Below, one piece after another: positions 1 to 64,000 of a stretch of DNA of 64,000 nt (within the stretch, counting starts at the first letter, position 1; the number at the start of each line of letters is the position of its first letter). The notes under the pieces are model-generated. The model saw only the letters and a list, made by a program, of their open reading frames with translations, was not told the origin of the DNA and did no database searches. Source of the stretch: Octopus sinensis (Eukaryota); NCBI RefSeq assembly GCF_006345805.1, contig NC_042997.1:140864001-140928000 (forward strand), given 5' to 3'. Made by a program: the position numbers and the translations under genes.

Positions 1-3000
1 AAGATTTCGGTCATTTGTCATTGCCTCTGTGAGGCCCAACACTCAGTTCATACTAATATTACATATACCAAAGTAATGGTTTGGCACAATCATTAGAGCC
101 TTGCAAGAAATACCTTGCAGTATTTTTACTGTTTTTTTTCTTTCTTTCTACAGTCTGAAGTTCAAATCATGATAATGTCAACTTTGTCATTTGTCTCTCC
201 AGGGTCTATCGACTAAAGTACCAGTCAACTTCTGGGGCATTGATTTAAATGACTAACCCCCACTTTTGAATTTTATTTCACCCCTTGTGCTTATCTTAGA
301 GACTATTATTACATTATCATCCACCAGCATTGGCCACTTTGCCTCTGTGAGGCCCATTATTAATATACCTACTATTTTGCTTTTACTTATACCAATATTG
401 TACTCTAACTTATACCAACTCTTCTATAACATATCAAAGGCACAATCACAACTCTATAACTTATACCTACTATGATAATATAATTTATACCAAGCATAAT
501 GCTGTGATTTTTCTGAATCATGGCAGTAAAATTTATAAATATAGAATACTGTAATTTATATAAACCTTTTTAATACTTATGTGATCTGTAGTACTGTAAC
601 TTATATTAACCATTGTAAAAGCTCTGTTGTCATTCACATGAGAATATCCTTTGGCAACATGCACCATTTGTTTTTCTTTTTAACCCTTTAGCATTCAGAT
701 TATCTTATAAAATGTAACATTTATTTATTCACATTGTTTTGAATTTATCTTGCTTTATCATGTAGCTGTGAGATTACAAGTATGTGACTGTATATTTTTT
801 AGACTGACATTGTGGGATAGATGTTAAATGCCTGATCTGGCCAGTTTGAACATCAAACAGAAGAATATTTTGGTTGGATGGGGCTTGTTTAAATACTAAA
901 GGGTGAAATCCCTCACTCCCAATGGAGCATTGGCCATAAACAATTTTTGTCTCCTGTTCACAATTCTGGGCTGTCTTTTCTGCTTCCCTTAGTAAATGAT
1001 TTCCTTTCCTGATCTTTGTTTTGAATTGTCATCAATGTGTCTGCTCTTCACAAACCTATTTTTACTACTTGGAACCATGGTCTATATCAGTCTGGCCTCT
1101 ATCCTTGACCTGTCCAGCACAAGATGCCCTACTAGGAGCTTGCACTCTGTTAGCATAGCTCTCAGGTGTATTGAGGCATACAGGCCACCACATCACAATG
1201 AAGACTAGACCTTGTGGTGGTAGCATGCACCATGTTTTCACTAATTGTTTTTGGTGTCTATGTACTTACATGCCGATATCGACATCCTCTTGGTTCCCTT
1301 CCCACCCTTGACACAGTGGAACATCCAGGTGATTTATATAGCATAATAAATGGTGTAACCCAGATGCTGTTATTGTAATATTTGTCTTTGTGGTGTTCTA
1401 GTATGACCTAAACTGTAATAAGAGCTTAAATGTTTCAAAGAAGGGTCAAGGATACAGAACTTAAATGTTTCAAAGAATTATTAAACCTTTCATTATTGTA
1501 TTGCTTATTTCTTTATTGCCCACAAGGGGCCAAACATAGAGGGGACAAACATGACAGACAAATGGATTAAGTCGATTACATCGACCCCAGTGTGTAACTG
1601 GTACTTAATTTATTGACCCCAAAAGGATGAAAGGCAAAGTCGACCTCGGCGGAATTTGAACTCAGAACGTAAGTAAAGACGGACGAAAGCCCGTTAAGCA
1701 TTTCGCCCGGCGATCTAACGTTTCTGCCAGCTCGATTTCTGTTGAAATAAATTGCCTTTGTTTCAAATAATTTTGAAAATAACAAAGAATTTAATGTAGC
1801 TGTTAAGCTGCTGCAAGGCAGCAAGCTGGCAGAATCATTAGCACACTGGGCAAAATGTCTAGCAGCATTTCCTCTGACTTTACATTCTGAGAGTTCAAAT
1901 TCTGCTGAAGTCAGCTTTGCTATTCATCCTCTTGGGGACAATAAATTAAGTACCAGTTAAGCACTGGCAGCCATGTAATTGACTTGCTCCCCCCTCACAA
2001 ATTTCAGGCCCTGTGTCTTTACTAGAAAGGATCATTAAGCTGCTGTATGATGGCAAACATACGGAATCAATGGTGTGTTTGACAAAAAAGCTTAGGCAGC
2101 ATTTCTTCATGCTCTTTACACTCTAAGTTCAAATTCCACTGAAATATCAATTGAACCCTGAGATTCATCGTTGCTGTCACTGCCGTCGCTGTTGTTGTCA
2201 TTGTCTAGTGTTTTAAATCTTGGTTTTGTCCCTGTTAACGGGGGTGGCTAGATCTACCTCAATGCCATAGCAACCAAGGTTGGCAGGTGCAGCCCACTCC
2301 AACCTTTGGGCTGGCTGGTACCCATTCTGCCTTGCTATCATGAGGCATTTTTAGAGCTGGATTTTCTATGGGGAGCATGCCGTTGCTTACATCCAACCTC
2401 AGTTTCTAGACATGAGTGGTCCTGAGACTATGATTTTTAAGAAATGGAAAACTAGCTCAGGAAGGCAGGGATGCTACTCCCTGAGACCCCTTTTGGAGCT
2501 CTCCTATCCCACTCCTTTCTGACGTGGTACCAAACTATGAAGCTGTTATGTTTTGAACATAAATTAGCATGAAATTTTGATGGAAGGTTTTAATTTACAT
2601 CCTTTTAGAAGAGAATGTTTGTATCATAGAACCAAAGGCTATCTCAAGCAGATTGGTAATGGAAGGGTTAACCCTTTAGCATTTAAAATGGCCACATCTA
2701 GCCAAAATATTCTGCCAGTTTTAGGTTTAAACTAGCCATATCCAGCCTCTCATGACTACCCTACCATGTCATTCTAAAAATATACAATCACAGCATTGAA
2801 ATCTTGAAGCTACAAGATAATATATGATTAATTTAAAATAATGGGAATAAATAAGCATTACATTTGGTAGAATAATCTGAATCATCAAGAGAATTGAAGA
2901 AGCACATTTCTTTAAAATTAAATTCTTCAATTGACCAACTGTGTTGTTGATGTATGATGTATGACAAAAGAGAAAAAAAAAAAATTTGATATTGTTAAGC

Positions 3001-3071
3001 ATGGAAATAAATAACAATAGTGCATGTGTTTAATAGTGGTTACTATGACTCTATCAAACACAACAATCCAG

Positions 3072-3159
<88 letters not shown>

Positions 3160-3221
3160 TAATATATTGATATATAATCTCTTGATCATCTTTTACTACT
3201 TTATTTTTTCTTATTTTTCAG

Positions 3222-3395
3222 GCTGTTAACAAGGTCTTAGATTATTTGATCAATGTTAAACAGCATTCCCAAGTTATCTTTATCAACCTTCGTAATGATG
3301 TCAGTGTTGAAATCCATGGTAAACTGTATTATGTGAGTAATATCAACGACCCAAACAAACAACCAGTCTTTTTTAATGAGATATCACATTACAAT
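3222..3395 (+). CDS. PALD1: Paladin homologue, first coding exon in window (gene is 5'-partial): AVNKVLDYLINVKQHSQVIFINLRNDVSVEIHGKLYYVSNINDPNKQPVFFNEISHYN
   Basis: ttatttttcAG acceptor, GTAAGT donor, 174 nt, phase 0-0. Resembles the paladin segment ALGSILAYL..VVWVSLREE as I recall it. Confidence 0.85.
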
Positions 3396-3890
3396 GTAAG
3401 TCTTGAAACTTTTTCTTTCCTCTACTGTTCTCTCTTTCTTTTTCTTCTCTCTCTCTCTCTCTCTCTCTCATTTTTGATATGGGAGAAAAGGAAAGGAATG
3501 TCGCAGTCAAAAGTCCCTTTTTTAAGAAAGTTGTTGTGGGTCACAACCATCTTGTCATCTACCCAATATGTTCAGCCAACCAAAAATTGATGCCACTGTT
3601 TTATTTTTATTGACCAGTTTGCTTGAATGTGTGTTCAAGTGCCCACTCTGGAACCTCTTGAACTGCTAAAATTAGGAAATTCAAACATTTTAATCAATGC
3701 TTACCAAATAAAATAGAGAAACTGTATTTTTAAAAAAATTTTCTTTTTATCATTTGAAATTTTGATTCTTTTCAAATTTTTAAATTTTGCATATTTAGAC
3801 TTCCTAGATTTAGATGGTGACACATTATTATAAAATGCCCCTGCAACCGACTAATTACTCTCTCTCTCTCACACACACACACACATGCAT

Positions 3891-3958
<68 letters not shown>

Positions 3959-4164
3959 CCATATTGATAATGGCTCAATAATATTTTTTTTCTTCTTTCA
4001 GCATATAAATATATTTTTGCAAGTATATAAACTAGCTCCTTAATTCTCTCCTCATTCACATTTCTCCCATGACTAATAGGACCTGTAAAAGTCTGAGCCA
4101 ATATTTATTTTTTCATTTACTAAATTTCATTTTGATATATTCAATGTTTTTTTATACCTTGTAG

Positions 4165-4212
4165 GATATGGAATCTTTATTCAATGTGGAATCATTCAGG
4201 AAGCAATTGAAA
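4165..4212 (+). CDS. PALD1: Paladin homologue exon: DMESLFNVESFRKQLK
   Basis: ccttgtAG acceptor, GTAAGT donor, 48 nt, phase 0-0, open and in frame with neighbouring exons. Confidence 0.75.
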
Positions 4213-5326
4213 GTAAGTTCTGTTTTAATTTACAAATGCAAATCTTTCTCATTGCTGTCATTTTTTAGTGTCCACTTTTCCATGCTTGCATGGGTCAGAT
4301 GGAATTTGTTGAGACAGAGTTTCTATGGCTGAATGCCCTTCCTGTTGACAGCTCTCACATATTTCCAAGCAAGGTCAAACATGTTTTCACGGAAGATTGG
4401 AAACAAATAACACTGCTTGTATGACAGTGACGCTCATTTACAATTACTGCAAAGTGCCAAGACACAGAGATAAAGATACACATATACAACAGGCTTCTTT
4501 CAATCTCCATCTTGCAAACCTACACATAATGCTTTGTTGCCCAGGAGCTATAGTAGAAAACACTTGCTCAAATTGCCATGCTATGAGACTGAACCTGAAA
4601 TCATGCTGTTAGGAACTGAATTTCATTATCACACAGCTATACCTGTGTCTAGGCATATCTGCACGGCTATAGCAGAAAACACTTGCCTACAGTGCTTTGC
4701 AGTGGGATTGAACCTAGAATTATCTTTTTCTTGTTTCAGTCATTTGACAGTGGCCATGCTGGGGCACCATCTTCAAGTATTTATAGCTGAATTAATCAAT
4801 CCCAGTACTTATTTTTTGTTAAGCCTGGTACTTACTCTATCAGTCTCTTTTGCTGAATTTCTAAGTTACGGGTATATAAACACACCAATACCAGTCATCA
4901 AGCGACTAAAAGACACATAAACCCCCCTCCCACACACACATATATGTGTATAATCTATTTCTCTCCCTTTCTCTTTCTCTCTCTCTTTATATATATATAT
5001 TTGTGTATTTGATGGGCTTCATTCAATTTCCATCAACCAAATCTACTTGCAAAGCTTTGGTGGGCCCGCAGCTATAGTTGTCCAAGGTGCCATGCTGTGG
5101 GACTGAACCCGGAACCATGTGGCTGGGAGGTAAGCTTCTTACCACACAGCTACACTTGTGTCCATGTAAATTCCATTTAATACCTTGGTTTCTTTCCTTA
5201 TCTCAGCCTTCAGCTACAATCTCAACTGCTTTTTTAATTCACAAATCATCAATTATGTTTTTGATATTGTATGATTCTCCATTATTTTCTTTTTTTTTAT
5301 TATTTTTTAATTAAAACTTTTTCCAG

Positions 5327-5473
5327 TTCCACAAAGATGACAATAATTCAGAAACACCTGATTTGAATGAGATTATGACAACAAAAGATATATTTAAAAC
5401 GACTGAAGCCAAATTTCCAAACCAGCTTTATTATCACGTGCCATTACCTTTAAATTATTTATCAAATGAAAAT
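5327..5473 (+). CDS. PALD1: Paladin homologue exon: FHKDDNNSETPDLNEIMTTKDIFKTTEAKFPNQLYYHVPLPLNYLSNEN
   Basis: tttttccAG acceptor, GTAAGT donor, 147 nt, phase 0-0. YYHVPLP matches the paladin YHRIPMP motif. Confidence 0.85.
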
Positions 5474-5509
5474 GTAAGTAGGATTTGTGGTCATTGTTGT
5501 TGTTGTAGT

Positions 5510-5835
5510 TACCACCACCACCACCACCACCACCACCACAACCACAACCACAACTACCACCATTATCAACATCATCACCCATCACTTGCACCACTACCAC
5601 TACCACCACCACCACCACCACCACAACCACAACCACAACTACCACCATTATCAACATCATCACCCATCACTTGCACCACTACCACCACCACCACCACCAC
5701 CACCACCACCACCACCACAACCACAACTACCACCATTATCAACATCATCACCCATCACTTGCACCACTACCACCACCACCACCACCAATAACAACAACAA
5801 CAACAACACCACCACTTCCATCATCATCATCATTA
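5510..5835. repeat. (ACC)n-rich compound repeat with a triplicated block of about 55 bp
   Basis: ACCACAACTACCACCATTATCAACATCATCACCCATCACTTGCACCACTACCAC occurs three times. Confidence 0.9.
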
Positions 5836-6277
5836 TTATTATCTTTATTTTTCTTCTTCCAACTTTGTTTTCTTTTCTTGCTTAATGTCTTCCTGACCCC
5901 TAGGGCAAAGAAACTCACTGTATATATTGGTTGGCCATTAGAATAAACACACCAGATTGTTCATTTACAAAGTCAAGTTATGTGATAGATAAAAAAGACA
6001 ACAGAAAGAAAAAAGCAAAAAAAGCAAAAAATAGAAATTAGAAAGAAAGGAAAAAAGAAAACAAAGAAAAAAAAAGAGGTACTATCTTGTAGCTCCGAGA
6101 TTTCAGTAATGTGTATATTTTTAGAATGGTGTTGTAGGGTGGGTCTGAGAGGTCAGATCTGGCAGGTTTGATCATAAAACAGGAAGGATATTTGGGTCAG
6201 CTTAAATGCTAAACACTAACCACCAATTTTGCTATTTTGGAATGCTAATTTACTTGAGATATTTTATATTCATCCAG

Positions 6278-6550
6278 ATATTTGATTCTTTGATTGAAGT
6301 TTTCATCAACGTAGAGCGCAAGTACAAAGAAAGCAGTATCCCAAGGAGAACCAGTGAGGGTTCTCGGCGCTCAAGTACTGGCAACCCTTGCATTAAAAGC
6401 CAGGCCGGCAAGAATTTATGCAGAATAAGTAATAATAGCAGTACCAGTAGCACACCTTTCAACCCTGCCTACTGTTTCTTTGGCTCCAGTGGAATTGAAC
6501 GAACCACTTTTGCCATGGCAGTGGCATGTCTCTATATGTACCAAAGAGTT
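6278..6550 (+). CDS. PALD1: Paladin homologue exon with the C-terminal PTP-like P-loop (IFDSLIEVF...PAYCFFGSSGIERTTFAMAVACLYMYQRV)
   Basis: catccAG acceptor, GTAAGT donor, 273 nt, phase 0-0. GSSGIERTTFAM aligns to CLSGQGRTTTAM of vertebrate paladin. Confidence 0.88.
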
Positions 6551-6589
6551 GTAAGTACACCTAAAAGAAATCTTTTATCATTTCACTTA

Positions 6590-7111
6590 CCATAAATCCT
6601 CGAGTATAATCCGCATTTTTTTCCCAAAATTTAATGGTCAAAATCCCTAGTGCATACTATATACAAGGTTAAAAAGGAAAAATATTTTCTAAGCAATGTC
6701 TGTGTCTCTATTTGCTGTCCGGCAATGTTTAGTCAGACGCATTTTGTGATGTCGGGCGCGTAAATACCTTAAGCTAAGCCTGAAAGCAATGAGGTCATAA
6801 AAGAATCACGCATAACTTGCAGTAAGCAACATTTATTAAATTAAAAGTATTCAAAACACAGAGTAACATGTAACAAAAACAATTTGCAAACATATTAACA
6901 TTCCCATATAACAGTTAAGAACATCACCATTATTGTATTATGCATGCACAGAAGTGTTTGTTCGACTAGGTGCTGCTGGCTTAATTATGCACGGCTCAAG
7001 TTAGAGAAGGGGTGTGTATTATACACAAGGTTTAGGTTTTTCAGAGGTATAGCCCCCTAAAAATCCCCTGCGTATTATACTCAAGAGCGGACTATATTCA
7101 AGGATTTATGT
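6590..7111. mobile_element. TA-flanked MITE (pogo/mariner-like), copy 1, in a paladin intron
   Basis: TIRs CCATAAATCCTCGAGTATAATCCGC / GCGGACTATATTCAAGGATTTATG, with TA on both sides. Confidence 0.8.
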
Positions 7112-9029
7112 TATTTCAATCTTTGGATTGTGACCATCAAAGGTTTATTTGAAAAAAATTGATCCCAATAATTACTTTTAAGTTTGGTAGTTATTCTATC
7201 AGTGAAGTTGCATGGCTTACTGGTTAGGGTATTCGGCTCATGATTGTAAGGTTGTGAGTTCAATTCCTGACAATGTATTGTGTCCTTGAGTGAGACACTT
7301 TATTTCACTCAGCTGGTAAAAATGAGTTGTACCCTATTGTACTTCAATGGGCGAACCTTGTCACATTCTGTGTTATATTGAATCTTTCTAAGAACTATAT
7401 TATTAAGAGTATGTGTGTCTATGGAGTACTCAACCATTAGCATGTTAATTTTATAAGCAGGCAGTTCTGTTGATTGGATCAACTGAAACGTGTAAAAGAG
7501 CAAAGAGTACATACATGTGTGTCTGTGTGTGTGTGTCGCCAGTAAGGCGATGCTGATAACGATCACGCTCAAATGGTGCTTTTTATGTGCCACCGTAAAA
7601 AGCACCACCTGGCATGTAATGGTGCTTTTTACGGTGGAACGTAAAAAGCATATATATATATATAAATATATAATAAGAGTAAAAATTAATATTATTAAAT
7701 AATATCAATTTCAACTAGTGGTCAGCATACTTAAAGACATCTGAGGACTGAATTTTATTAAAACAAACAATATGAGAGATCACTATATGGCTCCCTTGTA
7801 TGCTAAAAATAGATGTGAAACTGTCTTACCACTAAATCTGTGATCTCTCATATTGTTTATATATATATATATATATATATACATAACACACAAAACTCCT
7901 GGCCCTTGAGTCACTCTGTTGTTTCTACTAAATATTAATAAAACATACATACACAGGCATGTCTGTGTGGTAAGAAGCTTGCCTCCCAACCACATGGTTC
8001 TGGGTTCAGTCCCAGAGCACAACACCTTGTGCAAGTGTCTTTTAGTATAGCTTTGGGCTGACCAAAGCCTTGTGAGTAGATTTGGTAGAAGGAAACTGAA
8101 AGAATCCTGTAGTGTATGTATATATATGTGTGTGTGTGTGTGTGCATGTTTTTGTGTCTGTGTTTGTTGCCCCACCATTGCTTGACAGTCGATGCTGGTG
8201 TATTTATGTCCCTGTAACTTAGAATAAGTACTAGGCTTACAAAGAAGAAGTCCTGTGGGTTGATTTGTTCGCCTAAAGGCAGTGCTCCAGCATGACCACA
8301 GTCAAATGACTGAAGTGTGTAAAAGAGTAAAGAGTACATACATACATAGATACATACATGTGTGTGTGTGAGTATGTATACGTACACACACATGCACATT
8401 TGCACATTATCCATAAAAAATAAGCTACATGTATGGGTGGATGTAAAACATGTGGACTGCACCCACTGGTTTTTTTTTTTTTTTACAGAATCCCCCATTT
8501 TCAAGTAAGAGATTGATATTCTGCAAAAAAAACACAAAAAAAAAACACATTTTAAAATTTTAATTTTCTCCATCCCTAACCTCCAACAAATTCTTCAATT
8601 TTCACTTTTTTCAGAAAATCTTCTTTACAAAATATGTAGAAAAATATGGAGATTCTGATTCTGAAAAAAAAATAAAAGTTAAAAGTGAAAATTGAAGAAT
8701 TTGTGGGGGCTGTGGGTGGGGGAAATTAAAATTTTGAAATACCATTTTTTTTGCAGAATCAGAATCTCCGTCATCGAAAATGGAGGATTCAGTAAAAAAA
8801 AAAAAGACAGGGGGTGTAGTCCACATTTTTTACATCCGCCCATGTATGCATACACATGCACACACACTTGCACAAAAGCACATACAGATATGCACACAAT
8901 AGAGGGAGAAAGCGAAGTTGAACAACAGAGAGGGGGATGGAGAGTGAGGAGATAGAGAGACACAGACAGACAGACAAGAAAGAGGGGGGAAAAAGATTAT
9001 AAATTATTTGTAATGAATATATGTTTCAG

Positions 9030-9110
9030 GGTTTCCCACCTGGAACTCTCCCTGGAGAACAGGAACGAATTTCACTCTTTGATGCTGAGCAGTCAATGGG
9101 AAACTTTCCG
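9030..9110 (+). CDS. PALD1: Paladin homologue exon: GFPPGTLPGEQERISLFDAEQSMGNFP
   Basis: tgtttcAG acceptor, GTAAGT donor, 81 nt. Matches GFPEVGEEELVSVPDAKFTKGEF. Confidence 0.88.
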
Positions 9111-9199
9111 GTAAGTGACTTACTCTATTAACATTCAAATGACACTCATACTAATCCTTCAGGTGGTGTGAAGCACTCATGGCAGTGCCACGTGAAAGC

Positions 9200-9980
9200 A
9201 CCCATGTGGTGCCATGTAAAAGTGCCTGTGCAGTGCCATGTAAAAATGCCTGCGTAGTGCCATGTAAAAATGCCTGCGTGGTTCCATGTAAAAATGCCTG
9301 CGTGGTGCCATGTAAAAATGCCTGCGTGGTGCCATGTAAAAATGCCTGCGTGTTTCCATGTAAAAATGCCTGCGTGTTTCCATGTAAAAATGTCTGCGTG
9401 TTTCCATGTAAAAATGCCTGCGTGGTGCCATGTAAAAATGCCTGCGTGGTGCCATGTAAAAATGCCTGCGTGGTGCCATGTAAAAATGCCTGCGTGGTTC
9501 CATGTAAAAATGCCTGCGTGGTGCCATGTAAAAATGCCTGCATGGTGCCATGTAAAAATGCCTGCATGGTGCCATGTAAAAATGCCTGCGTGGTGCCATG
9601 TAAAAATGCCTGCGTAGTGCCATGTAAAAATGCCTGCATGGTGCCATGTAAAAATGTCTGCGTGTTTCCATGTAAAAATGCCTGCGTGGTGCCATGTAAA
9701 AATGACCATGTGGTATCACATAAGAGTGCCCATGTGGTACCATAAAAAAGCGCATGTGCAGTGTGACATAAAAGCTCCCATGTGGCGCCATGTAAAAGCA
9801 CTCATGTGGTGCCATGTAAAAGCATCCATGTTATGCCACTGAAAAGCACCCATGTGGTACCACACAAAAGTGACCATATAAAAGTACCACATAAAAGCAC
9901 CTATGCAGTGCCACATAAAAAGTGCCTCTGTTGTTCCACATAAAAGTGTCTGTGCAGTGTCACATAAAAGCACCCAGTAC
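9200..9980. repeat. 24-bp minisatellite (GTGGTGCCATGTAAAAATGCCTGC)n, about 20 well-conserved copies plus degenerate flanking units
   Basis: Direct reading; the unit resembles the family D motif. Confidence 0.92.
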
Positions 9981-10166
9981 ACTCTATAAGTGGTTGATGT
10001 TAGGAAGGGTGTCCAGCTGTAGAAACCATGCCAAAGCAGACTGGAGTCCTGTGCAGCTGCCCAGTTTGCCAGCTCCTGTTAAACCATCCAATCCATGCCA
10101 GCATGGACAAGAGACATTAGATGATGATGATGATATATATATATATATATTATATATATATATAAA

Positions 10167-10347
10167 ACAATTGCAGCGTGGAAGGTGTTTGTAAGCCATT
10201 TAAGAAACACACAAAAGCCGTTCAATTCACTTCAACATTTAAGTTTAATTTGTCAAAATATTTTTTCGTTGTTAAATGTTGAAGTGAATCGAATGGCTTT
10301 TGTGTGTTTCTTAAATGGCTTACAAACACCTTCCATGCTGCAATTGT
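10167..10347. repeat. Inverted repeat, arms of about 76 bp and a spacer of about 29 nt
   Basis: ACAATTGCAGCGTGGAAGG...CAACATTTAA / TTAAATGTTG...CCTTCCATGCTGCAATTGT. Confidence 0.9.
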
Positions 10348-11018
10348 ATTTGTTTCAGCACATGATCTCAGATCAAATCATTTGCTATGCAGGTAGATCT
10401 CCGTAATATATATATATATAACCAAGTGAAATCGTAATCATGGCCAATGCCAGTGCCACCTGACTGGCAGCCGTACCCGTGGCATGTAAAAAGCCCCACT
10501 CGAGTGTGGCCAATGTCAGTGCTGTCTGACTGGCAAATGAAAAGCACCATTTGAGCATGGCCACTGCCAGTGTCATATGACTGGTACCCATGCACGTGAC
10601 ATGTAGAAGGCACCCATTACACTCTCGGAGTGGTTGGCATTAGGAAGGGCATGAAGCTATAGAAACCTTGCCAGATCAGACTGGAGCCTCGTGCAGCCTC
10701 CCAGTTTGCCAGTTCTCAGTAAAACTGTCCAACCCATGCCAGCATGGAAAGCAGACGTTACATGATGATGTTGATGTTTAACATCTTTTACTTATTACTT
10801 GTTCAAGTCACTGGACTTCAGCCAAGCTGGGGCATTGCCTCGAAGGGTTCAAACTCAGTATTTATTTTCTGTTTTAAGGACTGGTTAAGAAGGCAGATGT
10901 TAAATGATGATTAAGATGATGATTTACTTATTCCATCAATTTTCTTTTGCTGAGCTGCTAAGTCATGAAACCATAAATAAACCAATGCTGGTTGTCAAGC
11001 GTTGGATGGAGGGTGTGA

Positions 11019-11109
<91 letters not shown>

Positions 11110-11501
11110 ACACACACACACACACACACATTTTCTATTGGAATATCACAGTTCATCTATTGCGGTTTATTATTTAAGCCTACGTCGACTCCTCTGTGGT
11201 GTTGTTTTGCATTTATAATATAATGAATATATACAAGTTATAAAAATGATAAAAAAAATATACAGTACAGTACTGTTTCTACTTAATGGATTTTCACCGA
11301 TTGCCGGGGATTTTGGAACGTAATATCCACAATAGTCAAGGGATTACTGTATCTCAACACACACTCATAAAGCTATAAATGATAGCATGTAAATTTGGAT
11401 TGAAAACACCTTGTCAGCTAATATCTATCTATCTATCTATAAATAGATAGATAGATAGATAGATAGGTAGATAGATATAGATATATATTTATAGATAAGT
11501 A

Positions 11502-12005
11502 GTGTAAATCCTCAAATATAATCTGCACTTTTTTCCCAAAATTTAAAGGTCAAAATCCCTAGTCCGTACTATATACAAGGTTAAAAATGTAAAATATTTT
11601 CTAAGCAATGTCCGAGTCTCTATTTGCTGTCCGGCAATGTTTATTCAGATGCATTTTGTGATGTTGGGTGTGAAAATAACTTAAGCTAAGCCTGAAAGCA
11701 ATGAAGTCATAAAAGAATCATCCATAACTTGCAGTAAGCAACATTTATTAAATTAAAAGTATTCAGAACACAGAGTAACATGTAACAAAAACAATTTGCA
11801 AACATATTAACATTCCCATATAACAGTTAAGAACATCACCATTATTGTATTACGCATGCACGGAAGTGTTTGTTCGACTAGGTGCTGCTGGTTTAATTAT
11901 GCACGACTCAAGTTAGAGAAGGGGTGCTTATTATACACAAGGTTTAGGTTTTTCAGAAGTACAGCCCCTCAGAATCCCCTGCGGACTATACTCGAAGATT
12001 TATGA
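11502..12005. mobile_element. TA-flanked MITE, copy 2 (same family and orientation as 6590-7111)
   Basis: Long near-identical internal blocks and the same TIRs. Confidence 0.8.
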
Positions 12006-12798
12006 TAATAATTTTAAATTTGGGTATACACCTGGTAGCATGCCATTTTAAGCATGTTCCCTGTAGTCAGCTACCTGATATCATCAACAGGATGGATATA
12101 TTATAAGTGCCACTGGATTTACTCCAGAAATTCCTTCATGTCTATCAAGCCTATAGTATATGAGAGAAAGAGAAAGTGGAATTCGGGAGATTTTTTATTG
12201 ATCACTATGATTGTTTCAACCCATCATGCATCGGTCCCTCATGTTGCGGTACCTCATTCTTTAATCTCCATTTTGTTTATTTCAATTAGAATAAATTTTG
12301 GTAATTGCCTGTAACTGATGGCATAGACGAGAATGCATGAGTCACAATTATATACATACATAGATATAGATATATGATGGGTTTCCACAGTTTCCAGTTA
12401 TCAAATTCTCTTGCAAGGTATTTGTCAGTCTGGGGCTATAGCAGAAAACATTTGTCCAAGGTGCTGTACAGTAGGATTGAACCTGAAACCATGTGGTTGT
12501 AAAGCAAGCTTCTTAAGCATACAGTTACGTTTGATTGCTTAGTCAGGATGGACCCTTTTCACAGCTTCTGAGATTGGTATTAGAGAAGGGGGAGAGAGGA
12601 AGCAATCTCCAAACTGGGGACTTGGCCTAAATGCTTGCAAATAGAATGAATTCTTCTAAAGGACCCCAAGGGTCATTTGATCGTGTTAGACTAAGTAATG
12701 GATAGACCATCACCTTATAGACCATGGTAATATCTGAATTTACAATGCAAAAGGCCTGAGAAAATACCACAGAGTATCTTGTTAAATGCTTTAACAAT

Positions 12799-12943
12799 TC
12801 TGCCAGTCCATTGTCAATCTATTGCCAGTCTACTGTCAGTCCACTGCCTGTCTATTGCCAATCGACTGCCAGTCTATTGCCAGTCCACTGCCAATCTACT
12901 GCCAGCCTCCTGTCAGACTACTGTCAGTTCACTGCCAGTCTAC
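12799..12943. repeat. Degenerate 12-bp tandem repeat (CTACTGCCAGTC-like)
   Basis: About 12 units read directly. Confidence 0.8.
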
Positions 12944-13162
12944 CACCCTAGTCACCCACTGGTTTGATTAATACATTGAGCATGGTTATAAGGTTAGTTG
13001 GTTGGATTAGAAGAATTGATAGAATGGTGGTGAGAATACCTTGTGGTGTGTAGTTACATTGCCCTGCATTTCTGAACAGAAATCCCTCTAAGGTTGACTT
13101 TGCTTTTCATCCTATGGGTGCACACACACACACCTGCTGCCGCTGCCACCACCACCGCCACC

Positions 13163-13194
<32 letters not shown>

Positions 13195-14228
13195 CATCAA
13201 CAGCAACAACATCAACACCACCACTATCATCACCACCACACATACACTCCTAGAAAACACACACTCAAAATCCTGTAATGAGAATTTCCAGAGGACAAGG
13301 TGTGAGGTGGGGGTGGGGGTGGCGATTTAATTGACAGTACATTCCTCACAAATAATTGACTTTGTTGTTTTGTTAGTTATCAATATTGTCTCATGTGATG
13401 CTGTAGGAAATGGCTAAGTAGATTGGGACATCTAAATATTGGAGTGTTTAGATTTTTTAAAGTGACAATATTGGAGTTGATTTGTCCCTACAGCTGTGGA
13501 AGAAATCATCAAGGCTGATGTTTACGGCTATATTTTGGAATGAGCAGAGACACTGTTGGATTATGAGGACAGTTTAGTTCTGCCTTGTTGAAGGCATAGT
13601 AACCTCTTTGGTGTTGGTGCTTTGATAAAATGTACCTAGTACACTGTGTAAAGTGGTTGGCAAGTGAACGGAGATATTGTAGGGTAGACAGGAGTCTTTG
13701 AACTGATTGAAGACATAACAACTTCTCTGGTACTGGTGCCATCATATAACAAGCACTCAGTACACTCTGTAAAGTGGTTGATGTTAGGAAGAGTATTTGG
13801 GCTTCGGGAACCATGTCAATATAAATTATACAAGTGAGTTATGGCCTCTGAACACACTTAGGAGAGCAGTAACCAAATAAGTACTAACTTGAAATATGAG
13901 GATCTCTCCAACTCATACCAGCAAGGAATGTGAACATAAAATAATGATAATGGAGTTGAGGTTTTACTTTTAATTTGAGGCCAGACATTTGTAGAGAATG
14001 GTGCCGCTTACATGTGTTCACCTGAGATTTGGGGTAGGATTAAGTACAAAAATGGGTGAGGGGAGATGGGTCAATCAGGAGTGCATGAGTGGGGTGGTGG
14101 TGGCAAAAGACCAGCCAGTTCTACAGAGAAGAGTTCATTGTAATGATGGTAGAAGAGGTAGGGGGGTTTGTTCTTGTTTTTGCTTTATATTTTTGCTGTT
14201 TGCTTTATGAATCTATTTATTTTCATAG

Positions 14229-14369
14229 ATTGTTAGACGTTTGGTGGCGTTGTTACCAGATGGCTATCAAATAAAACGAGAAGTAGATTTCGTACTTGAT
14301 AGTCTATTTGAAATGATGAGTACAACACACTTTCACATGAGGGAGATGATACTGGCCACATACAATCTG
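14229..14369 (+). CDS. PALD1: Paladin homologue exon: IVRRLVALLPDGYQIKREVDFVLDSLFEMMSTTHFHMREMILATYNL
   Basis: tttcatAG acceptor, GTAAGT donor, 141 nt. Strong match to the paladin LLPDGH..KKEVD..LD...HYHLREII motif. Confidence 0.92.
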
Positions 14370-14535
14370 GTAAGTACTTACTGTATCATATATAAAAATT
14401 AAGTGTGCAGTGAAAAACTGATATGAATACAGAAGTTATGAACCTGCTCTGTATATGTGTGTATGTTCAGTACCTTATATAAAGTTGGTGATTCTGGTTC
14501 TGATTGTAGTTATGTCTCGGTTTTATTTGTTTTAG

Positions 14536-14688
14536 GCACGGAAAACTTCGGATGCAGAAACAAAGAAAAATTTTTACTGCCAAAGTATTTTATTACTTGA
14601 ACGCTACATATATTTGATTCTCTTCAACTCTTACTTGAACTTAGAGAAAAACCCACAACAGAAATCTTTTTGTCAATGGATGAATACT
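14536..14688 (+). CDS. PALD1: Paladin homologue exon: ARKTSDAETKKNFYCQSILLLERYIYLILFNSYLNLEKNPQQKSFCQWMNT
   Basis: ttgttttAG acceptor, GTAAGT donor, 153 nt. LERY.YLILFN.YL..E...F..W is characteristic of paladin. Confidence 0.92.
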
Positions 14689-16091
14689 GTAAGTATAACA
14701 TTTTGGATTGTTCCAGTCTAGTATTCTTAGTAATTTCAATCATTAGTGCTTATGTCACATAAGAAGCACTAGTGTTGGTGCCACATAAAAAGCATTGATG
14801 CTTGTTCAACATAAAAAGCATTAGTGCTGGTTCCATGCAAAAAGCATTGGTGATAGAGTGATGTAAAAAGCATCCACTACTCTCTGCAAAGTGGTTGGCA
14901 TTAGGAAAGACATCCAGCTGTAGAAACCAAGCCAAAACCAACTATGGAACCTGGTGTGGCCCCTGGTCTTGCCAGCACCTATCAAGCTGTTCAGCCCATG
15001 CCAGCATGGAAAACATTAAATGATGATGATGATGATGAGTTTTGTTTTATTCTTATTTTTTAGTCAGGTGGGAAGGTAGCATCTGTGACACTTTACAGGC
15101 CCTCTGAGATTGGTGGGGGCAGGGGGGAAGGAAGTTATCCTCAAACTGGAGGCCCTCCCTGAATGTTTGTAACAAAGTAGGTTTTTTCCCCAAAAGACAT
15201 CCAGGGCCAGGTGGTGGTGGTGGTGGTGGTGTTAAACTGGATGCCTTTAGTGGAAAAACCCACTTTGGATGTAAGTAGAATTTCAGTCTGGGTTTGTTAG
15301 AAAGTTACCATTTTAGTTAACTAAAACCCAGTGTCTGAAGAATTTAGTGTTGACCTGCAATGAAAAACTCAGTTAAATTATATAACAAGATTCACAAATA
15401 TGAAGTTTATATACAGTGGGTGGAGATGTGAAGTCTATGTTTTGGGTAGAGCCCTGCTAAGGAGAGAAATATTTCCTATGGAGACAATTCCTACTTGATA
15501 TATTTAAATTCATGTCTCTACTAGAACTTTTAAATTCATTCATGTGAGCCAATGAAAGAACTTTTACATGGTTACTTGATTTGTGAGAAATAGCCTTGTT
15601 CTGTATCAGATGTCACCGTATCAATTTAGAAAAAGAAGGCTTTATTGGATAATGTAGGCCTGGAACCAAGATGGGATGGTTCTATAGCTGGAATGCTTTT
15701 GAATGTAGGGCCGTTCAACTGGGTTAACCCTTTAGCTTTCAGATTACTCTGTCAAATCTTATGCTTATTTATTCACATTGATATAAATTAGTCGAGCATT
15801 ACTTTGTAGTTTTCAGATTTCAATGACTTGATTGCTTATTTTTAGAATGGCATTGTAGGATGAGTGTGAGAGGCTAGATCTAACCAGTTTGAAGATAAAA
15901 CAGGTTGATTACTTTGGTCAGATATGGTTGGTTGAAATGCTAAAAGGATTAAATAATGATAACATTTATGTTTATAAACCTTACCATCTATATTACACTG
16001 TGCACCACATTTTAATAATTTCTAAAAGTGAATTTTAAAAAATGCAATCTTTATATTCTTCTTCTTTTTTACTTCTCTTTCGTCTTATCAG

Positions 16092-16229
16092 GATGCTCAA
16101 CTAGTTGGTGTTCATGATATTTTGAATAATCTACATATTTCTGAGACAGAGTTTGGTCACATCAAAATAAACACCCTGCGTGATCGGTGGCGCTATTTGA
16201 ATGAACGTAAGACTGGAGACATTTTATAA
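16092..16229 (+). CDS. PALD1: Paladin homologue, probable terminal exon: DAQLVGVHDILNNLHISETEFGHIKINTLRDRWRYLNERKTGDIL*
   Basis: cttatcAG acceptor, TAA at 16227-16229. ILN.L...LR.RW matches the last paladin exon. A possible alternative donor (GTAAGA) lies at 16207. Confidence 0.8.
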   Translation, partial: DAQLVGVHDILNNLHISETEFGHIKINTLRDRWRYLNERKTGDIL

Positions 16230-16816
16230 GAAAATTTCCTAGAGGACATTTTAAAATTTCAGTTATTTTTTTTTTTCATTAAAACTATTAATTACATGCA
16301 GATATTTGCACTGTCTTACACTTCTTAAAACGAACCAAATATTTCTTTTCCACACGCTTTTTTTTTGTTGTAAATGACATTCATCTTAAATAGACATCTT
16401 TGGATCCCCCCCCCCCCCCAAAAAAAAAACCCGACAGTATTATTGCTTCAAAAAAAAAAGGAAAAAAACAAAATATCAAAAGATAAAGAAAGCTGTCATG
16501 ATGAACTTGTTACTTTGTCTATTCTGTATACTTATATTTTTAAATTTTGTACTTGGTGTGTCAGAACCATTGAAATGTCTATACAATGACACTGGAGTGG
16601 TTATCTAATGCTCTCATTCATCTTCACTATGTCTATGGATATACGATGATATATATGGTTATGTGTGTACATGACATGTCAATAGGCAGACTGTCAGGTA
16701 TGTAGATAGATAGGTAGACAGGTGAATGGGAATGATGTGTCATTGTGCTCACTTGCATAAATTAAAAAGTCACATCATTTACTTGAGTATATCTTTATGT
16801 CTTTGTTATGTCTGCC

Positions 16817-16851
<35 letters not shown>

Positions 16852-17320
16852 ATGTATGTATGTATGTATGTGTGTATGTATGTATGTATGTATGTATGTA
16901 TCTATCTATCTATTCTGGAGTATTGACAATTCAGTGCATAGACAATTAAGTTCATGTAATGTATGTAATTTATTATTACATTATATTGGTGTTGGTTGTA
17001 TATCTAAAATACATGGCCATGCAACCTACAAACACAGCAGTCATAGAATAGCTTAATTGTATATAAACAAAAAACATACATATACATGAAACAAACACCA
17101 GCAAAAAAATCATAAATATATATATATATACATGCCCTTACAAAACGGTAACTATACCTTTTGAATCTCCTATGAAAATTTAACTAACTACTGGTTCAAA
17201 GAAGTTACTATGTATTTATTGCTTTTTATCTTTACATGCTTTTTAAATAATTGAAATTTTTCCTCTTATTTTTTTTCATCCCAAAAATAACCTTTACCTA
17301 AGTTCAATAAGATGCCCTCC

Positions 17321-17421
17321 GCTGAATTGTCTATGCACTGAATTGTCTATGCGCTGAATTAACTAGTGCTGAATTGTCGGTGCTGAATTGTCAGAGCTAA
17401 ATTGTCAGGTGCTGAATTGTC
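17321..17421. repeat. Seven copies of GCTGAATTGTC at 14-16 bp spacing
   Basis: Direct reading. Confidence 0.85.
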
Positions 17422-18957
17422 ACGTCATGATCTATGCCTCTATTTACCTATCTACTAAGCTTGTAACCAAGCTATCTATTTATCTCTCTATCTATCTATC
17501 TATTTACCTTCCTAACTATGCAGAAGCCTGTTTATCTATTTGTCTATTTGTGGTGTTAACTGAAACACAAATAATATCTGGTCAGACACAAAGAAATATT
17601 GATCATAAACTTGCACAATATCACAATTATACATGCTATAAAATACATACATACCTTTATACACCTTCACAAAAATTAAACAGGTGCTATCTATTAATTA
17701 AAAAAAAGAATCAAATGAAAAGTGGTAAATAATAACTAAATCTCAATTTAAATCCCAAGTTTTACCTTCAAACAAATAGTGAAGACTTTACATAGATACA
17801 GAAAAGCTGAACTTTGTGAAGAATTGAGGCAGTTAAAATAGGGTCAACTTCTTAATTAAATGGTTGGAAGTAAAAACAAGGCCCTATAAAATGAATTATG
17901 TAAAATGGATGTAAAATAGACAAAACAAATTCCATTCCTTCGTTTTCATTTCATTTGCTATAATTTCATATTCAGATAAAACACATTTCTCATCAGAAAA
18001 TGATCTGTTTAAAAACCTTGTTGCTTGTTCTTTTACAAAAGAATTATGTTGTTATTTCTTTTAGTCTAAGTTTCAGATTAAAAACTTGACCACAATTTTT
18101 GTTTAGAAAACAAAAAACTTGTTTTTATATAAAGAACAAAAATTCCAAAATTGAAACTCAGATTTGTGGCATAGTTTAAATGAATACTCAATGTGAGGTT
18201 ATTCAGCTTATTAATTGATATAAAGTTAATCAGAGCACACACCACATATAAAGGATTTGAACTCCATGAGACATAGACTGGTAACCCAATATTTTATACT
18301 GTGTTCCTTTCACTTCTATCATTAAATGGGAAGAATTTCAGAAAGAAAATGTTTTGTTTGCTGAATTCTTTCAAAAGGAACAGTTGGTTTTGCCTAGCTC
18401 CAGAGTTCCAGGCAGTGTGTGTGACCGAAAAGACCCAATCATGCTGAAACAGTAATATCTCACAGTCCACTGATGGCACTGAAGCTAGTGTATTATTTAC
18501 ATATACTCTCTATAGGGAGAAGTTATTCTCCAAGGATGAAATACAACAGCAAAAAAGTTATGTTTACATTCACATTTGCTGGTATTTGTTAAGAGTGGAT
18601 GCACGCATAATTGCTTTGATTTTAACTGATTTACATGCTCATAATAACTTAATATCAGCTTGGCAGACTTCAACAAGAATCAACAAATGTTTAGTTTGCT
18701 GAATTCTATAGATAGGAGCAGTTTTTTAAAGTTCTGAGTGATGTTTATCACTGAGGAGGCAAAACATACTGAAACACTTCCGTCTGATGGTCTGCTGGTA
18801 TCATTAGAGTGAGTATGTTGTTTATACCCTGCCTCTAGAGGGGGAAATTGTTCTCTGAAGACAAAATCCAAAACTGAAAAGCTGCATTCATGTTCAATGT
18901 TAAGACTGGATATTCACATCATTATTCTTTTTAATTATATAAATTTGTAAAGTGTAA

Positions 18958-19205
18958 AGCACCATTTGAGCATGGCCGCTGTCAGTACCGCCTGACTGGC
19001 CCTCATGCTGGTGGCACATAAAAGCACCTACTACACTCTTGGAGTGATTAGCATTATGAAGGGCAGCCAGCCGTAGAAACTCTGCCAGATCAAATTGGAG
19101 TCTGGTGCAGCCATCTAGTTCTCCAGACCTCAGTCAAATCGTCCAACCCATGCTAGCATGGAAAGCAGACGTTAAACGATGATAATGATGATGATGATGA
19201 TGATG
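18958..19205 (+). mobile_element. Interspersed repeat family D (GTGCCACGTAAAAAGCACC...GTTAAATGATGATGAT tail)
   Basis: Copies at about 9960-10135, 10430-10780, 14760-15035, 19210-19360 and 25195-25370(-). Confidence 0.8.
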
Positions 19206-20148
19206 TTGTTAGTAGTTGGTATTAGAAAGGGCATCCAGCTGTAGAAACCATGCCAAAACAGACAACTTGAGTTTGATGCAGCCCTCTAGCTTGCTAGCTC
19301 TTGTCAAACTGTCCAACCCATGCCTGCATGGAAAATCGATGTTAAATGATGATGATGACGATATTTAAGGGCACAGATTAAAAAATTTGCATCATAGTCA
19401 TGAAGTTCAAGTTCAATCTCATTAAGAGTCTTTTACTATAACTCTGGGTCAGCCAAAGCCATGTGAGTAAAATTGGGTTGACAGAAACTGTGTGGAAGCC
19501 TGTCAGATTGATTGTACCTGTAATTCAAAAGTACAACTATGTCACACACTGTATCATACTGATTTTGCCTGAGGATTACATTGAGGATATCAGTGTCTAT
19601 GGAATACTCAGCCACCTACATGCTCAAATAATAAGTAGGCAGTTTAGTTGATTGAACAGCAGAAAAATATATTGGATGAGCTTAACTAGCTGACAGTCTA
19701 CATATATTGTCTACTTTGAACTTAATGAGGCTCAGGAAACTGCCAGCGCTTATCTGGATTTTCAAGGCATTTGAGCTGAGAGTACAAGGCTGTTTCCTGA
19801 ATGGAATGCTTGTCCATCATTGGGTTAATCACCAAGTGTAACTGGAACTCATTTTCTCATAAATGTACTGAAGCAACATGAAATGAAGTACCTTGCCCAA
19901 AGACACAATGTACCATCTGTACCATCTCAACCTACAACCTAACAATAAAGAACCCAACACCCTAACCATGTGACCATATGCCTCCACATGCCTTCAACCT
20001 CTATTGATGGAGGGGACAAGAAAGCTGTTTGAGTTTGTCAAGTATTTTTGTTTTTAATAATGAAGAAAAGCCATCTGTTTATGTGTTGAGTTATCTGATT
20101 AATTTGTTCCTATATTTTTTTGTTTTCATTTATTTCAGTTTTTACATT

Positions 20149-20641
20149 TCAGTTTTTATATTTCATCAACAGTCTTAATGATTCGGTCAATGATATGTTC
20201 TCCTTCATTGTTCTTGATACTTGGCAACATACCACAAGTTTGTCAAAAGCCTTGACATTAGAAATCACTGGGGCTTGACTTGAAGAATTCATTGAACTAT
20301 GCAAAAAAAAAAAAAAAAAAGTGAATTTATCTGGCAATCCAGTACACTTATAAGTAAATCACAGTCGTTGACATCTTTCACTTACAGCATCATCAATATT
20401 TTAATATCGAGAAAATAATAAAACAAAACAAAAATCAAACAAAACACTTTTTAACTATAGAAGGTCTAATTACATTTAGAGGAAGGTTTGAAGGAGAATT
20501 AGCAGATGTTATTTACTATGAAATATGGGACAAATGAATGAAATGACCTAGTTGTCTTGGCAATGTGATACTGGTAGTAGTAATTATTGTAATAATTGTG
20601 TCTAACACATGCACAAGGCTAGAAATTTGTGTGGAGGTCAC

Positions 20642-20688
<47 letters not shown>

Positions 20689-23600
20689 CAATAGTGGTAG
20701 TAGTAGTAGTAATATTAATATTAATATTAATATTAATATTGACTTCAAATTTTGGCCCAGTGATCAACTGATACTTATATTATTGACCATGAAAGGATGA
20801 AAAGCAAAGTCAACTTTGGTCGAATTTGAACTCAGAAGACAGATGAAATGCTGATATTTGCCTGGCATGCTAATGATTCTGTCCCACTCACTGCTTTTTG
20901 CCACCTTCATAGGAGCACTCCATCGGTTATGAGGAAGAGGGTCCCAGCTGATACGATCAACGAAACAGCTTGCTCGTGAAATTAATGTGTAAGTGGCTGA
21001 CCACTTCACAGACACGTGTACCCTTAATGTAGTTCTCAGGGAGATTCAGCATGACACAGAGTGTGACAAGGCTGGCCCTTCGAAATACAGGTATTATTCA
21101 TTTTTGCCAGTTGAGTGGACTAGAGCAACGTGAAAGAAAGTGTCTTGCTCATGGACACAATGTGTCGCCAGGAATTGAACTCACGACCTTATGCTTGTGA
21201 GCCGAATGCCCTAACCACTAAGCCATGCACCTTCACAATGACAATAAGAACATTATTATTCCACCATCAACAACGCTAATATTGCTGCCATTGTTGGCTG
21301 TTTCTTATGTTAAAGGAAATATCAGCAAGAAGAAATGCCAATGATATGGATTTGTTTATAGTGGATCTAAACTTGTTAGGAAGTGACACTCACATGATGA
21401 TTTCAGGATCATTCTCTGCAGCATATATAGAATGAGACAGAGACTATCATGTGACGAAATTGTAGCAGACTGCTGTTGACATGGTTGTAGTCTTAAGCAG
21501 TGCTTTTTTTGCCAGTCCAACTGGTGTTGCCTTCCTCTGCTAGTTCAAAAGTTATTCATATCAACTGTTGTTGTTTTCAACATTCACACTCTGCTGTTTG
21601 GTCTTGAAGCAAGTTTGGTTTGGTAATATTTGACCTTAATGGCAGGGTGGTGGTGGTGGTGGCTGACAACTTTGTTTTCAGACTCACTGGATTATGCAAG
21701 CTCTTCACCATGTGTCAAGAAGTGACCATCAGAGGGACTCATTTGATAGAAAAAGGATATAACTTCTATGCATGTTGTAAGGGAAGTACGATGTAAGCAG
21801 AATTACTCCAAAGAAACCACAGAAAGTTTAGAAAAATATTTTTCTTCTTAATTATAGGGAATCATCATCATCATCATCATCATTATCATCATTATCACCA
21901 AAACTTTAGCTTACATGTCATATTACACACATACTGGCACTTCGTCAGTTATGACGAGGGTTCCAATTGATCTGATCAACGGAACAGCCTGCTTATGAAA
22001 TTAACGTGCAAGTGGTTGAGTACTACAGAAACACACGTACTTTTAATGTAGTTCATAAGGAGATTCAGCGTGACACAGAATGTGACAAGACTGGGCCTTT
22101 GATATAGAGGTACAACTCACTTTTTTGCCAGCTGAGTGGACTGGACAAACATGAAATAAAGTGTATTGCCCAAGGACACAGCGCACTGCCAGGAATCAAA
22201 CTCGCAACCTTGCAATCATGTGCATATATGCACATGCTTATATATGTGATGGGATGTGTGTCTATGTCGCTGTAAGGTTCTGTAAGAGCGAATGGTTGAA
22301 GCAAATTCTTGAGAAAATAGCTATGTAGGTGCAGGCATGGCTGTGTAGTTAAGAATCTCGCTTTGCAATCTTGTGGCTACGGATTCAATCCCACTCTGCG
22401 GTTCATTGCGAAAATGTCTTCTGCTATAGCTTCGAGTTGACCAAAGCCTTGCGAGTGAATTTGGTAGATGGAAACTATAGGAACACATTGTGTGCATGAG
22501 TGTGTGTGTGTGTGTGTGTTTTCCCACCACCACTTGACAAATAGTGCTGGTTCATGTACATCTCCGTAACCTAGCAGTTCAGCAAAAGAACTTGACAGAA
22601 TAAGTACCAGCCTTTAAAATAAGGGGTTGGTTTGTTCAACTAATATCTCAGTATGGCTATAGCCTAATGACTGAAAAGAAAGTTAAAAAAAAAACATGTT
22701 CGATTAATGTGAGTTTGAATTTTTGGAAGTGATCAGAACTAAGGAGTCACGCTATATTCTGTAAAATGTTAGCAAAAGTCCAGGAATCGAAATCACAATC
22801 CTGCGATCATGAGTCTAAAACTCTAACCACTAAGCCATGAGCCTCCACTAGCAAAAGCATTTGCTAACCAGAATCTTTTCCTCTCACCGTTACCAACTCT
22901 CTCTCTCTCTCTCTCTCTATCCCCCTCTCTTTATCTCATGCGTACACGTAATGTGCGTACATTCACCCATTAACACATCAAGTTCCTCTTTCCTTTGTGA
23001 CACAAGCAGACCATTGTTATATATTGCCACTCCTTCAATAACTTTGAAATAGAAGAACATCAACCATCGGCAGATCTTTGTTTCAAGTGGATTGGAAGTT
23101 TCCTGTTTTAATAAATGAGGTCACGTTGTTATTGCTGTCCTTGTTCTTGTCATTTACGTTGTTGATGTTTTGTTCCAGTTGTTAATTGATTATTAAAAAA
23201 AAAAAAATTATTCAGAGAAAATGATGTGATTTTTTTTTTCTTCTTTTCCTGGTAATATAATAGTCAGCCGGGCAGGCTGGCGAGCTGGCAGAAACGTTAG
23301 CACGCCGGGCGAAATGCGTAGCCGTATTTCGTCTGCCGTTACATTCTGAGTTCACATTCCGCCGAGGTCGACTTTGCCTTTCATCCTTTTGGAGTAGATT
23401 AAATAAACACCAGTTACGCACTGGGGTCGATATAATCGACTTAATCCTTTTGTCTGTCCTTGTTTGTCCACTCTATGTTTAGCCCCTTGTGGGTAGTAAA
23501 GAAATAGGTGTTTCGTCTGCTGTTGCGTTCTGAGTTCAAGCTCCACTGAGGTCGACTTTGCCTTTCATCCTTTCGGGGTCGATAAATTAAGTACCAGTTA

Positions 23601-25808
23601 CGTACTGGGGTCGATATAATCGACTTAATCCCTTTGTCTGTCCTTGTTTGTCCTCTCTGTGTTTAGCCCCTTGTAGGCAATAAAGAAATGAGAATCGTTA
23701 GCACGCCAGGAAAAATATTTAGCGGCTTCGCGTTCTGAGATCAAATTCTGCCGAAGTCGTCTTTACCTTTTATCCTTTCGAGGTCGATAACATAAGTACC
23801 AGTTGAGCACTGGAGTCGATGTAATCGACTTAGACCCTTCCCGAAATTGCTGGCCTTGTGCTAAAATTTCTAAGCAATATTTTAGTCACATGGGTAGGGC
23901 GATGAGCTTGGAGAATTGTAAGCATACAATGCTAACAATAAGCGTGCTTAGCGACATTTCATCCAAGTTCAAATGCCACCGAGGTCAAATTTGCCTTTCA
24001 TCCTTTCGGGATCAATAAAATACGTGGTCCGATCAATAAGTATCCGGACTGTTGCCATAGTAACGAAAAGTAAAGCACGTAGAATAAAACCGCTTGGGAC
24101 AGATTGATCTTGAACTCTGCTGTGCATGCGCACTAAGGTTTAACGTTCACTTTTGCTGTTTACAGCAATGCTTGGAAGGAAGGTGTGTAGCGTGTGATCG
24201 TCGCATTGACCATGACAGAGAAAGTTGAGAAGCGAATCTACATCAAATTTTGCCAAAATCTTGACGATACCTTCTCAGATGCCTACGCAAAGATTTCAAA
24301 AAAGTTTTCATCATTCTCGACACAATCAAAAAGATTTTGTGCAACTGAAACTCGAGTGTTTTTTGGTCAGCTGAAAGCAGTTTTGGCATAAACTTGGCAG
24401 ACACGCGCCTCATACCCAAATCTTCAGTGATAATGAACTGAACTGAACCTAATCTGCACATAATCTGATAACTCATGGATGGTGATTCGATGATTTCTTC
24501 TCACAGCTGCACTCGCATCTGCGATGTTTTCCTCAGTTCTGCTAGCTAAGGGTCACCCAGAACGTTCGTCACTATCGACATTTTTTCGGCCATGTTGGAA
24601 ATGTCTGAACCACTCGCAGACTTGTGTGCGGCTCACACTTCTCGCCATACATTTTCTGCAACTTTGCGTAGGCCTCTGAGCGGGTATCGTCGTGGCAACT
24701 TTCTCTGTCATGGGCAATGCGACGATCACACGCTACACACCTTCCTTCGAAGCACTGCTGTAAACAGCAGAAGTGAGCTAGAACGTTAAAACTTAGTGCG
24801 CATGTACAGCACAGTTCAAGGTAAATCTGTGCCAAGCGGTTTTACTCTGGATGCTTTAGCTTCGTTACTATAGCAACAGTCTGGATACCTATTGATCAGA
24901 CCTCGTAAGTACGAGTTGAGCACTGAGGTCGATGAAATCGACTAAGCCTCTCACCTGAACTTACTGGCCTCATGCTAAAATTGAAGCCAATACATTTGTC
25001 AAAGGAGTGGAAGGGGCAGTGCCAGGTTCAGATATATGTGGGTAGAATGAATCTCAAGCAAGAACAGCAAATATGATCTGAAAGTTTGCAGCATAAGAAT
25101 AGGGCTTTCCAGCATACTCTGCTTTCACTCTGCTGGGGATGCAATATGGCATTTTAGGGTGGCATAAAAAGGGAAAGTACACCACCACCACCACCATCAT
25201 CATCATTTAATGTCTGTCTTCATGTTGGTTCGAGTTGGATGGCTTGATCTGATGAGTTGGAGGACCGCGTTGTGCTCCAGTGTCTGCTTTTGTATGGTTT
25301 CTACAGCTGGATGCCCTTCCTAATGCCGACCACTTTATAGAGTGTACTAGGTGCTTATTTTCATGGCACCTGTGCTAATGATTTTCAAACTGAAGTTATA
25401 AAAAAAAAAATACAAACAAATTTTGTTCTATTAATTCCAACAAGAACTTTGTCATCACCCAGAACTAAATGTAGCTACTGCTGAGGATGACGACAACGAT
25501 GATAATTTAAGTGCAAGGTCAGAAATTTTAGTGGGAATTGTTAGTTCATTACATTGATCTCAGTGCACAGCTGGTACTTTTTTTTATCAACCCAGAAAAG
25601 ATTAAAGGTAAGGTAAACCTCGGAGGAATTCTGTCAAAAGTTAGGAGTGGCTGTGTAGTAAGTAGCTTGCTTACTAACCACATGGTTCCGGGTTCATTCC
25701 CGCTACGTGGCATCTTGGGCAAGTGCCTTCTACTATAGCCTCGGGCCAACCAAAGCCTTGTGAGTGGATTTGGTAGACAGAAACTGAAAGAAGCCTGTCG
25801 TATATATG

Positions 25809-25853
<45 letters not shown>

Positions 25854-27425
25854 TTCGAGACAAAACCAATATTTTGCAAAACAAACAAGGAAAGACTTAA
25901 TCAATACCTAAAAATTTTAATATAAAATAAATAAACCGCCACTACAATCGTTTCATGTCTTCAAATGACATTCGTCAGGTGGATTCCGATCTTCTAATCA
26001 GTTTTAATTTATATAAATTAAAACTGATTAGAAGATCGGAAATCCACCTGACGAATGTCATTTGAAGACATGAAACGATTGTAGTGGCGGTTTATTTATT
26101 TTATATTAAAATTTTTATGTATTGATTAAGTCTTTCCTTGTTTGTGTTGCAAAATAGTGGTTTTGTCTCGAATTAATATTATATAATATTTTACTATAAA
26201 ATTGGATTTAATCCTAAATCTGATTTTTTCCCTGTAAATTTGGATTTATTCCCTAATATTTATTATTATTTATATATATATATATATATATGTCTGTGTA
26301 TATGTGTGTCTGTGTTTGCCCCCTACCCCCACCCACATCGCTTGACAACCGATCCTGGTGTGTTTACGTCCCCGTAACTTAGCGGTCCGGCAAAAGAGAC
26401 CGATAGAATAAGTCCTAGGCTTACAAAGAATAAGTCATGGAGTCGATTTGCTTGACTAAAGGCGGTGCTCCAGCATGGCCGCAGTCAAATGACTGAAACA
26501 AGTAAAAGAGTATATTCTTAGAAATCCTACCATAGGTACAGAGCAGTCTTTGGAATTTCGGTATCCATTTATTCTTTCGAGTGAGATTTGTATGTTGTTG
26601 ATGTCATTGGAACTTATAAACTTTCGAGAGAACGCGACATAATCATTTTCAGGAAATAGATCTTGAAGCACACTTCAAGCTAAATAGTAGAACGCATTGT
26701 GTGTATTTATGTATGTACGTACATACGTACACACACACGGACACACACACATAGTCCCACTGCATGGCGCCTTGGGAAAGTGTCTTTAACTATAGCCTTA
26801 GTCCGACCAAAGTCTTGTGAGTGGATTTGGTAGGCGGAAACTGAAAGAAGCCGGTCGTATATACTCTGATTCTTTTCTTTTACTTGTTTCAGTCATTTGA
26901 CTGCGGTCATGTTGGAACACCGCCTTAAAGGGTTGAGGAAATCGACCCCAGAACTTAATCTATTCTGTCGGTCTGTTTTGCCGAATCCCTAAATTACTGG
27001 GACGTAAGCGCACCAACATCGGTTGTCACTCGATGGTGAGGGTCGGGGGGCAAACACGGATACGAAGGCTCACACATAAATACATATATATGTATAGCCC
27101 GAGGCTGTAGTATATCACACTTGCCCAAGGTGTCACACAGTGCGATTGAACCCTGAACCATGTATTTGGGAAGCAAGCTTCTTTTATTCATTATATTGGC
27201 CATAAATGCCTTACATAGAAGGGAAGCTACGGGCTGGACATAGACATAATGTTATGAAATGACAAATGAAAAATTATGATAAATGAGGGTAACAAACAAC
27301 GCCCACCGATTGCTGCTTACCCGAGAATAATGATATTATTACGAGGTAACAAACCTCTTACATTTTTTACAATTCAAAAACAAAAATGAGGCACTAAGCC
27401 TCTTACCTTTATTTTGAACTTTCAT
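20149..27425 (-). CDS. Tentative 5-exon uncharacterised gene, 151 aa (exons 27425-27407, 26661-26531, 23102-22967, 21415-21394, 20296-20149)
   Basis: All introns GT-AG, phases 1,0,1,2 are consistent, and 456 nt are stop-free until TGA. I recognise no homology. The exon 2 acceptor and exon 3 donor are weak and were chosen to fit frame. Confidence 0.35.
20922..21236 (-). mobile_element. SINE family C (head ATGGCTTAGTGGTTAGGG; body GTCCACTCAGCTGGCAAAAATGA)
   Basis: Related copies at about 7205-7490, 21925-22220, 41456-41592 and 54858-55100. Confidence 0.8.
24021..24907. mobile_element. Non-autonomous mariner element built from two inverted 5' ends, nested in a SINE
   Basis: TIRs TACGTGGTCCGATCAATAAGTATCCGGACTGTTGC / GCAACAGTCTGGATACCTATTGATCAGACCTCGTA. 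Both arms begin MTEKV; the minus arm encodes EWFRHF..GRKNVDSDERSG and LGMRRVSAKFMPKLL. Confidence 0.85.
25939..25982 (-). ncRNA. Type I minimal hammerhead ribozyme (inverted copy)
   Basis: Exact reverse complement of 26044-26087. Confidence 0.8.
26044..26087 (+). ncRNA. Type I minimal hammerhead ribozyme (Penelope-type)
   Basis: CCAC-CTGACGA-ATGTC/GACAT-GAAA-C GATT GT-A-GTGG. Intact core, stems I and II paired, GUA cleavage triplet ending at 26083. Confidence 0.8.
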
Positions 27426-27580
27426 GCCCGACCAGGCTCCTCGCCTCATTCAAACACCCGGACGGTGCCAAGTCGGGCTATTTTAACATGGATCTAAAGG
27501 TGTCCTCGGGGAAGGAGTCCATCACCCTGCAAGCTTCTTACCACACTTCACACCTGCGCTTACTATACAGTTTCCGTCTG

Positions 27581-27658
<78 letters not shown>

Positions 27659-28457
27659 CGTGTTTTTTTCAGTTTCCGTCTACTAAATTCACTCAGAAGG
27701 CCTTGATTGGGCCGAGGCTATAGTAGAAGACATTTGCCCAATGTACCACGCACTGAGATTGAAACCGAAACCACGTGGTTGCAAAGTGAGCTTCTTAATC
27801 CACAGAGTCATGTTTAATATCTGGAATTTCTTATGATTTTTTTTCTCCTGCTGGGAATATAAACCGTAATTGCATTTTGGAACAAGTAATATATTTCATA
27901 TATCTTGAGAAATTCAGAGTAATTATATTTGAAATTATCTATTTTATCCATTGTGCTGAGTGCTGTCTTTCGTTTCCTTGGTTCCTTAAGTTTCTCCGAT
28001 ACTCCTATGGAGACACAAGCGACATCATCCTTGTGGTATGGGAAATTATATTGAATATACATCTTTTATTGCATCAGTTGGTAGAAAAATGTGTTTTATC
28101 TATTTACACTCACAGCTAAAGCAATCATCAAAAATTTAATTTCATGAATCAATACTGATAAAATAGGGGAAAAAATTTGTATTTTTTCTCCCAGAAGATT
28201 GTTTACATTAGAAGAATCTATGAAATAGATGTTTGTCTATTTCAGAGGTACTACTAATGAAAACAAAACCAGAGAGAAAAAAGTGCGTTAAGTCTTTGTA
28301 ATAAAATAGATTAGTGGGCGAAAAAGAGAATCGATGAGGGAGAGCGAAAAATGCGAGAAAAAGACAATGTAGGAGAATAAAGAAAAGAAGAGAAAAGGGG
28401 ATATATGTTAGTGAAAGAGACATATTTGCAAGTTTACATTTTAACCACCAACACCAT

Positions 28458-28493
<36 letters not shown>

Positions 28494-29223
28494 CACAGCT
28501 GCTGCTGCTACTGCCGCTGCTGCTGCTAATAATAATAATAACATATACATGCATACACACACACCCACACACACATATGCGTGGCTATGTGAGTATTTAT
28601 ACAGATGAAATTATATATACACACATGTACATATGCTCATATATCTACAGGCGCGCGCGAACACGTGCGTGCATATTAAAAAAATCGATCATTGTAATTC
28701 CATTATTATAAGCTAAGTCATTTGAATATTCAATTAAGTCATGAAACGAAGATTCCACTTTACAATTAATTTCCGCCCTCCGTGACACAGAAAAAGGAAA
28801 TTAATTGCGAATATGTTCTTCTTTTAATGCAGTCGAATGTATTAAGCCATATGAAAAATTAATAAACAAATACAGATTAAGTACGTATGATAAATATATT
28901 TATCTACAAATGGAAATAAATGCAAAATTAAATAAAACAAATGCTTAATCCACCCACCCATAGGTGAGGAGATATCATATAAGTTGGTTCAGGTGCGCTT
29001 TTGGTATTGGGAGCTGGGTCAGTCAAAAGAGTTTGTGAAAATCCCCGGTGTTGGATTAGCTTCGAATCCTTTTACGTTATTTGAGAAGTTCAGATAAAGG
29101 CGCAGAAATGGCTGTGTGGTTAAAAAATTCGCTTCACAACGACGTCATTTCGGGTTGACTGATAGTTTTTGTGCTATAACTCCAGTCCGACCAATACTTC
29201 TAAGCTGAACCTGGAAGATCGAA

Positions 29224-29255
<32 letters not shown>

Positions 29256-29295
29256 CATACACACATACAGGTGTGTATGCCCTCCTATAATACTG

Positions 29296-29370
<75 letters not shown>

Positions 29371-29423
29371 TATATATATAATATATAAATATATGCATAT
29401 ATACATACATATATGTACATACC

Positions 29424-29482
<59 letters not shown>

Positions 29483-29487
<5 letters not shown>

Positions 29488-30171
29488 TATATGGGTACAG
29501 GACATAAAAAAACGTTGAACACAATGAGAAACGAAAACATAAAAACAAAAACATAGAAACGAACTTTTTTCGAACAACGAAAAATACAAACAGAGAAACG
29601 AGACATACAACATAAAGAATATTCCCCTTCTTCAGTTGTCCCCGTTTCAACTACTTCACGTTTCGAAGGCAAGGACAAGACGCGACTTTGTTAAAACAGT
29701 CCTTCCTGCAAAGCAAATTAAATAAAATTTGGGATTTTTTGCGGAGGGTGAAAGTGGTAACAAGAACAGGACAGTGAGAACAAAACAGTAAAAGACAGAA
29801 CAATGAGATCAAAACAGTAAAAACAACAAAAAAGTAAAGACAGTAAAAGACAGAACAATGAGAACAAAACAGTAAAATCAAACGATGGTGTCGAAGGCTT
29901 CATTATTAAGAGGATTGTGTTTGATGTATGGTGGGGTTTTTGGTTGTAAATCCTTCTTTAATTTGGAATGCCTCAGTTCGTGGATGTTGAGTTGTAGGAC
30001 ACGTTGGAAGCATATATCAGTTAGTGGTGGTGGGTAGTTCCTGGTGATGAGCGTATCCTTTAGTTCATGAAGTCGTGTGTCCCTGGTGCTTGTATTAGAA
30101 ACTATAGTACACATCCTTTTTGCTAGGTTGAAAGGGATATTCATTCCATCCCAGATGCAAACAATGCGCAT
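29483..30171 (-). mobile_element. Penelope-like element fragment (RT C-terminus plus LTR-like tail)
   Basis: NIPFNLAKRMCTIVSN..R..RLHELKDTLITRNYPPPL. Confidence 0.7.
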
Positions 30172-30275
30172 GCGCGAAATTTAAAATATATAATGGCGAC
30201 AATTTACCCTGTACCCTGTACCACCAATTAGAATTCCTCTGAAAAATATGTAAGCATTAGCCTTTTGTACGAGGC

Positions 30276-30395
30276 TGCCCTGATGATATCTGGTTATACT
30301 GTAGTTCCTTTACATCTAGAACTCTTAACATGGTTCGAATCCTGCGGATCCGAAGTACTGTTTACCTAATAACAAGATTGAAACATGTGTAGGCA
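30276..30395 (+). ncRNA. Type I hammerhead-like motif with a long helix II insertion
   Basis: TGCC-CTGATGA ... GAAA-C ATGT GT-A-GGCA. Helix II pairs ATCT/AGAT and GTTAT/ATAAC around a large insert, but its first pair is U-U. Confidence 0.55.
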
Positions 30396-30509
30396 CTGTG
30401 TATGCTTATTTTTCTGTTAATTTATGTTCCTTCAAATTCTATCCGTGTTAAATGGTTTATTATGTTTTTATAGTGATACAAATAAAATAAGCATACACAA
30501 TATATTTTT

Positions 30510-30546
<37 letters not shown>

Positions 30547-33421
30547 ATCGATGTCTGTTATGGTGGAACGTCGGGCTTACCAGTTGACCAGTTGTAACAG
30601 TAGGGTTAAGGTGAAATCAGTGGTTACCAGTATATTGATGCCTGTTATGATAGTTGTAACAATATGCAACGGCTCTTGCCGCATCAGAAGGAAGTAGTTC
30701 TTTACAGTCGGGGTGACCATTTGTGGCGGTAATGATATTCATTGCAGTCGAGGATCACCAATATAACGGTTGGTATTATGTTATATGTTGGAGTTGGCTG
30801 TTAGCGATTGTAACGAGTGTTGCTGTTGTAGATGTGCAAGATGAATGAAGAACAGCGATCGAAGTTGTAAAGAAATATTTATTTACCGTTACGACGGGCA
30901 GGTGTGATATAATTGAAAGAGCATGCGAGGTTAAGAAAGTTAATTTCAGCGTGTATGTGTGTACACGTTCTTATTGTAATAGTAAATCATAGATAGTGAT
31001 AGAATGATGTTGTAAGAAAATAAAAAAACATTGAGTTAATAAAAGTTATAGAGTTGAGGGACGTTGTGACTCATAGTTGGCTGATTGTAACCTCCTTTCT
31101 CCCTCTGGCCGTTTGGTTTCAAGTGGCTGCCTGCTTGTGGCCATGACTCTAGTTATCCGTTCACTAATTAATTTTGCCTTGCCAAATTCTAGTATTCACA
31201 ACTATCCAAAACTAGTTAGAAGGGGAAACATATTGTTGAGAACAATAAATTTCGTTGGGGGTGTGTTATGGCCTAGTAGAGGTTAGACGGGTCAAGTGGC
31301 AAAGACATTATTCTGCTTAGCGAAGTCATCTGGCAAATGTAACTCATAGAAAAACTATTGTTTTACTGTAAGAAAAGTGCTGTTGATCTCTTCAGTGAAC
31401 TTTGGCGATCGAAGTTCGAATCTACGTTATTCCTGCATGAATAAAAAGTCACTGAAGACATCACAAGATGTGTGACGAAAGAGCTTAGATAAAGGACACT
31501 CTTCTACTACTACTACTACTACTACTAAGGGTGAAGTGAAGCCAAAATATGACCGTCCCCAAATATAACAATAAATAAAAATAAATGTTAAATGAATAAA
31601 TAAAAACGCATACACAAACACTTTCTTCATCAAAGGAACGGTGTTGAAGTCCAACTTTACGTGAATCCATCTAAAAGACGTCTGTACACTTCAACACGCG
31701 AATATTATGAATATAATGATAATGATGATTATGATGATGATAATGATAATGATTTCGAATTTTGGCACGAGGCCAGCTATTTTATGAGAAGGATATTAGT
31801 CGATTACATCGACTCCATACTTGACAGGTACTTTATTTTATCAATCTCAAAATGATGAAAGGCAAAGCTGACTTCGGTGGGATTTGAACTCAGAATGTAA
31901 TTGCAGCTAAGCATTTTGTCCGATACAGGCCTGATATGTTTCGATTAGAAAAGAACAGTTATGTACAATCATAGAAGTCAGATACCCAGCGGATGCGAAC
32001 ATTTCTTTGAAAGTCTCTGCAAAAGGAAACTGTTTATAGACAACTGCTTCGAAAGCTGCGGGTTTTCAACCTGGCTTACAGATTCACATTTATGCCATTG
32101 ATCATCGGCGCACTTGGGCTATGCGAAAAAAAAATATGAAAGTGATAATTTGGAAAAAAAAACATTAAACGCAGCTAACACGTACTTTACAAATATAATT
32201 GCCAAAGCAGAACGATAAAATTAGTGGCGTAGTTAGTGTGTGTGTGTCGCTCAGGGCAACCTTTGAGTTTGCCCCACCCTGGGAGTAATACCTGGATATT
32301 AAAAATATTTTAAATTCAGTACAGTCTATATGAGCTTATACACCTGGTACACAAGTTCCAGCCCCATAAAAGCAGTTCCCGGGATCGGATCGTCCCCAAT
32401 CTCTAATTATGCTACTGTCCAAAATCTTTCAAAGTTCAACAGACGTGACTATGCGGTAAGAACTTTGCTTGCCAACCAAATGGTTCCGGGTTCAGTTCTA
32501 CTGCGTGGCACCTTGGGCAAGTCTCTTCTACTATAGCTCCGGACCGACCAAAGCTTTGTGAGTGGATTTGGTAGACGGAAACTGAAAGAAGCACGTCGTA
32601 TATATGCACACATGTATATTTATTTGTTTTTGTGCGTGTATTTGTCACCTACCATCGTTTGACAACCGGTGTTACTTTGTTTATCCCTTTCTAACTTAGC
32701 AGCTCAGCAAAAAGTGACTGATAGTAAAAGTTTTAGGCTTAAAAATATAATAGGTACTGGGATAGATTCGTTCGACTAAAAACCTTCGAGGCGAAGCCCC
32801 AGCTTAGCCGCAGTCTAGTGACTGAAGCGAGTAGAAGGTAAAATATGTAACGTGTATGACTGTTGTTATCTACACTCCAGCGATGAAGCTTTGTTTCTAC
32901 CTTTAGAAAACAGCTTCTTCTTGATTCAAGTGATTTATCTTTTATCTTTCACTTGTTTCAGTTATTAGACTATGGCCATGCTGAGGCATCGACTTGGAGA
33001 ATTTTAGACGGATGAATCGACTCAGTACGTTTATATTTTTAAAGCCTGGATTTTATTCTATCAGTGTGTTTTGCCGAACCGTGAAGTTTCAGAGACGTAA
33101 ACCCACCACACTGGTTGTCAAGCGGGGACGATTACAGACACAAAGACACATACTCACAGATAAATATATACATATATATATACAGATGTATATACATATA
33201 TATATATATATATAACGGGCTTCTTTCAGTTTCCGTCACAAGGCTTTGGTTGGCTCGAAGCTATAGTAGAAGACACTTGCCCAAGGTGTTATGTACTGGG
33301 ACTGGACATAGAACCATGTGGTTGGGGAGCAAGCTTCTTAACACATAGCCACCCCTGAAAAAGAAAAAGCTTTGAAAAGAATACGCATGTGAAACAAAAG
33401 AAGTATTTTATAAAAAAAAAA

Positions 33422-33858
33422 GGCGCAGGAGTGACTGTGTGGTAAGAAGCTTGCTTTCCAACCGCATGGTTCCGGGTTCAATCTCACTGCGTGGCACCTT
33501 GGCCAAATTTCTTCTACTATAGCATCGGGCCGACCAAGCCTTGTGAGTGGTTTTGGTAGACGGAAACTGAAAGAAGTCCGTAGTATGTATGTATGTATGT
33601 ATGTATGTATGTATGTATGTATGTATGTATGTATGTATGTATGTATGTATGTATGTGTGTGTCTGTGTGTCCCCACCATCGCTTGACAACCGATGCTGGT
33701 GTGTTTACGTCACCGTAACTGAGTGGTTTGGTAATAAACACCGATAGAATAAATACTAGGCTTACAAAGAATAAGTCCTGGGATCGATTAGCTCGACTAA
33801 AGGTAATGCTCCAGTATGGCCGCAGGCAAATGACTGAAACAAGTAAATGAGTAAATAA
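33422..33858 (+). mobile_element. SINE family A, full length, with a (TATG)n core
   Basis: Same head, body and tail as 46843-47275. Confidence 0.85.
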
Positions 33859-34762
33859 GAATACATAAATATGTAAAAGTAATTGTGGACGAGAGATGTC
33901 AACTCCCTTAACTAGCTGTTTTGTATTAAATTTTGAAATAGAAAAAATATATTGCTTTAGTGTAACAGCTTTTGTATACTATTTGTATACTTTTAGATTT
34001 GCAAAAATTAATAAAGCAAACTACATAAAATTCAGTAATTAGAAACAGAAAAAAAAAATCGAAATTACTGTTAACCTTGCTTACTTCACATTAATTGTTA
34101 CGTAAATCTAACATGCGACCAAATTTATAGCATAATAAGAGTTATCTCCCTTCTCAATGTAGGTCGTTGAGAATTATTTCCCTTGACACATAAATCTCAA
34201 TCGCTACGTCTTTTTTAACGAAATCCGTCTAAAATCAAAAAAAGAAAAAAAAAAGTGCGGACGCACACATCACTATTATTAATAAATCGGTGTAATATAT
34301 ATTTGCGTTTATTACTTCCGCCTTAACGAATGGAGAGGTATTGTTTTCCATCGTGTTTGTTTGTCAGTGGAGAAGATATCTCAAGAACCACTGATTAGAA
34401 TTTTGTTGTCGATCCGGTACTGGACAAGGATTCTAGATCATTTTTCCTGTTTTTTTTCGTTTTTTTTTTTTTACTTAATTTTTGAAAGCGGTCGGGTTCA
34501 TTTTTAGTATTCTCGTTTGTGAAAGCAGTCGAGTTTATTTCAGATATTCTCATTTCAAAAATCATCTCTGGCTAATCGTTGGGAGGACGTTCGTGTTGTC
34601 GTTAGTGTTGTATCGAGTCATTTTTCTCCCTGTTGCAGTTAATGTGTGTTCGTTCCATGTGAGTTTTGTTATTGTTACTTTGTTATTGTTAAACTGTTAT
34701 ATTACTGAATTGTTGGATTTATTGGATTTATTGTTGCCTGCATTTTATTTTCTTCCCCATTT

Positions 34763-35023
34763 ATGGGTGAAGTTGTAGATAATATTATGGAAGGTAAACC
34801 AGCACCAGCACCAGCAGGCAGTTACGCTGCAGTAACTGGCAAGAGTCTAACAGCAGATATACTGCAAGTTGGAGAAATTGAACTAAACGAAACTAATTTC
34901 AAGAAGTATAAAGAATTATTGAGAAAGGAAGGAGACAGCCTGAGGCTGACTCCGCCTAAGATAGTCATAGACAAACAGAGAAAAAAAAAACAATTATATA
35001 TAGAACGCTGTCCCTTACAATAA
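34763..35023 (+). mobile_element. Possible LINE ORF1 N-terminus
   Basis: MEGKPAPAPAGSYAAVTG contains the SYAAV-type motif common in non-LTR ORF1/gag proteins; truncated. Confidence 0.4.
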
Positions 35024-35144
35024 AAAAGTACAAACCAGATCAAATGGAATTTCAGTGCTGCGTAATAGATAGAAAAGTAAGACATTACATGGTAAATAGC
35101 CTACAATGAGCTTTGATTGCTGTTGATACAAATATAACCTATCA

Positions 35145-35790
35145 GTGACTGGTTCTGGACTTAAATCAGAAACGGAGGGTTTCATTATCGCAGCTCAGGA
35201 TCAATGTCTGCCAGCCAGAAATTACCAAGCCAACATTCTTAAAAATGTTGCTGAACCTACTGACTATTTTTGTGGTACAGATAGAGAAGCAATTGACTAC
35301 CTCGACAACTTATCTATATTGGCCTCAAATGAGTATACACATCGCCATCATAGACTTAGTCAATATTTACTCTGGATCATATTCCGTTAGCTTGAGAACT
35401 GAAGGAAACATAAGTCTACCAAAGTACTAAAAAATAAAGACATCACCATTATTTGAGATTTTGTATTCAAACTAATTAAACTTTTCAGACTAATTCACCA
35501 GATATTGTAGTGAAAAGTCACATTGACAAAACAAATTTCATCACACTGTAACACCTCTGTGAAAACATTTGGAAAGTTAAGTAAAGACAAGGCCTTGAAG
35601 TAGAAGTCTCAAAAATGTGGCATCTCGGAACGCCAATTGTATCTGCGATCATCGGAGCTTTGAGAACAATGCCAGACAACACTCTTAAAGGCTATGTGCA
35701 AATACCAGGAAAACCAAGAGTATCAGAATTACAAAAATCGTTTTCACGGGTACAGATAACATCCTAAGAAAAACACTGTCAGCTTGATAA
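35145..35790 (+). mobile_element. Decayed R4/Dong-type (RLE) non-LTR retrotransposon 3' fragment
   Basis: GLKSETEGFIIAAQDQCL.ARNYQ..ILK and LASNEYTHRH; many frameshifts. Confidence 0.75.
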
Positions 35791-36042
35791 TATCTAAATC
35801 TTTTAAAATCTTTCGAAACCACAAATATTACAGCAAACTTTTACTGAAATTTTGTTTCTCTGTATTTATTTACCTTTTCCTAAAACGGATCATTGCTACT
35901 TATAAATAACACCTGCTGCAAAAGGTCGATCTTGCTGTTACTTAAGTCTCTGAGTGATGCTTGGAACAGGTCAAATAAAACAAGGCAACGACAGCGAAAG
36001 CATAATGATGATGATGCTGACGACGACGACAACAACAACTAC

Positions 36043-36080
<38 letters not shown>

Positions 36081-36109
36081 AAAAATAATAATAATGATAT
36101 TTCTCTTTT

Positions 36110-36360
36110 GATGCATCCTTCAGACTAAGCACTGTCTGTCCAAGAGCTATCCATGAAGGTATTGGCTTTGTGCTGTGTAAAAAAATTCCATTGAACTCGA
36201 ATGCTGTCTTTCCTTGCAATGTTGTAAGCTTCTTAATCCAGCACCTTTGAACTCCATCGGATCCAGGAGCCTTCCAACTAGGAATTTTGTGACACTGCAT
36301 CTTGACCATCTCTTCCTTGATACTTTACCTATTGACACTTGTTGCAATTCATTAAGCCTT
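36110..36360 (-). mobile_element. R4-type LINE pre-RT fragment
   Basis: WKAPGSDGVQRCWIKKLTTL...IPSWIALGQTVL..KD. Confidence 0.65.
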
Positions 36361-36407
36361 TCTGCATCCAAGTATTTATTATTATTATTATATTATTATT
36401 ATTATTA

Positions 36408-36450
<43 letters not shown>

Positions 36451-36527
36451 TTATTATTATTATTATTATATTATTATATTATTATTATTATTATTATTTA
36501 TTATTATTATTATTATTTATTATTATT

Positions 36528-36960
36528 AAGCGAGAGAGTAGCGCAGTTTATCAAAGTGATACTGTGATAAAATATACGAAGCCCAGTATACTCATCATAG
36601 CTACCCGTCTGATAACCGTATGTGCGCGACATTGTGATCTCATGTCAAGATAAACAGCGCATGACCTCGTAGGTGGAGCTTAGTTAGAGTTTTCTTTACG
36701 TCGAGTAGCCCATTCCGCTCGGAAGGTCCCTGAGTAAGGGATATTTAAGGATTTGAACGAAACACCCATGTTTCCAGAGGTGAATTATTCAAACCTCAAA
36801 GAATTTCTCTCAACACATGGCTATGATGCTCCCCCACTACTTCTGCTCGTGATCAGAGATGCCCATATTGTCAGCTACCAAGGGACACGCTCAACTGGTT
36901 ATGGTCAAACAACTGATAAGCAAATCTGTGGTACTGATAATCCTCTGTCCCTAAAAGGCA
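36528..36960 (+). repeat. Interspersed repeat with a deleted second copy at 62566-62740
   Basis: Shared GAGAGAGTAGCGCA..ATATACGAAGCCCAGTATACT and GGTGAATTATTCAAACC..CTCCCCCACTACTTC. Confidence 0.7.
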
Positions 36961-37189
36961 AACAAATCTGTGGTACTGAGCAGAATATTTGCTGTAGCCC
37001 ATTATTATTATTATCATCATCATCATCATCGTCGTCGTCGTCGTCGTCGTTGTTGTTGTTGTTGTTGCTGCTGTTGTTGCTGTCATTATTATCATTATTC
37101 AGTAATCATATTTTTATCATGTGCTTTCACTGCACTACCGAGCGCAGCCCTGTGTGCCTTGGTTATGTGCGGTGGTTTGTTGTGATGCT

Positions 37190-37950
37190 CTTATTTTCGC
37201 CTAATTGAAAGGGTTTTACGTAGGATGTGTGCGGTGCCTAGTAGTACTATTTTCTGTATGTTATATATACTTGTAAGTCCTGGTGCTTTTTTTATGTATT
37301 TGTCTGAATGTTCTTTTATCATACCTAATGCACCTACTATGATAGGAATTATTTCTGTTTTTAGGCTCCACAGTCGAGTTACCACTATTTACCAATCTTT
37401 ATATTTTGAAAGTTTACCCGTTTCTTTTTGAGAAACATTGTCATCTGCTGGTATTGATACATCGATTAGAAAGCATTTTATCTTGGTAACCTTTGACAAC
37501 TATATCCTGTGATTTGGCCTTAATTTCTCTATCTGTGTGTATTGGCATATCCCAGAGTATGGTTGCTTTCTCGTTTTCTGTGATCTTTTCTGGCGTGTGC
37601 CTATACCATCTTTTTTCTGTTGTTATTCCATAGTGTTTTCATAGTTTCCAGTATATATAGGTCCCAACTCTGTCGTGTCTGTGAATATATTTCTTCTGTG
37701 TCAGAGAAATATGATTTATTGTTTCTTCTCCATTTCCATATATTCTGCAGTTATTTGTATTTATTTTCATTACATGTTTTTGATGATTTCTGGCTTTGAT
37801 CTTGTGTTGCAGTCAAACATCTTTCAGTCTCTGCTTTGAGTCGTGAGCTTCTCAGCCATTGTTGAGATTTTGCTTTGTCTATTTCTTTTCTGTTTAATTC
37901 AACCCAATATTTGCCACAAAAGAGTTTTTCTTGCCATCGTTTTATCATGA
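37190..37950 (-). mobile_element. R4-type LINE C-terminal (RLE) fragment
   Basis: RLWSLKTEIIPIIVGALG...IQKIVLLGTAHILRKTLS; upstream WQEKLFCGKY..ELNRKEIDKAKSQQWL..LKAETE. Confidence 0.8.
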
Positions 37951-40900
37951 TCCGTTGGTGTTCCAGTTTTAGTTTGGATTTCAGTTGTTTTTAACAGCTT
38001 TTGTTGTTTCTTCTTTTCCTTCATAGTTGTTAGGTGCTATGACTTCTTTTTTTGTATTTGTCTGCTTCCTTAAAGGCCGAAAACAGTTTTTTGTTTTGTT
38101 CGTGTATTGTGGCTATATTCATGTATTTAATTCTCCCCTCTCTCTCTCACTCTGTCTCTATGTGTATATTTATGCGTGCGTGTATGTGCTACGCCCAGTC
38201 CCAAAAAGTACTGTCGCTAAAGCAGGTTCTATATCCAGTCTGCCGCGACGAATACACAACCCCATGTCCCAAAAGCGGTGTTCAACCGTCTCGTCTCGAT
38301 TTAGCCGCAGGTTATTTGGGAGGTAAAGTAGGTGGGGGCGAATTGTCAAAATCGTTAGTGTTTAATAAAATACCTCGATCCAGTTTTCTGATTTCAGATT
38401 CTGCTTCTGTCAACTTTGCTTTAAAGATATTGGAGTGGCAGAATATGGGTAGGGAGGATGGGGTGGGGTTTGGAAAATGTCTCGTAGTATATTCTGTAGA
38501 TCTTTACTTTCTGCTTTCAAATCCTGCCAAGATCAATCTCACCTTACATCACTCTGGAATTGATCAAATAAAGTGTCAGTGAAGTACACGGCTCGAGTCA
38601 ATCGACTAACCGTACCCCGCCACCGCAAAATTATTGAAATTATTACTTAGTCGCAAGTCAGCCCAGACCAAACAAACTCACAACGAGAAGCATTCTGGTC
38701 GCCAACGTCTAATTTTATTTTCAGGCATAATATATCCAAATCTATATCATCGAAAGCATTCTTCTCCCTTATGTATTTCGATATGATTTCAAGAAGATTC
38801 AGCTACTTCTCCAACTGGTTAATAAACAGCGAAGAAGCTTCCTCATTTACTCCATTAATAATATATATATATATTTTTAAGGGTAGAGACAGGCCAATGA
38901 CTCAGAAGATTTAGAGCTTCATTAATGTCTAAGGTTGGACATATGTTCTCACGCTCTTTTGTTATCAAATTCCCGTCATGTAACTTTTGCTTTAATTATG
39001 TTGGAAGTTTGTTTTCCTTTTTAACTGATAAAAATTGTCCCAAACCTGCTGTATGTTACAACACTGTTCCTACAATTAAATCAGGACCCAAAGCAAGTTT
39101 TAGGGGCTCAACTCCGAATGCATGGAAGTTCTGGGTTTCCCAAGTCCTCTATATATCTAGACGAGGCTCACATCCTCCTGGACATATCACTTCATTTATC
39201 GAGTCCAAATAAAAGAAAGGTAAAGTGACTCGAGAATGATTGAAAGTCCGAATGCAGAGTTAAATCGAATACCCGAAGGAAATCTATCAGATACTCCAAT
39301 TCCGTCTACTCGATATTCTTCCGACAATTCCTGTTGTCAAACTGGCGCCAAATGTACTACCCAGCATTCCTCTGGATTAGACCAACGATACCGAAAGGAA
39401 TGGACTCCGTCACGTCTAAATGCCAAAGACACGTCGTATGTCACGACGGTGCTGTTACAACTCTATTAGAACTTGAAGACCTAAAGCAAGGTAAATCAGA
39501 CAGTAATAGCGACTTCACCTCGAACGTATGGAGGTTCTGCGCAGCTAAGGACATCCATTCATTCAGCACAGGCTTGCATTCTGCAGAGATCACTTCAGTG
39601 GCATTATGAAAAGCGGCAACAATAGCATAAGAGCTAGTTGCCCTTTCTATGTTAGGTTAAACCTTTATTAACCTGTGGTAAAAAATCTCCTTGTCTCTCT
39701 CTAGACAGATACCAAAGAAAGAAAGACTCTTGTGAAAAATAATGTGAAATGTAGTAAGACTTAAATATCCATTAAAAAGTCATAACAAAATTTGTTGTAG
39801 AGAAGTTATTACAAAACGTTACAGAACATATTAATCATGTTCGTATGAAATAATTCAATAGTTTCTAACGTTTTTTATAGGAAACTATCCAACATTAAAG
39901 ATAACTTGTGAAAACATAATCACCCAATAATCAATAATTCTAAACAATCAGTCCAATATATCATTGTATTTGTATCGGTTTCAATTGATATTTCATATTT
40001 TTATCGGAAAAAAAGAACAAGACATTTAACATGATTAGCCTTACACACGTTCATAGAAGTAGCAGATCAGTATCCAATTTTCTTATTACTAACTGTTTGA
40101 TATCTTCTCGGATATAGATTTCCTATAAATTCTAATTTGCATATGGGACTCTTAACAACAACAGATGGACTTCTACATCCCTTCCCACTCCATCACATCC
40201 ACACATTTTTGTTATGTTTGAAGGTTTGATTTGTTTTCATTTTTTCGTTTCTTTTCTTTTATTTTTTTATGTCTTCACTTATTGCAATTAAATCGGTTAA
40301 AATATTGCTGAGCAATAATTTTGAAATCTTCCAGAAAAGTAGAGGAAATTCAGCATTCTTAATAGAATTAACAAATTTGTGTTTGATCAATTCTAACAAC
40401 AAATCATTAGACTTGTGATCTCAGGATTTTAAGTGATAAATATCAATATAATAAGAAATGACTAGTTAAAATCGATCCCAAATCAATCCTATAAGTCACA
40501 TAATAGGAATTTAAGAAAGGGAGAATTTAAATGCATATATCATCAAGCTATAATAAAACTCCAAATCTTCAATAAGTATTAACGAAGCTCTAAATTAGCA
40601 TTAGATATTAATGAAATACTAAAGAAAGACTTGGCGGGATCCATCCCTCTCCAGATCTGATTAGAATCAGACCTGGTGAGGGATGGGCTCCGCAGATCTG
40701 AAAATACCCAAGACTCGTCGTATGTCATTACAATGATCCTACGAATTGAAGACCTAAGCCAAAGGCTTGATAAGGTAGATGGATTACAGGCTCTACTCTC
40801 TAGTTTATTCCTGATGCAAGGCAGTGAGGTTATTTACCCATAACAAGAAATCAGTAATTCAGGACAGTGGTTCATATTAGACACCGTTTTAAATGTGCGC

Positions 40901-41592
40901 CATCTTTGATTTCCAATGTGTGATGCTGATCCCAAACAATATATACTTCTACATTTGAAATATTTATCACAAGGTTATCCGGACAGTTGTCTGGACAGAG
41001 TGTGAATCAATCTATACCATTAATAATAATGAAACGATACATACCTGTTAGCATTGAATCTTCATCTTCAGTCAGATCATTGGTTGAACTAGTTTCCAAA
41101 ATGTATGTCAACAAATATACATATCTTGATGCAAGAATTGAGAATCTCACTTAAAACGATTTATGACCAAAATTTTCCCCCACTGCAATGCAGTACAACA
41201 AAAACCGGTCCTTATATGTCTGTATGCTGCTTTTAGAACTTTACATTTTTCTTGAGTGATATCTTCCGTTGAAATTTTTATTTAGGGCAAAGAAACTTTT
41301 TTGCTTGATTGGAATTTTGTAAGAGAAGTCATTTTGTTAAACACTTCTGTCTTGAAGATAGCATTTGTTCTTGTCTCTTGGTTCTAAAATACGGACAGAG
41401 GATGCAATAGTCTCAACATCGCATTATTTATTGTCTATTGTCAGCTAGTCAACATTGGGTTTCTCGAAGACATCCAACTGGCCTGTCGACATTGTTGTTT
41501 TCTTGAGCAAGACACTTCATTTCCCGTTGCTCCAGTCCACTCAGCTGGCAAAAATTAGTAATACCTGTATTTCGAAGGGCCAGCCTTGTCAC

Positions 41593-41801
41593 ATTTGATC
41601 TGAGATCATGTGTTGAAACTAAAGCAATTACAGCGTGAAATACACAATCATTGAAAGACACACAAAAGCTGTTAACCTCACTGATGGAGTTCCACTGAAA
41701 TAGTAAATGTTTAAGTGAGGTTAACAGTTTTTGTGTCTTTCAATGATTGTGTATCTCACACTGTAATTGCTTTAGTTTCAACACATGATCTCAGATCAAA
41801 T
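41593..41801. repeat. Inverted repeat, arms of about 90 bp, related to 10167-10347
   Basis: ATTTGATCTGAGATCATGTG...GTTAACCTCACT / AGTGAGGTTAAC...CACATGATCTCAGATCAAAT. Confidence 0.9.
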
Positions 41802-42359
41802 CACCACTTGCCAGACAAGACCATCTCACAAACAGATTTTGCATCCTCATAAATGTTCTTTCTTCACCATGGGGCTGGACAAATTTGCAAGTCTAAAACT
41901 ATCTTAATTTCATAAAGATGGCGATTTGTTTGATAACCTCTTCAATCCTTACAAACCCCTCTCCTATGAGAAACATCACTCTGGGTCAACATGCTTTTTA
42001 TTGGGCTCTGATCATTGCCAACTCAGGGTAAAATCGTAATATAGTTCCGATTCTTTTAATATAATTCCATGTAGTAAACTTTTACATGAGTTTGAAATAG
42101 AAATCTAATTTAAACAAGTTCGACTTTTCACTAGTTGCAGATTCATTAAGGTTAGCCACCAAATTAGAATAGTAACCGACCCATTCAGCCGGAGATAGTT
42201 GCAATCATATTAATTCAGCCGATGGGGGAACAAATTATCGGATTTACGAATGACAAGCATTGCTGAGATATTTATTTAAATAACATTTTATGATACAGCA
42301 ATTAGAAAAATCACACACACACACACACACACACCACACACACACACACATATATATTA

Positions 42360-42585
42360 GGCGGCGAGCTGGTAGAAACGTTAGCGCGCCGGGCGTAATG
42401 CTTAGCGGTATTTCGCCTGTCGTTACGTTCTGAGTTCAAATTCCGCCGAGGTCGACTTTGCCTTTCATCCTTTCAGGGTCGATAAATAAAGTACCAGTTA
42501 CGCACTGGGGTCGATGTAATCGACTTAATCCGTTTGTCTCTCCTTGTTTGTCCCCTCTATGTTTAGCCCCTTGTGGGCAGTAAAG

Positions 42586-42590
<5 letters not shown>
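42360..42590 (+). mobile_element. SINE family B (GGCGGCGAGCTGGCAGAA...GAGGTCGACTTTGCCTTTCATCC...TAAAGAAATA)
   Basis: Many near-identical copies, e.g. 1500-1735(-), 23277-23690, 45165-45370, 62318-62560. Confidence 0.85.
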
Positions 42591-42627
<37 letters not shown>

Positions 42628-42679
42628 TCATATACGTATGTATATGCATACATATTTACACACATGCATACACACATAC

Positions 42680-42737
<58 letters not shown>

Positions 42738-43066
42738 CATGAATGAATAGATTTCAAAATAGGAATAAAGATTAGGAAAACTAATTTTGTTTTTCATAAT
42801 TGCATTTTATTTTTCTTTCGCAACTAATGTTAATATAGTTGTACTTCACTTACATAAATATATTTATTTTAGATTTATTAAAGTAGTACAGACATATGAG
42901 TGACGAAATAGATATGCGCATACTCATACAAAATATATCCACACTAGCCATACTGCTCTAGTCTAGTTCTCTATGGATATTTGTAGACTCGTTTTAAAAT
43001 ACATGTTTTTGGTATTTACACTCTCTTTCACATACTCTCTTCTTTCCATTTTCATTCTTCTTGTTA

Positions 43067-43133
<67 letters not shown>

Positions 43134-43396
43134 ATACATATATGTATACATACATACACACACATATATATATATATATACACACATATATATATAAAGG
43201 TATATGTATATGTATATATTTTTATCCAAATACATATACACTTATGCATATATATACATATATTTACAGACACACACACACATATATATAACATATATAC
43301 ATACATACATACATACACATATATATATATATTTATACTTTTAATATATATATATACACTTTTAATTCAAATATATATATACATATATATAAGTGC

Positions 43397-43443
<47 letters not shown>

Positions 43444-43569
43444 TACTTACATACACATATAGATTTACACACACATAAATACACATGAATTTATGTTTGT
43501 GCATGTAGTTGTCTATTCATGGATTGTACTGGTAAGTTATTTTCAAACGGCATACATAAAACATATATA

Positions 43570-43887
43570 TACATAGATACAAGCACATACATACATACAT
43601 ACATACATACATACATACATACATACATACATACATACATACGATACATACATACATACATACATACATACATACATACATACATACGTACGTACGTACA
43701 TACATACATACTACATACATACATACATACATACATACATACATAATACATACATACATACATACATACATACATACATACATACATACATACATACATA
43801 CATACGTACGTACGTACGACATACATACATACATACATATATACATACATACATACATATATACTAATACATACATACATACATACA

Positions 43888-43919
<32 letters not shown>

Positions 43920-44137
43920 GTACATACATACATACATACATACATACATCATACATACACATACATACATACATATATACATACATATACATACATACAT
44001 ACATAATACATATATACATACATACATACATACATACATACATACATAATACATACATACATACATACATACATACATACATACATACATACATACATAC
44101 ATACATACATACATACATACGTACGTACATACATACA

Positions 44138-44171
<34 letters not shown>

Positions 44172-44181
44172 CATACATACA

Positions 44182-44215
<34 letters not shown>

Positions 44216-44249
44216 CATACATACATACATACATACATACATACATACA

Positions 44250-44283
<34 letters not shown>

Positions 44284-44366
44284 CATACATACATACATAC
44301 ATACATACATAACATACATACATACATACATACATACATACATACATACATACATACATACATACA

Positions 44367-44400
<34 letters not shown>

Positions 44401-44540
44401 CATACATACATACATACATACATACATACATACATACATACATACATACATACATACATACATACATACATACATACATACATACATACATACATACATA
44501 CATACATACATACATACATACATACATACATACATACAGA
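43570..44540. repeat. (TACA)n microsatellite of about 1 kb
   Basis: Direct reading; source of the MYVC artefact ORFs. Confidence 0.97.
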
Positions 44541-45840
44541 CAGACATACATATATACATATATATGCATGCACACACGCATATATTTATATACATAGATA
44601 TAGATATATATAAATACATATATATATATACATATATATACACACATAATATATATATAGCTATAAATTACATATATACGCACATATATATGAAAATGTA
44701 TGTATGTGTGTGCATGCGTATGCGTTTGTGTGGTAGAATACACTTGTGCATCACGTAAACTGAAAATAAGATAAAACTTAGAAATGGAGATAGATAGATA
44801 GATAGAGAGAGAGGGAGGGAGAGTGTGTGTGTGAGAGAGAAGAGATGGCCGAACTAGAGGCCCTATAGGATGATAGCAACAACAACAATAATAACAACAA
44901 CAGCAACAACGCTGACTTGCTCATGATACACAGGTACTCTGCGTAAATACAGTCCAACGACTTAAACGAGTTATGCGCCTCTGCATTTTATTTTCGAGAT
45001 AAATTCCAAGAAACACCAGGAACAAAATCTTATTTCAAAATTGATTTTTATAACTACCTATGGTGTCATTTACAGTGAGTTCTCTTTAAGCCATGTACTT
45101 ATTACCGTATAGGGAATGCATGCGAACCACTATGATCATTATGATCACATCCTTATAAGGCGGCGAGCTGGCAGAATCATTAACACGCCGGTCAAAATGC
45201 TTAGTGGCATTTCACCCATCTTTACGTTCTGCGTTCAAACTCTACCGAGGTCGACTTTGCATTTTATCCTTTCGGGGTCGATAAAATTGGTACCAATTGA
45301 ACACTGGAATCGATGTAATCGACTTACTTCATCTCTCGAAAATGCTGGCCTTCTGCCAAAATTTGATGCCATTATGATCACCTCCTTTACAGTTGGTTAA
45401 TATTTTATAATTAAAGATAGCAATGAATGGATGATCAGTTCTCATGGCTTTAGTGGGTGGTGATATCCAACTCTTTCATACTGACGTTAGAGGAGTAAAT
45501 AAAATTGCTTTGCGAATCGAACCTAGGTCACATTAGACTTTGTGCAACAGCTTATTATTTCCTACGCCATGGCCATTGTCACATATAACTCTATGTAACA
45601 CCTCCATAACCAGAGGAAGTTCTACAGGGTCATATGGCCATCTCCAGCCCTGCAGCTTCATGTAAATATAATTATCATCTAACATTTATTTCAATTTTAC
45701 GCTTTTTGCAAATTAGATGGATAATAGTGGATTCATTTTGATGAACGAGAATCCCATCCTTGCTTAGAATCCTGGCTACGGCCATATAAAACGGTATTAG
45801 ATTGCAGAACGCCAAATATATTGGGTATTCTACAATATAT

Positions 45841-45928
<88 letters not shown>

Positions 45929-45996
45929 GTATATGTATATATATATATATAATGATAAATCTCAGAGAGAGTTATAAACAGTAGCAGCAACACATC

Positions 45997-46113
45997 GTGA
46001 CGTATATTTGCCATTTGAATATGGCTAACCCCTAAGGGTGGATGCTAGGCTACAAACTACAGTAGCATCCACTCTTAGGGGTTAGCCATATTCAAATGGC
46101 AAATATACGTCAC
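45997..46113. repeat. Inverted repeat, 51-bp arms and a 15-nt loop
   Basis: One non-Watson-Crick pair (G-T); TA repeats on the right flank. Confidence 0.9.
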
Positions 46114-46224
46114 TATATATATATATATACTTATATATATATATAAATAATATATATATATATATAATATATACATATAGATATGTCCCTGTGGCTACCC
46201 AAAGGAATCATCATCATCATCAGC

Positions 46225-46286
<62 letters not shown>

Positions 46287-46842
46287 GAAAACCATTAAGA
46301 GCTTAACTAATCGAGAGCTATACTACGTGTTGAACTTCATACGACGCAAATACACACACACACACTCATTCATGACCAATAACACTCAAACAGCTCGTAT
46401 ATATCAGGTACAGCGCATCGCTGTAACCAACGGTGACACTGAGTAACTGGCAAGACTTCAGTAATTATCTTGCTGAACATTAAGCTCAACTCCCCTTTCA
46501 GACCGAAAGATTGTAACGGAAATTTATTGCACTCCGTAGATATTTCATATATATATAGCCATCAAATGTTAATTTCACTCTTGATTTATCGTTTCATATC
46601 AGTTATAATTCATGTTGTCTGGCAAGTTATGCCATCTATTTCGTTTTACATTCTTTTCGTTTTACATTCTTTTCTTTTTACATTCATTTCGTTTTACATT
46701 CTTCATTTTACTTTTAGTCTGTTCTTTTGCTTTGCGTTTTGCATTTTGAGTTCAATACAAGAAAGTCATTAGAGGTTGAAGAAGAGAGAAACAACCTTCC
46801 AAACTAAGGGCACTAATGCTAATATCCTATCATCTGCATATA

Positions 46843-47060
46843 CTCTTTACTCTTTTACTCTTTTACTTGTTTCAGTCATTTTGACTGCGGCCATGCTGGA
46901 GCACCGCCTTTTTTAGTCGAGCAAATCGACCCCGGGACTTATTCTTTGTAAGCCCAGTACTTATTCTATCGGTCTCTTTTGCCGAACCGCTAAGTGACGG
47001 GGACGTAAACACACCAGCATCGGTTGTCAAGCAATGCTAGGGGGACAAACACAGACACAC

Positions 47061-47104
<44 letters not shown>

Positions 47105-47275
47105 CATATATACGACAGGCTTCTTTCAGTTTCCGTCTACCAAATCCACTCACAAGGCATTGGTCGGCCCGGGGCTATAGCAGAAGACACTTGCCCAAGA
47201 TGCCACGCAGTGGGACTGAACCCGGAACAATGTGATTGGTTAGCAAGCTACTTACCACACAGCCACTCCTGCGCC
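46843..47275 (-). mobile_element. tRNA-headed SINE, family A (full length, internal microsatellite)
   Basis: Head GGCGCAGGAGTGGCTGTGTGGTAAGTAGCTT with B-box GGGTTCAGTCCC and a GTAAAAGA tail. Related copies near 7950-8335, 22320-22680, 25643-26510, 32446-32850, 33422-33858 and 52470-53040. Confidence 0.85.
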
Positions 47276-47344
47276 TTATGTGTACATAATGGAAAGATTG
47301 CTAGTTACTATAAGGCCACAATTACTACATGTGTATTTGATGTT

Positions 47345-47690
47345 ATCATACGATAAGTCAAGTCTGTAGGATGATCAACAAGTGGAACATGCTTCGATAT
47401 AAAACAAATAAAATTGCATGTGTATGCGTCAGTACGAGTGGTTGTTTTTCCTGCGTGTGTATGTGGTACTGCCTGTATAGCGTTATCCAGTACACCATAT
47501 TGAATTAATGTTTCTCCCTTTATCAAATTAGGTGAATATGCTTTATATGATGGTGATTTATCTGTAAAACGGGCGCCATGGCTATGAAGACCGAATCGCT
47601 CAGTTCTACAAGCAATGAATATTGATATACTTAATTTCAAAAAGAAAGGAGCAAGAAATCTAACGAAATTTAATGGATTCAAGCCCCGCC
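47345..47690 (-). mobile_element. Penelope-like linker fragment
   Basis: GETLIQYGVL..A.QAVP and YTCNFICFISKH.PL resemble Penelope ORF motifs. Confidence 0.5.
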
Positions 47691-48065
47691 ATACGGCCTG
47701 TGGGTCATTTTCGATTTCAGATTATTAGTTTAAATGGGTATAATCTTTAATATCGTATACATTCAAAATCAATGATCTTAATTCATAATTTGCGCATACT
47801 TTCTCGTCAAAAATATCAAAACCTTGGGGATATGTCTTTCCCTATTGGACTTTAATAAAAATACTAGGCATTTGACGAATTATATAGGTGACATGCTTGT
47901 GGAGTTGAAAAATTGATGTGAGTCTGTATATATGTATATATCACCGTGATCACCGTGACCAACCAGGCTATCAGATGTTGCTACACATCGCTGGTCACAA
48001 TGTGCTTCGCATTATTTTAGCCTTCAAATGACGCCACCCTGCTGGCTAAGCGATCAGGCCAATAA

Positions 48066-48151
<86 letters not shown>

Positions 48152-48446
48152 GCATAAATGCATTTACACATGCATATATATATGTATATATATGCACCTC
48201 ACCTATATATGTATATATATATACATATATATACATATATATACATATACACACACAAACACACACACAGAGATATATATATATATATATGTATGTATAC
48301 ATATCTATATATAACTAAATTGAGTATTAAAGGATGACATACTTTCAGTATAGTGTAATTAGCCATGCATAGTTCGAATCCTTGTAGTGGGTGTCTTGTC
48401 CTTATTCGAGCAGAAGTCAGCGTTGGATAAAGGGTATGGTCTAATG

Positions 48447-48520
48447 CAGTGGTTTCCAACCTGGGGTCCGCGGACCCCTGGTGTTCCACAAAGGTAGTAC
48501 TGGGGGTCAGTGGACTAAAT
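48447..48520 (+). mobile_element. hAT-type transposon end fragment
   Basis: CAGTGGTTTCCAACCTGGGGTCCGCGGACCCC is a typical hAT terminal motif. Confidence 0.55.
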
Positions 48521-48537
48521 TCAAAAATTCATATATA

Positions 48538-48747
48538 CAGGGTGTCGCAGAAGTTACGCACCACCGTGGTTTGTTAAAAGAATACACCCTTATTGATTTC
48601 AAAAACACTTTATTGAAATTAATCGTAACAAATGCTCAAATTGAGCACCCTCTACAATAAAAAATGCAGGAAAAAATATAATAAAATACAATGCTTTAAT
48701 TGTTTTCAATGATAACCAGAATGGTGCGCGACTTCTGGGACACCCTG
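48538..48747. mobile_element. Tc1/mariner-type MITE
   Basis: TIRs CAGGGTGTCGCAGAAGTTACGCACCA / TGGTGCGCGACTTCTGGGACACCCTG in a TA context. Confidence 0.75.
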
Positions 48748-48760
48748 GTATATATATATA

Positions 48761-48792
<32 letters not shown>

Positions 48793-48826
48793 CTTTATTT
48801 AAAAGCAATCAGAAATTCAACAAAAC

Positions 48827-48864
48827 CTGTTACTCGAAGTTTCACGTTCCCGTTCGTCGGACAG
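48827..48864 (-). ncRNA. Type I minimal hammerhead ribozyme, U4C core variant
   Basis: CTGT-CCGACGA-ACG GGAA CGT-GAAA-C TTCGA GT-A-ACAG, enclosed in a longer flanking inverted repeat of about 30 bp. Confidence 0.7.
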
Positions 48865-49392
48865 CTTTGTTAAATTTCTGCTGCTTTTAAATAAAGCATA
48901 TTACTCTACCCCTGGTATTTGACTACTTTTTTTCCACCTTGTTTCACATTTATGTGTTTACTCCGGTATATATATATCAATATAAGGATACACATATTAT
49001 AAGAGGTATGTGAAAGAACTCATATAAATAAAAGGGTCGTGAATCATTGTTGAGAACCACTTTGAAACGATTGGGAATCACCTGTCTAATCTTCGATATC
49101 ATTTATTATATAAAACTCGGCTGCAAAATTATTATGTATATGAACGCAAGCAAACGCACACACACACACATACAAACCTTTTCTTTTTCACAACGAAAAG
49201 GACAAGGTCTACGTGTTTTATTGTATGATCGATTATTTGATATACTCGGCTGCTGTTTTACGTGTCACTACTCAAAGTTTCATGTAGTCTACGTTTCGTC
49301 AAGAGACAAATTTCTCAAGAAATATTTTGTTCTCTAACCCAGAGTGAATGGGTGAAACTTCGACTAGCGACACAAGAGGCATCAATCGAATG

Positions 49393-49430
<38 letters not shown>

Positions 49431-49682
49431 ATATATATAATATATTATATAATATATATAATATATAATATATATATATATATACATATACATATCTATA
49501 TACATATATGCAATTAAATATTTATACACGTTTATGTAGATTCATCTGTGTATGTGTAAATGTATACGCATACACACACACGTATATATATGTATATGCA
49601 GACGCACTGCCACACACAGATATATATATATATTATATTATATATATATATATACATACATACATATACATACATATACATA

Positions 49683-49734
<52 letters not shown>

Positions 49735-49882
49735 CTAATCTATCTTCCGTTTCCTTCATTATCGTCATTTATTACACACACACATAACAGAAAGACTAAA
49801 TACACTTTGTCATGTATGTACTTAGAATGGTCCCTCTTCATTTTTATTCTCTCATACCTGTCTGTCTGTCTGTCTCTGTCTC

Positions 49883-49982
49883 NNNNNNNNNNNNNNNNNN
49901 NNNNNNNNNNNNNNNNNNNNNNNNNNNNNNNNNNNNNNNNNNNNNNNNNNNNNNNNNNNNNNNNNNNNNNNNNNNNNNNNNN
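49883..49982. other. Assembly gap (100 N)
   Basis: Run of exactly 100 N, so it is probably a gap of arbitrary size. Confidence 0.99.
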
Positions 49983-50600
49983 AAATTGATTGTAGCAATG
50001 TCTGTTCATTGAAGATTTTAAAGTTTGGATGTTCCTGCATCATCTTACTGTCAATACCATCTGATAATACTTAACAATCCCCTTCGGGTAATCCTTGAGA
50101 AACCGTCGTTAATCTCTAACCAGGATTCTTTCGTACGGTAAAGACAGATGATATTTAAAATCTCTATATGAACGAAACATTGTGAGTGAAAGTGCGCGCG
50201 CGCGTGCATGTATTTGCGTGTGTATTTGTATGTGTGTGTTTGGTGTTTGTTTGCGTGTGTATTTATGGTGTGTGTGTGTGTTGTGAGTGCACGAATATGT
50301 TTGGAATATATATCTATGTACATGTATATACATACGTATATGTATAATATATATTATATAGATATATAGTATATATATATATATATAATATATATATATA
50401 TACTTATATACATACACCTAAGGAATATATATATATACTTATATACATACACCTAAGGATAATAAATATGCAGATATATTTGTTTTTAATATATATGTTC
50501 ATATACATAAATATATTATGTAAAATGTAAATAATATGTATTTACATGCATACATATATACACACATACATATATAATATATATATGTATTATATAAATA

Positions 50601-50646
<46 letters not shown>

Positions 50647-50784
50647 TTATATATATATATTAATATGTGAATATGTGTGAGTGTTTATATGTAAGCAAAG
50701 TACACGGTGTATGATATGTTGAAAATGTTCATCAAACGATATCCCTAAATGAATGTGATGTATGAACGAAAACCAACTTTATTG

Positions 50785-51060
50785 TCAAGGAGCGCTTGTT
50801 ACCGCGTGGCCATACCGATCAACACATAATGTGCTACCAATGTCCAGGTTGTATTGACATGTGTTGTAGCCGAGATTGAAATTCATTGAGCAACTGTTAC
50901 CCATACCACAGGCCCTCTTGTGACACGGTGGATCTGGCAAGCAGACACCATGCTGGCAGCTTCCATCTGGACAGCCGAAATGGCAATGTATTTTCGGGTA
51001 GCATATTCGGTGGTAGGCACAATATTCGTGGGGACAGCATCCTTCTGCACATGTCCGATA
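50785..51060 (-). CDS. Terminal exon of a cysteine-rich small protein (14 Cys in 91 aa): YRTCAEGCCPHEYCAYHRICYPKIHCHFGCPDGSCQHGVCLPDPPCHKRACGMGNSCSMNFNLGYNTCQYNLDIGSTLCVDRYGHAVTSAP*
   Basis: tttctctctttgcAG acceptor, non-repetitive GC-richer sequence, regular Cys spacing, TGA followed almost immediately by AATAAA. Confidence 0.8.
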   Translation of the reverse strand, partial: YRTCAEGCCPHEYCAYHRICYPKIHCHFGCPDGSCQHGVCLPDPPCHKRACGMGNSCSMNFNLGYNTCQYNLDIGSTLCVDRYGHAVTSAP

Positions 51061-51297
51061 CTGCAAAGAGAGAAATATGAAATAAAAGTTTTAGTTGATA
51101 TTACATTAAAAAGAAAATATAAAAGTAAAACGAAGATACAGTATTTACATATTACACCCATCTCTCATCTACGATAAGGCTAGTAATTTAGTGCTGTCGA
51201 CAGTTGTCAAAATTTAATGATAGTTGCCAGTAAACCAATTTTATTCCTGCTGCGGAGTAAAGATCGTATTTCTTCAAAATTATGTCAGAATCAATTG

Positions 51298-51370
51298 TGT
51301 TCTGTTGTGTAGTGGTTATCACGTCTACCTCACACGCAGAAAGTCTTGAGTTCGAGCCTCACCAGAACCT
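51298..51370 (+). tRNA. tRNA-Val(CAC), probably a pseudogene
   Basis: 73-nt cloverleaf: D arm GTGTAGTGGTTATCAC, anticodon loop CTCACAC, T loop TTCGAGC. One mismatch each in the acceptor, anticodon and T stems; no T4+ terminator directly downstream. Confidence 0.75.
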
Positions 51371-51419
51371 GTGCTAACTGTTTCTGTAATGCATTTGAGC
51401 ACTATATTCAGTATACCTA

Positions 51420-52297
51420 TTGTTATATTTATTTCTTTATTGCCCACAGTAGGCTAAACGTAGAGAGAACAGACATAACAGTTTCTTATTTAATCAGTGC
51501 ATAACAGTTTTTTATTTAATCGACCCCGAAAGGATGAAAGGCAAAGTCGACCTCGGCGGAATTTGAACTCAGAACGTAACGGTAGATAAAATACCTATTT
51601 CTTTACTACTCACAAGGGGCTAAACACAGAGGGGACAAACAAGGACAGACAAACGGATTAAGTCGATTATGTCGACCCCAGTGCGTAACTGGTACTTAAT
51701 TTATCGATCCCGAAAGGATGAAAGGCAAAGTCGACCTCGGCGGAATTTGAACTTAGAACGTAACGACAGACGAAATACCGCAAAGCATTTCGCCCGGCGT
51801 GCTAATGATTCTGCCAGCTTGCCGCCCTCCTATTGTTATTATATCACATTAAGATGGTTTTATTGGCAGAATCGTTCGTACGTCGGTCAAAATTCTTAGC
51901 GGTATTTCTACCGGCTTTACGTTCTGATTTCAAATGCAGTCGTGGTCGACTTTGCCTTTCGCCCTTTCGGAATGAATAAAATAAATTTTGGGGTCATTGT
52001 AATCGACGTGCACCCGCCACTTCAAATCTACCGGCTTTGTGCCAAAATTAGAAAGAGTTATTATTATATTTATTTTTTTATTGCCCACAGGGGGATAAAC
52101 ATAGAGAAGACAAACAAGGACAGACAAAGGGCTTAAGTCGATTACATAGAATCGACCCCAGGGCATAACTGGTACTTATTTAATCGACCCTGAAAGGCAA
52201 AGTCGACCTCGGAGGAATTTGAACTCAGAACGTAACGGCAGACGAAATACCTCTCAGCATTTCACCCGACGCGCTAACGATTCTGCCAGCTCGCCGC
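51420..52297 (-). mobile_element. Tandem cluster of family B SINE copies in the intron of the Cys-rich gene
   Basis: Repeated AAAGGCAAAGTCGACCTCGG blocks on the + strand near 51535, 51720 and 52192, plus an oppositely oriented fragment near 51885-52060. Confidence 0.8.
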
Positions 52298-52657
52298 ACT
52301 ATTATTATATTATATTATCAAAGAAAGGTATTTCGAGGCAATTTCATTTGTGAATAAGTAGATATGCGATTATTTAAAGTTTTCATTTCCACCTTAGAAG
52401 AGACTAATTACTTGGGAATCGGAGCCGAATCCATCGCTATATGGTTACGAACGAGATTTGAACATATGCGCAGAAGTTTGGTAAGAAGCTTGCTTCCCAA
52501 CCACATAGTTCCAGGTTCAGTCCCACTGCGTGGCCCCTTGGGCAATTGTCTTCTACTACAGTTTCGGGCCGACCAAAGCCTTGTGAGTGGATTTGGTTGA
52601 CGAAAACTGAAAGAAGCTCGTGGTATATATGTGTATGTTCATGTATATGTATATATA

Positions 52658-52697
<40 letters not shown>

Positions 52698-52711
52698 TTA
52701 TTTATATAAAG

Positions 52712-52755
<44 letters not shown>

Positions 52756-52835
52756 GCAACTGTCTTCTACTAAAGTTTCGGGCCGACAAAAGCATTGTGA
52801 CTGGATTTGGTTGACAAAAACTGAAAGCAGCTCGT

Positions 52836-52876
<41 letters not shown>

Positions 52877-53591
52877 TTATATATATATATATGTATGTGT
52901 GTCATTGTGTTTTTTTCTCCATCGCCGCTTGACAACCGGTGTTGTGTGTTTACGTCCCTGTAACTTAGCATTCGGCAAAAGAGACCGATAGAATGTATAA
53001 GGCTTAAAAAAAGTACTGGAGTCGATTAATTCGGAATTCATTTGTAACGTCACTGGTGCCAACCTGTATCGGCCTTTGCCTTTCCCTTGGATAACATCTG
53101 TGGTATGGATAGGAGATGGTGGTATGCATGGGCAACTGCTGGCATTCCATAAATAACCTTGCTCGGACATGTGTCTTGCGGGGTAACTTTCTAGGTGTAA
53201 TCCCATGGTCATTCATGACCGAAGGGGGTCTTTTGTTTACAAACATACACACACGTATGTGTATATGCGTGTGTGTGTGTGCGTATGTGTATGTTTGCGT
53301 GTGTACTTGTGTCTGTGTTTGTTCTCTCACTGTTTGACAACCGGTGTTAGTTTGTTTACGTCCACGTAACTCAGTAGTTCGCCAAAGAGAGGGATATTTA
53401 AAAAATATAAGTATTAGGTCGATCCGTTCGACTAAAACCCTTCAAAGCAGTGCCCCAGTATGGCCACAGACAATGACTGAAACAAATAAAAAATAAAAGA
53501 TTAGAAATAAATTAAAAAAACCCCAAATTTTCTGCTTATAATACAGAAATCAATAATTTATCCAAAGTTTTGTGATTTCAACTTCACTTAC

Positions 53592-53685
53592 ATCAATAAT
53601 AGTCTGGAGGGATAAAACGACAAAAAAAGCATAAATATTACAAATTGCATCATTCCAATTGTCCAAAAATTGTTAGTTTGCACGT
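53592..53685 (-). CDS. Candidate start/signal-peptide exon of the Cys-rich gene (ATG at 53653; MMQFVIFML...)
   Basis: ttcttttcttttatttatatAG acceptor, GTAAGT donor, hydrophobic N-terminus. Ends in phase 2 as assembled; one extra base in the A7 run (53622-53628) gives phase 0 and MMQFVIFMLFFVVLSLQTIID. Confidence 0.5.
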
Positions 53686-55847
53686 CTATATAAATAAAAG
53701 AAAGAAAGATTCTTTAAAGGTGTTGAGAATATTTGGAAGTTGAACGACCTCACCGTGAGAGAATATTCCATGATTGCACAATAAATGTGTGATGAATAAG
53801 GATGAAGTGGAAGGGTCTAGGGTGAAGACTAAAAAGAAAAAAATTAATAAAATCTAAACAAAATGAAAGTCCTAGTGTGGCCGATTCTAGCATGTGAACT
53901 GGCGTTGACTACGATAATATAATAAAGTTATTGAAATACAATAATTCCTGAGACTCATTAAAGACCATTCATAACTTAGTATGAAATTAACATCCCACAC
54001 CCATCACGTTTTACTGAAGTGTCACTAATAAAGTATTGTTTGTGGAGGTGCTGTTGCGGTTGTTATTCTCGCTAATGTTGCAGTTGTTAGGAACTTTGTA
54101 GCCGTTAGCATTGTTTGTATCTTCGATATAAACTTTTTTGCTGTTGTTATAGTTGTTACCATTATTATTTTTTTTTATTATTGCACGCAACTCTTTCTGT
54201 TTCCCCGACCCGCACGTCTTAATCCGCTTTTTTACAGTCGGCAAATTGACAGAGTCATTAGAGCGTCGGACAGATTGCTTTGCGATAATCGTTTCGGATA
54301 TTCATGCCTTGAATTCAAATCTTACCAAGACCAACTTTGCTTTTGATCTTCTCGGGATTAATAAATATATCAAACATGTTCTAGAGTCGATTCTTCTGTT
54401 CCATGGTTATCTGACTATTTTTCTTTCCTTTCTAGAAAAAATGAGCAATGGTCAGCCCAGAAAACGGTCTAGCTCCGCTAGTTTTAAATGTCCCAGACAT
54501 TCCGTATATCATAACGATGCTCCTATGATTCCATCAATAAGTTGAGAGTCCAAAATGAGGCCTTTCTTTTCACATGACACAAACCGCGGTTATTTCTCTT
54601 AAAGTGTAAGCGGTTCACATCTGGCCATTACCAGTATGTAGTGAATACGACCGACACATTTAAACTTTAGACAGCTCAATAGACACATCTGTTAACAGGT
54701 GACACGCAAAGGAAAATTTTGACTACAGAAAACAGTGGAAGCACCGGTATTTTGACAGATCCCCAGTACCGAGGTCGGTTCCTCGTGTACATTGAAGAAA
54801 CGATAGGTTACGATAACAAACAGGTTTCTATTTTCAATTTTCATCTCAAACTTAAAATGAAGTCGCGTGGCCTAGTGGTTAGAGTGTTGCATTCACGATC
54901 GTGCTTTCGATTCCCAGACCGGGCGACTCGTTGTGTTCTTGAGCAAAATCCTTCTTTTCAGGTTGTTGCAATCCACTTAACTGTAAATGAATTATCCCGA
55001 AACAGACTGGCGTCCTCTCCAGGAGGGATGTTACAATCTCTATCACTTGTATGTCATGGAAACTGGCCCTTTGAGTCCTAAGACTCGAGACAGTACTACT
55101 TAGTATCCTAAACTTGTTATATTTGTTATATTTTGATATTAGAAAGGTGTACTTAAATCTGAGAAACCCATATTGAGTGACTACACAGACGGTAGAAATG
55201 TGGGGTCCTATCTGTTATTATCTGTTTTCAGTTCTTGTGCACCAGTGTCATAACCAACACAGCCAACATATTAGGTACTGGAATGCTGTTGTTTGTTCCT
55301 TCTCAAGCCATACCTTGCTTATAATGTCCCAGACATTCCGTATATCATAACGATGCTCCTATGATTCCATCAATAAGTTGAGAGTCCAAAACGAGGCCTT
55401 TCTTTTCACATGACATAAACCGCGGTTTATACCTTGCTTATAAGGGCAGGTTTCCAGGTTTCATTGGCGTATAGGTTCCCCACCTGGACGGGATTCCAGT
55501 CTGTCACAGGTGAGCTGCTAGGTGCAGGAGGAAAGAGTGAGAGAAAGTTGTGGCGAAAAAGTCAGCAGAAGTTCGCCATTACCTTCTACCGGAGCCGCGT
55601 GGAGCTTAGGTGTTTCGCTCATAAACACACACATCGCCCGGCCTGAGATTCGAACCCGCGGCTCTAACCACTAGGCCATGTCTCCACCAGGTATAGGAAT
55701 AAGACCCCGTGATTATTTCATTCGTTACTTAGATTACTATAGGCCATTCCGATAAGGTAGTTATCCGCCCCTGACTAGAACTCTCCCATATGTAACCTGC
55801 TTCTACATCTGCGGACTACCAACTCACAGGCTGTATGACCGGTTAAT

Positions 55848-56096
55848 ATGATGTCTCCGAAGAAATCGCGCAAATACTGTTGTAAATGCAGCAATTATAG
55901 AGGGACGAATGTAGACGGCAAAGTTATCTCACTTCATAGATACCCTGCAAACGTCGCTATTCGTCGCATTTGGCTTTAGAGATCGAGACTTGCGAGGAAA
56001 GACTTTGTTTACACTGCAAACAGTCAGATTTGCTCCCAGCATTTTGTCAATTCTAATGGACTATCGACAGATCACCCCTTGCCATCCGTTTATTAG
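55848..56096 (+). pseudogene. THAP domain fragment (transposase N-terminus) with an in-frame stop
   Basis: MMSPKKSRKYCCKCSNY..ISLHRYP..RRIWL*..QICSQHFV..PLPSVY shows the C2CH, P, W and F signature; TAG at 55977-55979. Confidence 0.8.
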
Positions 56097-56284
56097 ATAA
56101 AGTTCAGAGATATGTGTATGTGACTGTGCATTTGTATTTGATAAATATGATAGGGATAAAAAATTTATTCAAAATTAAGCCTAATTTATTTATTATTTAT
56201 TGTTTTAATCATACTTCTATTTACTTACATCCATAAAAAATACAATTTATTATACAAGGGAAAAAAGTCAAAATAATTAGACTT

Positions 56285-56640
56285 TTCTCTGCAATCGGCT
56301 GAATGCATATTGCCAGTGACCTTTGACACTCTGTGATCAGGATTGTTCTTTTTGTTAGATGTTGGGTAGTGACGGGATTACCAGACACCGGACAATGCAG
56401 TGAGAGTAGTTTTTGGTAACATCCGTAATATTCAATGTTGTGGACGTGTCTGTCATGGTAAAATATGTTACTCCTTAACCGTCGCTTTGCCTTCCTCCGT
56501 AGCACGAGGTAGTTGTAAACGTTATCATCCGTAAAATTCGATATCTTATGAAGATCTTTAATCCAATCTGATTTCAGCACATTGGGATCAGGTAAAACTT
56601 CACCGAGGGGAGATACAAGTTTCTGCTTATTCCGGTATGA
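56285..56640 (-). pseudogene. Frameshifted fragment of a transposon-associated SWIM-type protein
   Basis: KLVSPLGEVLPDPNVLKSDWIKDL..VYNYLV, then after frameshifts HCIVRCLVIPS...KVTGNMHSADC, the start of a SWIM CxC. Confidence 0.65.
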
Positions 56641-57489
56641 AGTTCACTTCTCGTCTCTTGATTTTATTTCATTGACGTTCTTTATCGAAAGAATTTTAAT
56701 ACCTTTTAACCTTTCAACCAAATCCGCCTTTTTTTCTTGTAATATACTGTCCATGTAATCGCAAATAATTCTTTGAGTCGACCTGCTTAATATTCATGAT
56801 ATGACGTGATACACAACAACAGTGGCGTGGGTAATTTGCGGAAGTAGAATTGTTTGCACGGAGAGCCACCTAACCAAGGGAGATAATCTACTTATCGGAA
56901 TGTGTCTCCACCAGGTATAGGAATAATACATCGTTATTATTTCTTTCGTTACTTAGATTACTCTAGTGGCCACTCTGATATCTCAGACGCTAGCAAAACG
57001 AACGACTCTATACTTTGTTTATTAATTTATTTTATTCCTTGTTTAGGTCTGTCTTTCATGGACCCTCGGAGTCATAAGGCAAGAGATTCACTCAGTTTCC
57101 ATGGTGTATAAGTGACTGAGATTACAGCACCATCCCTCCAACCACTGAACGGGACGACACAGGGTGATCTTCTCAGTTATTCATGGAAACAACGTAAAAT
57201 GAAGTGTTTTGCGACACGAGCACAAAGCATCGCCCGGGCTGGAAATTGAAACTACGATCGTTCGACCGCAAGTACAACATCCCTAAGCACTAGACTACGG
57301 CCCTTCACTTTTATGCTCTAATTTATTTCCTTGGTTAGGTAACTTTATTTAGACAAATTGTTTTACTTCCGAACTTTTGCATTTATTAGCAAATTATTTG
57401 AATATTAAGCACGTAACTCAATTTTATTCAATAAGTTGTGTGTGTGTGTGTATATGTGCATGTGTATATCTGTGTGTGTATACATATAA

Positions 57490-57528
<39 letters not shown>

Positions 57529-57959
57529 CTATAGGTTATGTCAAAAGTGAAATCTTGCTTCAAGTCTATACAGGCTCATGAAGCCAGAATTTATCCGAAA
57601 TTTCAAAGAGTAAAGTCAGAGTACAAGCTTTTACCCCAGTGTTAACCTTCAGGCGTCTTCGATACTTATTTTTAGCTGAGTTGTATTGGACTAACGCGAA
57701 ATAGTGTCTCGTTCAATGATACAACGCTCAATGCAGTCCGATCATCGAATTCACGATCAAACTATAATCATCAGGTAGCACGCACTTCCTCAAATCAAAA
57801 TAATTTTACACACACCACACACACACACAAACGAACTGTCATAATATCTAGAAAACAACATTCTTCTCCAATATACCTGTCTCATCCAGAATCATAGGTA
57901 TTGTAAGAAGTTTTTATTTTCCTGATATTAGTAGTATAAAATATATACAAATACTGACC

Positions 57960-58300
57960 ACAAAGTTGAAATAAAAACAAAACAACAAAAAATTCTTCGT
58001 TCTTTAACTTTTTGATTAATATTGTATCAATTCTTCTGAACATGTAAATAGAATTGTAAGAAGAGCGATGCAGATAAAATTTATTTCTCGTCTCAATAAT
58101 TTTTCTTTTCATTTAATCCTCTTATCAACAATTTTTTCCACCAGATACACCCGCGAGTTCCATTATTCTCCCATACAGTTTTTTCCTTTTTTTTTTCCAA
58201 TCCTCTTTTCCTTTACATCCCTAAGCAATTTCTTTCATAATTCACTTCAAATATCGCCCACTAACGTTTCTTTGATAAAATCTCACTCCATGCCCATGTC
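57960..58300 (-). mobile_element. Decayed Penelope GIY-YIG end fragment
   Basis: Remnant FY.....YMFRRIDTILIKKLK resembles the Penelope C-terminus. Confidence 0.4.
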
Positions 58301-58485
58301 TATCTATGAACACAAGTGCAACAAATTAACTATTTTATCAAGTCAAGCAACAAGACTTGACATTTAACCCTTGCTTTTCATTTGAAACCGAGGCTTCTGT
58401 ATTGGCTCCCAACAGCTTTAAAATATATCTCGCCTCTTTCTTATAACCTAACTGTAGAACTTGTCTCGGTTTTTATTATATTAGT

Positions 58486-58521
<36 letters not shown>

Positions 58522-59144
58522 ACACACACATTCTTGAAGTTTCCTTTTTTCCATATTTGCATTCTATATTTTTTCTGTTTTTCTTTCTTTCTCTCTAACT
58601 TTTATTTCTTTTTTTATAATTTTTTTCTCTGCTTTGACGCACAAGAACTAAAATGAAGTAGAAAAAGAATAAAAAAAAACCCAACGTATTCTATAGCATG
58701 CTCATATCCATATGTGCATGGAGACACACATGCAGTCAGACATACATGCATACATGCAAGACTTTTCTCAAGTTTAAAACGTGAATTTGCTTTTGTTATC
58801 TACATACCAGTGATGAAGTTTTTCATCTTTGCTCGAAACTAGCTCCTCCTTTACAGGAAGATTTCAAATAATTAAAAAATGAAGGGAACATACATACATA
58901 TATATCCATAAATACACACGCATATATACTTACGCATTCACACACACACACACACGTACACACACATATACATACAAATACGTAGATGCATATATACATA
59001 CACATACGTATGATCTTGTTTAAGCAAGTGAAAATGTATTCAACACATGTTATACGGTATGTATTCATTACAAATTAGTTGATGTAAACACACCTCTATG
59101 TGTGCACCAAATTCTAATTAGCAACGAAGTCAGTCAACACATAC

Positions 59145-59455
<311 letters not shown>

Positions 59456-60012
59456 TAAGCAGTATCGGCCTTTGTCTTTCTTTTGCATAACATCGGTGGC
59501 ATGGCGTGGAGAGGGGAGGCTGGTATGCATGGACGATTACTGGTCTTCCATAAACAATCTTGCCCGGACTTGTGTCTCGGAGAGGAACTTTCTAGATGCA
59601 ATCCTATGGTCATTCATGACCGAAGAGAGTCTTTACTTTATTTTTAACTCTAGATATGGGTCTCTGGTGTTGTTAAATTTTCTTCATAGAAGTCCAAATT
59701 TCTTCATAGAATCCCCTTCCTGTGGGTGGAGGACTTTTTCAGGATAAGCACTGCGGGTGTTTGAGCAATCAGAGGTTTTGTCCTTTGCTTTTAACGATTG
59801 TGGATATGTAGTAGTAGGACTGGAAGGGTAGTGAGAAGCAATCTGTGAGAAATGTTGATGAGAATTTGTAGTGTAGATTTGAAAGCGAAGCGGTTTCGTA
59901 CATATAGACGATTTCTCTACAGGTGGGATGTTAACGGAACAGGTGTAGCTCTCAACAACAGCAGCGTTCATACACTTCCATCACAATCAGTTATATACAT
60001 ATACATACATAC

Positions 60013-60064
<52 letters not shown>

Positions 60065-60182
60065 ACACACACACACATATATATAGTTAATCCAAACAAG
60101 AAAACACAGAAAAAAACACAGCAACGCGAGGACGTGGAACAATTAAAGTATTATTTGACGTCCAGGAAAGAAGGGAAGGAGG

Positions 60183-60217
60183 GTTTAACGTTTCGAGCGG
60201 AGCTCTTCGTCGGAAAC
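60183..60217 (-). ncRNA. Hammerhead-like motif, U4C variant with an extra A after A9
   Basis: GTTT-CCGACGA-A-GAG CTCCG CTC-GAAA-CGT-T-AAAC. Palindromic AACGTT stem III, within a Penelope LTR-like stretch. Confidence 0.55.
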
Positions 60218-61877
60218 AAAGGAGAAGGAAAGATCCCGAGAAGGGAAGACAGAGGAAAAAAAATTTTTTGCTGGTGGTGCTCAAGAGATCACATATATAT
60301 ATAAATGCATATACATACATGCATATGTACATACATGCATGCATACTTACATACATACATGCATACATACATATATACATATAGACACAGGCCGACAGAA
60401 CAAATTTTATCAGTTGGTTTATATTCCGAAATGTATCAACTGAAGAAGGTCTTGCGTAAGGGATGTATTCCCTATTATATATTGCACAATACTCTGAAAA
60501 GTACGTATTCAGCGCTTTCAAAATATTAACAGGGTTAACGATAATACCCACAGGAATCTCTGTCATAGCCAAAAAAAATTTTTTAATAAAAGAAAAGCAA
60601 ATTCCCCTCTCTCTCTTGAGATGCCATGCACAAAGGCGTCGACAATCATAAACTTTTATGCATAGTGTAAGGTCTCCTTAACCCTTGGGCAGACGGACTG
60701 GTTCGGGTGTCATCAGGTCATGTCCACAGACCAGTGTGCTTATCCAACACGTCTAGGGATCAGTCCTTAGTACTTGACCGGTACTGTCACACCGGGCCAG
60801 AGTAGTCATGAAGATAGTGGGAATGTAAGAGGTAAGTTTTGAACTCTTGGTGGTGCCTCATTACTTAGTTTAATCCGTTGTCCAGGACAACCGCCAACTC
60901 AAGAATTCAATAAGGGAACTTTTATGCAGTTTTTCAACCTGCTAGAAATACTAGCCGAATATTTCTCATCGTACAGTCTCCCATCTTAAGAGAAGGTAGG
61001 ACACATTATAAGATACAGTCATCGATACAATAGATCTAAATGAAAGTTGCGATGGTCACGACCGGAGTACTCTTTGAACTAGGGTTTGCTGGATTAGGGC
61101 TGACTTGAGGCTATACAAAGCAGCAACTCTGCCAACACTAACGCTAACACAACAGGCAACCAATTTCATCACCACCACGACTACCACCACCACCACCACC
61201 ATCACGACCACGACCACGACCACGACACGACGACCACGACGACCACGACCACGACCATGACCACGACGACCACCACCACCACCACTACCACGCTGCCGCT
61301 GCCGCCGCCGACATCACAGCGATGATGAAAAACATCACCGCCGCCGCCACCGCCACCATCACCACATAATAAAAACAACACCAACAGCAGCAGCAGCAGC
61401 AACAAGATCAACAACATATACAATACACATACTATTACCACTGTTGTTACGATGATCGTCTCGAAAGTGAAAGATGAAATCTGTCCAGAAGTAAGGAACA
61501 CAAACAAGTGTTGCAAAATACGTGGTAAACTTATTATATAGCCTACGGCTGCAGAGAGAAGGAAAGCTTGTCAATAGATGTCCTCCGCTTGGTTAGGTGG
61601 AGGTTACAGACGAGACGGAGAAAATTTGAATCCATAGATATAGCTAAGGTATAACGTGTACAGTGAGATGTGTGAGATGGCAATGGAAAGTCGCCAGATT
61701 TTATGGTATGCTGTTGGGTTGTTGGATGGCAATGTTAGTGAAACAAGATGGGAAAGTATACGGAGAGGAGAAATTCTAAGGAAAAAAATATGAATAGATG
61801 GAGTTGGCAGGTTTTCTATCGAAATGTACGCCCGTGATTGCTGTTGTTGTTGGTGTTGTTGTTGACGATGATCTCCC

Positions 61878-61939
61878 CCTTCTTCTTCTTCTTCTTCTTC
61901 TTCTTCTTCTTCTTCTTCTTCTCCCTTCTTCTTCTTCCC

Positions 61940-61985
<46 letters not shown>

Positions 61986-62318
61986 TTCTTCCTTCTTCTT
62001 CCCCTTCTTCTGCTTCTTCTTCTTCTCTTCTTTCTTCTTCTTCTCCATCTTCTTCTTCTATTCTTCTCTTCTTCTTCTCTTCTTCTTCTTCTTCTCTTCT
62101 CTTCTTCTTCTTCTTCTTCTTTCTCTTCTTCTTCTTATCTTCTTCTTCTTCTTCTTCTTCTTCATCTTTCTTCTTCTTCTTCTTCTTCTTCTCCTCCTTC
62201 TTCTTCTTCTTCTTCTCTTCTTCTTCTTCTTCTTCTTCTCCATCTTCTTCTTCTTCTTCTTCTTCTTCTTCTTCTTCTTCTCTTCTTCTTCTTCTTCTTC
62301 TTCTTCTTCTTCTTCTTC
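61878..62318. repeat. (CTT)n polypyrimidine microsatellite
   Basis: Direct reading. Confidence 0.95.
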
Positions 62319-64000
62319 CAGGGTGATGGATTGGCAGAATCGTTTGTCTGTCCTTGTTTGTCCTCTCTGTGTTTAGCCTCTTGTGGGTAGTAAAGAAATA
62401 GGTATTTTGTTAGTCTTTACGTTGTGTGTTCAAATTCCGCCAAGGTCGACTTCATTCTTTCGGGGTTGGTAAATTAGGTTTCAGTTCAGTACTGGGGTTG
62501 ATGTAATCGACTAGCCCCCTCCACCCAAATTTGAGGCCTTGTGCCTGTAATAGAAAAAGATTATTATTATTATTGAGTGAGAGAGTAGCGCATGCCATCA
62601 AACTGATGCTGAGGTATAAATATACGAAGCCCAGTATACTTATTATTACTACCCGTCTGATAAGGGTAGCCAGGTGAATTATTCAAACCCCAAAGACATC
62701 CTCTCAATACATGGTTATGATACTCCCCCACTACTTCAGTTCGTTTAGCCTTCAATTTAAGCTCTACAAGTTGTAACAGATTCTCAACCAGAGACGTGAA
62801 GGGAAAAATGTTGTATCTAAAGATGTAAACAGGTGAGATACCTCGCAATTGAGAAACTGATGTCCATGTACTATTCCTTTATTGTTTTACTTATCACCCG
62901 GTCTGAGATTCGAACCCGCGATCCCTCGATTGCGAGTCCGCTGCTCTAACCACTAGGCCATGTGTCCCCACAATCTTGTCTATTAACTGTGTCTTATTCT
63001 CAAAGAACTATGAATCTTAGTACATGGTCTTCTGTGTTTCCTTCCTCAGCTGTTGCTGGAGTTGTCATTAATGTATCAGCTGTTCTCTTTCTGTGGACTA
63101 AGGTTTACTCTCTATTCAAGCTACATCTCAAGAACTTCCAGGAGACTCTCTGCACTACCAAATAATGTTGTTTTCTATATATGCTTTATTTTCAATTTTA
63201 TTCCTATCTTTTCCAACCATTTAAAAATTTCTTTGCTTACTTTACTCTGGGCACCAACAATTATTGACACAATTTATACAACTTTTTCATCGACCACAGA
63301 ATTTTGATTTTTATCCCCAGAGCTTCATATCGTGTCAGTTTTTCTCATTTCCCGACGATTTTACCGTGCACAGGACAAGCGATGTCTATGATCAGACAGG
63401 CAAGCGAAGTTTTATTATTCTTGTAAAGAAATAACAAGGTGAAACTAACTTATCAAAAACATTAATGTCGAATGCGAACTCATATCCTTTGTAAAATATA
63501 TATTACTGAAAACGTCTAAAACTTGATTTTAGAAAGCACAAAAACAAACAAATCAAAACCAAATCTAAAATTAATGTCTGTCTTTCCATTTTTCATATTT
63601 CGTTAGAAGACTGCGAAGAGATGTAACACGTTATGCTATCTCGATATGGCGGCAGCCATTAGCAAAGGTCATTGCTGATGTGAAGAAACTCTCGTAACAA
63701 GTGACAATAATGACAGGTGAAGAGTGAAATGTTTAGAGACAGAGAAAAATATTGGGGTTAAAAAATCACATTCTTATGCTATATAAATAATCTAAAAAGT
63801 ACAAAATAAAGTTTGTAGAAATATTCACCACAGTGAAGTGTTTTTACAGATACATTGCTACCGAATATCAACGTCCACATAGACAACTCATCAAATTTAA
63901 CTCCAGCATTGCATACACTCTATCGATATCGACAAGACAGCACTGCAATATAGAGAAGCTCTTGGAATGTATTTCTTTGCTTTTTAATTAACCAGCAAGT

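Follow-up and report, generated by a model that had tools for sequence, protein, structure and literature searches.

The octopus DNA analysed here, a stretch of 64 kb that we call the window, raises the question of whether a Cys-rich reading frame on its minus strand belongs to a gene that is broken by a single base. The original prediction placed the first exon in a short hydrophobic reading frame at 53653..53592 and took the gene to be one base out of frame in the A7/T7 run within it; the causes considered were an error in the assembly, a 3n+1 microexon that had been missed, and a genuine on/off allele prone to slippage. We found that the sequence elements themselves are all present at the positions given for them: the 14-Cys modules, the stop, the AATAAA and the strong acceptor on one side, and the upstream ATG with its hydrophobic ORF, the GTAAGT donor, the A7 run and the out-of-phase junction on the other. 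Taken as a whole, the explanation is very probably a different one, namely that the octopod gene annotated as LOC106870289 has its second and final coding exon, which is intact, at 51060..50785 (Table 1).

Table 1. Positions of the features discussed in the text.
Feature	Position	Strand	Description
AATAAA hexamer	50778..50783	minus	two bases past the stop; possible poly(A) signal, on weak evidence
Last coding exon	50785..51060	minus	91 codons and TGA; translation YRTCAEGCC...AVTSAP, then stop
3′ splice site	51061..51080	minus	polypyrimidine tract and CAG acceptor, phase 0, directly before the Tyr codon
3′-most 12.9 kb of the very long first intron	51061..64000	minus	from the octopod gene ranges and the absence of the exon-1 peptide
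Candidate exon 1 of the original prediction	53592..53653	minus	62-nt ATG-initiated hydrophobic ORF with a GTAAGT donor at its end
A7 homopolymer (T7 on the gene strand)	53622..53628	plus	inside the 53653..53592 ORF; outside the coding sequence of the gene

The exon encodes the whole mature protein (YRTC...TSAP), with its 14 Cys arranged as C-x3-CC-x4-C-x5-C, C-x3-C-x4-C-x4-C and C-x4-C-x5-C-x10-C-x10-C. Directly ahead of it stands the sequence ctctctttgcag, with the acceptor AG at 51062-51061 and the junction cag/TAT at 51061/51060. The residues translated from 51060..50788 are 100% identical to residues 26-116 of the Octopus vulgaris protein CAI9716057.1, 100% identical to O. bimaculoides XP_014771797.1 (the product of LOC106870289) and 99% identical to Argonauta hians GAB1597507.1, and the exon ends at the same stop as the three octopod proteins. 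The exon in the window is the orthologue of the last exon of the annotated octopod proteins, or that very exon. These models, which are named only "uncharacterized" or "hypothetical", differ from the window in having an extra signal-peptide exon, which is absent from it. The Cys-rich exon occurs once in the 64 kb, with no tandem paralogues in the window.

Relatives of the protein were found across Mollusca, with 26 family matches at E ≤ 0.001 among 1.84 billion representatives at 50% identity and 52 among 5.8 billion clusters. The named members come from molluscs (chitons, gastropods, bivalves and cephalopods) and from the annelid Paralvinella, and all of them are called "uncharacterized" or "hypothetical". 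UniProt carries automatic labels on single orthologues, which read "Chitin-binding type-2", "Chitin-binding type-1" and "EGF-like domain-containing".

Across Mollusca, bivalves, chitons and limpets included, the orthologues are 54-68% identical to the octopus protein, and all 14 Cys, each of which is present in the window exon, are kept in every aligned relative that covers those columns. With this degree of identity and of Cys retention, the Cys-rich exon is real and lies far above chance expectation. The C-terminal motif NLGYxTCQYNL(D/E)IG is likewise present, with invariant or near-invariant columns at N62, L63, G64, Y65, C68, Q69, Y70, L72, I74 and G75. Like the octopus exon, the loci of the chiton Liolophura (LOC135481959), Babylonia (LOC143285441), Crassostrea virginica (LOC111118254), Lottia (LOTGIDRAFT_174113), Biomphalaria (LOC106057161) and Paralvinella (LSH36_10g14053) carry all 14 Cys together with NLGYxTCQYNLxIG. 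Some lineages depart from this plan outside the Cys core: heterobranchs have a low-complexity linker of 60-150 aa between Cys8 and Cys9, and the annelid and some other relatives have a polybasic site and a tail past Cys14 that the octopus protein is without. The family consists of small, deeply conserved secreted proteins of Mollusca and at least one annelid, with no characterised member. Literature searches by locus and accession identifiers or by sequence motifs found no paper on it; the protein is already annotated in octopods and conserved across molluscs, but it is unstudied.

The architecture of the gene is conserved together with the protein. The mollusc and annelid relatives with 14 Cys have two coding exons separated by a phase-0 intron ahead of the Tyr, and their first exon ends in Arg. 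At the window exon and at the Liolophura and Babylonia loci this intron stands right ahead of the Tyr, the first residue of the mature part, and in the latter two the signal exon ends in ...KR or ...RR, followed by the intron and then by YRYC. Arg precedes the Tyr in every spliced or transcript-derived model of the family, and three RNA-seq runs gave transcript contigs that carry the join ...SLSKR-YKYC without interruption. At least 11 relatives whose sequences were called as ORFs instead have a Q ahead of Y(R/K)xC, which is the acceptor codon CAG read through. The difference is in the length of the intron, which is 5-18 kb in the chiton and in Babylonia and 150-300 kb in octopods.

The models of O. 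vulgaris, O. bimaculoides and Argonauta hians share one signal-peptide exon that differs from the ORF of the original prediction, with MWTTSKLTLFILIGAALFFSASTMR followed by YRTC; its peptide ends in ...STMR and is joined in phase 0 directly before Tyr-Arg. The genes span 287 kb in O. vulgaris, 303.5 kb in O. bimaculoides and 151 kb in Argonauta. The annotated models show that exon 1 encodes the signal peptide alone and lies 150-300 kb upstream, beyond the window; searches of the window for its peptide, with exact 8-mers in six frames and with permissive tblastn, returned chance or SINE-derived matches only, which places the exon outside the window. Introns of hundreds of kilobases are normal in octopus genomes, so the true first exon may lie well beyond the edges of a window of 64 kb. 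The models of the three octopods may depend on one another, since the name of the Argonauta entry derives from the O. bimaculoides locus and the O. vulgaris annotation may have used that locus as evidence; the members of the sequence cluster of the octopod protein are all genome-annotation entries.

The ORF at 53653..53592 is of a common kind. Each of the four GTAAGT sites on the minus strand in the 12.9 kb upstream of the exon is preceded by an ATG-initiated ORF of at least 12 codons, and the two strands of the window together hold 11 candidates that combine a signal-peptide-like ATG-ORF with a donor (about 6-7 of them distinct); the ORF is therefore not beyond chance. Runs of A or T of at least 7 bases number 69 in the window. 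The ORF is 62 nt long and leads into phase 2, whereas the Cys frame requires phase 0, and the unaltered junction 53592/51060 gives a product of 79 aa with a single Cys. Inspection by eye for GT/AG alternatives that would reconcile the ORF with the Cys frame, with no base changed, found none in the right phase. As a candidate for exon 1 the ORF was rejected, being in the wrong phase, without a terminal Arg and used in none of the three octopod models. We judge the ORF and its A7 run to be chance intronic sequence that is not part of the coding sequence.

The ORF might still serve as a minor alternative first exon, transcribed from an internal promoter into a non-productive or non-coding transcript beside the main mRNA with its far-upstream exon. 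Cryptic promoters are often present in long introns, the donor is good and a TATA-like TTTATATAG lies about 40 nt upstream of the ATG. Motifs of this kind are frequent, however, in sequence of 36% GC, and the 79-aa product has no known relative; such an exon is very improbable. Hardly credible at all is the gene that starts at 53653..53592 and is one base out of frame: a hydrophobic ATG-initiated start with a consensus GTAAGT 2.5 kb from a strong acceptor, the sole signal-like N-terminus among the donor-linked ORFs of the upstream 12.9 kb (a microsatellite-coded ORF aside) and at least one assembly gap nearby speak for it, but the phase is wrong as the sequence stands, the gene models of three octopods start from a different exon, for which no repair is needed, the junction lacks the Arg of every spliced relative, the product has no positively charged n-region, and hydrophobic ORFs arise in more than one frame of this T-rich intron. 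In the intact two-exon gene there is no frameshift. Since the octopod models use another first exon, with a phase-0 join and an Arg before the Tyr, an assembly error, a microexon and slippage are all unnecessary; the ORF that holds the A7 run is unused in these three models and their annotated coding sequence is intact. The apparent frameshift arises when the terminal exon, which is real, is paired with the nearest plausible ATG and donor, those of an ORF that lies upstream by chance, and neither assembly correction nor phase-variation biology is called for.

The expectation that automated annotation would mispredict the gene is supported for some relatives. Their 5′ ends are mispredicted, with the Littorina model reading through the acceptor (...FPQ-YRYC) and the Lottia model beginning with an N-terminus unlike a signal peptide. 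The value that remains to the locus is modest but real, as the exon marks an uncharacterised family with 54-68% identity from chitons to octopods and with an annelid member too, and the pattern of conservation suggests a constrained extracellular function.

The proposal of an uncharacterised, secreted and disulfide-rich protein was borne out. The octopus exon has no Pfam match at E up to 10, and a Pfam scan of 19 aligned and 10 further members of the family gave nothing above threshold, with E-values of at least 0.14 for EGF-like, TNFR-CRD, follistatin and Dickkopf modules. Searches of PDB sequences with the single sequence and with a profile returned nothing meaningful. A first AlphaFold model, which included the signal peptide and drew on 8 sequences, reached a poor pLDDT of 67, and its Foldseek search was uninformative; a second reached pLDDT 81 with three hairpin pairs, and Foldseek found no fold match for it (best E = 1.4, TM at most 0.26). 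Removal of the signal peptide would leave a product of about 92 aa with a basic N-terminus, (M)R-YRTC..., in which the 14 conserved Cys are predicted to pair into seven disulfides, bracing three beta-hairpin modules. The N-terminal part (Cys1-8) and the C-terminal part (Cys9-14) may be separable units, because heterobranch snails hold their linker between them, and the most conserved surface motif, NLGYxTCQYNL(D/E)IG, would lie on the C-terminal part. The polybasic site found in some lineages just past the last Cys is of convertase type and would trim the C-terminal extension. Successive disulfide-braced beta-hairpins such as those predicted here are likewise found in EGF-like domains (Pfs25/28), TNFR cysteine-rich domains (HVEM), follistatin and Dickkopf N-domains, which top the Foldseek and Pfam listings at non-significant scores; their defining Cys patterns are not matched and the likeness is a general one.

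What such a protein does is suggested by the way it has changed. Octopus and Argonauta differ at 1 of 91 positions of the mature part and at 7 of 25 of the signal exon, and venom-peptide superfamilies typically show the reverse, a conserved signal and a variable mature peptide, as established for conotoxins. Conservation that is so much stronger in the mature part than in the signal peptide speaks against a venom toxin and for a constrained ligand or binding protein. We infer tentatively, and with rather less than even confidence, that the protein is a constrained extracellular ligand or binding protein, resembling a hormone, growth factor or antagonist, and that it serves neither as a venom or antimicrobial agent nor as part of the shell matrix. 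More speculatively, the protein could act as an orphan signalling ligand outside the cell, of hormone or growth-factor type, or as an antagonist; its near-invariant NLGYxTCQYNLxIG hairpin would then be the receptor-binding epitope, and its gene in octopods would lie behind a regulatory intron of 150-300 kb.

The toxin, defence or matrix roles named in the original prediction fared less well. A component of the extracellular matrix, chitin-binding or involved in biomineralisation, is unlikely: matrix proteins often contain hairpin modules in tandem that are braced by disulfides, and the automatic UniProt labels point to chitin-binding or EGF-like domains, but the three labels disagree from one orthologue to another and none of the 19 and 10 members scanned matched a Pfam model for chitin-binding or EGF domains. 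The protein is moreover fully conserved in shell-less octopods, and it is a single small protein without repeats or low-complexity regions of the shell-matrix type, the heterobranch linker excepted. A knottin-type peptide with a venom, defence or antimicrobial role is decidedly unlikely. The protein is small, secreted and very Cys-rich, and it shares the C...CC...C...C spacing of its first module with ICK/knottin toxins such as Toxin_23 (PF08093). In two divergent relatives this module reaches 21.9 and 19.6 bits against the Toxin_23 profile; both scores are under the curated cut-off of 22.2 bits, however, and the octopus protein and 8 other tested members have no match. A 27-residue Foldseek overlap with a spider knottin (E = 4.3) is likewise non-significant. 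Knottins form one knot of 6-8 Cys as against 14 Cys in three modules here, and they evolve in the opposite pattern to the nearly invariant mature part and varying signal of this protein. Its orthologues, moreover, occur at 54-68% identity in non-venomous bivalves, chitons and limpets, and the family is small, with a single copy in the window.

Among nine other long ORFs of the window, a Pfam scan found no credible nested or neighbouring gene. The AATAAA hexamer occurs 113 times on the minus strand of the window, and oyster transcripts of the 14-Cys family continue for kilobases past the ORF. The part of the first intron that lies in the window is repeat-rich, with SINE-like copies, microsatellites and a tRNA-like element.

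The window is AT-rich and laden with repeats (GC ~30-42%), and one minus-strand exon within it translates as YRTCAEGCCPHEYCAYHRICYPKIHCHFGCPDGSCQHGVCLPDPPCHKRACGMGNSCSMNFNLGYNTCQYNLDIGSTLCVDRYGHAVTSAP followed by a stop; its 91 codons include 14 for Cys, in exactly the spacing of the original prediction. Every other sequence feature described there is likewise borne out, including the acceptor, the stop with its AATAAA, the upstream ORF, the A7 run and the clash of phase. The upstream ORF is 62 nt long (phase 2), the Cys frame requires phase 0, and the unaltered join of 53592 to 51060 yields a 79-aa product with 1 Cys.

Positions of the Cys-rich exon, the proposed first exon and neighbouring elements in the window
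Feature	Position	Strand	Remark
Cys-rich exon	51060-50785	-	
CAG acceptor with pyrimidine tract	51080-51061	-	directly before the Cys exon
AATAAA	50783-50778	-	2 bases past the stop
Proposed upstream ORF	53653 (ATG) to 53592	-	peptide MMQFVIFMLFLSFYPSRLLL, then GTAAGT
A7 run	53622-53628		inside the upstream ORF
SINE-like copies	51418-52306, 52542-52872		direct and inverted
tRNA-Val(CAC)-like element	51297-51371	+	~240 bp upstream of the Cys-exon acceptor
Tandem repeat	43491-44743	-	spurious open frames
Tandem repeat	9146-9815	both	spurious open frames
Assembly gap	49883-49982		exactly 100 N, ~0.8 kb downstream of the stop

A search of the 91 residues against 5.8 billion protein clusters returned a 100% full-length match, Octopus vulgaris CAI9716057.1 (116 aa), whose 90% cluster also holds O. 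bimaculoides XP_014771797.1 (LOC106870289, 121 aa) and Argonauta hians GAB1597507.1. All three octopod proteins start MWTT(S/R)K...(S/N)TMR and run straight into YRTCAEGCC. The peptide has no coding match anywhere in the 64-kb window, which holds 12.9 kb upstream of the Cys exon, and the gene spans 286,861 bp in O. vulgaris, 303,545 bp in O. bimaculoides and 151,489 bp in Argonauta, all in chromosome-scale assemblies; the signal-peptide exon must therefore lie far past these 12.9 kb, and 51061-64000 is the last part of an extremely long intron. By these comparisons, the Cys exon belongs to an annotated gene with another first exon than the one proposed. We regard this structural conclusion as very probable because the octopod exon 1 is conserved in two genera as an open ORF for a signal peptide that ends in the Arg common to the family, and is compatible in phase, with the proviso that the three gene models may share evidence and are then not necessarily independent.

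The same architecture was found in distant molluscs, and demonstrates a gene of two coding exons, one for the signal peptide and one for the entire mature protein. In the chiton Liolophura exon 1 ends ...AAKR and in the whelk Babylonia ...EARR, and in both exon 2 begins exactly at YRYC, across introns of ~5 and ~18 kb, respectively. The genomic codon preceding the Tyr is CAG in both, as it is in the window (...SLQ/YRTC), and at least 11 relatives with proteins called directly from genomic contigs begin ...Q-Y(R/K/P/N/D)xC, where the leading Q comes from reading through this acceptor. Arg stands right before the Tyr in all spliced or transcript-derived models (KR, RR, GR, IR or MR), and an uninterrupted oyster-type ORF reading ...SLSKR-YKYC is present in three RNA-seq assemblies from independent runs. 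The octopod junction (...STMR/YRTC) matches both the Arg pattern and the phase with no base change. In these oyster-type contigs (L003/L004) an antisense 222-aa SPRY-domain ORF (~2250-2925, minus strand) lies ~1.8 kb downstream of the family ORF, and could be an overlapping gene, a neighbouring gene or a chimeric assembly.

The proposed first exon is not more than chance. On the same strand, each of the four GTAAGT sites within the upstream 12.9 kb follows an ATG-initiated ORF of 12 codons or more, and two are already in phase 0. A strict signal-ORF filter, which required an ATG start, 15 codons or more, a hydrophobic core, the absence of early acidic residues and a GTRAG donor, retained 11 candidates on both strands of the window (~6-7 distinct) and 2 distinct ones in the upstream 12.9 kb, so that about one such ORF is expected. 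With one base added the ORF still resembles a signal peptide because two of the three frames of its T-rich sequence encode hydrophobic peptides. A/T runs of 7 bases or more number 69 in the window. The resulting junction (...IID/YRTC) has neither the right phase nor the Arg. We accordingly reject this exon, an ORF and donor of chance frequency that the octopod models do not use, and the claim of a one-base frameshift in a homopolymer is an artefact of the wrong first exon. The expected 5′ misannotation does occur in some relatives (e.g. Littorina P0004, Lottia P0065, Bulinus P0016), the octopod models being free of it.

The exon and its protein are present in public annotation (LOC106870289 and orthologues) and the feature itself is therefore already known; no member of the family is characterised, Pfam has no entry for it, and a literature search found no paper on its members. 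Little is left of the frameshift as framed, and what modest value there is lies with the protein family, which is lophotrochozoan, conserved and uncharacterised. Only 26 relatives emerged when 1.84 billion representatives were searched exhaustively by profile, and a profile search with names gave 52, the named ones coming from Polyplacophora, many Gastropoda, Bivalvia, Octopoda and the annelid Paralvinella palmiformis, all called "uncharacterized" or "hypothetical". Most relatives are 54-68% identical to the octopus protein along almost the whole mature part, the most divergent ones less so; the 14 Cys and the NLGYxTCQYNL(D/E)IG motif vary little or not at all among the aligned relatives. UniProt labels different orthologues automatically as 'Chitin-binding type-2', 'Chitin-binding type-1' or 'EGF-like domain-containing'; these conflict with each other and find no support in our Pfam scans.

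The original prediction holds as far as it called for a secreted Cys-rich peptide, and we infer that the protein is secreted and folded with seven disulfides. AlphaFold2 modelled the mature part from 19 sequences (pLDDT 81.3, pTM 0.61) as three beta-hairpin pairs (residues 12-22, 33-42, 55-70). Foldseek returned nothing significant against PDB (best E = 1.4, in a non-significant listing that mixes TNFR-CRD, EGF-like, follistatin and knottin chains), and PDB sequence searches with the octopus exon and the family profile were empty. Pfam scans of the octopus protein and relatives brought no family to threshold: two divergent relatives scored 21.9 and 19.6 bits, under the cut-off of 22.2, for Toxin_23, a 30-residue knottin family that the octopus protein and other members did not match.

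In heterobranch snails a low-complexity Ser/Thr/Pro-rich linker of 60-150 residues is inserted between Cys8 and Cys9 (P0014, P0016, P0017, P0019, P0026, P0035, P0071; heterobranch gastropods where named), which makes an N unit with 8 Cys separable from a C unit with 6. RR or KK sites occur in some of these linkers, and each half might thus be set free on its own. In the annelid and several environmental or transcriptome sequences (P0020, P0022, P0023-25, P0033, P0059, P0063), Cys14 is directly followed by a polybasic site (RRKR, KKR or RRR) and a C-terminal tail, which suggests convertase trimming; the octopus protein has no such site. The Babylonia protein (P0008) carries a ~22-aa poly-Gly/Val insertion between Cys10 and Cys11, within exon 2 (locus L002, ~20990-21050), and this loop therefore tolerates large insertions. 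P0011, a 129-aa protein from a JGI metagenome contig, has an N-terminal half resembling the N-terminal Cys module read in its +1 frame (AAVHTNFALTTRYA..., comparable with octopus frame-1 DAVPTNIVPTTEYA...) and a C-terminal half in the Cys frame; it is a frameshift in a short contig, through sequencing error or as a pseudogene.

Venom-peptide superfamilies, conotoxins among them, combine a conserved signal with a hypervariable mature peptide. The octopod protein reverses this pattern, with 7 of 25 signal-exon and 1 of 91 mature-exon residues differing between Octopus and Argonauta. Orthologues in non-venomous bivalves, chitons and limpets, full retention in shell-less octopods and a single copy within the window make a toxin, antimicrobial or shell-matrix role less likely. 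Together with the conservation pattern they favour, tentatively, an extracellular ligand or binding protein under constraint, a possible reading that also draws on the architecture.

The stretch between the Cys exon and the proposed ORF is ordinary intron content, namely SINE-like copies, microsatellites and a tRNA-like element. Several copies of the SINE-like element (ggcgagctggcagaatcgttagc...) are 64-88% alike, with further pieces elsewhere, e.g. near 4.7, 26.5, 33.8 and 46.9 kb. The tRNA-Val(CAC)-like element, intronic and antisense to the gene, scores 41 bits in Rfam, low for a working tRNA, and may be a pseudogene or SINE head. Two long tandem repeats produce open frames of 190-360 codons, some seemingly Cys-rich (at most 23 Cys in 91 residues), which we rejected as genes, their products being the periodic peptides CMYV... 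and HAGIFTW.... The assembly gap is bordered by TA/CA microsatellites.
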